Position numbers and translations under genes: made by a program | In this document: positions 1-64,000 of the stretch, in pieces | Numbering within the stretch: the stretch's first letter is position 1 | Layout of the letters: each line of letters begins with the position of its first letter | Assembly: GCF_964188315.1 (NCBI RefSeq) | Contig: NC_135667.1 | Span: 55,428,001 to 55,492,000, forward strand | Direction: 5' to 3' | Source of the DNA: Podarcis muralis | Lineage: Eukaryota | DNA length: 64,000 nt | The notes under the pieces: generated by a model | The model's input: only the letters and a program-made list of their open reading frames with translations | The model's database searches: none | Told to the model about the DNA's origin: nothing

Positions 1-343
1 TCATTCAGGAGGCACAAACTGTTACACGCTTCCAAATGCTCATTAAATTAAAATTCACTTAATGGAAGGCAAGGAATTAGTACCCAAGCCTTGCTATAGA
101 CGCTGTAGATTCAGATATCCAAACAGTTGGACCTGCATATAATACTTGTAAACAAATAAGCAGCCTTACTTCTTTTGTGTTTTGCTGGTCTGCCAGAAGC
201 AATGGTGGGAGGGAGGGAAGGAGGGGAAAGAGATTGGACAAATAACAGAGCGTTTATTCCTTCCTTGTTTGCCTTTTGCAAGGTTTCAGAGGATTTTCCA
301 AAGTCTGCTCACCAGACAAATTTCCAGTCCATATGTTGTCACC

Positions 344-347
<4 letters not shown>

Positions 348-400
<53 letters not shown>
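348..400. repeat. (AAT)n microsatellite, tail of the L2 fragment
   Basis: About 17 perfect AAT units. Confidence 0.95.
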
Positions 401-790
401 TTATTTGTACCCCGCCCATCTGGCTGGGTTTCCCCAGCCACTCTGGGCGGCTTCCATAGAAACCAAAGATACAGTAAAATATAACAGATTAAAAACTTCC
501 CTGAACAGGGCTGCCTTAAGATGTCTTCTGAATGTCAGGTAGTTATTTATCGCTTTGACATCTGATGGGAGGGCGTTCCACAGGGTGGGCGCCACTACCG
601 AGAAGGCCCTCTGCCTGGTTCCCTGTAGCTTTGCTTCTCGCAATGAGGGAACCGCCAGAAGGCCCTCGGCGCTGGATCTCAGCGTCCGGGCAGAACGATG
701 GGGGTGGAGATACTCCTTCAGGTATACTGGGCCGAGGTCGTTTAGGGCTTTAAAGGTCAATACCAGCACTTTGAATTGTGCTCGGATATT
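348..790 (-). mobile_element. L2-clade LINE, 5'-truncated 3' fragment with (ATT)n tail
   Basis: Minus ORF 401-769 (LVLTFKALNDLGPVYLKEYL...RAFSVVAPTLWNALP...FRRHLKAALF) matches the typical L2 ORF2 C-terminus; L2-type 3' UTR (cccagagtggctgggg) precedes the microsatellite tail. Confidence 0.85.
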
Positions 791-934
791 CCTGATATGT
801 TACTGTGAAGCCAATATGATCATCCTATAAATCTCATTTTATTCAAGTGAGTAGCTTCAAGAATCATTTTAGCTGAAAAGTAATACCCCAATATTGTTAC
901 TGGGCTGATTCTGGATGAAACCCGCAGGAACTGG

Positions 935-1203
935 GAGGGGTCATAGCTCAGTGGTGGAGCAAGTGCTTTGCATGCAGAAGGTTCCAGGTCCAACCCATAG
1001 CTGTCAACTTTTCCCTTTTCTTGCGAGGAATCCTATTCGGAATAAGGGAATTTCCCTTAAAAAAGGGAAAATGTTGACAGCTATGGTCCAACCCATGGTA
1101 TCTCCAGGCAGAGGCTGGGAAAGATTCCTGCCTGAAATACTTAGGAGCTGCTGAGCAAGGTGATCCAAGGGTCTGGCTGGGTAGAAGGCAGCTTCCTATG
1201 TCC
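935..1203 (+). mobile_element. tRNA-derived SINE, interrupted by a hAT MITE
   Basis: tRNA-like head (ggtcatagctcagtggtggagcaagtgctttgcatgcagaaggttccaggtc) with A/B-box-like motifs; SINE-like body resumes after 1093 and ends ggcagcttcctatgt. Confidence 0.6.
996..1085. mobile_element. 90-bp hAT-type MITE
   Basis: 13-bp TIR CATAGCTGTCAAC...GTTGACAGCTATG; 8-bp TSD gtccaacc at 988-995 and 1086-1093. Confidence 0.85.
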
Positions 1204-4086
1204 CTGAACCTCTTTTGGGGCAGCTACCTGTTGACAGGATGTGAATCCCAAATGTTTAAGTGGCCCTGTTAATACTGCAGTTCACAACCTGTGTACACCG
1301 AGGTAGTTCTATTAACTATAATACAACTACTCCAGAATAATATGAATTGTGGGTTTCACCTCAAGATTCCAAACATTTCTCAGAGTTACTTAGCTTGGAA
1401 CCCTAACTCTATACCCTAAGTCCTATTGAATTCAATGGGACTCACTCATAAATAAGGGGTTGGAAAATTGAGATGGTCATAGTTCCTCAGCAGAATTAAT
1501 AGGACTGAGGCTGTGATCCCATTCACAATTACTGGGAAGTGCTGGACTGCAAATCACGCCATGGCACAAATCCTTAGCAAATACTGGCAGAAGTCAGCAA
1601 TGTATATTATTTTAAAGAATGCCAAAACAAATATTTAAAAGGGTTAAAGGCTTTAAGGCCCCACAGCTCACCTGTCGTTGCTTGAGTGGAAAACTGGTGA
1701 GGAAAACACAGCCAGACTTGCTTCTGTGCCTTTAACAAAAGCTTGATCTTGGGGGGGAAATCAGGTAAAGGTCTTCACAGCACTCTCTTCTAATATCTGC
1801 ATAGCATGCTGTTGTTAAAGAAGTATAGCCTGGTAAAAACAAAAGAAAAAGTTAGCAGCTCTCCCCGCCTCCAGTCGTAGGTCTCCTGTTTGGAGAAGTT
1901 CATCTGAAAATCTTGCATCAACTAATGTTTGTCTGATTTCGTATCAGAGAAGCACTCAGCAACCGGACTTTGGTGAGGTGGGTATTTTCTGCTATTTTGT
2001 ATTAGGCAGTTCATCTATGGTGGCGGCTGGCTTTTGGTTGCTCAGAAATTTTATTAAAAGTTTGTTTTTCTGAACAAAATAGGAAATTGGTGGGTTTCTG
2101 TCATAATCCTGACAAACCAAAGTTTTGCAGGTAGATGACAGCAGGGCGGCTGCTTGAACCACGTCCTCTGTAGGACCCAGGAGAACCACGGCCTTGCCAA
2201 GAAGTGGAGTGGAAACGGTTTCCATAGCTACAAAGGGAGTTGCTCTGTTAAAAAGAAACTAAGCAAGTCTTTCTAAAAGTTGTTAAGGGCCATGCTGACA
2301 GAGACAGATCCTTTAAATGCCCAACTTTCTGGTAATGCTACATGACATTTCGACCCACAGGGGGAAAGATCCCACCGGAGTTGTAGAGCTCATCCAAACC
2401 TCTTTCTGCACGGCCCTGGGAAGCGAGGGAGCAGCGGGCTGGCCAGGAGAACATGCTGAACATCGCAGACGTAAGTCAAAAGGGAGAAATTATCATGAAC
2501 TTTGGGCTTTTCGCTGAATTACTGGCACTGTATACCGAGGGCTCTCTTAGGACAGAAGCAGAAGAATTAGCATTGTACCAATTATTTCTGAAAGTAAGCA
2601 AGTGAGACGGAAGGCAGAAATTTGGGGAAATCCTGCTTTACTTCATCAACAAATGTGTTTCACTCAGTAGCTGCTCACTTATAAACTTTATAAACTGCTC
2701 ACTTATAAACTTAGTCACTCTGAAACATTACCATCTGTTTGTGGGCAGATACTGACATTTCCCAGCTTTTCCATATATTTCAACCATCAAGGAATACTCT
2801 CACATCAACTTGCTTGCTAGGAAACAGAAGCTGCACATGTTACAGAGGATTCTGGGAACAGATATACTAGGAGGGGTTAATATGCTGAAATAGCTGCCTT
2901 TTCAGTTACTTCTTTAAAAAAATTGTGAGCTTCCATTACAAATACCTGAGGAGTATCCGAACTTTCCTTAATGGTTTACCATGCTAAACTGCAGATAACT
3001 TTTCTGCCATACCAAGTACTAGCAAAGGTTATGCAACTGACGACGGGATACTTTAAAGATAAGAAGGTGCCTATTGGTAAGATTCCACAAAGAACTAGAG
3101 AAAATTCTCCCAATAGTCAGGGTTTTCTTTTCCTTTCATTCTCTCAGCAGTGAAAAAAAATCCCCTTTCTGGAAAATAACACCTTCCCTCCAGAAAGACA
3201 AGTTCCCAGGGCAGTTTACAGAGTCAGAATACAATAAGTATGCAACAAAACATACAAAAAGTAGAAGCAGAATAGAAAAATAGCACAGAAAGCTTCAGAA
3301 AAGGTACAAACAAGCTAAGATACAAAGGGCTGTGGAAAATAAAAGTGTGTTTGAAGACCAAGTCGGTGTCAGACAAACCTCCAGAACAGAGGTGCAGGAT
3401 TACATTTCAGTTTTTAAAAGCGATCAGTGAGTGTTGCAGTTGCTGTAGTTAAGAAACAAAAATGAAGTGCCTTGGAGAGCAGGCTTTGTATTGAAACTCA
3501 TTCAAGAGGACAAAATGCTTCCTTGCATTTGGCTGTAGCAACAGTCAGTAACTTCCTCCATGCTCTTATAAGAGAAAGACATAAGCTAAATGATCATCAT
3601 ATTTTACTACTTTTATGAGTTTGAAAGGGCTCTTAATTGGGGCAGAGCTGATGGCTTAATCTTCCCATAACTGAGGAATGTATGACTGACTCTTGTGTTC
3701 ATAATAACTCTGGATCTTTTTTTTGGGGGGGGGGGGGAGGATAAACCACGCATCATCAGCACTTGTACTGATGCCTGCCAGATTCTTGTATACGGGAACT
3801 GAAATGGCATCTTGGGGTGGAGTTGAGCGTTGGACTCCCTAAAATGTCTGGTGCTTATAGCACACCAACAGTCATCTGCCAAGTTCCAGTTAAAGCACTT
3901 TACTCAGAACTGGCCTGTTACCTGTTTCAGTGCAGACCACAATCAAAGTATTTCACCTTTCCTGATGTTCAACCATGCTGTGAGGGCATTTTTCACTTCT
4001 GTACACCGCATGTTTCGGCACTGCTATGTGGTGTCAAGTTAATGTGAGGCATCAACACTACAGTGGTACCGCTGGTTAAGAACTTA

Positions 4087-4575
4087 CCGTATTTTTCGCT
4101 CTATAGGACGCACTTTTTCCCCTTCAAAAATGAAGGGGAAATGTGTGTGCGTCCTATGGAGCGAAGACGCCATAGCCCCGCAACCCTCTCCCGGCTGGAG
4201 AGGTGACGCGCGGCTATGGCAGGAGCCTCTTCGTTGCGCCTTTCTGCTGCTCCCTGACCTGCTCTTTGGGGCTGGTGGTGGGCTTCCCCCCGCCAGCCCC
4301 AAAGAGCAGGTCGAAAGGAACCTGAAGCCTGGAGAGCGAGAGGGGTCAGTGCGCACCGACCCCTCTCGCTCTCCAGGCTTCCAAGGTAGCCGCCTTGTTT
4401 TAGAGCGGAAAAACAAGAGGGGGAAAGTTCACCCCCTCTCTGCGCAGCGCCTCCTGCCGCTTCACTGAAGGGGCGCTGGGCAGAGAGGGGGATAATTTTT
4501 TTTCCTCTTGTTTCCCCCCCTCTAAAACAAAGTGCGTCCTATTGTCCGGTGCGTCCTATGATGCGAAAAATACGG
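4087..4575. mobile_element. Tc1/mariner-type MITE family B nested in family A
   Basis: TIR CCGTATTTTTCGC...GCGAAAAATACGG, TA TSD at 4085-4086 and 4576-4577, subterminal repeats (ataggacgcac/gtgcgtcctat). Confidence 0.85.
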
Positions 4576-4589
4576 TAATTCATTCCAGG

Positions 4590-4886
4590 TGTTATGTACT
4601 GAAGTTCTCACCCTGGGCCAGCAGGGGGATACTGTAGATAGTTATGCAAATGAAGGATCGAAAAGTGGCGTTCAGTGATTGGATAGTTTTGTATGCAAAT
4701 GAAGGATCGAAAAGTGACATTCAGTGATTGGATAGTTTTAGAAAATGGCAACAGTTGCATTGTTCTGGAGCTCTATATAAGCAGGCTGACTGAGCTCCTC
4801 AGCCTAGTTCTGTTCTGGCATCTGAATAAAGAAGAGCTGTTTAAAGAATCGCTGTGTTGTCTGACATGTTCGCCCACAACCTAACA
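4590..4886 (+). mobile_element. Solo LTR (297 bp), probably Gypsy/ERV-derived
   Basis: TGTTA...TAACA termini, TATA box (ctatataag ~4773), AATAAA (~4825), imperfect 5-bp TSD ccagg/ccgga. Confidence 0.75.
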
Positions 4887-5861
4887 CCGGAGGTCCGTTC
4901 TTAACCTGAAACTGTTCTCAACCTGAGGTACCACTTTAGCTAATGGGGCCTCCCGCTGTCACTGTGCTGCCGCTGCACGATTTCTGTTCTCATCCTGAAG
5001 CAAAGTTCTTAACCTGAGGTACTATTTCTGGGTTTGTGGAGTCTGTAACCTGAAGCGTCTGTAACCCGAGGTACCACTGTATTAAAAACTATTCTTTCTT
5101 TAAAATCTGATCCTGTGGTCTACATAATTTCATTTGCCAAGGATGAAGGGAAATTTCTGCCCCTTAAACAACTTATTAAAAATCGTTTTCAGATAGAGTC
5201 AAATGCTAGGTAGGGGTTCTTTTGTATTTCCGTTTTTTAACCAGACACCTTTTAAACCTATTGATTATAGGACAATAAAGGCTCACTATGTCAGGTTCCT
5301 ATTGGAAGACCGGACAAATGCTAGAACATTAGCAGTGGCAAAGTTTTTATCGGTGGTTGCAAGAACCAGTGATCCCTATCTTTTGAACAAAATGCTTGTT
5401 TAACCTGGAGGTAGGCTGTATGAATTGTGCAGTGCTTTGTAGCGATTTGTTGGGTTTCTGGACCATAATGAAGATTGATTTGATTTGATAAATGCTAACC
5501 AGAGTGTGAGAGAAAGAGGTGAGAGGCAGGGGGCTTGTGAGACCAACACTTGTCCGTGTGCAGTGTTCAGTCATAGTTTAACATTGTGTGTGAACCAGCC
5601 CAATGACTATTAGGGAAATTTTAGGTATTTCACTTGGAGTGCTGAGACCCAAGTCTGGTTTGGGGAAGCTTTGATGACAAGTAGAACTCTCTTCTGTCAC
5701 AAGAGACTACAGAAACCATAGTGGTATTGAAGCATGCATTTTATGCAGAAGGAGATTGCATATAGTTACATGTTAGATATAAGAAGTTTTAACTTCTGCA
5801 TTTTCATCTCTGTCTTGCAAAAGTTCACGCAGCTCACCACTGGAGGTCTCTAGCTCGCACA

Positions 5862-5952
5862 ATTTACAGTTGTATTTACAGTATTTACAGTATTTACAGT
5901 TGTATTTACAGTATTTACAGTATTGTATTTACAGTTGTATTTACAGTTGTAT
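5862..5952. repeat. Minisatellite of 9/12-bp units (ttg)tatttacag
   Basis: About 8 tandem units visible directly. Confidence 0.85.
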
Positions 5953-6659
5953 GAATAGATCTCTTTTGCATTTTTGCAAGTGCTTTGTGCAAGCTGGAAC
6001 AAAACCAGTATCACAGGGATTATTTATTATGAGAACAATCTATTATTTTACATAGGTGATTACCAAGCTGGGTTGTACAAGAATTACTTTTCATTAAAGT
6101 TTTCTTTAACATTTTCACAATAAGATAAAAGACACACCAACCCACACAAAGAATATTGAAATAGGAAAAAGGAAAGAAAAGAAGACACAAGATTCTCTCT
6201 CACAAGTATATTCCAACGTTTGTCCCATGCAGAAAAAGACGTGTGTCCCCAGCTCTCACCTGGGAGCATCTCCCACCCTAATTACAACAGATGTAATTAG
6301 CCACCTGACTATTCCTAGTAAATTACTGTGGTATAACACTATAATTAAGCATTCAATGGAACTCTTCTTTTCTAAAATCATATATGTATATGGACTACAA
6401 TACATCTGAGACATCAATAATAATCTATCACACATAACCTGAGATATAAGGGAATTTTGTTGGTAGGAAGTTACTTTATTTTATTTTCATTCCAGACCCT
6501 CCCAAGTGTCTCTGTTTTCCAGGGATGTCCCAGATTTAGAGAAGCCATCCGGTTTCTGATTTGATCCAGAATGTTCCACTTTTCCTTAGGATGTCCCTAT
6601 TTTTATTGGAGAAATGTTGGAGCGTATGGAGTTATACGGCCTCTGAGCTGTCTGAAGGC

Positions 6660-6790
6660 AAACCTGTATAGGGAAGTTTTTTTTAATGTTAAATGCTTTA
6701 CTATGTTATATATATATTTGTTGGAAGCTGCCCAGAGTGGCTGGGGCAACCCAGTAGGATGTGTGGGGTATAAATAGAAAAATTATCATT
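6660..6790 (+). mobile_element. L2 3' terminal remnant
   Basis: gctgcccagagtggctggggcaacccagt...ggggtataaat is the same tail as the L2 at 348-790. Confidence 0.65.
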
Positions 6791-7629
6791 ATGAAATGGA
6801 ACGTCCCTATGTTCACTGAAGAAATGTTGGAGGGTATATGATTCTTGTTCTCTTATTTGTATTAAAAAGGGGGAAATGTATTTATGAGAATAATAGCTGA
6901 TAATCAGGTAATGTTGTGTATTGTAAACAATAGAAAAGACAGTGAATGTATGTTTGGGCAATGCTTTAAATAAGAGAATTTTTGATAACCAAAAAGTAAA
7001 AGCCACCACACCACCAGGGGACATTTGCTGCATTCTTGACTGCAGGTTCGTTATGGTGAGAGAAATTGGCTTTTGAAGACATTGTGCAGGATTCAAGCAG
7101 CGTAGGGAGAGGAGTGTTGCAAATGCTCGTTCTTTATTGTGCAGTAATTGCATTGGAGGCGCATCTCTTGTGCCGTGGGGAGACTTCCAGCAAATGGGAA
7201 TAACGTCATGTCTTATTGAAAACAGAACAATGCAGGTATAGGTTTTAAAAGCACTGATGAGTCCTTTGGTCACTTCCTTGCATTATGCACCCAAAAAAAT
7301 CTTTGTTCCCTAGAGCTACCTAGGCATGCTTTCTCGTAGATTGTCTAATGCCATTATGTAAACGGGAGAGAGCAACTCTCAAAGGCTTGCTGGTGTTCAT
7401 TGATGAATGGTGGCAGGAAAATGTAGGACTAAGAACGCGGCTAAGAATCCTGTGCTGCTTGTTTAAAACAGGCTTGGGTTGCATGAGATGCTTGAAGGGA
7501 GGCTCTTTACTACACTTCTCAAAAACATTTGATTACGTTCTGAAAAAAGCATTTGGTTACCATTTTTGTAGTAGCATGCACAAGGAAGAATATATTTATT
7601 GCAGGAGAGCAGGGGTAGTCCGCATGGTG

Positions 7630-7730
7630 CCTTCCAGAAATTGCAGGACTACATTTCCCATCACATCCATGACTATGATTGGCCATGCAGGATGATGGGA
7701 GTTGTAATCCACATCTGGGGGGCATACACT
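7630..7730. mobile_element. Degenerate palindromic MITE (ctacaactcccatcat / atgatgggagttgtag family)
   Basis: Imperfect inverted repeat related to the intact copy at 15471-15606. Confidence 0.55.
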
Positions 7731-7857
7731 GGCTGTCCCTGCAGGAGATAATACAATGATTTATGTAACGTTTCAAATATCTTGTGACGGTGAGTGAAAT
7801 TCTTTGACAATTCTTGATGAAAATGACCGCTCCCCGCTTAAAACGGGGGGCGCCCTT

Positions 7858-8682
7858 TGCGTGGACGTGTGCAGCCCCTAGATCTGGAGCGGCTCCAACA
7901 GCATAGGCTTGGCTTTGCCTTCCCTCAGGTGGGATACCTGGAGGTCTCCACCTACCTCAGTCAGTTGTCCAATCCCACCTGGGGGAAGCGTTGCCAAGGA
8001 GACCAGGCCAGGTAGGGGAGGGATTACCTGCCCACACAATAGAGGGAGGATCTTACCTGGGAATCCTCACTTGGCTCCAGAGCTTCTCCCACCCTACCCG
8101 CCCTCAGTTAATGTCTTATTTTGCAGGTTAACTTTTCTTCATAGGTTTTGCAGGTTAACTTTTCTTCACAGGTATGCCGGCGCTGCTACGTTAAGGTCGC
8201 TGTTAAAGGGCCGGAAAGGAATTTCCCTGCATTGGCAGGTTTCGCCTTTCCCGTAGCAAAACGTCACAACTTTGGCGGTATCAGGCCTTGGGCGGAATCC
8301 TTTAGTCCATCTTCCTCTTTGCGGCGGCGATACCAGGGTTCCCCGTTAAAGGGGTTTTCTGAAGGGAGGCTTTGGCCGTGCGCCGAAAGGTTGTCATTGC
8401 TCTCCCCTGCGGCGGCGGCGTAACGGGGGCGGCTATCTCTGCTTGAACATATGTTCTCCAGAGCCGGCCCATCCCCCCAAACACACTGGATAACCCTGAT
8501 GCTCCCTAGGTCCCCGGCTGGGGACTGGGGAGGGAGAACGCCCAATGCCTGAGCCAAGGTCTACCCACATTTGAAATTTAATAAAGTTGTGGCCAATTTA
8601 ATCCCATAGCACGTTGTCTTGAGTCGTTATTCCACATGACGGGGGGACCGCGCAGGATCTGGGGACTCCGCCTGTCCACGCA
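7858..8682 (+). mobile_element. LTR-like element (825 bp), no TSD detected
   Basis: TG...CA ends within an 11-bp inverted repeat (tttgcgtggac/gtccacgcaaa); AATAAA at 8580; CpG-rich; shares motif blocks with 53209-53944. Confidence 0.65.
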
Positions 8683-8929
8683 AATGTGCTGCCTTGATGG
8701 AGTTAGCACAGGAGTGAGAGAGACTAGGAAGGAACAAAGCAGCTGCAGGTTCCCTTCTGGAAGCCTGTCCCTGTAAACCCTAGTTCACCCTACCAAGACG
8801 TGTGAACCAGGCCTCCAGGTCAACTTCCTGGGCCATCTCTGAATTCAAGAGTTCCACCAGGGATAGCTGGAAAAGAGGCACCAGAAAACCATCCAGATTC
8901 ATTAGCCTCTAGGGGTGGACCATCCTAAC

Positions 8930-9300
8930 CAGCGGTGCCACCCTGCACCTAAGATTGTGTGGCCCTTGCGTGCGTTTCACTTGTGTGACGTTACGCGCGC
9001 ACACCGTCATGTGCCTGATGTGTGTGTGTGTGTGTGACATCGTGCATGCAACATCACATCATTGGGAGGAGGCTGATGGCAGAGCCCAGCCCAGCGCGGC
9101 TTCCTTTCTCATGCTCAAGAGGAGTCAGCCGCTGAACTGCGCCACCCTCCGCTCCATGCTCGGCCTTCTCCATGCCCTCAGCACCAAGGGGGCCCAGCCC
9201 CCTGCCAGCCGATATTGAGGGGGCCGAAGACATTTCCACCCCTAGCACTTGGCACACCTAACCCTAACTGGGCTTCCACAGCCGCATAGGACGTAAACCT
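8930..9300 (+). promoter_or_regulatory. Candidate ZDHHC11 promoter / 5' region
   Basis: Local CpG enrichment (gtgacgttacgcgcgcac, CRE-like), 0.6-0.9 kb upstream of the first coding exon; TSS not determinable. Confidence 0.3.
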
Positions 9301-9884
9301 AATCAGGAAGTAAATCTGATCAGGAGAAGGGCAGAGTTGACCTTGAATTAATGTGTGACTTAAGATGACTAATGTGCAAATCACAATGAAACTTTTTATT
9401 CCGTAGTCTTGGATTTATATTCTTACACTCGTCTTGGGAAGGAGCACTGCTTAGCTTTATTTTGCCATCTGCTTTAGGAAAGCAGATTTTTTTTCCTTTC
9501 TGGATTAACAAAACCACAAGGAAATAATTAACTTTTAATTGCCATATCTCAAAAATTTTGCGTTTACTAGAGATTTGAAAGCTTGACAAATGATGCGCCT
9601 TTTTCTCTAAGGGTACCTGCCACATCAATAAGAGCATTTTGTGTGTCTCTTGGTGCAAGTGATTTATTTCTTAAAATTTGTATACCACTTGGTTGGGGAG
9701 GGAAACCTCAAAGCAGTGGTGGGACGTGGGTGGGCGATGTAACATTCTTGCAGAATTGTGCAGTGTCTGAGATCTACTTCCTATCCCACAGTGTGCCTCT
9801 TTGTGTCGCTGTCGTTTCTTTCTTTCTCGGCCTAGAAAGCACACTGGCTATTTTTAACAGGTGATTCTGGGTTCTGTCTTGCAG

Positions 9885-10097
9885 ATGACCTGCTATGACA
9901 AGAAGCTGAGGCAGACAAGTCCTGAGCAGCTGAATGACCACATGGTGGTTCCACTGCACTCCAGAGTGAACGGCTGGTCTTTACCACTCCACTCGTTCCA
10001 GTTGATCACCCTGGTGCTTTATTCATACTTGGCCATAGTGGGCTTTGGTATCTACATTCCTCTTCTCCCAAATGAATGGAAATTGGTCGCCTATGCT
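9885..10097 (+). CDS. ZDHHC11: ZDHHC11 coding exon 1 (MTCYDKKL...RVNGWSLPLHSFQ...KLVAYA)
   Basis: RVNGWSLPLH.FQ motif matches recalled ZDHHC11 (ZDHHC1/11 subfamily); 213 bp, phase 0; ATG directly follows tcttgcag; ends at GTATCCTTT donor. Confidence 0.9.
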
Positions 10098-10634
10098 GTA
10101 TCCTTTCCCCTTCCGTTTAAAATCCTGGGGTAAAACTAACAATGCACATGAACTGCATATGGCATGCGTGGGGAGAGGAATAACCAGTTCCTAAGCCGCA
10201 ATTCTGGATCCAGTTACTTCTGAGTAAGCTCCATTTAATGCAAGGAGACTTAGGCTGCAATTCTCAGCAAGCTTACTCCAAAGTAACTCCCTCTGGAATC
10301 AGAGGCACTTACTTCCAGGTAAGTAGGGTTACAATTGCAGCCTGCATAGGATTGCACTCTCATTCTCGCATTGTATTCTGAAAACAGGTGCAAGTTGTGA
10401 GTTGTTTTGAAATGTGACTGATCTTTTTTGCAATCCAGACCACATGTTAGGGGCGAGCAGGGCTGTTCTGTTTTCACTCTCTTCTCCACCTCCACCTTTT
10501 CCACTTCCCCCTTCCTTCTCTCCTTCTGGGTTTCCCACCCTCATGAAATTAGGCCAAGCTCATGGGCCACATTTGGCCCACGCTTTTCAGGCACAGAACC
10601 AGGCAGGCATCTTTACTAAATTAGGTGGTTTATG

Positions 10635-10814
10635 CAGTGGCGTAGCGTGGGTTGTCAGCACCCGGGGCAAGGCAAGTAATTTGTGCCCCCTAACCCGTGG
10701 ATTTGCGCCCCCTAACCTGTGGATTTGCGCCCCCTAACCCATGGATTTGCCCTAACCCCAGATGTTGCGCCCGGTGCGGCCGGCCCCCCCTGCACCCCCC
10801 ACGCTACGCCACTG
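10635..10814. mobile_element. 180-bp hAT MITE with internal ~23-bp tandem repeats
   Basis: TIR CAGTGGCGTAGCGTGGG...CCCACGCTACGCCACTG; 8-bp TSD ggtttatg at 10627-10634 and 10815-10822. Confidence 0.9.
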
Positions 10815-11609
10815 GGTTTATGTCCTTAAGGGAAATGCCAAAATGTTCACCTCGCAAGCTGCTAAACATTTTCGTGGGCGACTAATGTCGGCAAACCTGC
10901 AGTGAACAGCAATGTTCAGTAGTATTATTACAGCATTATTACAACCAATGGGCCTTTTTCCCAGTTAAGTGTGTGCATAGGATTGCAGCCTTATTTGAAA
11001 CTTTTGGGGTTTTGTCTTTCAGAGGAGTAGGGTCTTGTCTGGACTGAACTTTTGGAGGAACCAAAATGTATTATCCCTCTGTTTATACTTTTAAAACTTG
11101 ATTGTGATCATTCAGTAATATATTTTAAACCAACAGTCATTTGTAGTGTGCTTTGTGTAATGTGGCTCGGCTGCTTCATTTAGCTGCTCTTTTTAAAAGG
11201 CTCAGTAAAGTTTTTCTGTACAGGATGAGGAGTCCAGGGGTCAGGAAGGACACTAACATTGTGAATAGGAAACTCATAAATCCTGGAATTGATACACTGT
11301 TTGTGTACTAAACACATGATTGTTGCTAGGAAGACTTAATGGTGCCCTCAATTATTCTTGCACATGATGATCCAGTTTAAAGTGAGAATATAATTGTCAA
11401 GTTAGAACAAGTGTTCAAGTATGGGTGCCAGATGCAGTTTTTGGCCCTTCTGCTCCATTTGAGCATCAACTAGAAAAACAACTATTTTAGTAATAAAACT
11501 TTAAATCACAAATGAAAAATGAGAACCATTTTCCTGAACTTGAAATATCCTGTTCAAACAGATTTAAACATGGCTGCCAGTTGATTTAATGGATTGATTA
11601 GTGAATTGT

Positions 11610-11740
11610 AGAACCATAAGATTGTAGCGTTGGAAGGGGCCCAAGGGTCATCTAGTCCAACCCCATGAAATGCAGGAATCTCAACTAAAGCACCCTTGAC
11701 AGATGGCCATCCAGCCTCTGCTTAGAAACCTCCAAGTTGC
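11610..11740 (-). mobile_element. CR1 LINE 3' remnant
   Basis: gttggaaggg...ggtcatctagtccaacccc...gacagatggccatccagcctctgctt resembles the CR1 3' end at 52060-52200. Confidence 0.6.
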
Positions 11741-12313
11741 TTGAAGATGAAGTTGTTGTAATGCTTTCTTATAGAGGATCTGCTTCTAGGGTTGGCATCT
11801 TGTTGATCTTGTTTGATCAGGGTTCTCCCCTGATGTTGGAATAAAGCTTGCATCATCTCTGACTGTCAGCCAAGCTAGCTGGGGCTGATGGCCATATAGA
11901 AAGGAATTGAAACATTTGGTGATAGTTGGTTGTTATTGTATGAGTGGGAGCACTTTTAGATCTGTTGGTTCAAGAAGCTGAAATGTAATGGTAGATATTT
12001 TTTTTTCATATCATGCATGGCTATTGAAGGACCTTGTCTTTCCTTTGTAAAAAATGTTCATATATGGAACTAGTAAACTTTTAAATAAAAACAACTATAG
12101 TACATAAACAGGAATTTTCCTATTCTGGGGAGAGTAAGGAGGGCATCTGAGATTGTTTGAGATTGCCTTTCCTACAAGCAATGGAGTCTCAAGATGTGTT
12201 GGCCAGGTGTGGTACCTTATCAGAATGAATTATTGTACTGCTTTGATGTCTTAAAGACATTCAGTTCTACTTGTATAGAACTGTGGTGTATGGGAATTTC
12301 CTTTTCCTGACAT

Positions 12314-12474
12314 CACTGGCGGAGGAAGGGGGGGAGTGCACCACCCCCGGCAGTGCGATCCTGGTGGGGTTCCATCACGGTTGCCCCACAGGCGGCATGC
12401 CCTGCCCGCGTGCTAGCCCCCCCCCTGTTCTCCACCCCCAGTGCCGGAGCATGAAGCTTGAAGCTCCGCCACTG
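12314..12474. mobile_element. 161-bp hAT MITE
   Basis: TIR CACTGGCGGAG / CTCCGCCACTG (1 mismatch); 8-bp TSD cctgacat at 12306-12313 and 12475-12482. Confidence 0.85.
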
Positions 12475-12883
12475 CCTGACATGTCCTGGTTTTCAGGTGT
12501 AAAAATGGTGTCGAGGGGGAATTTTGCTGAATCTGCAAAATGTTAGGTCTCCCCAAAGAAAGCTCAATGGCTTTGTGGGTGTCAGGAATTTTACTTTTTG
12601 AAATATGGCAAAAATGGTGATGGTGCAATACTGAATCTATGACAATCAGACAGAAACTAGTATTTTGCTCTTCCGGAGTCCTGCAAACAAATCCACTAAA
12701 ACTAGTAGCCTTTGTTTGTGGCATAAGAGAAAAGAATACCAGTGACAGAGCTTTCTACCTGGCCATTTGAATACTGAAGCACCTAAGCAAATCTGGTGAC
12801 TTAATGTAACAAATGTAAAAAACATTTCCAGATTCTTATATTCTCTTGTTTTTTGACTTTTCCTTAACCTCATTACAATGCAG

Positions 12884-13062
12884 GTGATTGGCTTAATTTT
12901 TGTGCATCACTTAATCACTCATCTTGTTGCAGTCACTATCGATCCAGCAGATCAAAATATACTGAAGAAGAAAAATTACAAGAAACCAATGCCAATTTTT
13001 GACCGAAGCAAATGCAAGCATGTTATTCAGAACCAGTACTGCTATCTTTGTGAAGCTGATGT
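12884..13062 (+). CDS. ZDHHC11: ZDHHC11 coding exon 2 (VIGLIFVHHL...IDPAD...FDRSKCKHVIQNQYCYLCEADV)
   Basis: 179 bp, cag|...|gtaagt, in frame with exon 1; IDPAD and HVIQNQ.C.LC motifs. Confidence 0.95.
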
Positions 13063-13079
13063 GTAAGTCACTCCCATTA

Positions 13080-13430
13080 AAGGTAAAGGGACCCCTGACC
13101 ATTATGTCCAGTCGTGACCGACTCTGGGGTTGCGACGCTCATCTCGCTTTATTGGCCGAGGGAGCCGGCGTACAGCTTCCGGGTCATGTGGCCAGCATGA
13201 CTAAGCCACTTCTGGCGAACCAGACCAGCGCATGGAAACGCTGTTTACCTTCCCACCGGAGCGGTACCTATTTTTCTACTTGCACTTTGACGTGCTTTCG
13301 AACTGCTAGGTTGGTAGGAGCAGGGACCAAGCAACGGGAGCTCACTGCGTCGCGGGGATTCAAACTGCCGACCTTCTGATCGGCAAGTCCTAGGCTCTGT
13401 GGTTTAACCCACAGCGCCACCCGCGTCCCT
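13080..13430 (-). mobile_element. Full-length Sauria SINE (lacertid POM-like)
   Basis: Reverse complement of gggacgcgggtggcgctgtgggttaaaccacagagcctagg...cccctttaccttt; 14-bp TSD agtcactcccatta at 13066-13079 and 13431-13444. Confidence 0.95.
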
Positions 13431-13879
13431 AGTCACTCCCATTACAGCACAGCAAAGAAGAGATCTACTTATTTGCCTGCACTGGTTTTCCTCTGCTATT
13501 TGCCTCTTGCTGCTTAAACTGCTCCTTTGTACTAGTTATTTGTCTCTGTGCAATTACGCATATGCGTTCTGGACCTGCAGGAAGCTCACTCGAGAGAAAA
13601 TTCGCCACCTAGGCTAGTGTTTTGCACAACCATAAAGGGCCATGGCTGCCGTCCTCCTGCTCAGTTCACTTTCTGTTATCACAACAGTGCAAATCCATAT
13701 CCTGATTTTCTGAAATATTTCCTCACAAGGCAAGCAAATGTACTGCATAAAACTAAATACGCAAGAACAATATAAATACATAGAAATGTAACTTAAAACT
13801 TTGAAACACCCGATAATGCTAAAATGGCCAGGGCATTTCCTGTTTATAAATTGCTTTTGTTATTTTATTGTAAATCACC

Positions 13880-14140
13880 TTGAGATGATTGCATAATAAT
13901 AATACATGAAAACCCAATATGCTTGTAAAAACATCACATAATTAAAATAAAAACAGCACCATCAATTTCAGCAGCCAAATTAAAAGCAGAAAACTTATTG
14001 GGATGTGGCCTGAGTTCAGATGGAGGCCCTCTGCCAAGAAAAGCCCTGCCCCTTGCCTGCTAGCTTAACTGATCCCACAGGTAGATAGGCGTCAAGGAGG
14101 GCCATGGAAACCGATCTCAAAGTGTGCAGCGACGAGGGTG
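13880..14140 (-). mobile_element. Degenerate L2 3' remnant
   Basis: ggaggccctctgccaagaaaagccctgccccttg resembles the L2 at 590-640; AT-rich tail upstream. Confidence 0.45.
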
Positions 14141-14644
14141 AGTGAAGGCAGGGAGGTGCTGCAGCTGCTTGGTTGCCATATCTAGGAAGCGAGACGCACC
14201 TTGTTTCGGATCGGGTTGCACTCCCCCTAAAATTCAAGTACCTACTCCGGGAGAACTCTGGGAATTTTCTTTGTCTTTGAAGGTTCAAGGAGCCACAGTG
14301 GTTCGGAGAGCCTACAGCTTTCCCTGCTCCTGGATAAACTTCCTGGTTAACTACTGTGATGAACTCTGTGTGAGGCTATCCTTAAAGATGGTTCAGAGGC
14401 TTGCTATTCATATCTGTATTTCTAATCCAGTGCAGTTCTTTCACATTAAAAAAAAATATCTCTGACTTCCTGCATGGCTCTTCTGGTTGTGCATGGACGG
14501 CTCATCAGTTCCATGTACATTTTGTAAATGCAATGTATAAATATTTAGACTTACCATAAACATGAGACAGCCTTTATTTATGTGGTCTATTTTAGTACCT
14601 GAATTCTATTGTATTCTATTTAATGTGTCTCTTCTTCTCCTCAG

Positions 14645-14746
14645 AGGGCCAAAAACCAAACACTGTAGTACCTGCAATAAGTGTATTGCGGACTTTGACC
14701 ATCACTGTAATTGGCTAAATAACTGTGTTGGAAGCCGAAACTACTG
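14645..14746 (+). CDS. ZDHHC11: ZDHHC11 coding exon 3, DHHC cysteine-rich domain ([34 protein letters not shown])
   Basis: 102 bp, ctcctcag|...|gtaagc; intact DHHC codons at 14697-14708. Confidence 0.97.
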
Positions 14747-15470
14747 GTAAGCTAACAGCAGCTAGCTTTGGAAATATGACTCTAAAATAAAGGCCCTAGT
14801 TAGGAAGACAGAAGTGAAGCACCCACTCCCATCTCTAGGAACACCTGTACTTTTAAACAATCTATTAGTTTTGCATCCAAAGTATCAAAACTGAAGTGGT
14901 TCTATGTACTAAATAAGCATTCCAGAGGATCTAATCCAGTTACCTAAAAAGCTAAGTGTTTGCCCTGAGTAAATAACTTTGATTGCTTCCAAATTGGCAC
15001 TTTTCAAAAGGAACAACATCCTTTGTTCGCACACTCTTTATGTAGCATCTAGACAACCTATTTGGCAGCTTCTGGCATTCCAATGTCTTCTGTGTTGTCC
15101 TCCTGTCTTCTCTGAGCCCTGGTTTGTATATAATTTTTTTTAATGAAATGCAGTTGAAGTTTAGACATGGTTCCATTAAGGCTCCTGTGCCTTTAATTAA
15201 ATACTTACTGTTTGTTGCTTCACCACATTTTATTGCTTCTTGTTGAGCATGGCTGGGAGGGGTGTGTGGAGTTAGTGAATTGCTCCTTGAATAGCCTCTC
15301 TCAATTTCTGTGCCTTTTGGTAGCTGGATTCTTCTTCTTCTGTTAAATAGCATATTAATGCTGTTTCTCAATAACAATGGAAGGCGGGGGTGGGGTGGAC
15401 AATGCAACTGGTCAGTAAATCCAGGGGAACAGAAACTGAAATTAGAGTAATTAAGAAAAATTGTTCAGGG

Positions 15471-15606
15471 CAGGCTTCCTCTGCCTAGGCCCTCCAGATG
15501 TTTTTGGCCTACAACTCCCATGGTCCCTAGCTAGCAGGACCAGTGGTCAGGGATGATGGGAATTGTAGTCTCAAAACACCTGGAGGGCTGAGGCTGAGGA
15601 AGCCTG
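15471..15606. mobile_element. 136-bp palindromic hAT MITE
   Basis: TIR CAGGCTTCCTC...GAGGAAGCCTG; 8-bp TSD gttcaggg at 15463-15470 and 15607-15614; internal palindrome. Confidence 0.9.
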
Positions 15607-18600
15607 GTTCAGGGGGTAATTAACAAGCTTTTTATCACTCTATAGGAAAAGCAATGGAATGAGCCAGAAGTGCAAGAAATAAACTTTTAAATGGACAGAA
15701 TTTTTTTTGCTGAATGGGACTTTTGAGTTAATATTATAGGAGGATGGCATGAGGAGGGATATCAAGTTAGAATAAAGTGCTGTATGTTCCATTTTTATTC
15801 CACTTCCAGCTCATTGTAGAAAAGCAGTGCCTTAGCAGCACTTAAGGGCTCTAGTGTGGAAGTAACCCGTCCTATTTTTATGAGTTATACAAGAGTAGCC
15901 ACAACAAATCCTCTCAAAAACACACTCCAAATGTGAATATATCTAAGAGCAGGCCACCTCTATTGAACTCTTTACTCCACACCCTGAAATCTTGGCTAGT
16001 TCCCCAGCTGGAGTGTTTTTGCTTTCTGCCTTCAAGCCATTGGGACATTTTTACTCCATGGCATAGAGGTGCATTAATTAGGTATTAAGAGAGCCAGCAA
16101 GATCTTAATAAACTGGACGGAACCTACTTTCAAATACAGCCAAAGTATTGGTTTGCTTTATGAGAAATCAGTTTTAAATCTCCCCCAAGTTTTTATATGC
16201 TGATGCTGTACTGCATTTATTATAAATGAGCTGGCTGAGGAAAAGCTCATGAAAGGCTATTCATCCCTTGTGACACAGCTCTGGGAGCTCTGTAAGTCAC
16301 TCATTGCATGATAATTAATGTCTCCTCTCCATATGCTAGCTTTCATTTTATTAATGCAAGTATTAATTGAAGGATTTTATGTTGATGAAGATAGCCCAAA
16401 GTGGTCTGATCCAAGGCCCCTACACTGTGGCCACCTCCTTTAACAAGCTAAGCATTATTGCTCCAATTAATGCACACCACAGATGGAGAGCAATTGCCTC
16501 ATGCTAGAAGACATTCAAAGCAGACTTTCATTCTTTGGAAGGTTGTTGGTCTCAGTTTCTTCATTTATTGGTTTTCAGGCTGTCTGGACCACAAAGTGGT
16601 GGTGGTGGGGGAATTGTATAGAAGGGACAATTTCCTAGATGCCAAAATCCAAGTTTGGGATAAGTATTCCTTGGTGAAAGAACCCCAGCACACAATATGT
16701 AGCAAAGAAAAGTATCGAAATATAGGTTGTTAGACCTTTAAAATATGCCTTTTCAAGTGAGTGCCGATGTTTCCTTCTTCCCCTAGCACAGAAAAAGGTG
16801 TTTGATAAGTTAAAAATGGTTTACTTACAAACTCTCCAAAAGACAGATTAATCTGCTTTTCCATGCAGCAGCCAGAAAAAGTTGTACAGGCAGTAAAACT
16901 TAGCTTACTTGCACAGTGGTGAAAGCTCATAAATTATTGGTATAGCAACTCAAGAGTGGCTTGTGAGAGCCATGTGGTCTGAGCTGGAGCAACCAACTAA
17001 ATCTCTTGGGAACTACTCTCGGGAGGAGAACAATGGCTTGAATACCTAGTTCCTCCCAAGGTGAGGGGGAGGGACCTAGGCTAAGCCTGGCAGCACAGTT
17101 TATTCTGTGTTATTAATCTCTTCATGCATTAGACTTAAGCATGTCAGTTATATGAGACTGGTTATCCCATAAATGCTAGGTGGTGTGGCGAGCACTAGTG
17201 GCAGCCCCCCTAGCTGTTTCTCCTGAACACCCTAACACCTCCCCTCTGTTGGCTGACAAAGCTGTGTGTGCCCCATTATCTTCTCACCAGCCTCTAAGCT
17301 GGCCTGCTGCCACCAGGTTGAAGTAAGAGTCTTTTCTACATGGAATGAGAGGTGCAATCTGCTACTGTGTCCAGGGTAGCAAAACAGTGTGGGCTGGCCC
17401 TCCTGTTCACAATCTGCCCTTCCAGGTCCCTGTTCAAAATGATGTATGTCCAACACTGCTGGCTTTCCTCACTGATATTTGATTAAATCCTAATCTGCTC
17501 ATTCCCTAGGAATCTGGGAATTTGAAAGGTGTCACAGCATCATACTTTCTCCATGGGGGGAAGGCCAACAGAGATGAGAAGGCTAATAGCTACTTCAGCA
17601 TTTTGGGCAAACTGTGCTGCGGCAAAATTGAGGGCCAAGCTAAGATTGTTAGTGAGGTCAGTCACACAGGCCAGCTGCAGAACCTTTTTTGGAGAAGCAT
17701 AGTTATAGGGAGCCGCATCCTGAGCCAAAATCGGTTGGTTTTGTATACTTCCAGCTGCAACAACTGGCCCTGTATGCCTCCAGATAACCCTTTCTGCTTA
17801 GATATCTATCCCACAGAATCCAGAGCAGAGTATTCTGGAACATGTTCTCTTGGGAGTTGGACGTCCCTGTTCTAGGGCATTCATTTAGATGAATCACCAG
17901 GCCAAGCTCTTGGGCCTAGCTGTTTCCCTGCTTGGACTGATAGTACAATCTAAAACACACTCGCCACTTCCCTGTAGCTGCATATTTGTGGGAGAAGAGT
18001 TGGTAGTCATGGGCAAGCTATCTTTCAGGACAGCTTGTTTGTTCATGGAGGAACCTCTGGTAGGTTTCTAAAGAATTGCAGAGTTCTCTGGAACACAGTA
18101 AGAAAATCATTCCTGAGCATGGGTGGGGAACCCCAGGCTTGCAGGCCTCATTAGGTCTCCCAGGGACCCTAGTTTGGCCCACGGGGCCGTTTCCCCCCAG
18201 CCAGAACCCTTGCTCTGCACTGGATGTCATGACATAAAGCTACAGCTGCAAAGGAACAAGCAGAAACCTTAGGATGGGCTCCCAGGTGTTCATCTACATG
18301 AGACCTGCATTCAGCAGCACCTTTTAAATCCATCAAGGGTTAAAATCTAATGGAGGATTCCACTGTTAAACTAGCCAGGCAACTTTCTTGGTCAGTTAAT
18401 GGCACTATCTTCTGTCATTAGTATAACAAGGGAGGTTGCTTTGGCCTGAAGACAAATGGGTGGGCTCTCCTCCCTCACTTGGCTGGTGGTGAGAAAGATA
18501 AAAGCCAGAGTTGTGTGTGCAGCTGGCATAGAAGCAGAGAGACAGAGCCATGCTTGACTTCTGCTGGAATCCAAGGCTGTGACTGGATGAGAGAAGCAGG

Positions 18601-18858
18601 ACTTTCTCGGGTGCTAATGCTCCATTGTAGTCTCAGGTTGTATATGTGTGCAAATGACCCAACTATCACAAAGTCTCTGTTGTTCCTCATTACAAGGAAA
18701 CCAAACCCTGGATAAGCACTGAAACCCACGGAGTCTCACACCTCTCAGAGATTGGGGTGGCATGAAAAAATACAATTAAATACATACATTCAATTTGTAA
18801 CTGTACAGCCTTCCACAGGTTATGGCTAACTGGAATCTTTCTGTTAACGTGTTCATAG

Positions 18859-18983
18859 GTTTTTCTTCAATGCGATTGCTTCTGCTGCTCTTGGAATCCT
18901 TCTGCTGATTATGGTGATGATATATGTCTTCATCCAGTATTTCGTGGACCCAGAACGGCTCCGCACATCTCCCCAGTTTGAAA
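18859..18983 (+). CDS. ZDHHC11: ZDHHC11 coding exon 4 (FFFNAIASAALGILLLIMVMIYVFIQYFVDPERLRTSPQFE)
   Basis: 125 bp, catag|...|gtattg; hydrophobic TM3; phase-compatible with exons 3 and 5. Confidence 0.92.
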
Positions 18984-19629
18984 GTATTGTTCCACTGACT
19001 TAAAAAAACTTTTTACACCAATGTGACCTAGTAGTACTTTTTCAAGGTAGTGCCTATGGTTTCTTAAACAGAAAGGGGTGGTCATTAAGAGGGAAAACCA
19101 GCTCATGATTGGTATAGTACTGACTAGACAGGCGTTTGAGCAATGTCCTTCTCTCAACCAAAATTTTTATATGCAAACATTAGGGTTCATTTGTACAACT
19201 ATTGTAATTTTGAGGGTGGCCACACAAAGTGGTATAAACATGTACTTGTTCTTTTCAAAATATAATAAAGTAAGACCCCAGTTGAGAGGACTTTCACAAG
19301 ACTAATTCACCATGTAGGAAGGAAGATATCATTGAGGTGGGAAGGTTTTCATCTGTGAATTTGTCAATTCCTATTTTAAAGCCATCTAGGTTGGTGGCTG
19401 TCACTGCCTGTTACCACCCTGTATGCAAGATTTCTTAGTGCAGGCAACACTGTCAAATGGTTCACATCAATGCAACATATTATAATGTTACTACTGTCTG
19501 AAATCTGGAAATATTTTATGAGAGATTCACCATGTACTTCCATTAGATTCCAGTTTTAATGTTATACATTTCTGAGTTTGTTAGAAATTTCCAATAACAA
19601 AGGATATAAGTTTGTAATTATGTTTTCAT

Positions 19630-19760
19630 TAGTAAAACTGCCCAGAGTGGCTGGGGAAACCCAGCCACATGGGCGGGGTAGAAATAATAAATTATTATTA
19701 TTGTAATAATAATAAATTATTATTATTGTAATAATAATAATTGTTGTTGTTGTAAGAATG
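19630..19760 (+). mobile_element. L2 3' tail with AT-rich simple repeats
   Basis: ctgcccagagtggctggggaaacccagcca...gggcggggta followed by (ATT)/(AAT) tracts. Confidence 0.65.
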
Positions 19761-20108
19761 TGGAGGAAAATCATGCAATATTCATTGCTGTATTTTATTG
19801 TGTTTATTTTATCTTCCTGAGTGGGTCATGGAAACTGCTATTCTGAATGATGCTTTGTATAGGGCAGAGGGGATGAGTTTATGGAACCAAGAGGGCGGTA
19901 GCCCAGAAAACCTTGGAAACCACTGCTTTAAAAGTGTGTTTCAGTCAATATTTCTTTATTCATTGATATCTAGCTGTTTGACCAGCGTAGACCCTTAGGG
20001 AACAGTTTCGAAAGTCCTGCCATAGTATTAGTACAAAAGGGAGCATCATTCATTTCATAATTGAAACCGGAATAACATTACTTCTCCCCATTATTTTTTC
20101 TCCAATAG

Positions 20109-20264
20109 GTGTCACTAGAAATGGCACCTGGCTGGTCTTTCTTCCTGTTGCTCCAGTAGAGACTACAGCAGCTGGTATCCTGAGTGTAGCAATATTAACT
20201 GTGGTTTTGGGATCTGCTTCTTTCTTGCTGCTTGGACACTTGTTGACGTTTCATCTTTACCTCT
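20109..20264 (+). CDS. ZDHHC11: ZDHHC11 coding exon 5 (VTRNGTWLVFLPVAPVE...LLGHLLTFHLYL)
   Basis: 156 bp, ccaatag|...|gtaagt; TWL.FLP and LG.LL.FH.YL motifs, TM4. Confidence 0.93.
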
Positions 20265-20512
20265 GTAAGTAAAACAATTCTGAAAAACACAGGGTAGGGG
20301 AGTGCAAATGAAGGGCTCAGTTTATGCAAAAGACAGGCTTCTATCCCCAATCTTAATGGTGCCCTGAGCGTACACTATTTTCTCACTAAAGGGAATGATG
20401 GTGAAAGAGAATGTGAAAGCTCACTGAATTTGCTGACACCCATCTAAGCTGCAAAGCTTTAGGGATTTATAGTTTTTAAATCTTAAAAAAGCACAAACTT
20501 CCATGTACGTAG

Positions 20513-20634
20513 TGAATAAAAAGATGAACACATATGAATACATGACTCGACATCGACCCAGGCTGTCTACCATATCTCGAGAAACAAGCACAGAGGGAAC
20601 ATCGGATACAACACACACAGTGGACTCCTTACAG
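20513..20634 (+). CDS. ZDHHC11: ZDHHC11 coding exon 6 (LNKKMNTYEYMTRHRPRLSTISRETSTEGTSDTTHTVDSLQ)
   Basis: 122 bp, gtacgtag|...cag|gtaaga; KKM.TxEY motif region in frame with exon 5. Confidence 0.85.
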
Positions 20635-21471
20635 GTAAGATCTTCTGTCCTCCTTAGATTTGCCTTTCCGTAGCATACCTGATTCTAGTATATATTCATC
20701 TGGAAGATCAAACGTGTAGCCCTATTCAGGTGTTTGCCTGAATATGTGTGAATGAAATGTGCGGAGGAGACAGATGTGTGCATGAAAGCCCCACCTCCAA
20801 CATCTGCCATGCCAGTTCCATTTGAAACCTTCCTGCACTGAGAGTGATCTGAAAGAACACACTTAGAATCCTCCCCATGATCAGGAACCATATATTTTCA
20901 GGGTTCCCAAATCACAATGAGGATTTTGAGGTCTCCTGAATGTGCTTAGAATCCCCCTTCAGTAGGGGTGCTGACTTGGGCCCCAGATTATAGGTGCCCA
21001 ATGGTGCCCACGACAGAACAAGACGCCCTCTGTGAGAAGCTTAGGTTCTGTTTAGGTGGAGGAGAGGGGGGTCCCAGTGCTGTGGCCTCCTCCCCATGCT
21101 GCTTAACTTGCTTGGCTGTTCCACTTGCCTTGACACTTTGCCCGCTGGGGTTCACGGTAGGCCATGGAGCTGGCTCCTCTTGCTCAATTTATAGGCGGGG
21201 AAAGGGTTAAGCCCTCTTTTCCCAACGCCTTCATGCAAACTGCACCACTGCTGGGCATGTTCAATGCTTTGAAGCTATGAAACATTCATTTCATGGATAT
21301 TCTGCCTGATTTCCAATCTGGCCTTTAATCTTTCAGCTTTTGCCATGTGAATTCTAGACAACATTTAGAACATCTCCCCCTCTTTAATGCGCATTTAAAC
21401 TTAAATCATAAAAAGTTGTTTCTATCCGGCACAGGCACAACCCTCTTATAGGTTTGTGTTCACATTCTTAG

Positions 21472-21524
21472 GATGTAACTGAAGTAAGACAACCAGATGA
21501 AGTAGCACCCTCCTCTATATCAGG
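21472..21524 (+). CDS. ZDHHC11: ZDHHC11 probable coding exon 7 (DVTEVRQPDEVAPSSISG)
   Basis: ttcttag|...|gtaagt, open in frame, phase 0 to 2; weak homology support. Confidence 0.6.
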
Positions 21525-22832
21525 GTAAGTTAACAGAGCCCAGTGTCCAATGAGCAAGTGAAAATTATTGCAACCAGAAAGAAGAAATCGGGTTTATTTA
21601 GGAATTTGCCTTTCATCAAACACCAGGTAAAGAAAACCATAGTAATAACTGCTGCATACATCTGTTTTCCATAGAAAATATTCTGACTCAGGCCTGATTC
21701 ATATGTAACACAAACCATGGTTCTGGGCTCAGACAAAACGCTAAGCAAACCCAGCTTAGCTTTGGGAAGAGTTAAGGCAGGAGGACTGAGGAGAAGAGAA
21801 GAGCTTTGATTTTTCCTTTGAGCATCTGCACGCCTGCCCATTCATTCTTAGCCATAGTTTGGCTTAGTGTTTTATGAGAACTGGCCAGTGGGTAATTTCT
21901 GTTCCAATTAAAATCCTCTCAAGCTTCAACTGCTTAGTAGAAAACACAGCCATTATATATGATTGACAGGTTGTGACCTTAATGTAAGTAATCCATCTTG
22001 GAGTTCATTGCTCAAAACACAAATCAATTAGGGGCAGATGAGAGCCATTTTTTTTCTGGAAACAGAACGACAGAAATATCAATCTGATAGTCCTTCTACC
22101 ATCAAAAGGTTGGCATTCTTTAGTTGGGAGACTATGCACTCCCAACAGGAATTAAAACAAGGCATAATGTGGACACACCACCAAAATGCCAAACAGCATG
22201 GTGTACCAACCATGTCCCCTCATTAGCCATATATAGAAGAGGTCAACCCATGCCTGGTCATGGGCAAATACTTCCATGGTGAGGCAACTCCATCACAGTC
22301 CATAGATATAAATGATGCAACAACACCATCAACTTGTATGGAAGCTTGAGTCTCCTTATCCTGCACACATAGTCTGCAAAGAACAAACCTTTAAACACCC
22401 ACACAGCCACAGCTCATTTCAAAGAAGCATGTATGAAAAATTCTAGGAGAAGTTTTAAGTCCTGCCGGAGAGTCAGTGTCCCTGTGGATGGGAGGAACTT
22501 TCCTCCCAGAAAAGGGAAGGCACAGGTGAGACCATAATTATATCTTCACAGAACCACTGCAGTAGCTCAGAATTAAACAGTGCTGAGACAGGAAGCTGAA
22601 GGAAGGGGTTTCAGGTCACACCAGGGAGAAGATGTGGTTGTTTTTAAAATATCCATTTTCCACAAGTTTTGCATAGTTCTGGAAGTCTGCATGCAAACCA
22701 GCTGGAATAATTTCAGAAGGCTGCACACGGTCTATTGGCTTGGTTGCTGCATATGCTCATAAGATGCCATCTCTACCCAAAGCATACCTGCAAGGGAATA
22801 ACTTAAGTCTTTAATTTTGCTTTGCTTCCTAG

Positions 22833-22848
22833 AACTCATGCCAATTAA
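22833..22848 (+). CDS. ZDHHC11: ZDHHC11 candidate terminal coding segment (G)THAN-stop
   Basis: Strong acceptor ttttgctttgcttcctag; in frame after exon 7 gives TAA at 22846-22848; AATAAA at 23887, 23926 and 24166. Alternative exon at 23917-23977. Confidence 0.3.
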
Positions 22849-23039
22849 CTGCACTTGATCAGGAACAGCAGGCTTCCTCAGAGACGAAGATTGCTGTGTT
22901 TCATCGATGTGAAATGACCATTGTATGCACTTGATTCAGCATAGCTAAAGGGAAAGGTGGAATGCCAGTTCCTGCTCTCAGCTGGGTCAAAACTGGACAC
23001 TGAAATCACAAGAGGAGATGTTCCCTTCCTTATCCAAAT

Positions 23040-23560
23040 CAGCATGCTTCTTTTGTCTCTGAGAAGGGGCTATTATGTGGAAGGCTGTGGCCAGTCAAAA
23101 GACCACATGTAAAGAACATGGTGGACTTAGAGGATGCGCCAGGCCATACTTCTAGACGAGGTCTGTGTGTACAGAACTGATGAAATTTTGGTCTGGAGGT
23201 TCTCCATTCTATGATAATGAAGGGCTTGAAGTGTTTTTCATCAGCTGGCAATGCATTATATGGAGACCAGCTGATAACAGCTAAGGAGGAGAGGGTGAGG
23301 GTAGGCAGAGGGTGGCTGGATAGGATTTCAGTGACAGGAATCATTTTGAGGCCCATGCTGATGACCAATGTGTCTCCCAACTCGTCTCTATTTAATTGGA
23401 GCAGCATGTGTTTCCTGAAGTTGTACTTCAAGTGTGAATAATCTCAGCTGAAGAGCCAGCAGATATCCACAAGGCAAGAGTAGCCGTTCACAGGTTCTTC
23501 CTTGCACAGAACCAGTGACAGCTACTGTTGTGAATGCATTTGAGAGTCTCTTCCTAGTAA
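23040..23560 (-). mobile_element. Possible highly degenerate LINE endonuclease remnant
   Basis: Minus-strand translation has LQETH, an APE-endonuclease-like motif; otherwise weak. Confidence 0.25.
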
Positions 23561-23916
23561 ATGGGAAGCTAGTAAATGGGTAGCAAAATATGTAGCAGAT
23601 CACAGGATATAGAGAAGATAGCTTGGAGGGTAATCATTTGACATTGCCAAAAATAGAAGTAAGTCTTAGAGTCAAAAGTATCCTCCACGTGGCATTGGGA
23701 AGGCTCCAATAAATTAGACTGATTTCCCCAAAATGTATTTATATAAAGTGTCACCACAGAAAGTCCTGCTTATTAATGCCAGTTGGAAAATACTTTCCTT
23801 TTTGTCTCTACGCTGAAAACCAGTTTTTTTTTTAAATAGAAAATGGATTGTGTATTTGATCCTTTTTTAAAATGCTATTTCTTATAAATAAATTATATGT
23901 TTTTGTGGCATTACAG

Positions 23917-23977
23917 GAACATTTTAATAAACTCCCCCATGAAACAATGCAAGAGTCTGTCTATCCTAGTTACATAT
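23917..23977 (+). CDS. ZDHHC11: ZDHHC11 alternative candidate exon 8 (NILINSPMKQCKSLSILVTY)
   Basis: ttacag|...|gtaaga, open in phase 2 to 0; no recognisable homology. Confidence 0.25.
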
Positions 23978-24429
23978 GTAAGATTGGGTTTACTTGACTA
24001 AAAATTACAGAGGTTGATTCTCATTTGCACTTTACATGGGGGAGCGATCCTTTAGATTGGAAAGTTTTCTAGGTTTTTAATATGTGTACGATGAAAGGAA
24101 AATGTTATTGAATGAAATGTACTTGTTTTTTAATCCTCATTCTTTTCATAAAAAGCATTAAAGATAATAAAATTATTATTTTAAAATTGCCTTTTAAATA
24201 TGGGGAGGAATATCGTCTATGAAATATTGGTGGCATATAAGGCAATTGTGTTATAAAGAGCCTAACACTAGGCTGCTTCGTTCTGGAGGTAAAGGTTGGA
24301 AAGCACATTTCTGAAAAATGAAACTCACCCAAAGAAACACAGGAAATTAATTGTACAAGTGCACGATGAAGAATAACGAGCCAAGCGGCATTGATTCTGA
24401 CCCTGTGGGGTTAGCAGCCACCAGTTCTA

Positions 24430-25385
24430 CGTGGCTGCTCTCAGTCTCTGGGAGCTTGCGACCAAGAACATGCGATCAGGGCTAGTAAACGGGCTTTTGC
24501 GAGGGTGTTTAGTGAGCTGGCTTGAGGGGAAGCCTGGAGTGCTAGGACACAAGTGTATGCAGGAGCAAGAGACCTGGGCAGTGACTTGGAACACCTGTGC
24601 CATGTTTGTTTTCCTGCCTGAGGGTGTATGAAGTTACACCTGCAGCAAATGTAAGCTGGTTGCCTTGCTGGAAGAGAAGGTTCAGCAACTTGAGGCCCAC
24701 CTCTCCGGGCGTAGAGTCATCAGAGGAAGATATTCGAGATGGAGCAAAGCAGACTGTCCTGGATTAGTGATGCTGTGGGGGTTAGGGCACCCTTAGAGAG
24801 GAGGAAGATCACTAAATGCAGGAAGCAAACCCCTGGAGGAATGTGACACACAGAAGCAGGACTGTCAAGAAACGTGTCTTTGGGGCGGTACAACTGATTC
24901 CAGGCCCTCCCCTTGGACTCTTAATTCTGGGCCACAGGAACAAGGACAGCAGTTGCAGGTCTCAGAACATACACAGATGGCTAGAGAAGGAGCAGTATAA
25001 AGAAGCATTCCTGCCACTGCCCAGAGGAGGATGTGATGTGTTGTGGTGGCAGGTGACTCCTCTACTGATGAGACAGAGGTTGCAGTGTGCAGGTGTAACA
25101 AGACGCCCCAGGAGGTGTGCTGTCTTCCACTTGCAAAGATTCAAGATGTGACAGAGAAGTTACCAAGTCTTATAAAGCCCATTGACCATTACACCTCCCT
25201 CCCTCCCTTGTATCCCATGTGGGTACAAATGATACCACCAGACGCAGCCTTCAGCATATATGGGACTCTGAGACTATGGGTAGGGAAGCTGAAGGCACTT
25301 TGGGCACAGGTGGTTATTTCCTCACTCCTTCCTGTTGAGTGATGGCCCTCAACAGGACGACCCAGGAAGAAAGAGGAAAATACTG
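24430..25385 (+). mobile_element. Degenerate CR1 LINE 5' part (ORF1 zinc finger plus esterase domain)
   Basis: Fragments TCAMFVFLPE, CSKCKLVALLEEKVQQLEA and VAGDS...EVCCLPLAKIQDVTEKL...LKALWAQVVISSLLPV match CR1 ORF1; frameshifted. Confidence 0.8.
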
Positions 25386-25391
25386 GAAGTA

Positions 25392-25464
25392 AGACAGGAG
25401 TGCCTGGCGTGCTCTGGTCCATGGGGTCACGAAGAGTCGGACACGACTAAACAACAACAACAAA
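25392..25464 (+). mobile_element. BovB (RTE) LINE extreme 3' end with (CAA)n tail
   Basis: gacaggagtgcctggcgtgctctggtccatggggtcacgaagagtcggacacgactaaacaacaacaac matches the recalled BovB terminus. Confidence 0.8.
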
Positions 25465-26629
25465 AACAACTGGCTGTGCAGATGGTGTTGGGGAAATATT
25501 GGCTTCTTTGACCATGGTTCTCACTTCCATGAAGAAAGACGTCTGGCAAGAGATGGGTTGCACCTCCTAGAGGTTGGCAAGAATGTGAATTAAATTAGAA
25601 TTAAATTTAGGTTTGTTTCATAATCAAATGCCCAGCCAAACACTATTTTCTCCCATCAACTTGTTCTAATCAGATAGTTGAGGGGCAGAGTCCTTTGCCC
25701 CATTGTCAAGAACAGGAAGACTTTGCAGAGGGTAACTATGCAACTCAGTCATAACTTTTGATAACAGCAGCCTAGCAACTGGGATTTATAAACAGCAGCT
25801 GGAAAACACATTTCTTTCACCATTTTGCTGAATTATTTGTTTTTAAGGCAGGGAACCTGGCACTCATTTTACATGTTTGTTTTTAAAAACATGAACGTCT
25901 TTCTCAAAAGCTGATAATACAAATATTCAAATGTGAATGGGGAACTTAATCTTGGAGGTTTGCCCTGTGCAGATGTTGAGGGAAAACACAGAGCTTTATC
26001 TTCTTGGGATGAGGAATGATCTCAACGGTAGCTGTGTTTAACAAAGAGATCTATAATGACCAGTAAACATAATCCAAACAATTGAATAACTGAACAGGGA
26101 AACTTTTCAGGGGAGGAAAAGACATAGGCTTTCAAATCTGTTAATTTCCCCCTCCCTTCTTTGGAATCTAGTGGTTTGGCCAAAGACAAAACTGAATTTT
26201 GCAATTAGGAAAAGCAATCAGGAAAAAAAACTAAATAATAATTAGTATGCAAACATTTGTATCCCCCCCATGATGTTTATGCTTGCCAGTTCCCAGACTG
26301 AAAGTTGGAAATCTGTCAGGCTGGGTTGCTGCACTGCCCACCCAGTGTTGCCTGCCTCAAGATTTGATTTTTTTAAAACCAGAAGATTATGCAGCTGAAG
26401 TCTACAGAGAACTAGAGAAGTCTGCTAGTGTTCCTGAGCAAAGTGACTATTCATAGAAAAGGAGCATAAGCCCCTTTGCTAAATAAGTGTAAGGGCTGCG
26501 CCACCACGCAGGAAGAAGCCAAGACCCTGGCAAAGGCCATGCGCTTGTGCGGCATGTAGCTATGTCTGTGTATGTGGGACAGCGCCCTATACTCAGGGCA
26601 GGTCTCAGGGCGCTTCACGACCTAAAATG

Positions 26630-27500
26630 ACACTATAAAAAGCAACCTCCTTGGGCCTCATGGCTGGAGAGACTGGAGACGCTCCGGGACGCAGCCACCT
26701 GCCGCCCGCGGGGAGCGCGCTCGGGGCCGAGCTCCCCTGCCCGCCGGGGGCCGCGGGAGGGCGCGCCGAGGGCCACGGCAGGCGCCTGGCTGGGCGGAGT
26801 CCCGCGTCCGCCCCTCGACGGCCCTTCGCCAATGCCGGGCGCGCAGGGCGGAGCCGGCCGGCCGCCTCAGAGCCGCGCTCGCCGCGCCTCGCTCAGCCGC
26901 CGCTGCTGCCGCGGACGCTTCTTCTGCCGGGGGCTCCGCGCGCCCGGGGCCGAGAGGGGGCAGCGCGGACGGGCAGGAGCCGAGCGGAGCGGAGCCCGTC
27001 CGAGCGGGGAGGTAAGCGGGGCGAGGAGCGGGGCTTGGCGGGGCTGCGCGCCTCAGGCAGCGGCGCCTTCCCAGGAGCGCCCGCCAGTTCCGGGTCCCCG
27101 GGGGCCTTTTTTGGGCAGCCGGCCCTCCGGAGCTCCGCGCCCGGCCGCTGAAGGCTGCCGAGTCCGACCGGCGGGAGGGCGGGAGAGGCGCCGGCAGCCC
27201 CAGCGCGCGCGGGTTGCGCCGGCTGCCGCCTCTGGGCGCCCGCGCCTGGGAAGGCGCTGCTGGCTGGCCGCCTCCCGGGCTGCAAAGCGAAAGCGCAGAG
27301 GCATGCCAGGCGGAGGAGGAGGGAGACGGCGCTTTCCCCTCCTGAAGTTGGCGTCTAAACATTGCCGGGCTTTGCTCTTGCCCTCTTCGAAGAGAGATCC
27401 CGGCTGCCGGCTCGCTGCTGCTGCTGCTGTATTTAAGCCCAAGCTCTCGGAGCTCGTGGAGCGGTCGAAACCAACAGGCGCCTGCATGCGAGGAGCACAC
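26630..27500 (+). promoter_or_regulatory. TPPP: TPPP CpG island / promoter
   Basis: Very high GC and CpG; GC boxes (gggcgg ~26792, ~26848); TATAAAA at 26634-26640; followed by a donor and a 14.9-kb intron to the TPPP coding exon. Confidence 0.8.
26870..27011 (+). other. TPPP: Putative non-coding exon 1 of TPPP (5' boundary approximate)
   Basis: Donor gag|gtaagc at 27012 inside the CpG island; the coding exon has only 4 nt before the ATG, so an upstream exon is required. Confidence 0.6.
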
Positions 27501-30500
27501 AGAGAGATGGCATTCTTTGAAATTGCAGGAGCCTTCTTGCATTTAAAGGGACGGATCCCTTTGGACCTCCTGCTCGGAGATGTGCACCCTTCTGCTCTAA
27601 TAGATCTTGCTTTAAAAAGCGGACTCCCTTTCTGCCCCTCAAGCCCAGAGAAATCTGAAAGATTTTGCTGGCAAATAAACAGCATCTTCCTGCAAACAGA
27701 AGCTGCACACCTACACGAGGGGGGGGGGTGGACGGTGGCGCCTGGGGGTGTGTGTGGATGTGATGGGGGAATATTTAGGTTTTTCCTAGTTATGGCTTCT
27801 AGATTTTTCTGGTGTTTTTCTAGGTGCTTCAGTGTTACGTAATAGATCTTGAAAACTGGAGTCTGTGTCAGACTCGCTGAGGACCCCCTTCTCTTTCCCC
27901 TTCCATTGCAGTGTTTATCTTTCATTTTCTGGGGAAGAAGGTTCCTGAGAAGCAATAGCTGGGTGGCGGCAGCAGCAGCAATTGAGGATCCTTATGCATC
28001 TGTTTCACAAGGGAGAATAAATTATGCACCTTCCCTGGAGGTAGCAGGTGCAATGGAAATGATTCCCACTGGATCCTTCGGTTCCACTTTCCGATTTCAT
28101 TCCCGCCAGAGGGAGAACAATATTTACTCATTTCCTCAGCATGTTGCTGTCTGTGCACAACACCTGATCTGGGCTGCAATCCTCAGACCTGGCCATTTCA
28201 GAGCAAGCCCCTTGCGCCCGTCAGGAAGATTGCAGAGAGAGGGAGCTGGAGGGCTGGGACAAACCCCCAAAGCACAGGGGCTCAGGTGGTCTTGTGTCCT
28301 CTGCAGGCGGGGGGGGGGGCAAGATCTGTTAGCACACAGTCTCCTCAGGGATGGCCCAGGCCCCTTCCCTGAATTTTCCACTTTCATTCTTTTACAGCCT
28401 TTTGATTTACACAAGTCAATAGATGGGAAAGGCAGGCAGGCAGGATTCTACCTTGTTATACGGTAACACTTCTGCCTTCTGCCTTCTAGTATGCTGACCA
28501 GTGAGGACAAAAGCACTGAGGTGACTGGAACTATATCTTAGTAAATAACTGTAAAGGGTAAATATATCTTGTGTTTTGATGTGTCATGCCCTATCTGGGT
28601 GTTCAGAACCACATCACAGGAAGTGTGTGAGGGGGGGGGCTGCGCATGTCTGCACTGTGTCCCAGCAACCGCCTCCCCCCAAAGTGCTGTCTGTGTCTTC
28701 AGTGAGCAGCCATGTTGGGTCTGACCCTCTGACTTAGAGGATCTTTTTACAAGTAAAATAAATGATGGCTTGTTGCGGTTATCTGGGTGCTAAGGAGAGG
28801 CACTCTGCACAAGCTCAGAATCTTTTTTTATTATTTCAGGACAGTTGCAGCACTGGAAAACCTCTGGAGATTAGATTATTTTTATTCTGCCTGTTACAGT
28901 TTTGGCCTGGTTCTTGCTAAGGTGGCGAAACCTGTGCCTGAAGGGTACCATTTTATAGTGTAGGTGGAGGCTCGTTTAAGGAATGCATTACCTGCACATA
29001 GAAAACTGGTATATCAAGGAGAAGACTAGCCTAGAGCCCTTCTCTCGTTGGCATGTTGGTTTTCTGTGTGCTATTAACCACCTGCTTGGTTTGGTCATAG
29101 GGAAAGAAGAGCAGTTTCTCAGAACCTTGTAAAATTGAAAACTTTGCAATCGATGAATCTATTACTAGGGAGATCTAAGTAACCAAAATTACATTCTTAT
29201 GCCATTTCCATATGATCTTAATACAGATTAGTTTTTGTCTACATGGACAAAGTGGTTCCTCCACTCTTTCAAATGACACTCAAGTGTGGTAGTTCTGAGT
29301 TCTATTGTCTATTGTGTCCGGAGACAATAGTTATTTCAGAGAGCTGAAGAGTGATCTAAGATAGGCATCATTGCCAATGGTGTGCATGCTCATCCCACTG
29401 TAATATCTCTTCATAGGTTTGTAGCTTTGGGGGGGGGGGTAATTCAGAAACCTACAAACTCTTTTTAACCAGAGACAACACTGGGTGCTTCCATGCTATA
29501 TGTACTAACCTTTAATAATGTATCCCATGAAGCCTTCATCCAATCATTGTCTTCCTGCATTTTCCCATGGTGCTTCCACCTTTTCCCAGGCAGAAGAAGG
29601 TCCTCCTTTTCCCAGAATGGAAGAGTTTGTGCTGTCTACACAGTTCTGGATGCCTTCAGTGTTACTCCTCCATATTTTTAGAAGCGGGGTGACACATCCA
29701 GAAAGGGGGCCTATTGCTGCTCAGCACACATTCATAATAGGATTTCTGGCAGGTGCCATTTCATGACCGTATCTAACTAGGCCTAAACGCATGCCTCTCT
29801 GGTCTCTTTAAATGAATGAGAAAAACCGTAATGCCTTCACATTATGGTAGTGCACTTGTGTACGTGAGTTTATTGTGGGTTTGTTGCCACTCATGCTTGC
29901 AATTTAGTTTTTGCAGCATCTCTATGATGTCCTGCTCATCAAAATGCCACCCCACATCTCCTCCCTTTAATTCAGATTTATCATTTCTGCCGGTTGTTTT
30001 TTTAAAATGTATTAGGTATTCCTCAGATTTCAATGGGGAAGAAAATGGGGTGCCATTTTGGTGAGGGTGATACTGTGTGGACACTGCAAACAAACACGAC
30101 TCCATAGTAGTGATGAATCAACAATAAACTCACATAGCTGTATTCTTATTCTTATTTAAATTATTTATTACATGCTCTTGGGTCCATAGCTCCATCAGCG
30201 TTGGTGCTGAGTCTCAGTGCCACTATAGAGAATGCCCTCTCATGTCACCTCGTACTGTATCTCAGGGGATAGAGGTGCAAGCTTTCAATCTCCTCCTCTG
30301 GCCAGCAAAATATGACAAACAGCACATGCAAGCTTGTTAATGTGGTGGGAATCCATAATCTCCCTGAAAAACTGATCCATAGGCCCAGGAGCTGCTTACC
30401 CACAACTCTCCTCATCCCTGGCCGTTGTCCATGCTTGCTGGGCAGCAACATCTGAAGAGGCAACTTAAGTACTGGCACTTAGTGAGACCATATGAATGTT

Positions 30501-33500
30501 TGGGCTCACACCCGCTTTGCCCTGCCCAGTCCTTTTTGCTGGTGCGCTGCGCTGTACCAAGGTTGGGCTTGGCTCGTCATCCAACTAGGATTCGTGGTTA
30601 AGTTCTCTCCTCACTAATCGCAAGCAAGAACAAACATTCACGAAACTGTACAGCAGCAAAAAGGACTGGGCAGGAGCAAAGGGCCCGCAAGCTCCTCTCC
30701 AGGAGTCCTCATGCGCCTGTGATCTTGCTAAGCTGCAGTTTGGTGGAGCTCAATGTGCAAAACAGGCCACAGAGTAGCTATAAGAGGAGAGATGCCCACC
30801 TTGGCTGCTTTGAGCTTTATGGTGGTTACCTGGAACATTATTCTTCGCTTGCTAGGACTATGCAAACTACCGTTTTGCTTTGAAGTGCTCGAAATGAGTT
30901 TTTGCAGGAGCCGAACAAGCGTTGCCTGGAACCAAACACAGGGTGTTAGCTCTCTACCTGAAGATATTTTGTGCTCTGTTATCTCAGCCTCAGAAAGGCA
31001 CCCAGCTAGAGAGGATGGTTATGTAGGAGGGGAGAAGTGAGGCAGCATGTGAGCATGAGACATGTACAAACAAAATTGTTTAGAGAAAGCTGTCATGACG
31101 AGTTCTCCCGAGAGCAGGGAGCCACCTACCTGCCCATCAGCCGATATAGAAATAACGTCTGATGACTTTCGTGTCTTGCATAGTGCTCTATGAGACCCTC
31201 TGAAGAAGCCCCTTTCAAAGCACGGCAGAAGATAGAACTCTGAAAGGGGCTTCCCAAATCCCACCCCTTAATTGCAGTCTCTTCCTAAGTCCCTTTCCAT
31301 CTTTGCCAGCACTTTGAAAGGGACTTAAGCAAGACCTGACAATCAGCTGATCCGAGAGAATCCACTCTCCATTTCTCCCCCTTGTTTTGTGTCTCTGTGC
31401 GCATTTCCCCCCTCATTGGTTATCTTGGTGCTGAGATTTGCTAGCATAGGTAGATGGCTGAATATGTAATTAGGATTGGTGTCTTGAACTGCAAAACACG
31501 GCTTGCATATTCTGCATCCCACTGCAGCTCAGTGCACCATTTGATTCCTATTTTCTGTAAAGTCCTGAAACATTTAACACTATCCTATATTAGAATGCTA
31601 ACAGTAGCAGTTTGGAGACTGAGGTCACATTTACCCCTGTGATATTGGTATCTATCACAGGATAGATGATCTGTACAGTACTGTTGCTTGCCCTCAGGCT
31701 TGCAAATAACCACTAGCCTGCTTGCCTGCTGGAGTGAAATAATATTTTCCAGCCAACCAGGTTGGAAAGCTTTTGCAAATGAGAGGGCAGTTTATTCTTC
31801 TTCTATTTCGGGCTGTCAGGTGTGCATGAGCTGGTGTGCTAGGAAAGCTGCTTTGTGCCTTTGCATTTACTCCTGAGAAGAGATGCAGGCCTTTGCTATG
31901 TTTTGCTCTACCTTGGTCTGACCATTGGAGTTGTTTTATATGTCATCATCAGCAACATTTCTGTTCCTCCAAGCAGCTGAGAATATATGGTCAGGTCAGC
32001 TGATTTATTTAGGCAGTTTGAGCTTCTTTCCTCTTGCCTTCAGAATAATTCCTGTGCGTTTTGGAAAGAGGCCCGTAAAGTCCATATAGCAAATGATGCT
32101 GCCATTTTTACTCTTATTTGCAGTGTACTTTTTAAATTAATGTGCTTTATGTATTATTAGCTTGTTCTATCTGAAAGATACTTTTTATAGGCATTTATCA
32201 GCATAGATACTGTATGGTGGAGTTTATGTAGGCTGATTTTTTTCTATTTAAAAAAACAACAACATTTAACCTGAAATTGATTCCACAGATTTTGCATGTA
32301 AATGTGTAATATAATTTCAAGTTTTAAACAACATTTCCATTTCCATTTTGTTGGAGGCCTATGGGGAATGTGTAGCATTTGAACAGTAAGTTACTTATTT
32401 TAATTTTCTAAGAATTTCTGTTACAAAAATGAGAGAAGACTGGCCAGTTTTTCAAGGAGTCCTGTAGCACCTTGAAGAGTGAACATTTTTTTGTGGCATA
32501 ATAGTTTTATGTTTTCTACTTGTAGGGTAGAGTCTACTTCTTAGATGCAGCTTTTTCCAAGCTGAATCAATGAAGCTTCTGACTGTGGTTTATTTTTGAT
32601 CAGAATTCACCACAAGACCACATTTTAGGCATGTTGGCTCCTTGGTTTAGGATAGTGACTTGTTTCCTATTTCCTTCAACAGCCTTCATGACAAAAAATC
32701 TGACCTGATTTTGCTAAAACAAGAAACACTACTTTGCTCTTAATGCCTAATGAAAAAACCCAAAATTTGGCAAGATAAAAAGTTTATGTGCATTGTTCAT
32801 TAACACTTCCATAAGCTCAAAAATGTTGGGGTTTTTTAATTTTAAAAAATGAACAAAGGTTCACAAGGGCGGGTTGTGGAAATGCTTGTGTGTGAAATCA
32901 TATGAATCACCTGAAAACTACATGGATTGGTAGGGTAGCAAGCTAGCTAGGCCAAATCCTTATTCCATTTGCAGACAGGAGATACAGAAGAGCCCTAGTG
33001 ACCACAGTAAAGCTGAGGTCCAGTTCACACATTGTGGTTTTTCTGGTGTACACCTAAGATGCTCAGAGTGTGCACCTATTGCCTGATGTGTTTCTGCAGA
33101 CACATATGTTATACATTTGTCAGATTGCAGCTCCCTTTTGAGCGGCAAATCCAGGTTTGTTTCTTTGTCAGGCATGAAGCTACCTTGAGTGTCCCTATCG
33201 GACTTCCAGACATAGATACCAAACAAATGCCACATCCACTGGGACTGTAAACATCAACTATTCAGCAGGTTGGATTCTGACAACCAGTATTCTTATCCAG
33301 TGGCAACTGGTCACAGAGCTCATGCAGTTGAACCCATGAAGAATTTTGGCCTCCACCAAAGAATGGCTCCCTTCACTCTTGCTTGCAACAGCCGTGCTCA
33401 GCCCAGAGTGAGAGAAACACCCCAGCAGAGGCAGTCTTCCCTTAAGACTATAGGAACTTCTTTGCTGGATCACATCAAGGTGCAGCTTTGAAAAGAGTTC

Positions 33501-34436
33501 TGCTTTCAGCAGTGCCCAGATGTCTAGATGCTCACAAGCAAGGCATGGCCTCCACTTATTGCTTGCCTTCAGTATCACCCCTGAAGATAAGTCAGGCATG
33601 TCCACTTTCAACTTGTGTCCGGCCCTGGCAGCTGCAAGAACAAACTGGGATAACAGACTGACAGCACTAGCTGGGTTTGGATTGCAGGGACCAGACCTGA
33701 GAGACATCAGCCTTGGGTCATCTGGAAGGGCCAAATAGTCCATCAGCTGATAGGCCACCAAACCATTAGAAACCTTTCCCCATCTGACATTGTCCCACAA
33801 TGTGGGAAAACTGACTTGTCCCTTGGAAAGCTGGTTCTTCACTCCGGGTTCACCCCAAGGCAATCTTGTCAAGCTTGCAATCTTGTCAAGCTTCACCAAA
33901 AATTAAATTTGGGTATCAGGTCTTTTTTCAGCCCAAACTCACTGGAACTCAGTTTGGCACCTTTCAGAGGAAATGGGAGGCAGTCGTGGTGAGTTCTGGC
34001 ACCTCTTTTTCTAGAAAAATAGCACTAGATTTCAGAATTTTATGGTTCCTAGCCCCCCACCCCAGCTCCACAATTAGAAAAAGGCTTGCAAACAGGCACT
34101 TGCCTGGTCACCTGTGGTGAGTAAGGATCAGTGGCAAGTACATGATCAGGCAGGGAAGTGCTGCAGATATTGGTGGCTCTTCTTCTTCAGGCTGATTAAG
34201 GTAATCACACTTCAGCTTTGTGTTCATTTCCACCTCAGTGTTGAAATGAGATAGAGCACAACTGTTTAATTAACTTGTAACAATATTCCATAGAACTGAA
34301 TTTAACAAGGTGGGGACGGAGTGGGGGATTAAACGGTCAGATTGCAGAAATTTAATAGAGCCAGGAAAGTGAAATTGACACCCTGAAATCTCTCTCTGAT
34401 GTCTTCAAGCAGTCACCACCTCTTCAATTTGCCTCT

Positions 34437-34437
<1 letters not shown>

Positions 34438-34476
<39 letters not shown>
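34438..34476. repeat. (CA)n microsatellite
   Basis: About 19 perfect units. Confidence 0.95.
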
Positions 34477-34477
<1 letters not shown>

Positions 34478-35419
34478 CGCAGCAGCTGTGCAGCACCCTA
34501 GAGCTGTACAGGGCAGCTGTTCAGAGCTCACTAAAAGAAACAGTGATCCTTTATCAGTGCTAATGTTTACTACGAGACCCAGGGATGCGTTTAAAGGCAT
34601 CCATGTAAATGCTGATCCTTTGTGACACCATTTGGCTGCAACAGAGGATGATGGCATGGCTGCTCTGCACTAGTCCAGGGCGCACACAGCATCTACTTTC
34701 ATGCAGGATTTTCAAGCAAATCCTGAAGGCCTTTTGCTGGTTCCTTTCTGATTTGCCATCTAATAAAAACCAAAAACAGATTATGTCCAGTTTCGGCAAT
34801 GCCTTTATATCTGGAAGCTCTTTGGGGGCCTGTGTTCATACAGAATGAGTGGCCCATGGTAAAAAGGTCAGCCTTCCCTCTTGGACCTGGGCAGAGTTCA
34901 CTTACTGCTCCATTCGTCTGCTGCCATTCCTCCAAGGAGCATGCACATTTCCCCCCTTTCATTCTCACAACAACCCTGCGAGGTCGGTTAGGCTGAGACA
35001 AAGTGACAAACTCAGCTTTACTAGCAAGTGACATGGTTAAGCCAAGATCTTAATCCTGCAGCAGCAGGGCTTCCTCCTCACTGGCCTGCAGTAGCTCGCA
35101 GGATCTTTCAGGTTGTTTCTTATTGAGCAAATGTCAGATTCTTTGCCTTATAGGCACTTAGGCCTTTGGCATGTTTTGTGTGGTGCTATTTGCTAACCTC
35201 ACGGACAGAAAGTTTATTCAGACCAATCTCGGATGGACCACAGTTTTATTTGCACAGATCAACCGATCCTTTTCCCTTGCATGAAGCACCTCTGTTAACA
35301 CCACATAGGTAGCTCTCAGAGTACTTTGGGATGTTTAGCCGGATACGGCAATGGGAACGTGCAGTCACACACACAAAGTCCCACAAGCTTCAGTCTTGTC
35401 TCCGACGTTTAGCATCTCT

Positions 35420-35900
35420 GTGATGCTTCTGGGTGGCGGGGTCAGGGCAGAAATGGGGGGGGGAGTGTTACCAATATGCAAATGACCCCCAGCTTTATGC
35501 CAGCATTTCATCAGAATTAGGAGATGCTGTTGAAGTGCTGGACCAGCATCTGGTCTCAGTTATGGGCTGGATGAGGGTCAGTAAGCTGAAAGTAAATCCC
35601 AGGAAGTCTGAGGTTCTGTGGATCTGTGGTTTGTAGGTTTGGGAATTAGGGAGTTGGCCACTTCTGGATGGAATGGTGCTTTACCTGAAGGACCAAGTTT
35701 GCAGCTTGAGAGCGCACCTTGATTCCACATTATTGCTGGAGGAATACCCCTGCCCATTTCCAGCTGGTCTGTCCATCTATGGTCATTCCTGGACTAGAAC
35801 ATCTTGACCTCAGGTACCCATGCACTAATATCCTCCAAATTTGATCACTGCAATGTGCTTTACGTGGACTGCCCTTTCTGGCTGCTTGACAATGTGAGAC
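35420..35900 (+). mobile_element. Degenerate L2 reverse-transcriptase fragment
   Basis: QYANDPQLY...VMGWMRVSKLKVNPRKSEVL resembles YADDTQLY...WM..NKLKLNPDKTEVL. Confidence 0.75.
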
Positions 35901-36401
35901 AGGGCCTTGTTAGGGGTGGCCCCCTGGTTATGAAACCATGACCTCATTTAGCACAAGATGAAAACTGTTTTGTTTACCCAGGCCTTTGAAATGTAATCAG
36001 CCTTACTGCTGACAGTATTACTAGGAACATAGTCAGCTGCCTCCTGTAGACCATTGCTCTATTTAGCACAGTTTTGTCCATACTGAGTGACAGCGGCTCT
36101 CCAGAATTTCTGACTGGGTTTCCCCCCTGTGCTGCCCAGAAATGCCTAGGGTGGAACTGTGTGTAAAGTAGATGCTCTACCATTGAGCTATGGCACTTCC
36201 CATCCTGCATGTTGTTTTTGTGCTAATGCTAGTTTGTATTGTTGTGCTGTGTTACTTTGTGCAACCGTTGGGAGAAAGGGTGGGAAATAAATACATCTCT
36301 TGCAAAGCAGATATAGTTTCATAGTTGTTTTTTGCAGTGTAGGGGAAAGCATGTTATGTAGCATTTTTTTATTTTTGATTACTCTCTGCAAATGTCTTAT
36401 A

Positions 36402-36643
36402 CAGTGGTACCTCGGGTTAAGTACTTAATTTGTTCTGGAGGTCCGTTCTTAACCTGAAACTGTTCTTAACCTGAAGCACCACTTTAGCTAATGGGGCCTC
36501 CTGCTGCTGCCGCGCTGCCGGAGCACGATTTCTGTTCTCATCCTGAAGCAAAGTTCTTAACCTGAAGCACTATTTCTGGGTTAGCGGAGTGTGTAACCTG
36601 AAGCGTATGTAACCTGAAGCGTATGTAACCTGAGGTACCACTG
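36402..36643 (+). mobile_element. Family A MITE, 242 bp
   Basis: CAGTGGTACCTC...GAGGTACCACTG TIRs, TA TSD. Confidence 0.92.
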
Positions 36644-39026
36644 TAGAGAGCTTAGGGCAACTGCAGAGCTGGTCCTGTCCCCCCCCCCCCCCGAGTGGTA
36701 ACAGAGACAAGGCAATTTGGAAAGAGGTTCTGTATAGAACTACAAAACCCCTATGTCAACTAACATGTTGTATTGCCCCGCCCCACCCCCCTGGTCCCCA
36801 GCCATTATGTGCCCTCTGAAAAATCAGTAAATTCTCCTTAGGATCTCCTTTCCTAGAGGGAGCCTTGGATAACCTGTGTTCTGAGAAGAACTGCAGCAGC
36901 TGACAGTAAAATCAACTGTGTGTGTAGCGTAGAAACATGTCTCTTAATTCAGCCCTGAGCAGAACTGAAAAACAGGCTGCATTAACGCTGATTCTTACTG
37001 ATGCTTATAAAAATTGGGGCAGAGATGCATTCACAGTGATGGCCTTAAGCTAATCATCCTCTGAATTAAGAGAAAACAACTATTCTCCTGCGCCTGCCCA
37101 GCCCATCCAGTTTTTCTGAGTATGCTTTGTCAAAAGATGGAATGAAAATACCAATATACTGTAGGATACTGTTATCAGGAAATTTCTCTGTGCAAGCCCT
37201 CTATGAAATGAGCAGGAGCTGCTGCACAAGGACACACAAACTGTTGCTGATTGAATTTGATGCCCACATCTGCATTGGGTGGGAATGTCTGTTCCCATTT
37301 AGTACTGCAGGAACACATACAGTAGTAGTAGTGGGACCCTCCAGTTTTTAAGCATATGGGGGGGGGACTAACCATTTATTTCCTCTCCCTGTATTCTCAG
37401 CAGGCAAAGCAATGGTGGGAGTTTTCATTGGAATACGTGGTCCAGGCTTCCTGTGTGTTCGACCACAAACTTGAGGGGGAAATTGCCAAAACTGAGCAAA
37501 CTGCTCATTTTTCAGAATTCCCCATCTCTCCTGCCTTTGCATATTGCAGAACTGGTACAAATCAGGGTGTAGCTCTTATTCTGATAGATGTCTGAAATGG
37601 AACTTTCCTTTATTGCGCATTTCCTGATAGGTTCTTGACTATTGCAGACTGACACTGAGGATGAGAGTTCAGAAACTTCAGCCGGCCCCAAATGCAGCAA
37701 TGTGGCCTTGTCAGGAACTATCTATGAGGAGCACACTAGTGAGTTGTGACCACAGAATGGGATTATAGGTTTGGTGCTAAATTATAGCATCTGAGGCACA
37801 GCTGACCTGTTCCAGAAACAAACTTAGTTTGGAGGCGGCTCCCCTTCTAGCGAATTCTTGCCCCAAAGTAGATTTCCTGGTTGATTCAATTAGTGCTTTA
37901 AGAGAGACATTAAATGCATTTCTTTGGATTTGTAACAAATATTGGTGTGTGGAGTGTTCCTGTTCAAGGTTTCCTGACTGTCCTGTTCTTTTCCAGGATA
38001 CCCTTTTTTCTGTGTTTTGTGGCCAAAGCACGCTTAGCCCTCGTTGGGTTGCTGGGTTTTTTTTTGCTTTTGCCCCCTTAGGTCACCCCAAAAACTTTTG
38101 TACTTCTTCAAACCTTGGAGCCACCTGGTCTCTTTCTTAGCTACATAAGGATCCACACTCAGAGAATGTGTTTGCTATTAGCATATATAGGATCCTGTCT
38201 CCCGCTTTTATGATATATAGTGTCCTTCCAGCTGCATCGTTCGCTTCTTCTTGGCAGTTTTTATTTGTGCTTCATTTTATCTAATGTTGTGAGGCACTTT
38301 GAGGACCTTGGCTAACAGAAAGTGGAAATTAAAATCTTTATATATGAACTATTTCACTTGCAAAGGTTTGCAATTCTTGTCAGTTGAGTAATACTGGGGA
38401 GAAAATTGTGTGACCCTAAGTTGCTGCAGTCTCAGCAATTTACATACATTGTGCTTGATGAACCCTGGCTGGAACAAGTATCTGTTGTACAGTGACTAGA
38501 ATAAATTGTACAACCACTATCCTTACCCGGCTGTTACCCACTTCCACCCTTATCTGTCCTGACATGATCTCTGTAGTTGAACTGTTGATGGACTGGTTGT
38601 CCTCTGTGCCTGTCTATGCTGAAAACAAGACTTCCATTGTACTCCTGACTATGCTATGTCTGCTCTGTCTAAAATGGAAGCCTGTCACTTGACAGGTGTC
38701 ATCAGACGTGTCATCTGAATGTCTTCTTCTTGGGCAGAATGCTTTGGGAGGTTTTAGGTGGGAGAGGGCACCAGGAAACCCATACTGTTGAGCATTAGGG
38801 TTACTTCTGTTGCTGGTTGTGCTAGCAAAGATGATGGCAACAAAATTTAAAAGCAAGTGTCATGGCATTGGGGAGACAGAATCTTCCAGGGGTGATAATT
38901 TCTAGGATGAAAAGCTCCTGGCAGAAATAGCAGCTATGGTGAATCAGCAGTACACCACGCATTATTAGAGCAGAGAGGTGAATCAGAGCAGCTTCCGGGA
39001 GTTTGTGGGAAGAAGAGTGATAACTA

Positions 39027-39176
39027 CCATATTTTTCTGTGTATAAGACTAGGGTTTTTTCTTTTAAAAATATGTTTAAAATTGGGTTTCGTCTTATACA
39101 TGGATACAATCTCCCCCCATTTTCTTTATTTGGAGACCCCCAAAACAGTGCGCGTCTTATACACGGAAAAATATGG
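39027..39176. mobile_element. 150-bp Tc1/mariner-type MITE related to family B
   Basis: TIR CCATATTTTTC(T/C)GTGTATAAGAC, TA TSD. Confidence 0.85.
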
Positions 39177-41882
39177 TAATTGTGGTTGATAAGGTACAGA
39201 GACTAGAAAAATACACAAACCCTATAAACATACTGAAATTTTAAAAGCCATGTGGAATATTTGCAGTAGGTGCACATACGTTTTTCTTGCTTGCCAGATA
39301 TAAAGGAGCTCAGAATAGCCACTTTCAAAGTGGCTAGAGTTTTGGGGAGGGGTTTCCAAAGCAGGTGGGGATGTTGTGTGGCTCACCTCGTAAAACTGAC
39401 CCCTGCTTAGCAGGGCAGATTGCATGATGGTGCTTTACCTGAAGATCATAATTGTTCTAATGTTGGGAGACACTCACAGAGTAACCCTTACTCAGATGTA
39501 AGTCCTGCTGAGTTTTGCAGGGTGTACTCCCTGGGATGTGTACCCAGGATAGTAGCACCTACAGTTTTTGAAATTTGCTGGGGATGTCGGTGGACCACTT
39601 AAACTTTTTGTTGTTCAAAAAGATCAAAGTACATGCTGTACATAACACACTTTCCCACCCCACTCCTTCAGTGCTGGCATTGTCAAAACTAGTGATGCTT
39701 TGTGAAAGTGTGGGCTGGTAAATGCTTAGGGAGAAATTGGCAGACTGTTCCAGTGCCATGTTATGAACATGACAGGCCATTGCCAGGACCTTGATCTGTG
39801 TTTTCAGAAAAATGAATTAAGTGAGGGCAAAGTGCCCATATTCTTGACTGTTCTACAGCCTTCTTAGGTTCCTGAATAGAATTTGTAGGATAGAGCTTGC
39901 TTGAGAACATCTGCTTGTAATATAAGTAGTTTGAGACAGTGGTCAGATTGCTGAATCTTGCCTTCATCTCCCCTATGGTTTCTTGGGCAGTGAAGTGTTT
40001 TTAATGGGCTAGTAATGCCTGTGGATTTATTTTCCAGGCTATCTTAAAAAAGAATAACAGGCCGATGGTGATCTTACTGTTGCTCAGATACTGGTATGAA
40101 TAATTTGATCCAAAAAAATCCTTTTTTTATATTAAAAAATACATTTCTTGTAAACAGATTTTGTGGTTTGGACAGCTGGCATGACTGGCTCCCCAGAGTC
40201 ATTCAGTGCCACTGTCACCTGTATGGGTGGCTCTCACTGCCTCCTCCTCCTCCTGCTGCTGCTGCTGCTGCTTTTGCTGTTCCCTGCTTGTCTGGGAAAG
40301 GCTGCTGTGTCATCCATGGCTCCCCCCCTGTATTTGGAGTGTACAGGATGAGACCCCATGGAGCAAACTGGGGGACGGAACAGGGCTTCCCCCTCCCTTC
40401 TGTTCATCTGCCTCATGGGCCTTTGCACGGGCCCCTATCCTGCACTTTCCCCCCATATACTGCTGCTCACACGGCCTCACCTGGTGCAGGCGCCTACTTA
40501 AGACTGTTTGCTTGGGCTTACAGAAGTAGAATAACAATTCCCTTGAAAGGAACTATTGAAATTGTTAAAAATCTGAATCGTTTTCCCCAAACTGCTAATG
40601 ATGTTCAAAATTCACCCTAAATGCCACCTTAGGCTTGACACTCACACATACATACTTTGCTTGATCTCTCCTTGCTTGAGCGCTCAACGCTTCCTGGTTG
40701 GCACTTGAATGAAAAACGGAAACTGAAAATAAGATAAGAGATATGAAAGTTCTGTCCATGGCGTTAGGTCTCTGAAGGCTGAGGCCTAGTCTACATATCT
40801 GGCCAAATAAAGTAGGAATGAAGATTTTAGCCAGGGTGTGCATGCCTTTTTTACGTTGTTATTTTTCAGATTACATTAAGTACATTTGAGAAAACAGCTG
40901 TTCCAGCAATATACAACGAACAACTTGACCTGGTATCTTTACAGATTTGTGTCATGCTGGATAATAAAGTTCCATTTGATTATTCTAAAAGGTCACACCA
41001 TATTTTTTCATGGGTAGTGCATGGTTTCCTGCCACAGTCCAAATAATTACCGTATTCAATAAGTATTTGCCATGTGCTGTAGAAAGAAAATGGATTACGC
41101 TTGCCTCTGGCTGCTCCAACTTGTCATGCCAGCTTCTCAGCCAGTGCTATGGACCACACTCTGGCATACCAAGAGCCCATGCTGAGACCAGCGCAAGCGG
41201 CTCTTGGGAGTGTGACCGGTGCAGTTGTACTGGGCATGGTGCTTCTGAGGCACCGGAGGAGGCTCCACCACTATTGCCCCAATGGGAGGCGGGACAGGGG
41301 CACCAGATTTGGTTGCTGCACAGGGTGCCTCTGAAATTTGAGGCGCCAAGGTCCGCCACAGAGACCAATCCCAGTTTTCCAGCATCTGGCTATCTCCATT
41401 TGTGCTGCTGTTAATAAAAAAAGGCTAAGAGAGCATTGTGGGGGTGGCGGTGGCTCTGGCAGTAGAAGACTAGCAGAGTAGGGAGCGGCCTAGTTTAGGA
41501 CATTTTGCACTTGATATGCTGGTTTTCTTCTGCCTGAGAGTTTTTACACAGGGAAGTATGCAATAATGTCCTTCTTGACTGGCATCCTGAAATGGCGCAG
41601 GCCACTCTGCTACCTCAGACTGCAGCATGGGTAGACTGGGCCTTATTCACTCATGCCAACAAGCCATCCCTCACCTGACGTTGAACATCTGTTTTGGAAT
41701 TAATACTTTTCAGTTGTGAGAGCAGTTTAAGAGAAACAGAACCAAAAAAATGCATATTGGTTTATTTTCTGAAAAGGCCCAAAGCAGGGCAGTTCTGTTT
41801 AGATGTGGTCTGGTTTTTGTTTTAATGCAAGCAGTGGACTACAAAGAATCAACTTCCTCTTCTCCATCTTCTCTTTAGCACA

Positions 41883-42193
41883 ATGGCTGACAACACAAGT
41901 AAACTCACCAAGCATGTGAACAAAACACCTCCAAGGTCTCCTGCAGATTCCGCAAAAGAGAAAGCAGCCAAAAGGTTATCCTGCGACTCAAACAGCTCCC
42001 ACGACGGGGCCAGTGGGCCAGAGCTAAGTGCTCTTGAAGAGGCTTTCAGAAAATTTGCTGTCCACGGGGATACGAGAGCCACGGGGAGAGAGATGCATGG
42101 GAAAAACTGGTCCAAGTTGTGTAAGGATTGCCACGTGATTGATAGCAAGAACGTGACTCTCACCGATGTTGACATCGTCTTCAGCAAGATCAA
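41883..42193 (+). CDS. TPPP: TPPP (tubulin polymerization-promoting protein, p25-alpha) first coding exon
   Basis: MADNTSK...AAKRLS...[59 protein letters not shown]; the long N-terminal extension indicates TPPP rather than TPPP2/3; acceptor ctctttag at 41878, donor gtaatt at 42194; 311 bp. Confidence 0.96.
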
Positions 42194-44646
42194 GTAATTT
42201 CTCCCTCTGCTTCTTCACCTTACATCTCCCCCCCCCCCCCCGCCGATATTTGTATTGCTGAGTCTGTTTGTGAATAATAATAGGTGGAATATGATGGTTA
42301 CATATACCCCAATTACATCATAAACATTGTTTTCAAGTTCTGTAAAACGGGGGGAACACCATGCTATCCTCAGATATTGTTGGACTTCAGCTCTCTGCAG
42401 CCCCAGCTAGCATGGGCAGTGATCACAGGTGAGGGAACTTATAGTCCAGCAGTATCTGGAGAGCACCAGGTGAGCTCGCCATGCTTTACAAGTTTAGATT
42501 GCACACCTGAGTTTCTTTTTCTATACTAATTAGCATTCACAGGTTACACATTCCAGGCTAAAATAGATTGAGTGATAGCCAACAGTCATACTCAAGAGTC
42601 GGCACATTGAAATTAATGGCCTTAAGAAAATTAAGTATATTTTAATTGACAAAATGTATGTACTGTTTTAATTAATAACATCATAGCATAGAAACATATT
42701 AAATTATTGATTAAAAGACCAACGAAATCAAGCATTAACACCAAGTTGGCATAATATTTATTAAAATATAAATAAAATAGTAGTTTTAAAACAAATGCAC
42801 AAAGCTGGATAGACTTGTCTTTAAAAATGCTTTTAAGAGGTGCCAAAAATAATTTAGTGCTGCTACACTAAAGCATCAGTTCCTTGCAAGTGAGGAACAA
42901 GCATTATGTGGCAGTTGTAAAAATGTCAGTTCTGCAGATAGCAGCAGTTGAGCGGGTGCATACAGGGTAAGGCAATCCTTCAAGTCAACTTAAAGGCTTT
43001 ATATACTTATAGTAATATCTTGAATTTGACTTAGAACTTTTTAGAAAAAAATTAATTTCAAGGAGACTAATTGTGACTAAACTTGTATATTGGCCATTAT
43101 TAGCTTCACTTCTGAAAATCTCCCTAATAGTATTTTTATTCTGGGACAATTACTGTGCACTGGATATTTGTGTGAGAAAAACTGTTTTGCAGATTATATG
43201 AGTGCTGGCTGGTATGTACACTTCTGAAATGTTTTGGAGTCTGGCTTTTGCTGAATATTGTTACCTTTCTTAAAAACAAAAGGAGAGATAGCGAGTGCCT
43301 GGCTACCTGATGCCCTGCAGAAGGAAGGGCAAGGGGAGCCCAACCACCGCCCATCCCTTCTTCTGAATGTGTTACTTGAACACAAGGCCTGGTTACAGTC
43401 TGAAGGTGCTTGATGGAGCAACCTAGCTGAAGCTAAGCTGAAGCTAAGCAGGCCTGACTTTGGACAGGGCCTCGACGGGAGTAGGTTGGGAGACTGTAGC
43501 TTAGCAGCAGAGCGGTTGCTGAGCAGGCAGCTGGTATTGGGTTCAGTCCCTGGCATCTTCCCAGGTTGAAGGTGAAAGAACCTCTGAAGAGGCTGCTGCT
43601 GCCAGCCAGAGAAGATGGACCAGTGGCAGGGCTCCCCCCCCCCCCCAGCTGGAACTCAGTTCTGGCACCTCTCAAGTAGGCGCCATTGCCGTTCTAAGAG
43701 AAAGAAGGGAGGTACTCGTGACAAGTTCCAGCACTGACCAGTGTTCTGACCAGCTTCCTATAAAGGAGAATGAGATAACAAAATGGACTGTGCTGCCCCT
43801 GGCTCTGTGCTAAGAATGAGTTGCCTGGATCCCATTTTGCCATTATAATAAGAAATTGGGGGTCAGTAGGTTCTTCGGGTTATGGTTAGGAAAGAGTTCC
43901 TTGCGTTGAAACTTGGCAGTGTAAGAGAGGTGGGTTGAGAATGGTCCTTGCCAAACTTGGGTAGGAAATGACTTATTCTGAATGAGCTGAATGTTTGATG
44001 AGTGATTCTGGCATTTTGACGGGTGATGTCCATTTCTGCCCATAGAGTTTGCTGAGGTGGACTAGGGAGAAAATGTCTGTGTTTTTACTGGGTCTTTTGG
44101 GGAAATGTTTCGTAAGGTCAAAAGGGAAAATTTGGTATGTGCTGTTACCTAGTAGCAGTATAACATATTTGTAGTTTTTATTTAAAAGGTACTTTCCCGC
44201 CAAATGTTACTCTATGCAGGCAGTAAGAAAATTCTCACACATGCTCAGTATGAACCAGTGTGGTCTTGCAACAGCATATACTTCTGAAAATGGAAAGCTG
44301 AGTCATATTCCCTCTCAGAGCTAATGCCTGTATTTCACTCGAGGAAAGCTGAATTAGGGAACTCCTTGCTGCAAGGAAAACACTGTTTCACGTCTCAAAC
44401 ATTGTCATGGAAGTTGTTCCAGGCTCTCTATACCCTTACGTTTTTCCCCCTTGGCCTGTTAAAGATGATAATATGATGGAGATCAGGATTGCAATGAGAG
44501 GTTTATTAAGATAAACGCTTGCTGCTTATATAAATTATATGCAGTTGTTTGGAATCCTTTATATATCTATTGGCTTACCTAATTACTTAAAAGGCAGGTG
44601 TTTTTACTAACTGCTAGTGACACAAACCAACACCCCGCAGTATTAT

Positions 44647-44788
44647 GGTGGCTCAGTTGGTTAGAGTGTGGTGCAGATAATGCCAAGGTTGCAGGTTCGA
44701 TCCCTGTATGCGACATCTGCGTATTCCTGCATTGCAGGGGGTTGGACTAGATGATCCTCAGGGTCCCTTCCAATTCTATGATTCTATG
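44647..44788 (+). mobile_element. Short tRNA-derived SINE with CR1-type 3' tail
   Basis: A box (tggctcagttgg) and B box (ggttcgatcc), then gggttggactagatgatcctcagggtcccttccaattctatgattctatg, a CR1 terminus. Confidence 0.75.
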
Positions 44789-45933
44789 CAGAACTACTCT
44801 GCCTGGACTTCAGCCCTTCCATAGTTTGGCTTGTAGTTAACTAAGTTTGCAAATAGTTACAGTGCATTTCAGCAACCTATTAAGTCCAAAGCGTGAATCC
44901 TATCTGTGCCATAAGCTCAAAAACTATTTAAAAGGAAGACACTCTTTTTCTCTCTTTTGCTGATTCTGCACCATGGAAGAGTATTAACTTACTGGACAGG
45001 ATTTTTGTTTCAAAACTATTCACATCCCTGTGTGGGAGAGGTACAGGAGGAGTAAGGAGGAACGTTTCACCTGCGGCTGTCCTGTACTAAAGCAGGGGGC
45101 TGGCCTAGAATCACTAGATGGCCATCAAGACCTTTCCCACCTCACCATTATATGTGGATGGTGGTTATTACCAGCTAGGCGCCTGCAGCATGGAAAGAGT
45201 GGCTTCAGTTGCACAGGCTCAATGCGTTAGTGCAGTGAAGAGGCAAATCTGGGACTTGAGTTCAGTCTGTCACTATCAGCCATCCAGCTCCAAGGTGGTA
45301 CAGAAGCTGGAACTGAACACAGACCAGGACACCACACCGTATCTCCTGAATAATGCATTTTCCTGTAATTTCTCACCATTTTGAAACAAAAACAAAGAAT
45401 ATATATTAACTAGATGTTGAAACTATGAATTCGCATGAGTCTCCTTCCTCTCCTATTGTAGTTACTCCTCATATGGTGAGAGAATCACATGCTTAAATGC
45501 CCCTCCCATGGAAAAAAAGCACTGCACATTGAAAACTAGCCTGTCAAGAGGGGGTGGGTGGGTTCTGGCCCAGTCTCTATCCTGACATGCTAGTTTTCTA
45601 TCTGCAGAGCCCTTTTATATGTGAACAAATATTCAGATATACCTACAGTGTAAAGTGGCGCAGCCCAGTAACAGCTGGTGCATATGATTCGCCGAAAAGG
45701 TTATTTTTTTCTTTACTCCTGCCCTTCCTCTTGTCATCCAGTGTGTAGTAAATAGTTGGATTATGTTGCCATCCTCCGTTTAACAGATGTCAGCAGCCTG
45801 GATTAAGCAGTCTCAAAAAAAGTGTTAAAATAGCCGTCTGTAGCGATCAACAGATTGAGGTCACATATTTTAATATTACACCATTAGTGCCCCATTAACC
45901 AACTTCATCCATCCATTGTAAGATAACACAGTA

Positions 45934-46175
45934 CAGTGGTACCTCGGGTTAAGTACTTAATTCGTTCCAGAGGTCCGTTCTTAACCTGAAACTGTTCTTA
46001 ACCTGAAGTACTACTTTAGCTAATGGGGCCTCCTGCTGCCGCTGTGCCGCCGGAGCATGATTTCTGTTCTCATCCTGAAGCAAAGTTCTTAACCCGAGGT
46101 ACTATTTCTGGGTTAGCGGAGTCTGTAATCTGAAGCGTATGTAACCTGAAGCGTATGTAACCCGAGGTACCACTG
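45934..46175 (+). mobile_element. Family A MITE, 242 bp
   Basis: Same TIRs, TA TSD. Confidence 0.92.
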
Positions 46176-46960
46176 TATATGCGTCCATCATTTCCCCTCT
46201 CTTAAAGCAACACGGTCAATAAAACCTCACTTTGGGTTTTCTGGTTTTACTCTGTGGAAGGAGAAATAGGCAGAATCTGACTGGTTTTTTAAAAATAGTT
46301 GTCAAGGAATATCAAGGAAAAGAGGTTAACAAAGTGATACACAGCAGATTACAGGTGATTTGTGATGTTGTGTGATGCTGAATGAGAACACCTGTGCAGG
46401 AGAAGAGAGGACCACCCAAAGGTATTCTAACCCTATATGCCCAGTGCAATCCTGTTACTCAGAAACAAGTGTGTAGACAGTATCAATAAATAGTTGTGTC
46501 AGGGTGGAGCTAGGAGTTTCCTGTTACCGTTCTTGTTTAAGAGAGACAACAAAGTTCTTGTTTAGCTTCCTCACTGGTGTGTCCTCTAAATCTTCCATGA
46601 CAGTAAGTCCTCCTTGTTCCCTGATAAGTGTGCTTATGATTGCAGACTTCATTGCTATTTTGATTGTGCAAACAATGAATTTGGTACTAGACAGAGAACT
46701 AGGCATCCTAAGAAACTCAGCTTTCCTTAAAAATAATATAAAATTCTAGTCCCTAAGGTTGCAATGATGAACATTTGACCAATATTTGCTGCTCTCAGAA
46801 GCAAGGAGATGACTCTGCACATCTGGAGGGCACTGGCTTCAGGGTTTTACATGGTTCTTTCCATCCCATAACCAGCAAAATGTGATACAGATTTTGCAAA
46901 ACAAAATATGTACAGACACAAATGTATGGAAAACTTCATGCAGGTTGCCAACCAAGCTTT

Positions 46961-47035
46961 ACTCAGAGTAAACCCATTGAAATTAATGGAGGTGAATTAA
47001 TTGTGGCTATAAATTTCAATGGGTTTACTCTAAGT
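46961..47035. repeat. Inverted repeat with 24-bp arms (MITE-like hairpin)
   Basis: actcagagtaaacccattgaaatt / aatttcaatgggtttactctaagt, 1 mismatch. Confidence 0.7.
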
Positions 47036-48883
47036 AGGACTTGCATAGGATACAATCCTCGGCTTTCCTTGACTCAGCTGTGCACTCCTGATAATACACT
47101 GAAACTGACCATGTGTGTATTTTATATCCTGATAGGGGAAGGAGGAGCCAAAATCTTCTAAGAATAGATACGAGGAGCCTATGACATATTGCTTTGGGCA
47201 TATAAATTTTCCTTTTTATCGGGGTCAGCAACTGTTTGCGGGAATTTGATACTGCAGATATGCCATAAGTCATGTTGCCTGGCTGGTTGTAGTAATCAAA
47301 TAGCCTCCTGTATAAATCCTTTTTTTATTTTCAAAGCCACAGCCATGGTGGATGCCACTGAAAAATATGGCCATAAAGTTGCTCATTTGATGCCATTCCT
47401 TGACAGAAAAAAAATCCAAATATTGCTGCGCATACTGGCATGTTGCTATGGCCACAGGAGGCCTGAATGACATCATGCCCTGGATCTCTTGTGAGCATTT
47501 ATTTAGAAAGATGTCTCCATAGAAACATTTGTTTGTATATGTGTTTTTCTCTGATGTTACCAAGTGTTACATTTTAAATGTGGGTTTCTGTACCAGATTG
47601 CGAGCAACATTAATGTTAACATAAAGAGACACTATAAATACACTTAGGTCTCTTCACACCCCAAATTAGATAATTGGGGGAAAGAACCCATCAAAAGAAT
47701 AAATACTGGGGGTGGTTGGTTTTTTTTGGGGGGGGGGGGAGAAGTAGTTGTTGGTTTTCCATGGAGTGCTCCTATGGCACACTGTGTCTCGACTTGTGAA
47801 AATTTCCACCCATGTTGTCAACAACACAAGTTCCGATTGCCAGCTGTTGTAGCCTGGTTCCCACTGTACAGGCCACACGGGTCTCTCATGTGAGAGGCAA
47901 GCATGTCTGCATCATGCAAGTAGCCACAGCAAATCAAGTAAGCCAGATGTAGCTGTTGTCCCTGACATCTGGGTAGGTGGATTTTAGGCAAGGAAGCCTC
48001 TTCTGCCCTCCTTCTATCTTGTTGCTTAAAACTTCAAAGGGGCGATCATTTCACACTTACCATTCCTTTAAAACAAGTCCTTTATGAAATTAGTTGTTGG
48101 AGGAAAGCTGTGCTGGTGGATTGCTTCCTTATGATCTCTGGAAGCTCTGTAAATGCTTCATCTAATAGGGTGAGCTCTTCTTGTGGCTAAATGACACACA
48201 CTGTCAGCTCTTGAAAAGATGTGCTAACAGTGTTTTTGGTGATCAGTCACTTGGCTTTCAAATCAATTGATCATTAAACAGATAATCAAAATCTTAGTAG
48301 AAATGCATTTTTAAGGAAGCATGAGAAATACTTTGGATGAAGTTGGACTATACCTTTTTAATGTGTTGGGGCTATAGGTTTGTTTTTTTGTTTTGGTCTT
48401 TTTACTATGTATTTTGAGTTCTCATTTTGCCACCCTGTGATCTTCAGATGAAGGGGGGTATACAAACCTAATAAATAATAATCATATCCCTGAAAGATCT
48501 GGTCTGAGAATGGGGGTACTTTTAGAAGCCCAAATGGCCTGAAGGGCATTTCAATAGCTGCGGTTTTTGCGCCAGATGTGGTTCTTCCTGAGAAAATCGG
48601 ATCTTGCCATAGTTATACCTTTTTGGCAGGGCCGGTCCGCTTGTGAAGCAAGGTGAGGCAACCGCCTCAGGTGGCAGGAACCTTAGGGCGACAGATCTGG
48701 CCTCAGCTTCTGTCATGGTGGCAGTGACAGTTGTGGCGCACTCCCACCCCCATTCCTGATGTTCATCTTTATTTTCCACCTTGTTCCTTATACAGTATAG
48801 CTCTTAACTCCCCTCTTCTTCCCTGCCACCATTTTGTGGTTTGCCTCAGGTACCAAACTGTCTTGGGCCAGAAAACAGAAGTA

Positions 48884-49000
48884 CCATACTGGCCCGAATA
48901 TAAGCCGCACCCACAAATAAGTCACACCTTTAAAATTCAAGGGGGGGGGTAGAAAAAAAGACAATACCCGAATATAAGCCGTTCCCTTAAAATTGGGTTA
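48884..49000 (+). mobile_element. Truncated Tc1/mariner-type MITE end
   Basis: ta|ccatactggcccgaatataagccg with a repeated cccgaatataagccg subterminal motif; other end not found. Confidence 0.45.
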
Positions 49001-52000
49001 CAGGCTGAAAATCGCTGCGGTTGGTAGAATTGTAACTCTGAGCCAATTTAAGTCTTTGATCTTGCAAGCCCGCAAAAGTTATCGTACAGTCGCTAAAATC
49101 GCAAATTGCTATTCAATTGCTACAATTCCACAGGCACTTACACCCGTAAATGGCAAATGAAAAGTCTCAAGCTTGCAAATTGGCAATAAAACTTGACCAC
49201 TACACAGTGCGGTGAGATCTTTCAAAAGCTATTAGACAAATCAATGGGTGTGAAGTCTCTCAAAAGCGATTTGCCGTGATAGGTAAATGGAACCTGCAGG
49301 TTCAGAGGCAGCATATCTCTGGGTGGTCGCTCTCTAGTTTGTCCCAGAATCTACTAATCTCCTTTACATCCTGCTAGTCAACCTTCCAAGAGTATCTGGT
49401 CAGCGGCTCTTGGAAACAGAATTCTCAAGTATCTGTGTCTTTGATTTGACCCATCAGGAAAGTTCTCATGTTAAGGAATGGCTATTTATAATATTTATTC
49501 TTTTATTTCTGTATTAAAGTGGTGCTAAAATACCCAATAACCCTGGCCCACCTCCCAGCTGATCAATTTAAAGCCTATAGCCCTAGTTTTAATCCTGGAG
49601 ATCCTGGGTGATCGCATACTGCCTCGATATAGTTGGCACCTGCACAGCATGAGAATTTCTTTTGTATTCTAACCTTGGGCTATACAGTAAATAGATAGAT
49701 GAGAAGAACGCAGCGCGTCTCTTGAGAGAGTTTGCCTTTAGTGCCAGATACTAAGTGGACTGTCTTTTATAGGGTCTATATTCTTTCCTGGGCTGTGTCT
49801 GGGATACTGATGTGTGTTGACCTGAATCCGGGAATGTCTGCGATGCAGCTGTTCATGCTATCCAAAGCTGTTTCATGTGCATATAAATCAGGCCTGAATG
49901 ATCTGAATGCCTGAAAGCAGAAAGCAGGCTGGTCACTTTGCGATTGGTTTTCCCTGCTGAAACCAAGTATATAGAGAACTAGTCCAATGCCAGTTTTCAA
50001 ACACATTTGGAGCGCCTGAGCATGGGGACGCCAAGGAAAAATTTCCCCAACTGGCATTTTTGCCAGTTCCAGGAGAGGGTCATTAGCTACCAAGGCTGCA
50101 GTCAGCCCCAAATTTTGTTGCTGGAAAGCAAACTGCCTGGACTTCCACATGTGATGACAGCAGGTTCTGATGCTGTAGTCCAGCAAAATAAATGCAACAT
50201 AAAGAAGGGTATAAATACAAACTTTATAGGAGAATTAATAACAAGAAGCCAGCCAACCTTCAGCCAGTGTACTGAATCCTTTGCTAAAAGGCTGGCTGTG
50301 CCCTGGAATGGGTAGGCTTCCCTCACTTTTTTGATAAATTTTCTTCTATTTTGTGGATGATTCTGAAGAACTGCACTCATTTTGGGAGATCCATTGGTTG
50401 GCTCACAGCATTAGTTCTTGGACAGAACCTGTGTTGTAATACTGACCATGGAAGCTCAAATCAGTTTCCCTGTCGTCTTGTATTTTTTAGAGTTTAAAAT
50501 CCATAGTGGGTGCATTGGAAAGGATCACAAGGGCCATTCTAGTCCAACACAGGAATCTTTTGTCCAACGTGGGGTTCAAACCCACAAACCCACAACCCTG
50601 AAAATAAGAGTCATGACAGAGCTATGTGCTTGTGGTCACTCTACTGTGACAAGTATAATTGGGGTGGGACTTTTTAATCTTTTGCAGATGACAAAGATGT
50701 ATGTGTGGACAAGCTGGCTAGTTAAAAAAACCCAACAACACCTTGTATGTTACCAACTTTGGGGGACTAATTTGTGAGGCTTCCAAAGAGCTTTGCTCAG
50801 AATATCATGGGGGTTGCACATTATACTGGGTTTTTTGTATCAGTGATGGCCAGTTTTATTTATTTGCACTGCTGTCGTTATTATGTGGTAAAGTGAGGTG
50901 AATTGGATTGTGATGTGCTTCTTATTTTCCAGCATATTTCAGTGGGCGATAAGGGAGCATGAGTTGTTCAAACCAGCACATCAACATTGCTTCTACTCAT
51001 GTAACATTTGCTCAGCAAATGTGACGCTGTGTTGTGGATACAGGTTGACCTGAAGGCCGCTTTCAACTGCAGAGAGAGTATCCATTAATCACGATGCTAG
51101 GCTGCAACAGCTACATGCCAGGCAAACAGAAATCCTGAGAGTAGAGTTACGGCACAAGAATGGAAACATTGGCTTGTTAAATGCTAACCAAGCAACAGAT
51201 GAAGTGAGCACTTGGAGCTGCTTGGGACATGATTAAAAGAGGTAGCAAGGGATCTGGGCCAAAAGAGTACAGTGCAACTTATTAATTGCATCTTGTTACA
51301 GAATGGACTGCCATCAAAAAACAGTCTTTGCATGCTTTGACAGAGACGATAATTGGTGTGAAATTTATGTACTATATATAGGTAAAGGGAGACTTGTATT
51401 GCTAAAGGAGCCGAAGTTGATGTTACATGAAACCATTCCTCTTTTGAGTTTTCACGTTGACTTCAATGATGTGGTTGATATCTAGGATTTTATTTTGTTT
51501 TTAACTCCGGAAGGGGTAGGAAATGCAAGCATGCACCTCTTGCCCTTTTTCATCTCTTGGTATTTTACTTATCCCATTTGAAAGTTGTAGTGATGTGGGA
51601 ACGAGATTTTAACTTCTAAAACCATGTACGTAGCACAGAAACTTAGTTTTACGCACTAAGGCCTATTCTGAGAAAGTAGAATAGTAAATAGGACACCTCT
51701 AAAATATTGTCCAATTTTTGCCATTTCTACTTGTTGGGCAATTTTGTGAAACCCAGGTCCTCATATGTAAGATATGCAGAAGTAGCCCATAGATCAGACC
51801 GTAATCCCCTGTTGCTCTCTTCTTTCTGCTGGGTGCTGGTTTGCATAGGCAATAATTGTGCCTGGGGTCCACCATTGGCCAGGCTGACCAGGGTTGCTGG
51901 CAATCCAATGACTCTTGGAGGTCCACAGATGGGCCACCCCTACCCTAGAGCACCACTTCAAGACCCATTGGAGACCAGGGTGTGTGGGGTCTTCACTCAT

Positions 52001-52059
52001 TTTCAAATACAGTATCCTATTTCCCTGACCTCCAGCTGTGGACACCAGTGAATGCTGGA

Positions 52060-52548
52060 ATCATAGAATCATAGAATAGAATCATAGAGTTGGAAGAGAC
52101 CACAGGGGCCATCGAGTCCAACCCCCTGCCAAGCAGGAAACACCATCAGAGCACTCCTGACATATGGTTGTCAAGCCTCTGCTTAAAGACCTCCAAAGAA
52201 GGAGACTCCACCACACTCCTTGGCAGCAAATTCCACTGTCGAACAGCTCTTACTGTCAGGAAGTTCTTCCTAATGTTTAGGTGGAATCTTCTTTCTTGTA
52301 GTTTGGATCCATTGCTCCGTGTCCGCTTCTCTGGAGCAGCAGAAAACAGCCTTTCTCCCTCCTCTATGTGACATCCTTTTATATATTTGAACATGGCTAT
52401 CATATCACCCCTTAACCTCCTCTTCTCCAGGCTAAACATGCCCAGCTCCCTTAGCCGTTCCTCATAAGGCATCGTTTCCAGGCCTTTGACCATTTTGGTT
52501 GCCCTCCTCTGGACACGTTCGAGTTTGTCAGTGTCCTTCTTGAACTGT
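52060..52548 (-). mobile_element. CR1 LINE, 5'-truncated 3' fragment
   Basis: Minus [46 protein letters not shown]...[22 protein letters not shown]; (TTCTATGA)n tail at 52060-52088. Confidence 0.95.
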
Positions 52549-53208
52549 GGAAGCTCTCTTTGTTTTTGTCTCTGTTTGGACTGACTTCCCAAAGAATAAC
52601 TATGTGGGGTTGGGTGAGGTGAAGCTCAGAAGGACATGATTTTTTATTTTTTTAAAGAGCTCTTTAATTATAATCATGTTTCCTGCAAAACACCCCCCTG
52701 CAGAACAACTGTAGAAAAATCACCATAGCGACCAGTGCCGAGGTGAATTATAGCATCTGTTTACATTTTTAGGTTGCTAAACAGGAGATTAATATAGGAA
52801 GTGAAGGAAGCATGGCTGAACTTTTCCTCAGTGGGAAAATGAAGAGGCTGAATACAACAATGGCAGAAACTGAATTTAGCCAGGACACCTGAGTTAGTTT
52901 AACTTCCCTGTTTCCATCACAGCATTTGCCTGGAAACAAAAGCTTGGGGATCTGAATAACAACACCATTGCCTAACTTTTTATGGGCAAGGTGATTTTCA
53001 CACTACAATGCACTGGTAATATTTGAGGGCTTGTTCATATGGTGTTGTTTTTAAAAAAACCAACAAAAACTTGCGCAACTTTCAGTGTTGTAGTTGAATA
53101 TTGTTTTTCTCTAGAGAAACCATTTGGTTTGTAAAAAAATGTTCTTTCACATTCTCTACTTCCCTGAGGGACAGGAAGTTTCAGTGAAGCTGTTTTAGAG
53201 GCTCAAGT

Positions 53209-53944
53209 TGTGGTTCGAGGACCCGACCCCCGCGAAGTAAAATGAAGACACAGGGACACGTGTGGTTAATGGGCTAGAAAAGGCCACAACTTTATTGATT
53301 ACAGCAATGAAAAGGTATTGACTTAGGCATTGGATCGCGAAACAAGTGGGTTTATTCACCAGGGGTTCATCACCTGTTGATGCTAATCCAACTATAGGCT
53401 CACCCCTGATGTCACCGAGGGTTGTGCCATGGCCTCCCGCCAAGCAGGCTTCGGACGGAATACACGACCGCCAGATTCCTTTAACGGAATACCCCTAAAA
53501 ATTGAAGGCATAGGCGATGGCCACACCTAGCACTTCGACACACCACAACACATTATTCCAATGCCTAACCTATCCACCAATACCACCAAAACGTTGTGAC
53601 GATTGCTACGAGGTAGGCGAAAAAACCAAAAAGCCTAATGCCAAATGGAAAAACTCCTACCAGGCCCCCCGGGCAACCGGGGCGACCAACCTAAGGTCCA
53701 TAGCAAGGCCAATGACCTAAGCCTAACTCAAAGGGAGTGGAGGGTGGGTGACTCGCACAGGACGACAAAGAGAAATGAGGCCGGGGAGAGGCTGGCACTG
53801 CGGCATAAAGGCTGCTGGACACGCCCCCCCGTGGCACCTGGTTGGGTGGCCACCGGGGGGGGGGGGGCGTGAGCGCCAGCCAGGTGAGCTGGAGGCAGGG
53901 GGCAACGCCCCCTGCTAGGAGCGGTGTTCGGGCTCCCGTCCACA
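53209..53944 (-). mobile_element. LTR-like element (736 bp), related to 7858-8682, no TSD detected
   Basis: TGTGG...CCACA termini; minus-strand AATAAAGTTGTGGCC at 53282-53296; shared motif blocks. Confidence 0.65.
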
Positions 53945-54400
53945 ACCACTCCCCTCTCTTTCAGGGAGGAGAGTCTTTCCTTGCGAGGACTTTGTTCTGG
54001 GACATGTGCTGCCTTTTGTTATAAACTACTTATTTATAAAATGTGTGGGTCTCTCACATGGGCAACTACAAGTTTCAGAGCAACACCAGCTTGCTACCCT
54101 AATGTTTCTAGAAGTGGTTTTTGCCGGCCACAGGTCTCTTGGCACCTTTAATAAACAAGCTTTACTCTCACATTATTTTTATTTGTTCCTGCCTCGGGGG
54201 ATGGAGTCAATTAATAATTTACTTTATTGCAGGAACAAATGACAGGAAAGATGCCAGTTTGATCTGAACAACCCTTTATGTACGTGCTTTATGTGTTTTT
54301 ATCTTATGCTGGTCTATCATAATTGAGAGAATAAGTATTTGTACACCCAACTTCTACAGTTGCCCTATTGACTATTTAGCATGTGCTACTTATGGATGTA

Positions 54401-54747
54401 GGGATGCGGGTGGCGCTGTGGGTTAAACCACAGAGCCTAGGACTTGCTGATCAGAAGGTCGGCAGTTCGAATCCCCGCGACAGAGTGAGCTCCTGTTGCT
54501 CGGTCCCTGCTCCTGCCAACCTAGCAGTTCGAAAGCACCCTAAAAAGTAGATAAATAGGTACCGCTCCGGTGGAAAAGTAAACGGCGTTTCCGTGCACTG
54601 CTCTGGTTCGCCAGAAGCAGCTTAGTCATGCTGGCCACTTGACCCGGAAGCTGTATGCTGTCTCCCTCGGCCAATAAAGCGAGATGAGCGCCGCAACCCC
54701 AGAGTTGGCCACAACTGGACCGAATGGTCAGGGGTCCCTTTACCTTT
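54401..54747 (+). mobile_element. Full-length Sauria SINE
   Basis: Consensus-like body; TSD tacttatggatgta at 54387-54400 and 54748-54761. Confidence 0.95.
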
Positions 54748-57700
54748 TACTTATGGATGTAGGTGCTTTTGACAGAATGTCTCCTGATACAACGGGGCAA
54801 CTCTTTGGTGCAAGATTAGCTGCAGCTCTCTAATTGCCACACTTTTACCTTATGCTGACCTATGGCCATAATAAAGATTCCTCCTCCTCCTCTTCTTTCT
54901 TCTTCTTCACCTTTTTTTAAATTCTTCCCCAATTTAAAGCACACATGCGTGTGTCCGTACACCCTTCATGTAGAATTTTAATAGGCCAGGTAGAAGCATT
55001 ATTGTAATCCTTAATACGCTAGTTTGTACATAAGAAAGGTTTTCATGCTGTTTTCTCTCTCCAGCTTCCCGCCAGCCTGAAGTGCACAGCCAGAATTTTG
55101 ATCCCTCCTTTAGCACAATTTGTAGAATGGCTCTTAAAATGTCCAGGTTCCTGCATTGTGACATTGGCAACTAACTCTCTCATCTAGGCCTGCTAGAATA
55201 CTGTGGGTCTGGTTCACTGCGCTCCATTTTTAATCTTCTGGGTGTTATAATTTCACTGGCCTGATAGATGTTCCTGTCCTGTGGGTTCGTCCCACTGTTA
55301 TGGCTCCACTATTTTTAGAAGATGTCTGAGGCTTCTCTTGGTGTTTCTTGCTGTTCAGAATGGATGAGTACTTGTCTTCTATTTGTTTGCAGATTCTTCC
55401 TTGGCCCCAGCTGGAGATTAGGATGTAGCTAGCCTGGTTTATGCTAGGTTCTTTCTGGGCTCACTTAATAATGCTGCTCTCTTTAATTAACAATAAAGCC
55501 ATACCAGCTATGGTACCCTGCAAAAGTTACTTGGCACCCCCACTCCAAAACAAAAACCACCCAGGTATTCATATATTTAGAAAGTCTTTAATTAATGTTC
55601 ATTTTCCTTTCCTCCTTATTGGAGGTGTCTTTAACTGCTACTCACTATGGCAAATGAGGAAAGGTTTTATAAGCTGGAAAAGATTCCAGTTCTTCTTTTA
55701 TTCTTTTCTAGGCTCTCAGTGTGCCAGTGATATCTGACATATTTATAGGTTAGCAATGTTTGTGGATTCTGGAGCACTTTGCTGTTTCACAGAGGAAACA
55801 GCCCAAAGTGTGCAATCATCGGGGTATTATATCTCATGGCTCCCTGAATATGTACCTCTCCAATAAATGTGTTTACAAATACACCGAGGCTTTTTGGAAA
55901 CGAATATTATATTTTAGGTGTACACATAAAGCATCTTGGATATGTACACCTTAAAAAAATGTGATGTGCAAAGCAGCTCTTATTTGCAAGATTGATGGAG
56001 AGGCTCTGGAAAAAATAATGGGTCAGGCTCAAGAATCAACATCTTCAACTCGAAGGGCATGTTGGAACTGTTAGCGTGACGAATACAAGAGGCTCAAGCA
56101 GGTTCCTTGGAACGCTCACATTTGACATTGATGACCAAGAGCTCCCCAGGTTTTACAGAAATGAACTACCCCCATTGTTGGTGCAAGGGAGGAGAGCGCT
56201 GGGGCACAGACATCTGGTTACCGCTGTGAAAACTGCCCTGTGATCGGACCAAGGGCGGTATAGGAATTAATTAATTGAATTAATTAAATAAATACTGGGC
56301 TGGTCCAGTATTGTTCTTTTCCAGCATGTTCTTTTCTTCTCAACTCAAAATTTTATATTTATTTCAGAGATTTATATCCCACCCCAGGCAGCTCCTACAA
56401 CATGGTAAAACAACGGAAACTTAAATAGAAATGGAAAACAGAACAAAACCCATGTGTGTTTGTAAACACCCCTGGTTTGAAATTTTCTGCTGCTCCACAG
56501 AATAATGTGCCTTTTGCTCAGCTGAAACGAGTGCCAGCTTGTCCCATTTATGGAGGTTATCAGCTTGTGCTAGGTAGGCATCTAGCATAGCAGTAAAGTG
56601 CTGTTCCTTGCAGTGATTTGTGGTACCAGCCAAACGTTCATTTTTTTTATTCTGATACACTCATCTGTAAGGATTATAGGCTTATTAAATTAAAAAAATC
56701 AGTACATGGATTGTTTTTTTAGTCAATGACAGCCTTTTTCTTATTCATTCATATTTAATATCAGTAGAACTCCTAATTTAATGTCCCACAAGATAATGCC
56801 TCTCTTACAAATATATAATAATAATACAAATAAATAAATGGAAACATGAAAATGATGAGCGAGTGGCCTTGTAACAGGACAGCAGGTCATTGTGCTGTTG
56901 TTAATCCTGTTCAATTGCTGACTTGCTCTGTGCTTAACAATAGTGGGAAACTATATTGTTTAAAGAAATGCTGCGTTGTTTGGATATACTTCTCAGTAAA
57001 CACAAGAGGCCACAGGGCAGTGCATATGAGGCATGGCTTGGACGCTTTCAGCACTCCCTCCACTGGCCTGAGAAATGGCTTCATAGCAGGAAGACGGGCT
57101 GGATGCCACTCGGATGGTAGCTGCCATCATCAGTTCACGTGCTGCTGCATATCTTACAAAGGGATGTGACAGAGAAATGTGAAGGGGAAAGGGTGTCGTG
57201 GGGGTGAGTTAAGAGGGTCAGGAATAGACTGCAGTAGCAGCTTTCCCCCCACTTCCTCCCTCTCAAGGGGTGGAAACAGCCAACAAGCCAGTAGTGAGCC
57301 ACAAAATTCCCAGTTAGGAACAACCTATTTAGATATAAAAACTTTATTAAATAATTGTTATGCTAACAACAACAATAACATGACTGAGGATTCTGAAATA
57401 AGATGTTCACACCTGCAAATTCCACCATGATTTGAGTGTTTTCAGTACTAGAGTACCTGAGAGCAAACCGTTCATCTGAGAAAGTGATTTCAAAAATGGA
57501 GAAAGTATGGATAATTTAAGAGTATACAAACCAAAACATGAGAGCAAGCCTGAGCAAGTGAGCTCAAGATGTTGGAAATATTATTTCTGAGAGAAACTCT
57601 GGAAGCAGTTCTCATTTAAATGCAAGCTTAACAGAAAATTGCTTTAAGGTAATGTTGAGATGGTACCTAATTCTAGCAGTGACCAATAGAAGAAATAGTA

Positions 57701-58822
57701 AATATCCAAAAAAAGATGTTGGGAAAGAAGCAGGAGGCTAATATTATATGTGGTGGAAATACTGTAGAGTGCAGAAACATCTAACAGGAATCAGAAGTGG
57801 GGAGAGCGTGTTCCACCTCCCCATGCACTTCCAGAATGGTTGGTTGATTAGGATGGGGAGCCTGTGGCTGGAATACATTTCCTAACATCCCTGACCGTGC
57901 TGGCTGGAAGTTACAGTCAAGCAACATCTGGAGGGCCACATCTGGAGGGCCATTCCTGGCTTGAGCGCTTAGTGGCGCAATGCAACAGAAACAGGCAATA
58001 TCCATCTACAATGCACAGTCTGAGCCAGCCGTCTTCTTGCTGGAGCCCCTTTCGTCCTCCGTTGGGCTCCCTCTGCCGGCAGGGCCCACCTGACACCCGA
58101 GCCCCACTGGGGCCCTCGCAAGAGCAGGAAGCCCTGTCCACCCCACCTCCCCGCAAAAAGCCCTGTGTTGCTGCCCAGTCCTGCCCTTTGAATGGCTGCT
58201 GCCCTCAGCCAGGGCTTGCTTGGAAACCTCTAGTCCTGTGAAAAATAAACTGGGCTTATTTACTTCTGAGTTTAAAAATAAACCTTGCCCTCTTCTTTAA
58301 GCCTCTTTCCTCCGTTCTCCCCTTCTGCATGTTTGTGTGCGTTTGTGTCTCCCTTCTCCCTTCTATTACTTTGTTCCGTAAAATTTTATCCATTCTTTCT
58401 AGTTTGGCTTGGTTTATAAAAGAAAAGAAACAATCAAATAACTGGTATTCTGGGATATACATATACATTCAACTAAAACTCGATAGTGAATTATATTTGA
58501 ATATCTAAAAGCATGACACAGAATTGGCTTCTTGTTTAGTAATGTAATTAAAGTTTTAGGGAACATCCTCTTACAATAACTTTGATATCTGTGCTACTAA
58601 TTACTTCTGCAGCTTTAATTTTAGAGAATATGTGTTAATTTAAAATTATCTCTATTATAAAATTACAGTTGTAGTAATATGCTAAAGGTAATTTAAAACA
58701 TTATCAGTTCTAGACTCCTAAATATTAGCAGCTGCCAAGATATTACCCCGTTCTACATAGATCCATCCTTATTTCAGACATTGTAATGTATTGGTATATC
58801 ACAATGTTTAGCAGGTGATATA

Positions 58823-59064
58823 CAGTGGTACCTCGGGTTACAGACGCTTCAGGTTACATACGCTTAAGGTTACAGACTCCACTAACCCAGAAATATTAAC
58901 TCGGGTTAAGAACTTTGCTTCAGGATGAGAACAGAAATCGCTTGGCGGCGGCGCAGCATCAGCGGGAGGCCCCATTAGCTAAAGTGGTGCTTCAGGTTAA
59001 GAACAATTTCAGGTTAAGAACGGACCTCCAGAACGAATTAAGTTCTTAACCCAAGGTACCACTG
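58823..59064 (-). mobile_element. Family A MITE, 242 bp, inverted
   Basis: Same TIRs, TA TSD. Confidence 0.92.
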
Positions 59065-60160
59065 TATCACGATGTTGAAAACCAGACATTGCTCAGCCCT
59101 AGCATGAAATACGAGTTTGTGCATTTTGGCAGATGTTTACTAATAAACAGCTGTGGTGCCTTAATAGCAGCAAATGCGTTGCAAGTGAATGTCAAGGTCT
59201 CCCCCCCCCCATGTCATCTCCCCCTCCTCCTTCATTCCTTTCATGTTCCTCCAGCAAATTATTTCTCTCCTCCTCCTCTTCTTCTTTTTTAAACACCAAA
59301 CAATGTGGCTTCTGAGGGGCAAAAGCATTGAAGTTTATTGAAGCTCTAAACATTTTCTCCCCATGGGAACCAAACTGACTTCTTTGTCCTTTGATCCCAG
59401 ACAATAATTTACGCAAATTGCCACAGAGTTGGACATGATCTGTTTGTGTATAAACTGGCCCTTTAACGTTATATTTATGAGCGAAATGAAGTGAAGTTTC
59501 TCATGAACTGAACTACTTGAGGCGAGAGAGTCACAGGGTGCTCCGCAACCTCCACCCCCCTCTTGGCATGCAGAAAATGTCCGGGAGATTTCTGGGCTGC
59601 ACCTTTTCCCCTAGTGCATTAGTTTTCTACATGCAGAGAGTTGGGAAACATTCAGATATGCGGTCTGAAGTGATGCAGACCAGGAAAAGCTGTATCACAC
59701 AATTGCATGTTCTTGGATAAATGGTCCTCAGCCTGTCAGCACTACAAACAAGATAGGTCCCCAAGCTAATTAGTCTGTGGCCCAGTTAGCTAACCATGGC
59801 TTAGCTGCAGGTAGCAAGGTGACATGACAAATTGAATTTGTCAATTTTTTTACAACGATTCCCCACATGTTCATGCATCACCATAGTTTGGCTTAGTGTT
59901 ATGTGCAAATCAAGCCTATATAACTCCTGTTTGAATGTGTTATACGGGGAGCGAGTCAATGAGGAAATAAGGTGCAGTTGGAATGAGGTGAGATCATGAA
60001 AACTGAGCTGTATTCAAGGTGCATGATATATCTACCTGCTCTTCTATCCTACCTTGTCTATAAAAAGCATACCTGCTGTATGTTACAATAACCAGACTAA
60101 TTGTCCCTGGAAGATAATCAGTCTCGCTGCAGGACGGCTCAGTAACAAGGATGGAGTAAC

Positions 60161-60789
60161 TTCTTCTTTGGCGATCACTCATAGCCCAGTAAAAGGACGC
60201 AGGTGGCGCTGTGGGTTAAACTACAGAGCCTAGGACTTGCTGATCAGAAGGTCGGCAGTTCGAATCCCCACGACGGGGTGAGCTCCTGTTGCTCGGTCCC
60301 TGATCCTGCCAACCTAGCAGTTCAAAAGCACATCAAGGTGCAAGTAGATAAATAGGTTCCGCTCCGACGGGAAGGTAAACGGCGTTTCCGTGCGCTGCTC
60401 TGGTTTGCCAGAAGCGGCTTAGTCATGTTGGCCACATGACCCGGAAGCTGTACACCGGCTCCCTCGGCCAATAAAGAGAGATGAGCGCCGCAACCCCAGA
60501 GTCGGCCACAACTGGACCTAATGGTCAGAGGTCCCTTTACCTTTCCCACAGCCCAGTAAGGTTGTCTTCTATGAACACGGTTTTAACAGTGTGTCTGTAA
60601 GTGATCATGGAGGCCAATTCTGGATCCACACGTCCTTCCACATTGGGGACATAGGTTTCCGGGCAGGAGTTGATCAGGGTGAGGGTTTGCCAAACGTGAC
60701 TTCCTTTTAGCATGTTTCTCCCTTTTGTCCTGAGCTCGAGCGTCTTCAAAGCCCATGACACCTTTGGTCAAGGCTGTAACAAGGGGGTT
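60161..60789 (-). mobile_element. RTE-clade LINE 3' fragment (non-BovB-like C-terminus), interrupted by a Sauria SINE
   Basis: Minus ORF ends ...CPQCGRTCGSRIGLHDHLQTHC, an RTE-type C-terminal zinc finger; (GAA) tail; 18-bp TSD taacaaggatggagtaac at 60143-60160 and 60790-60807. Confidence 0.85.
60193..60549 (+). mobile_element. Full-length Sauria SINE nested in the RTE 3' UTR
   Basis: TSD agcccagtaa at 60183-60192 and 60550-60559. Confidence 0.93.
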
Positions 60790-60814
60790 TAACAAGGATG
60801 GAGTAACAAGGGGG

Positions 60815-61160
60815 AAACCACTGAGCCTCTTGGCCCTGCTGATTGGAAGGTCGGCGGTTCAAATCTGTGCGACGGCGTGAGCTCCTATTGCTCTGTCCCA
60901 GCTCCCGCTAACTTGGCAGTTCGAAAGCACACCAGTGCGAGTAGATATATAGGCACCGCTGTGGCGGGAAGGTGAACAGCGTGTCTGTGCACTCTGGCTA
61001 AAGGCACGGTGTTCCGTTGTGCCAGAAGTGGTTTAGACATGCTGGCCACACGACCCGGAAAGCTGTCTGTGGACAAACGCCTGCTCCCTTCGCCTGAAGC
61101 AGGATGGGTGCTGCACCCCATAGTTGCCTTTGACTGGACTTAACTTCTTCTTTTTTTACC
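60815..61160 (+). mobile_element. Older, 5'-truncated Sauria SINE of a different subfamily
   Basis: Diverged body (aaaccactgagcctcttgg..., acccggaaagctgtctgtggacaaacg); flanked by tttaacaaggatgg at 60788-60801 and 61161-61174. Confidence 0.8.
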
Positions 61161-61909
61161 TTTAACAAGGATGGCTTTAAAATCTGACTCTTGGACCATT
61201 GGTGTGGAGTCACTAGTCCAGGTCATTCTCCTGTTCATTTTCCACTCTCATGTGCAAAATAGTAAGTCGATAAAGCAGCAGAAAATTATTGAAAAGAGCA
61301 GCTGTTGATGCTTTTTGGTTTGGAGAATTTTTTCTGCTTTGTGTTTACTTTTGGGGATGTTTCTGTGGTCTGTTTATATCACAGTTCTTTGTTGCTTGGA
61401 GTGACAACACATTCCATACTACTTGGAGTGCTTTGCTTGGTTATTCTAAATTGGCCTTTCTTGGTTAGAGGTTAATATTCCAGATAGATTCCTTCCAGCA
61501 CTGTTTCTCTTGAACATGCTGGTGTGTCCACAGGGCCCCTTTAATTTAAGACAACAGCAGTTTGCAGGCTTTTATAGGAGGTGGGACAAACTGCCAGCTA
61601 GGTTCCTTTTTCCTTTCTTTTCTGCCACAACAATGTGATTTATCAACCAAACAGCTTTGGCTGGGGGGGGGGGCAGCTTTGAGGGTGACTCCCTTAATGC
61701 CAGCCTCTGCTTCCTTCTCTTACATATTTGGAACTGGAATTCTTGTTCAGCTTGATTGGCAGACGAAATACAGATGTCGTTTCCTGGCTCTGTCGTTTTC
61801 CTTTGCAGGCAAAGAAAGAGCAGTTGTGAGCAGTTGCAACCAAGCCAGTTTCATAAGTTACAAAGAAATGCAGCCCATAGCTTGTATTGCTGTAGTCTGT
61901 TCACCTCTT

Positions 61910-62387
61910 AGCTGCAAGATGGTTGAGAAACTTCAGCTGGTGCAAAATTCATTGACCAGGTTGCTTACTGGGACAAGATGGTTTGAGCATATAGCACCAA
62001 TTCTGGCCCAACTGCACTGGCTGCCATTCAAAGTGCTGGCTTTGCCTTGTGAAAGGCTTAAAACCTCAAGGACTGCTTCTCTCCATAAGAAGCAACCTGG
62101 ACCCTGCGATCCTAATCTGAGGCCCTTCTTTCTGTGCTCTCCCCAAGGAGGCGCTCCTGACATCTTCATTATACGCCTTTAGGCGCCAGGCAAAAACTTT
62201 CCTTCATAACGAGGCCTTTAGCTGATTAACATTCTATGACTTTTAAAATGTGTTTGTGGGCGAGGGTTATTGGTTTGTTTGTTTGTTTGTTTGTTTGGTG
62301 TGGTTTTTTGCTATGTTATGTATTTTGTGTTTTTGTTTTGTAGATCGCCCTGCAATCTTCAAATGAAGGGCAGTATATAAATAAATA
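61910..62387 (+). mobile_element. L2 3' fragment
   Basis: KLQLVQNSLTRLLTGTRWFEHIAPILAQLHWLP followed by an L2-type 3' UTR and TAAA tail. Confidence 0.85.
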
Positions 62388-62740
62388 GGGGATGTGGGTG
62401 GCGCTGTGTGTTAAACCACAGAGCCTAGGACTTGCAGATCAGAAGGTCGGCGGTTCGAATCCCCGCGATGGGGTGAGCTCCCATTGCTCGGTCCCTGCTC
62501 CTGCCAACCTAGCAGTTCGAAAGCAAGCCAGTGCAAGTAGATAAATAGGTACCGCTCCGGCGGGAAGGTAAACGGCGTTTCCGTGCGCTGCTCTGGTTTG
62601 CCAGAAGCGGTTTAATCCTGCTGGCCACATGACCCGGAAGCTGTACGCCGGTTCCCTCGGCCAATAAAGCGAGATGAGCGCCGCAACCCCAGAGTCGGTC
62701 ACGACTGGACCTAATGGTCAGGGGTCCCTTTACCTTTACA
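62388..62740 (+). mobile_element. Full-length Sauria SINE inserted in the L2 tail
   Basis: Consensus-like body; TSD tatataaat(a/g)aata with 1 mismatch. Confidence 0.93.
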
Positions 62741-64000
62741 TATATAAATGAATAAATAATAGAGAGGTCATGGTTGATTTGACCCTCACTGGCGCAGTGA
62801 ACACACAGAGAGTGATAGGAGCAGCATTCTTGTTTTGTTAATATTTTATTTCCCATTTAGGATGTGTAATATTTTACTCCCCAGCACTGGAAACCTCTTC
62901 TGTTTAAAGGCAGCTTTTCTGGCCCTCTTAGCCATGGGGGGAGACAATTGCCTACAAAAGCTTCAGGCTGCTCATTCATCCTAACTGACTTCATTTAGCA
63001 CTGAAATTGTTCATGGTGACTTCTGGCACTGGCTCTGGGTTGTTTGGGATGAGAATTAATGTAGAGGTTTCTATACCTACAAAGCAGGTACATTTATCTA
63101 GCGCAATTGGCTTCCCTTCTTGACCCATATAGACTTTGCCATTTTCCCAGGGGCCAGGCATTTCCTATTATAACAGTTGACAGCTCAACACAGTTGAGAA
63201 AGGTGCTGCTGTTTGAGTGCAGGAGGTGAGGCCTGTCTTTTTAGACTGTTTTATTACTTTAATTTCTAGCCTGGAGGAACTAAAATAAATATTTAAACTA
63301 ATATAAAAATCAGCTGATGAAAACAGATTCTGAAAGCAATGCCTAAATTGATTCAGCATCATAAAGAAGACCAAAAAGTAATCTATCAAAAGCCCAGCGG
63401 AATAAAAAATGTAACCCACTACCTAAAAATATTCAAGGATGATATTCAGTAGGTATCCTTAGGAAGAGAGTTCCAATGGAAGGGAGGGGGCCATAGCTGA
63501 AAAGGCTCTGTTCACAGTGCTTTCCAAGCTGACATCTTGGAAGTCATAGATTTTCCTCTTCACTGGAATAGATGTATGCAGTCTATGCAACTGAAGTCAT
63601 CAAGCATCCCAAACTATTTTACCACTACAAATTGCCCTACTAGCAGCCATTACCATAAACAGGGAATGACTGAATTGGAAGGAGGCCTGGTGGTAACCTA
63701 GTCCTGCACCCTGCAAACAGATAAAGAATATTTCTTTTTAGCCAATTAAGAGAGAGAATTAACAGGGTTAACCAATATGCCAGTGTCAGCACAATGTCAT
63801 ACATGGATGTATCATAATGCAGACATACACATTATTTGGTGCAGAGGATGATATTTTATATGCTAAGCAGCATATTCCATAACCTCTAAACTTTTTTATG
63901 TGACTGTTGAATATATAGATTTTCCCCCCTTAAAATGACAATTTTCCCCCAGGGGAAAGGGGGGGGGGAATCTATCTTCCCCACAGCTTCAGAATTTCCC

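What the first reader, a model, noticed from the sequence alone, without database searches (positions are those of the whole stretch)
10098..12883. ZDHHC11 intron 1 is a minor-spliceosome (U12-type) GT-AG intron
Seen: exon 1 ends in phase 0 at GTATCCTTT, exon 2 is preceded by TTTTCCTTAAC then 15 nt to AG, and splicing these sites gives a continuous DHHC-family ORF. Established: GTATCCTTT and TTCCTTAAC are the U11 and U12 recognition consensus sequences; such introns are rare and often rate-limiting. The other ZDHHC11 introns here look U2-type. Inference: palmitoyltransferase output may be gated by minor-spliceosome activity. Whether this is already catalogued for squamates is unknown.
Basis: partly seen in the sequence, partly recalled or inferred. 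Interest (0 to 1): 0.7.

Follow-up and report, generated by a model that had tools for sequence, protein, structure and literature searches.

The report
Conserved U12-type intron in lizard ZDHHC11
The first coding intron of this reptile ZDHHC11 palmitoyltransferase gene carries textbook minor-spliceosome (U12-type) signals, but the same intron is already catalogued in human and mouse ZDHHC11 and ZDHHC1 and is conserved across vertebrates, so this is an ordinary, predictable ortholog.

Summary
A 71-codon exon (9885-10097, phase 0) ends at GCT|GTATCCTTT. TTCCTTAAC sits at 12860-12868, with its branch A 16 nt from the intron end (AG 12882-83). Exon 2 (12884-13062) continues a ZDHHC1/11-type peptide.

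Protein models from lizard, turtle, platypus, paddlefish and catfish all place the junction exactly there. The gene is ZDHHC11: it has a DHHC exon, its best relatives are named ZDHHC11, and TPPP lies downstream.

The identical 12-mers occur in the Minor Intron Database tables with scores of 96.9/98.7 (5' splice site) and 97.5 (branch site), far above the database's thresholds. That database already lists this intron as minor in human ZDHHC11/ZDHHC11B, mouse Zdhhc11 and ZDHHC1/Zdhhc1.

I found GTATCCT plus a TCCTTRAC-like branch site 11-26 nt from the acceptor in Phrynosoma, platypus, paddlefish and catfish ZDHHC11 and in sole ZDHHC1. In addition, 55 of 151 representative relatives read V-S-F/L (GTA TCC TTN) straight through the donor. 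The next four introns, and the donor of a fifth, are U2-type.

"Intron 1" is probably intron 2 of the transcript. The idea that minor splicing gates enzyme output is generic and untested here. Verdict: real, correctly interpreted, already known in kind. Low novelty.

The parts
9872..9884 (+). Pyrimidine-rich acceptor (ttctgtcttgcag) directly before the start codon. It implies an upstream, probably non-coding, exon.
   Evidence: the same ...YAG|ATG arrangement is present in the window, Phrynosoma, platypus, paddlefish, L001 and L002; catfish has the acceptor (ttag) before CTG rather than ATG. NCBI models of paddlefish, platypus and catfish splice an upstream exon onto this point.
9885..10097 (+). 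First coding exon of ZDHHC11 (71 codons, ends in phase 0)
   Evidence: translation; 89% identity to the Phrynosoma protein, aligned to the last codon.
10098..10106 (+). U12-type 5' splice site GTATCCTTT, preceded by exonic GCT (no A-2 G-1)
   Evidence: 9/9 match to the U12 consensus, 3/6 to GTRAGT. The identical 12-mer GCTGTATCCTTT scores 96.9/98.7 in MIDB Table S2.
10098..12883 (+). Minor (U12-type) GT-AG intron, 2786 nt. If retained, the reading frame stops after 11 extra codons.
   Evidence: Only the first ~68 nt and the last ~42 nt align with the Phrynosoma intron; beyond these, only a fragment of an interspersed repeat (11612-11735) matches.
12860..12868 (+). U12 branch-point sequence TTCCTTAAC, branch A at 12867, 16 nt from the intron end
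   Evidence: The identical 12-mer TTTTCCTTAACC scores 97.5 in MIDB Table S2.
12882..12883 (+). 3' splice site AG
   Evidence: homology resumes at 12884 in every relative.
12884..13062 (+). Coding exon 2 (59 codons + 2 nt), donor GTAAGT
14645..14746 (+). Coding exon 3, the DHHC cysteine-rich core
   Evidence: Pfam PF01529, E 5.3e-15.
18859..18983 (+). Coding exon 4
20109..20264 (+). Coding exon 5
20513..20634 (+). Coding exon 6 (donor GTAAGA). The C-terminal exons beyond it were not resolved.

Best explanation
Window 10098-12883 is a genuine U12-type (minor-class) GT-AG intron at the first coding junction of a squamate ZDHHC11 gene.

Mechanism, from established knowledge of the minor spliceosome: the U11/U12 di-snRNP recognises the donor GTATCCTTT (U11 pairing) and the branch site TTCCTTAAC (U12 pairing, with a bulged A 16 nt from the AG) together. 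U4atac/U6atac.U5 then catalyse removal. U1 cannot use this donor well: 3 of 9 positions match CAG|GTAAGT, and the last two exon bases (positions -2 and -1) are C and T rather than the A and G typical of major-class introns.

The intron is orthologous to the catalogued minor introns of mammalian ZDHHC11 and ZDHHC1. It has been kept as a minor intron since before the ZDHHC1/ZDHHC11 duplication in early vertebrates.

Shown here: the motifs, their placement, the junction implied by homologous proteins, the conservation, and the listing in the catalogue. [quoted passage not shown]
For: Motifs and frame.

Junction: tblastn of seven relatives stops at 10094-10097 and resumes at 12884.

Gene identity: DHHC Pfam hit; best relatives are named ZDHHC11 in Phrynosoma, sturgeons, paddlefish, catfish, platypus, koala and panda; a TPPP p25-alpha exon lies downstream on the same strand, as at human 5p15.33 (my own knowledge).

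PWM by proxy: the identical 5'SS and BPS 12-mers score 96.9/98.7 and 97.5 in MIDB Table S2. The thresholds are 50 for the 5'SS and 65 for the BPS.

Catalogue: human ZDHHC11 and ZDHHC11B, mouse Zdhhc11 and ZDHHC1/Zdhhc1 are listed as minor introns with GTATCCTTT/GTATCCTTG donors.

Conservation: GTATCCT plus TCCTTRAC-like sites 11-26 nt from the AG in Phrynosoma, platypus, paddlefish and catfish ZDHHC11 and in sole ZDHHC1, with intron lengths from 92 to 8238 nt. 55 of 151 representative relatives read V-S-F/L through the donor.

Discriminators from PMC11347168: no A-2 G-1, CC at BPS positions +5/+6, and C at +11 are all features of true minor rather than minor-like introns.

Neighbouring introns have GTAAG-type donors and/or strong pyrimidine tracts.
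Against: No RNA evidence from this species is available, so junction use and spliceosome dependence are inferred.

The first exon base after the acceptor is G, and a pyrimidine-rich stretch with a TTGAC lies upstream of the branch site. PMC11347168 associates such features with some U2AF1 binding.

Each motif alone occurs at chance frequency in the window.

The PWM score is borrowed from identical 12-mers in published tables, not computed on this intron with intronIC.
Confidence: 0.93

Rival explanations
1. The intron has minor-type motifs but is in practice removed, wholly or partly, by the major spliceosome (a 'minor-like' or dual-use intron).
For: PMC11347168 reports that 20% of minor introns also bind U2AF1 and that a subset does not respond to minor-spliceosome inhibition. 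Here the first exon-2 base is G, and a T-rich stretch with TTGAC lies 27 nt upstream of the AG.
Against: The donor matches U1 at only 3 of 9 positions and lacks A-2 G-1. The BPS is a perfect consensus with CC at +5/+6 and C at +11, at a typical distance. Both motifs have been kept for hundreds of millions of years in two paralogs, which would be unnecessary for a U2-type intron.
Confidence: 0.04
2. The true mRNA uses a different donor, for example in-frame GT at 10086, or a donor a few codons downstream as in the tuatara and turtle gene models. GTATCCTTT would then be partly coding.
For: The UniRef models of Sphenodon (P0005) and Pelusios (P0006) carry 6-8 extra residues beginning VSF after the exon end. 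An in-frame GT exists at 10086.
Against: The extra residues differ between species after VSF and are absent from the NCBI models of Phrynosoma, platypus, paddlefish, catfish and many mammals. In this window the read-through hits a stop after 11 codons, and the downstream GTs at 10115 and 10130 are out of phase. Homology covers the codons up to 10097.
Confidence: 0.02
3. The two motifs co-occur by chance at an ordinary U2-type intron.
For: Single 9-mers are expected 0.6-0.7 times per window, and a chance GTATCCTT exists at 63453.
Against: An exact 9-mer at one fixed base has a probability of about 4e-6. A second 9-mer inside a ~20-nt window has a probability of about 8e-5. The same pair recurs at the homologous junction in five other species and in the paralog.
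Confidence: 0.01

Closest known systems
Minor intron of human ZDHHC11 / ZDHHC11B and mouse Zdhhc11 (MIDB; Olthof et al. 2019, PMC6717393 Tables S1-S2)
   Same: Same gene family member, GT-AG subtype, donor GTATCCTTT, and branch site TCCTTGAC/TCCTTAAC close to the acceptor. It lies near the 5' end of the gene, after the first conserved coding exon.
   Different: Squamate species. The exonic bases before the donor differ (GCT here, GTG in human, ATT in mouse), the branch site is TTAAC rather than TTGAC, and the length differs (2786 nt versus 1720 and 8031 nt). I did not compare human DNA, as required by the operators; the correspondence rests on the published 12-mers and on non-human orthologs.
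Minor intron of ZDHHC1 / Zdhhc1 (MIDB) and sole ZDHHC1 (L008)
   Same: Homologous junction in the paralog, with a GCT|GTATCCTTG donor in mammals and ATC|GTATCCTTA in sole. This implies that the intron predates the ZDHHC1/11 split.
   Different: Paralogous gene, with a weaker branch site (GTCTTTAAC in mammals, TCCTAAAC in sole). Substantial retention is documented for mouse Zdhhc1 only.
Other minor-intron genes of the ZDHHC family listed in MIDB (ZDHHC8, 9, 13, 14, 16, 17, 18, 19)
   Same: DHHC palmitoyltransferase genes that carry a minor intron.
   Different: Several are of the AT-AC subtype (ATATCC donors). I did not test whether their introns are positionally homologous to this one.

Membership tests
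U12-type (minor-class) GT-AG intron | 5' splice site matching /GTATCCTT(T) from +1 | tested here: met
   9/9 match at 10098-10106.
U12-type (minor-class) GT-AG intron | Branch-point sequence TCCTTAAC roughly 10-26 nt upstream of the 3' splice site | tested here: met
   8/8 (9/9 with the leading T) at 12860-12868, with the branch A 16 nt from the intron end.
U12-type (minor-class) GT-AG intron | PWM classification as minor (MIDB/SpliceRack criteria: minor 5'SS above 50 and well above the major score, BPS above 65) | tested here: met
   By proxy. The identical 12-mers in MIDB Table S2 score 96.9/98.7 (5'SS, 17 table entries) and 97.5 (BPS); the criteria are. intronIC itself was not run.
U12-type (minor-class) GT-AG intron | Absence of the major-type A-2 G-1 at the donor (separates minor from minor-like introns) | tested here: met
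   The exon ends ...GCT. The criterion comes from PMC11347168.
U12-type (minor-class) GT-AG intron | Orthologous introns classed as minor in other species | tested here: met
   MIDB lists human and mouse ZDHHC11 and ZDHHC1. The motifs are conserved in lizard, platypus, paddlefish, catfish and sole.
U12-type (minor-class) GT-AG intron | Splicing depends on U11/U12/U4atac/U6atac in vivo, and the junction is seen in RNA | not testable with these tools
   No RNA-seq or perturbation data for this species are available here.
ZDHHC11 (DHHC palmitoyltransferase, ZDHHC1/11 clade) | DHHC cysteine-rich domain | tested here: met
   Pfam PF01529, E 5.3e-15, on exon 3.
ZDHHC11 (DHHC palmitoyltransferase, ZDHHC1/11 clade) | Closest relatives are ZDHHC11 rather than ZDHHC1 | tested here: met
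   The top phmmer representatives are named ZDHHC11 (Phrynosoma 89% identity, sturgeon, paddlefish, catfish, platypus). ZDHHC1 entries score lower.
ZDHHC11 (DHHC palmitoyltransferase, ZDHHC1/11 clade) | Conserved neighbourhood with TPPP | tested here: met
   A p25-alpha (TPPP) exon lies at 41883-42197 on the same strand. The human 5p15.33 arrangement is recalled from memory and was not tested.

The most novel reading that the evidence does not exclude
The minor intron at the first conserved coding junction of the ZDHHC1/ZDHHC11 clade has been held as U12-type in both paralogs since early vertebrates because it works as a detained-intron switch. Retention, which truncates the protein after 11 extra codons here, would tune the level of these palmitoyltransferases according to minor-spliceosome activity. 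This would fit the 43-57% mis-splicing index of the mouse Zdhhc1 intron.
Probability: 0.12. Interest if true: 0.4.

Novelty: already known. Interest (0 to 1): 0.12.

Why it matters
The main value is for annotation. The junction 10097|12884 should be modelled as a U12-type GT-AG intron. Some automated reptile gene builds (tuatara and Pelusios models) evidently miss it and read V-S-F... into the intron.

Biologically, it adds a squamate data point to a minor intron already catalogued in mammals. It also shows that the intron is shared by ZDHHC11 and ZDHHC1 across bony vertebrates. It does not open a new question; the proposed gating by minor splicing applies equally to the roughly 700 known minor-intron genes.

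Tried and rejected
- Motif frequency as evidence: rejected. The 8- and 9-mers occur at chance frequency in the window, and the second GTATCCTT at 63453 is non-coding.
- Word-index protein search with exon 1: only two unnamed fragments. For that reason I used the single exhaustive phmmer job.
- Loci I could not fetch: Latimeria ZDHHC1 (not on record), koala ZDHHC11 (gene too long) and stingray ZDHHC1-like (file too large).
- Full-text searches for ZDHHC11 with 'minor intron', 'U12-type' or 'minor spliceosome', and for U12-type introns in Anolis: no papers. The listing exists only in supplementary tables.
- Supplements of PMC7507305 and PMC11347168 are not held, so squamate coverage of MIDB could not be checked.
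- Rfam scan of the window: nothing.
- C-terminal exons beyond 20634 could not be placed by tblastn or blastn.
- Rules followed: no human contig was fetched or compared, and human information comes only from published tables. One in-script frame check joined the six exons only to count stop codons (none).

Full report
**Observation**

Reading the window directly confirms every element of the finding.
- An ATG at 9885 opens a 71-codon exon that ends in phase 0 at 10097.
- The next bases are GTATCCTTTC, so the donor context is GCT|GTATCCTTT.
- TTCCTTAAC occupies 12860-12868. It is followed by 13 nt and then the AG at 12882-83, so the branch A at 12867 lies 16 nt from the intron end.
- From 12884 the frame reads VIGLIFVHHLITHLVAVTIDPADQN....
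- The intron is 2786 nt. If it were retained, the frame would stop after 11 extra codons.
- The window has no N runs. It is vertebrate-like in composition, with 44% GC and a CpG observed/expected ratio of 0.32.

**Chance**

Taken alone, the motifs are not remarkable.
- GTATCCTTT occurs once against 0.61 expected, and TTCCTTAAC twice against 0.68 expected. The 8-mers RTATCCTT and TCCTTRAC are also at chance frequency.
- A second GTATCCTT at 63453 sits in AT-rich, stop-filled sequence and is a chance hit.
- What is far beyond chance is the placement. One 9-mer starts at the exact base where protein homology ends (about 4e-6 for a fixed position). The other lies in the ~20-nt window upstream of the AG where homology resumes (about 8e-5). 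The same pair recurs in other species (see Conservation).

**Gene identity and junction**

- Pfam finds the DHHC domain in the exon at 14645-14746 (E 5.3e-15) and p25-alpha (TPPP) in an exon at 41883-42197 on the same strand.
- The word-index search with exon 1 gave only two unnamed fragments, so the protein's identity was still open. I therefore used the one exhaustive phmmer job with exon 1.
- The best representative is a Phrynosoma platyrhinos palmitoyltransferase (89% identity). Next come proteins named ZDHHC11 from turtle, sturgeons, paddlefish, catfish, platypus, koala and panda. ZDHHC1 entries (coelacanth, caecilian, sole, rhinoceros, warthog) score lower.
- The ZDHHC11-then-TPPP order on one strand matches human 5p15.33 as I recall it. 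That is my own knowledge and was not tested.
- tblastn of these proteins against the window places coding exons at 9885-10097, 12884-13062, 14645-14746, 18859-18983, 20109-20264 and 20513-20634. Every relative breaks exactly at 10097|12884.
- Exons were searched one by one by reference. An in-script check of the six exons counted stop codons only and found none.

**Class of the intron**

- The donor matches the U12 consensus at 9 of 9 positions. It matches the intronic U1-type GTRAGT at only 3 of 6, and the exonic -3 to -1 bases are GCT rather than CAG.
- The branch site is a perfect TTCCTTAAC.
- The Minor Intron Database paper (Olthof et al. 2019, PMC6717393) scores 12-nt windows with SpliceRack matrices. 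It calls an intron minor if the GT-AG minor 5'SS score exceeds 50 and beats the other matrices, with a BPS score above 65.
- In its Table S2, the identical 5'SS 12-mer GCTGTATCCTTT (17 table entries, for example TXNRD2 and DONSON) scores 96.9 on the mouse matrix and 98.7 on the human matrix. The identical BPS 12-mer TTTTCCTTAACC (for example AP1M2 and Rasgrp1) scores 97.5. By proxy, this intron sits at the top of the minor-intron score range.
- The later taxonomy paper (PMC11347168) separates true minor from 'minor-like' introns by A-2 G-1 at the donor and by loss of CC at BPS +5/+6. Here the donor is preceded by C-2 T-1, and the BPS has CC at +5/+6 and C at +11. These are all minor-type features.
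- The one major-like trait is a G as the first base of exon 2.

**Other introns**

- Introns 2, 3 and 5, and the donor after exon 6, have GTAAG-type donors.
- Intron 4 has GTATTG (6/9 to the U12 consensus, but lacking the CC). It has an 80% pyrimidine tail and no branch-site match.
- None of these introns has more than 6/9 to the U12 BPS.
The C-terminal exons were not resolved.

**Already catalogued**

MIDB Tables S1 and S2 list the following minor introns:

| Gene | Coordinates / length | Donor context | Branch site |
|---|---|---|---|
| Human ZDHHC11 | chr5:848661-850380 | GTG\|GTATCCTTT | TCTTCCTTGACA |
| Human ZDHHC11B | not noted | same donor as ZDHHC11 | same BPS as ZDHHC11 |
| Mouse Zdhhc11 | 8031 nt | ATT\|GTATCCTTT | TGTTCCTTGACA |
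| ZDHHC1 / Zdhhc1 | not noted | GCT\|GTATCCTTG | GAGTCTTTAACC |

- No paper discusses this in its main text. The listing exists only in supplementary tables.
- I could not check a squamate entry. The species tables of the 263-species MIDB release are not held, and IAOD covers 24 species with no reptile mentioned.

**Conservation**

The table shows the homologous junction in non-human loci.

| Species and gene | Locus | Donor context | Best branch site | Branch A to intron end | Intron length |
|---|---|---|---|---|---|
| Phrynosoma ZDHHC11 | L004 | ATT\|GTATCCTTT | TCCTTAAC (a TCATTAAC lies 15 nt from the end) | 26 nt | 2030 nt |
| Platypus ZDHHC11 | L005 | GCC\|GTATCCTTC | TCCTTGAC | 11 nt | 8238 nt |
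| Paddlefish ZDHHC11 | L006 | TGT\|GTATCCTTG | TCCTTGAC | 14 nt | 831 nt |
| Catfish ZDHHC11 | L007 | GGG\|GTATCCTG | CCCTTGAC | 15 nt | 114 nt |
| Sole ZDHHC1 | L008 | ATC\|GTATCCTTA | TCCTAAAC | 11 nt | 92 nt |

- A Logan contig (L001) has ACT|GTATCCTTT.
- A JGI metagenome contig (L002) has TCT|GTAACCTTT, the only variant seen.
- In phase 0 the donor translates as V-S-F/L. Of the 151 phmmer representatives, 55 continue with V-S-[F/L] immediately after the conserved exon end. These are mostly short ORFs called on unspliced contigs, and they come from both the ZDHHC11-like and the ZDHHC1-like sequence types.
- Between this window and Phrynosoma, only about 68 nt at the 5' end and 42 nt at the 3' end of the intron align; the only other match is a fragment of an interspersed repeat.
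- The intron has therefore been kept as minor-type in both paralogs, at least across bony vertebrates, while its length varied 90-fold.

**Numbering**

A pyrimidine tract and CAG directly precede the ATG in the window (ttctgtcttgcag|ATG). The same acceptor-then-ATG arrangement is present in Phrynosoma, platypus, paddlefish, L001 and L002, and catfish has the acceptor before CTG. NCBI models of paddlefish, platypus and catfish splice an upstream exon onto it. The U12 intron is thus the first intron within the conserved coding sequence, and probably intron 2 of the transcript.

**Mechanism and the gating idea**

By established knowledge of the minor spliceosome, U11 pairs with the donor and U12 with the branch site as a di-snRNP. 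U4atac/U6atac.U5 then complete catalysis. That minor introns can be slowly spliced or retained is a published general proposal.

For this clade I found three relevant data points, all:
- The mouse Zdhhc1 minor intron has a mis-splicing index of 0.43-0.57 in three tissues (Table S5).
- There is no retention entry for Zdhhc11.
- Alternative splicing around the human ZDHHC11B intron is reported (Table S7).

Nothing here tests gating in a squamate.

**Verdict**

The finding is real and correctly interpreted. It is the expected ortholog of an intron already catalogued in mammals, so novelty is low. The practical value is for annotation: the tuatara and Pelusios models read 6-8 codons into the intron, and the Phrynosoma model skips the DHHC exon although the exon is present in its genome.

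Two first-stage notes on other pieces of this genome mention putative U12 introns in SRSF12 and FAM227A. They are unchecked and only suggest that minor introns are generally retained in this genome.

Noticed in passing
P0005 (Sphenodon) and P0006 (Pelusios) proteins; window 10098-10130 for comparison: Database gene models of tuatara and a turtle contain 6-8 extra residues starting V-S-F between the exon-1 end and the exon-2 start. This is the in-frame read-through of the U12 donor, so the automated builds missed the minor splice site.
   Followed up: partly
L004:7927-8089 versus window 14609-14775: The Phrynosoma platyrhinos protein model (P0003) lacks the 34-residue DHHC exon, although its genome carries a well-conserved copy (87% nt identity). 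This is probably an annotation error or a skipped-exon isoform.
   Followed up: partly
L002:550-570 and L003 (JGI metagenome contigs): An unidentified vertebrate contig in two JGI metagenomes has TCT|GTAACCTTT at the homologous junction (T to A at +4). It is the only departure from GTATCC among the loci read and could be a weakened or converting minor donor.
   Followed up: no
window 9855-9884: A conserved polypyrimidine tract plus CAG lies immediately before the ZDHHC11 start codon and is shared by seven loci. It implies an upstream exon that was not located in the window.
   Followed up: partly
window 26500-28000 and 41883-42197 (+): A strong CpG island (GC 0.72-0.73, CpG o/e 0.9) is followed 14 kb later by a TPPP (p25-alpha) coding exon. 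This is probably the TPPP promoter and first coding exon, immediately downstream of ZDHHC11.
   Followed up: partly
window 52076-52592 (-), 11612-11735, 44723-44788: An interspersed repeat with a CR1/LINE-like ORF tail (…[20 protein letters not shown]…). One fragment lies inside the U12 intron, and a copy lies in the Phrynosoma intron as well.
   Followed up: no
window 18984-18992: The intron 4 donor is GTATTGTTC, a weak U1 site with partial (6/9) resemblance to the U12 donor. It is paired with a strong pyrimidine tract and no U12 branch site, so I judged it U2-type.
   Followed up: yes
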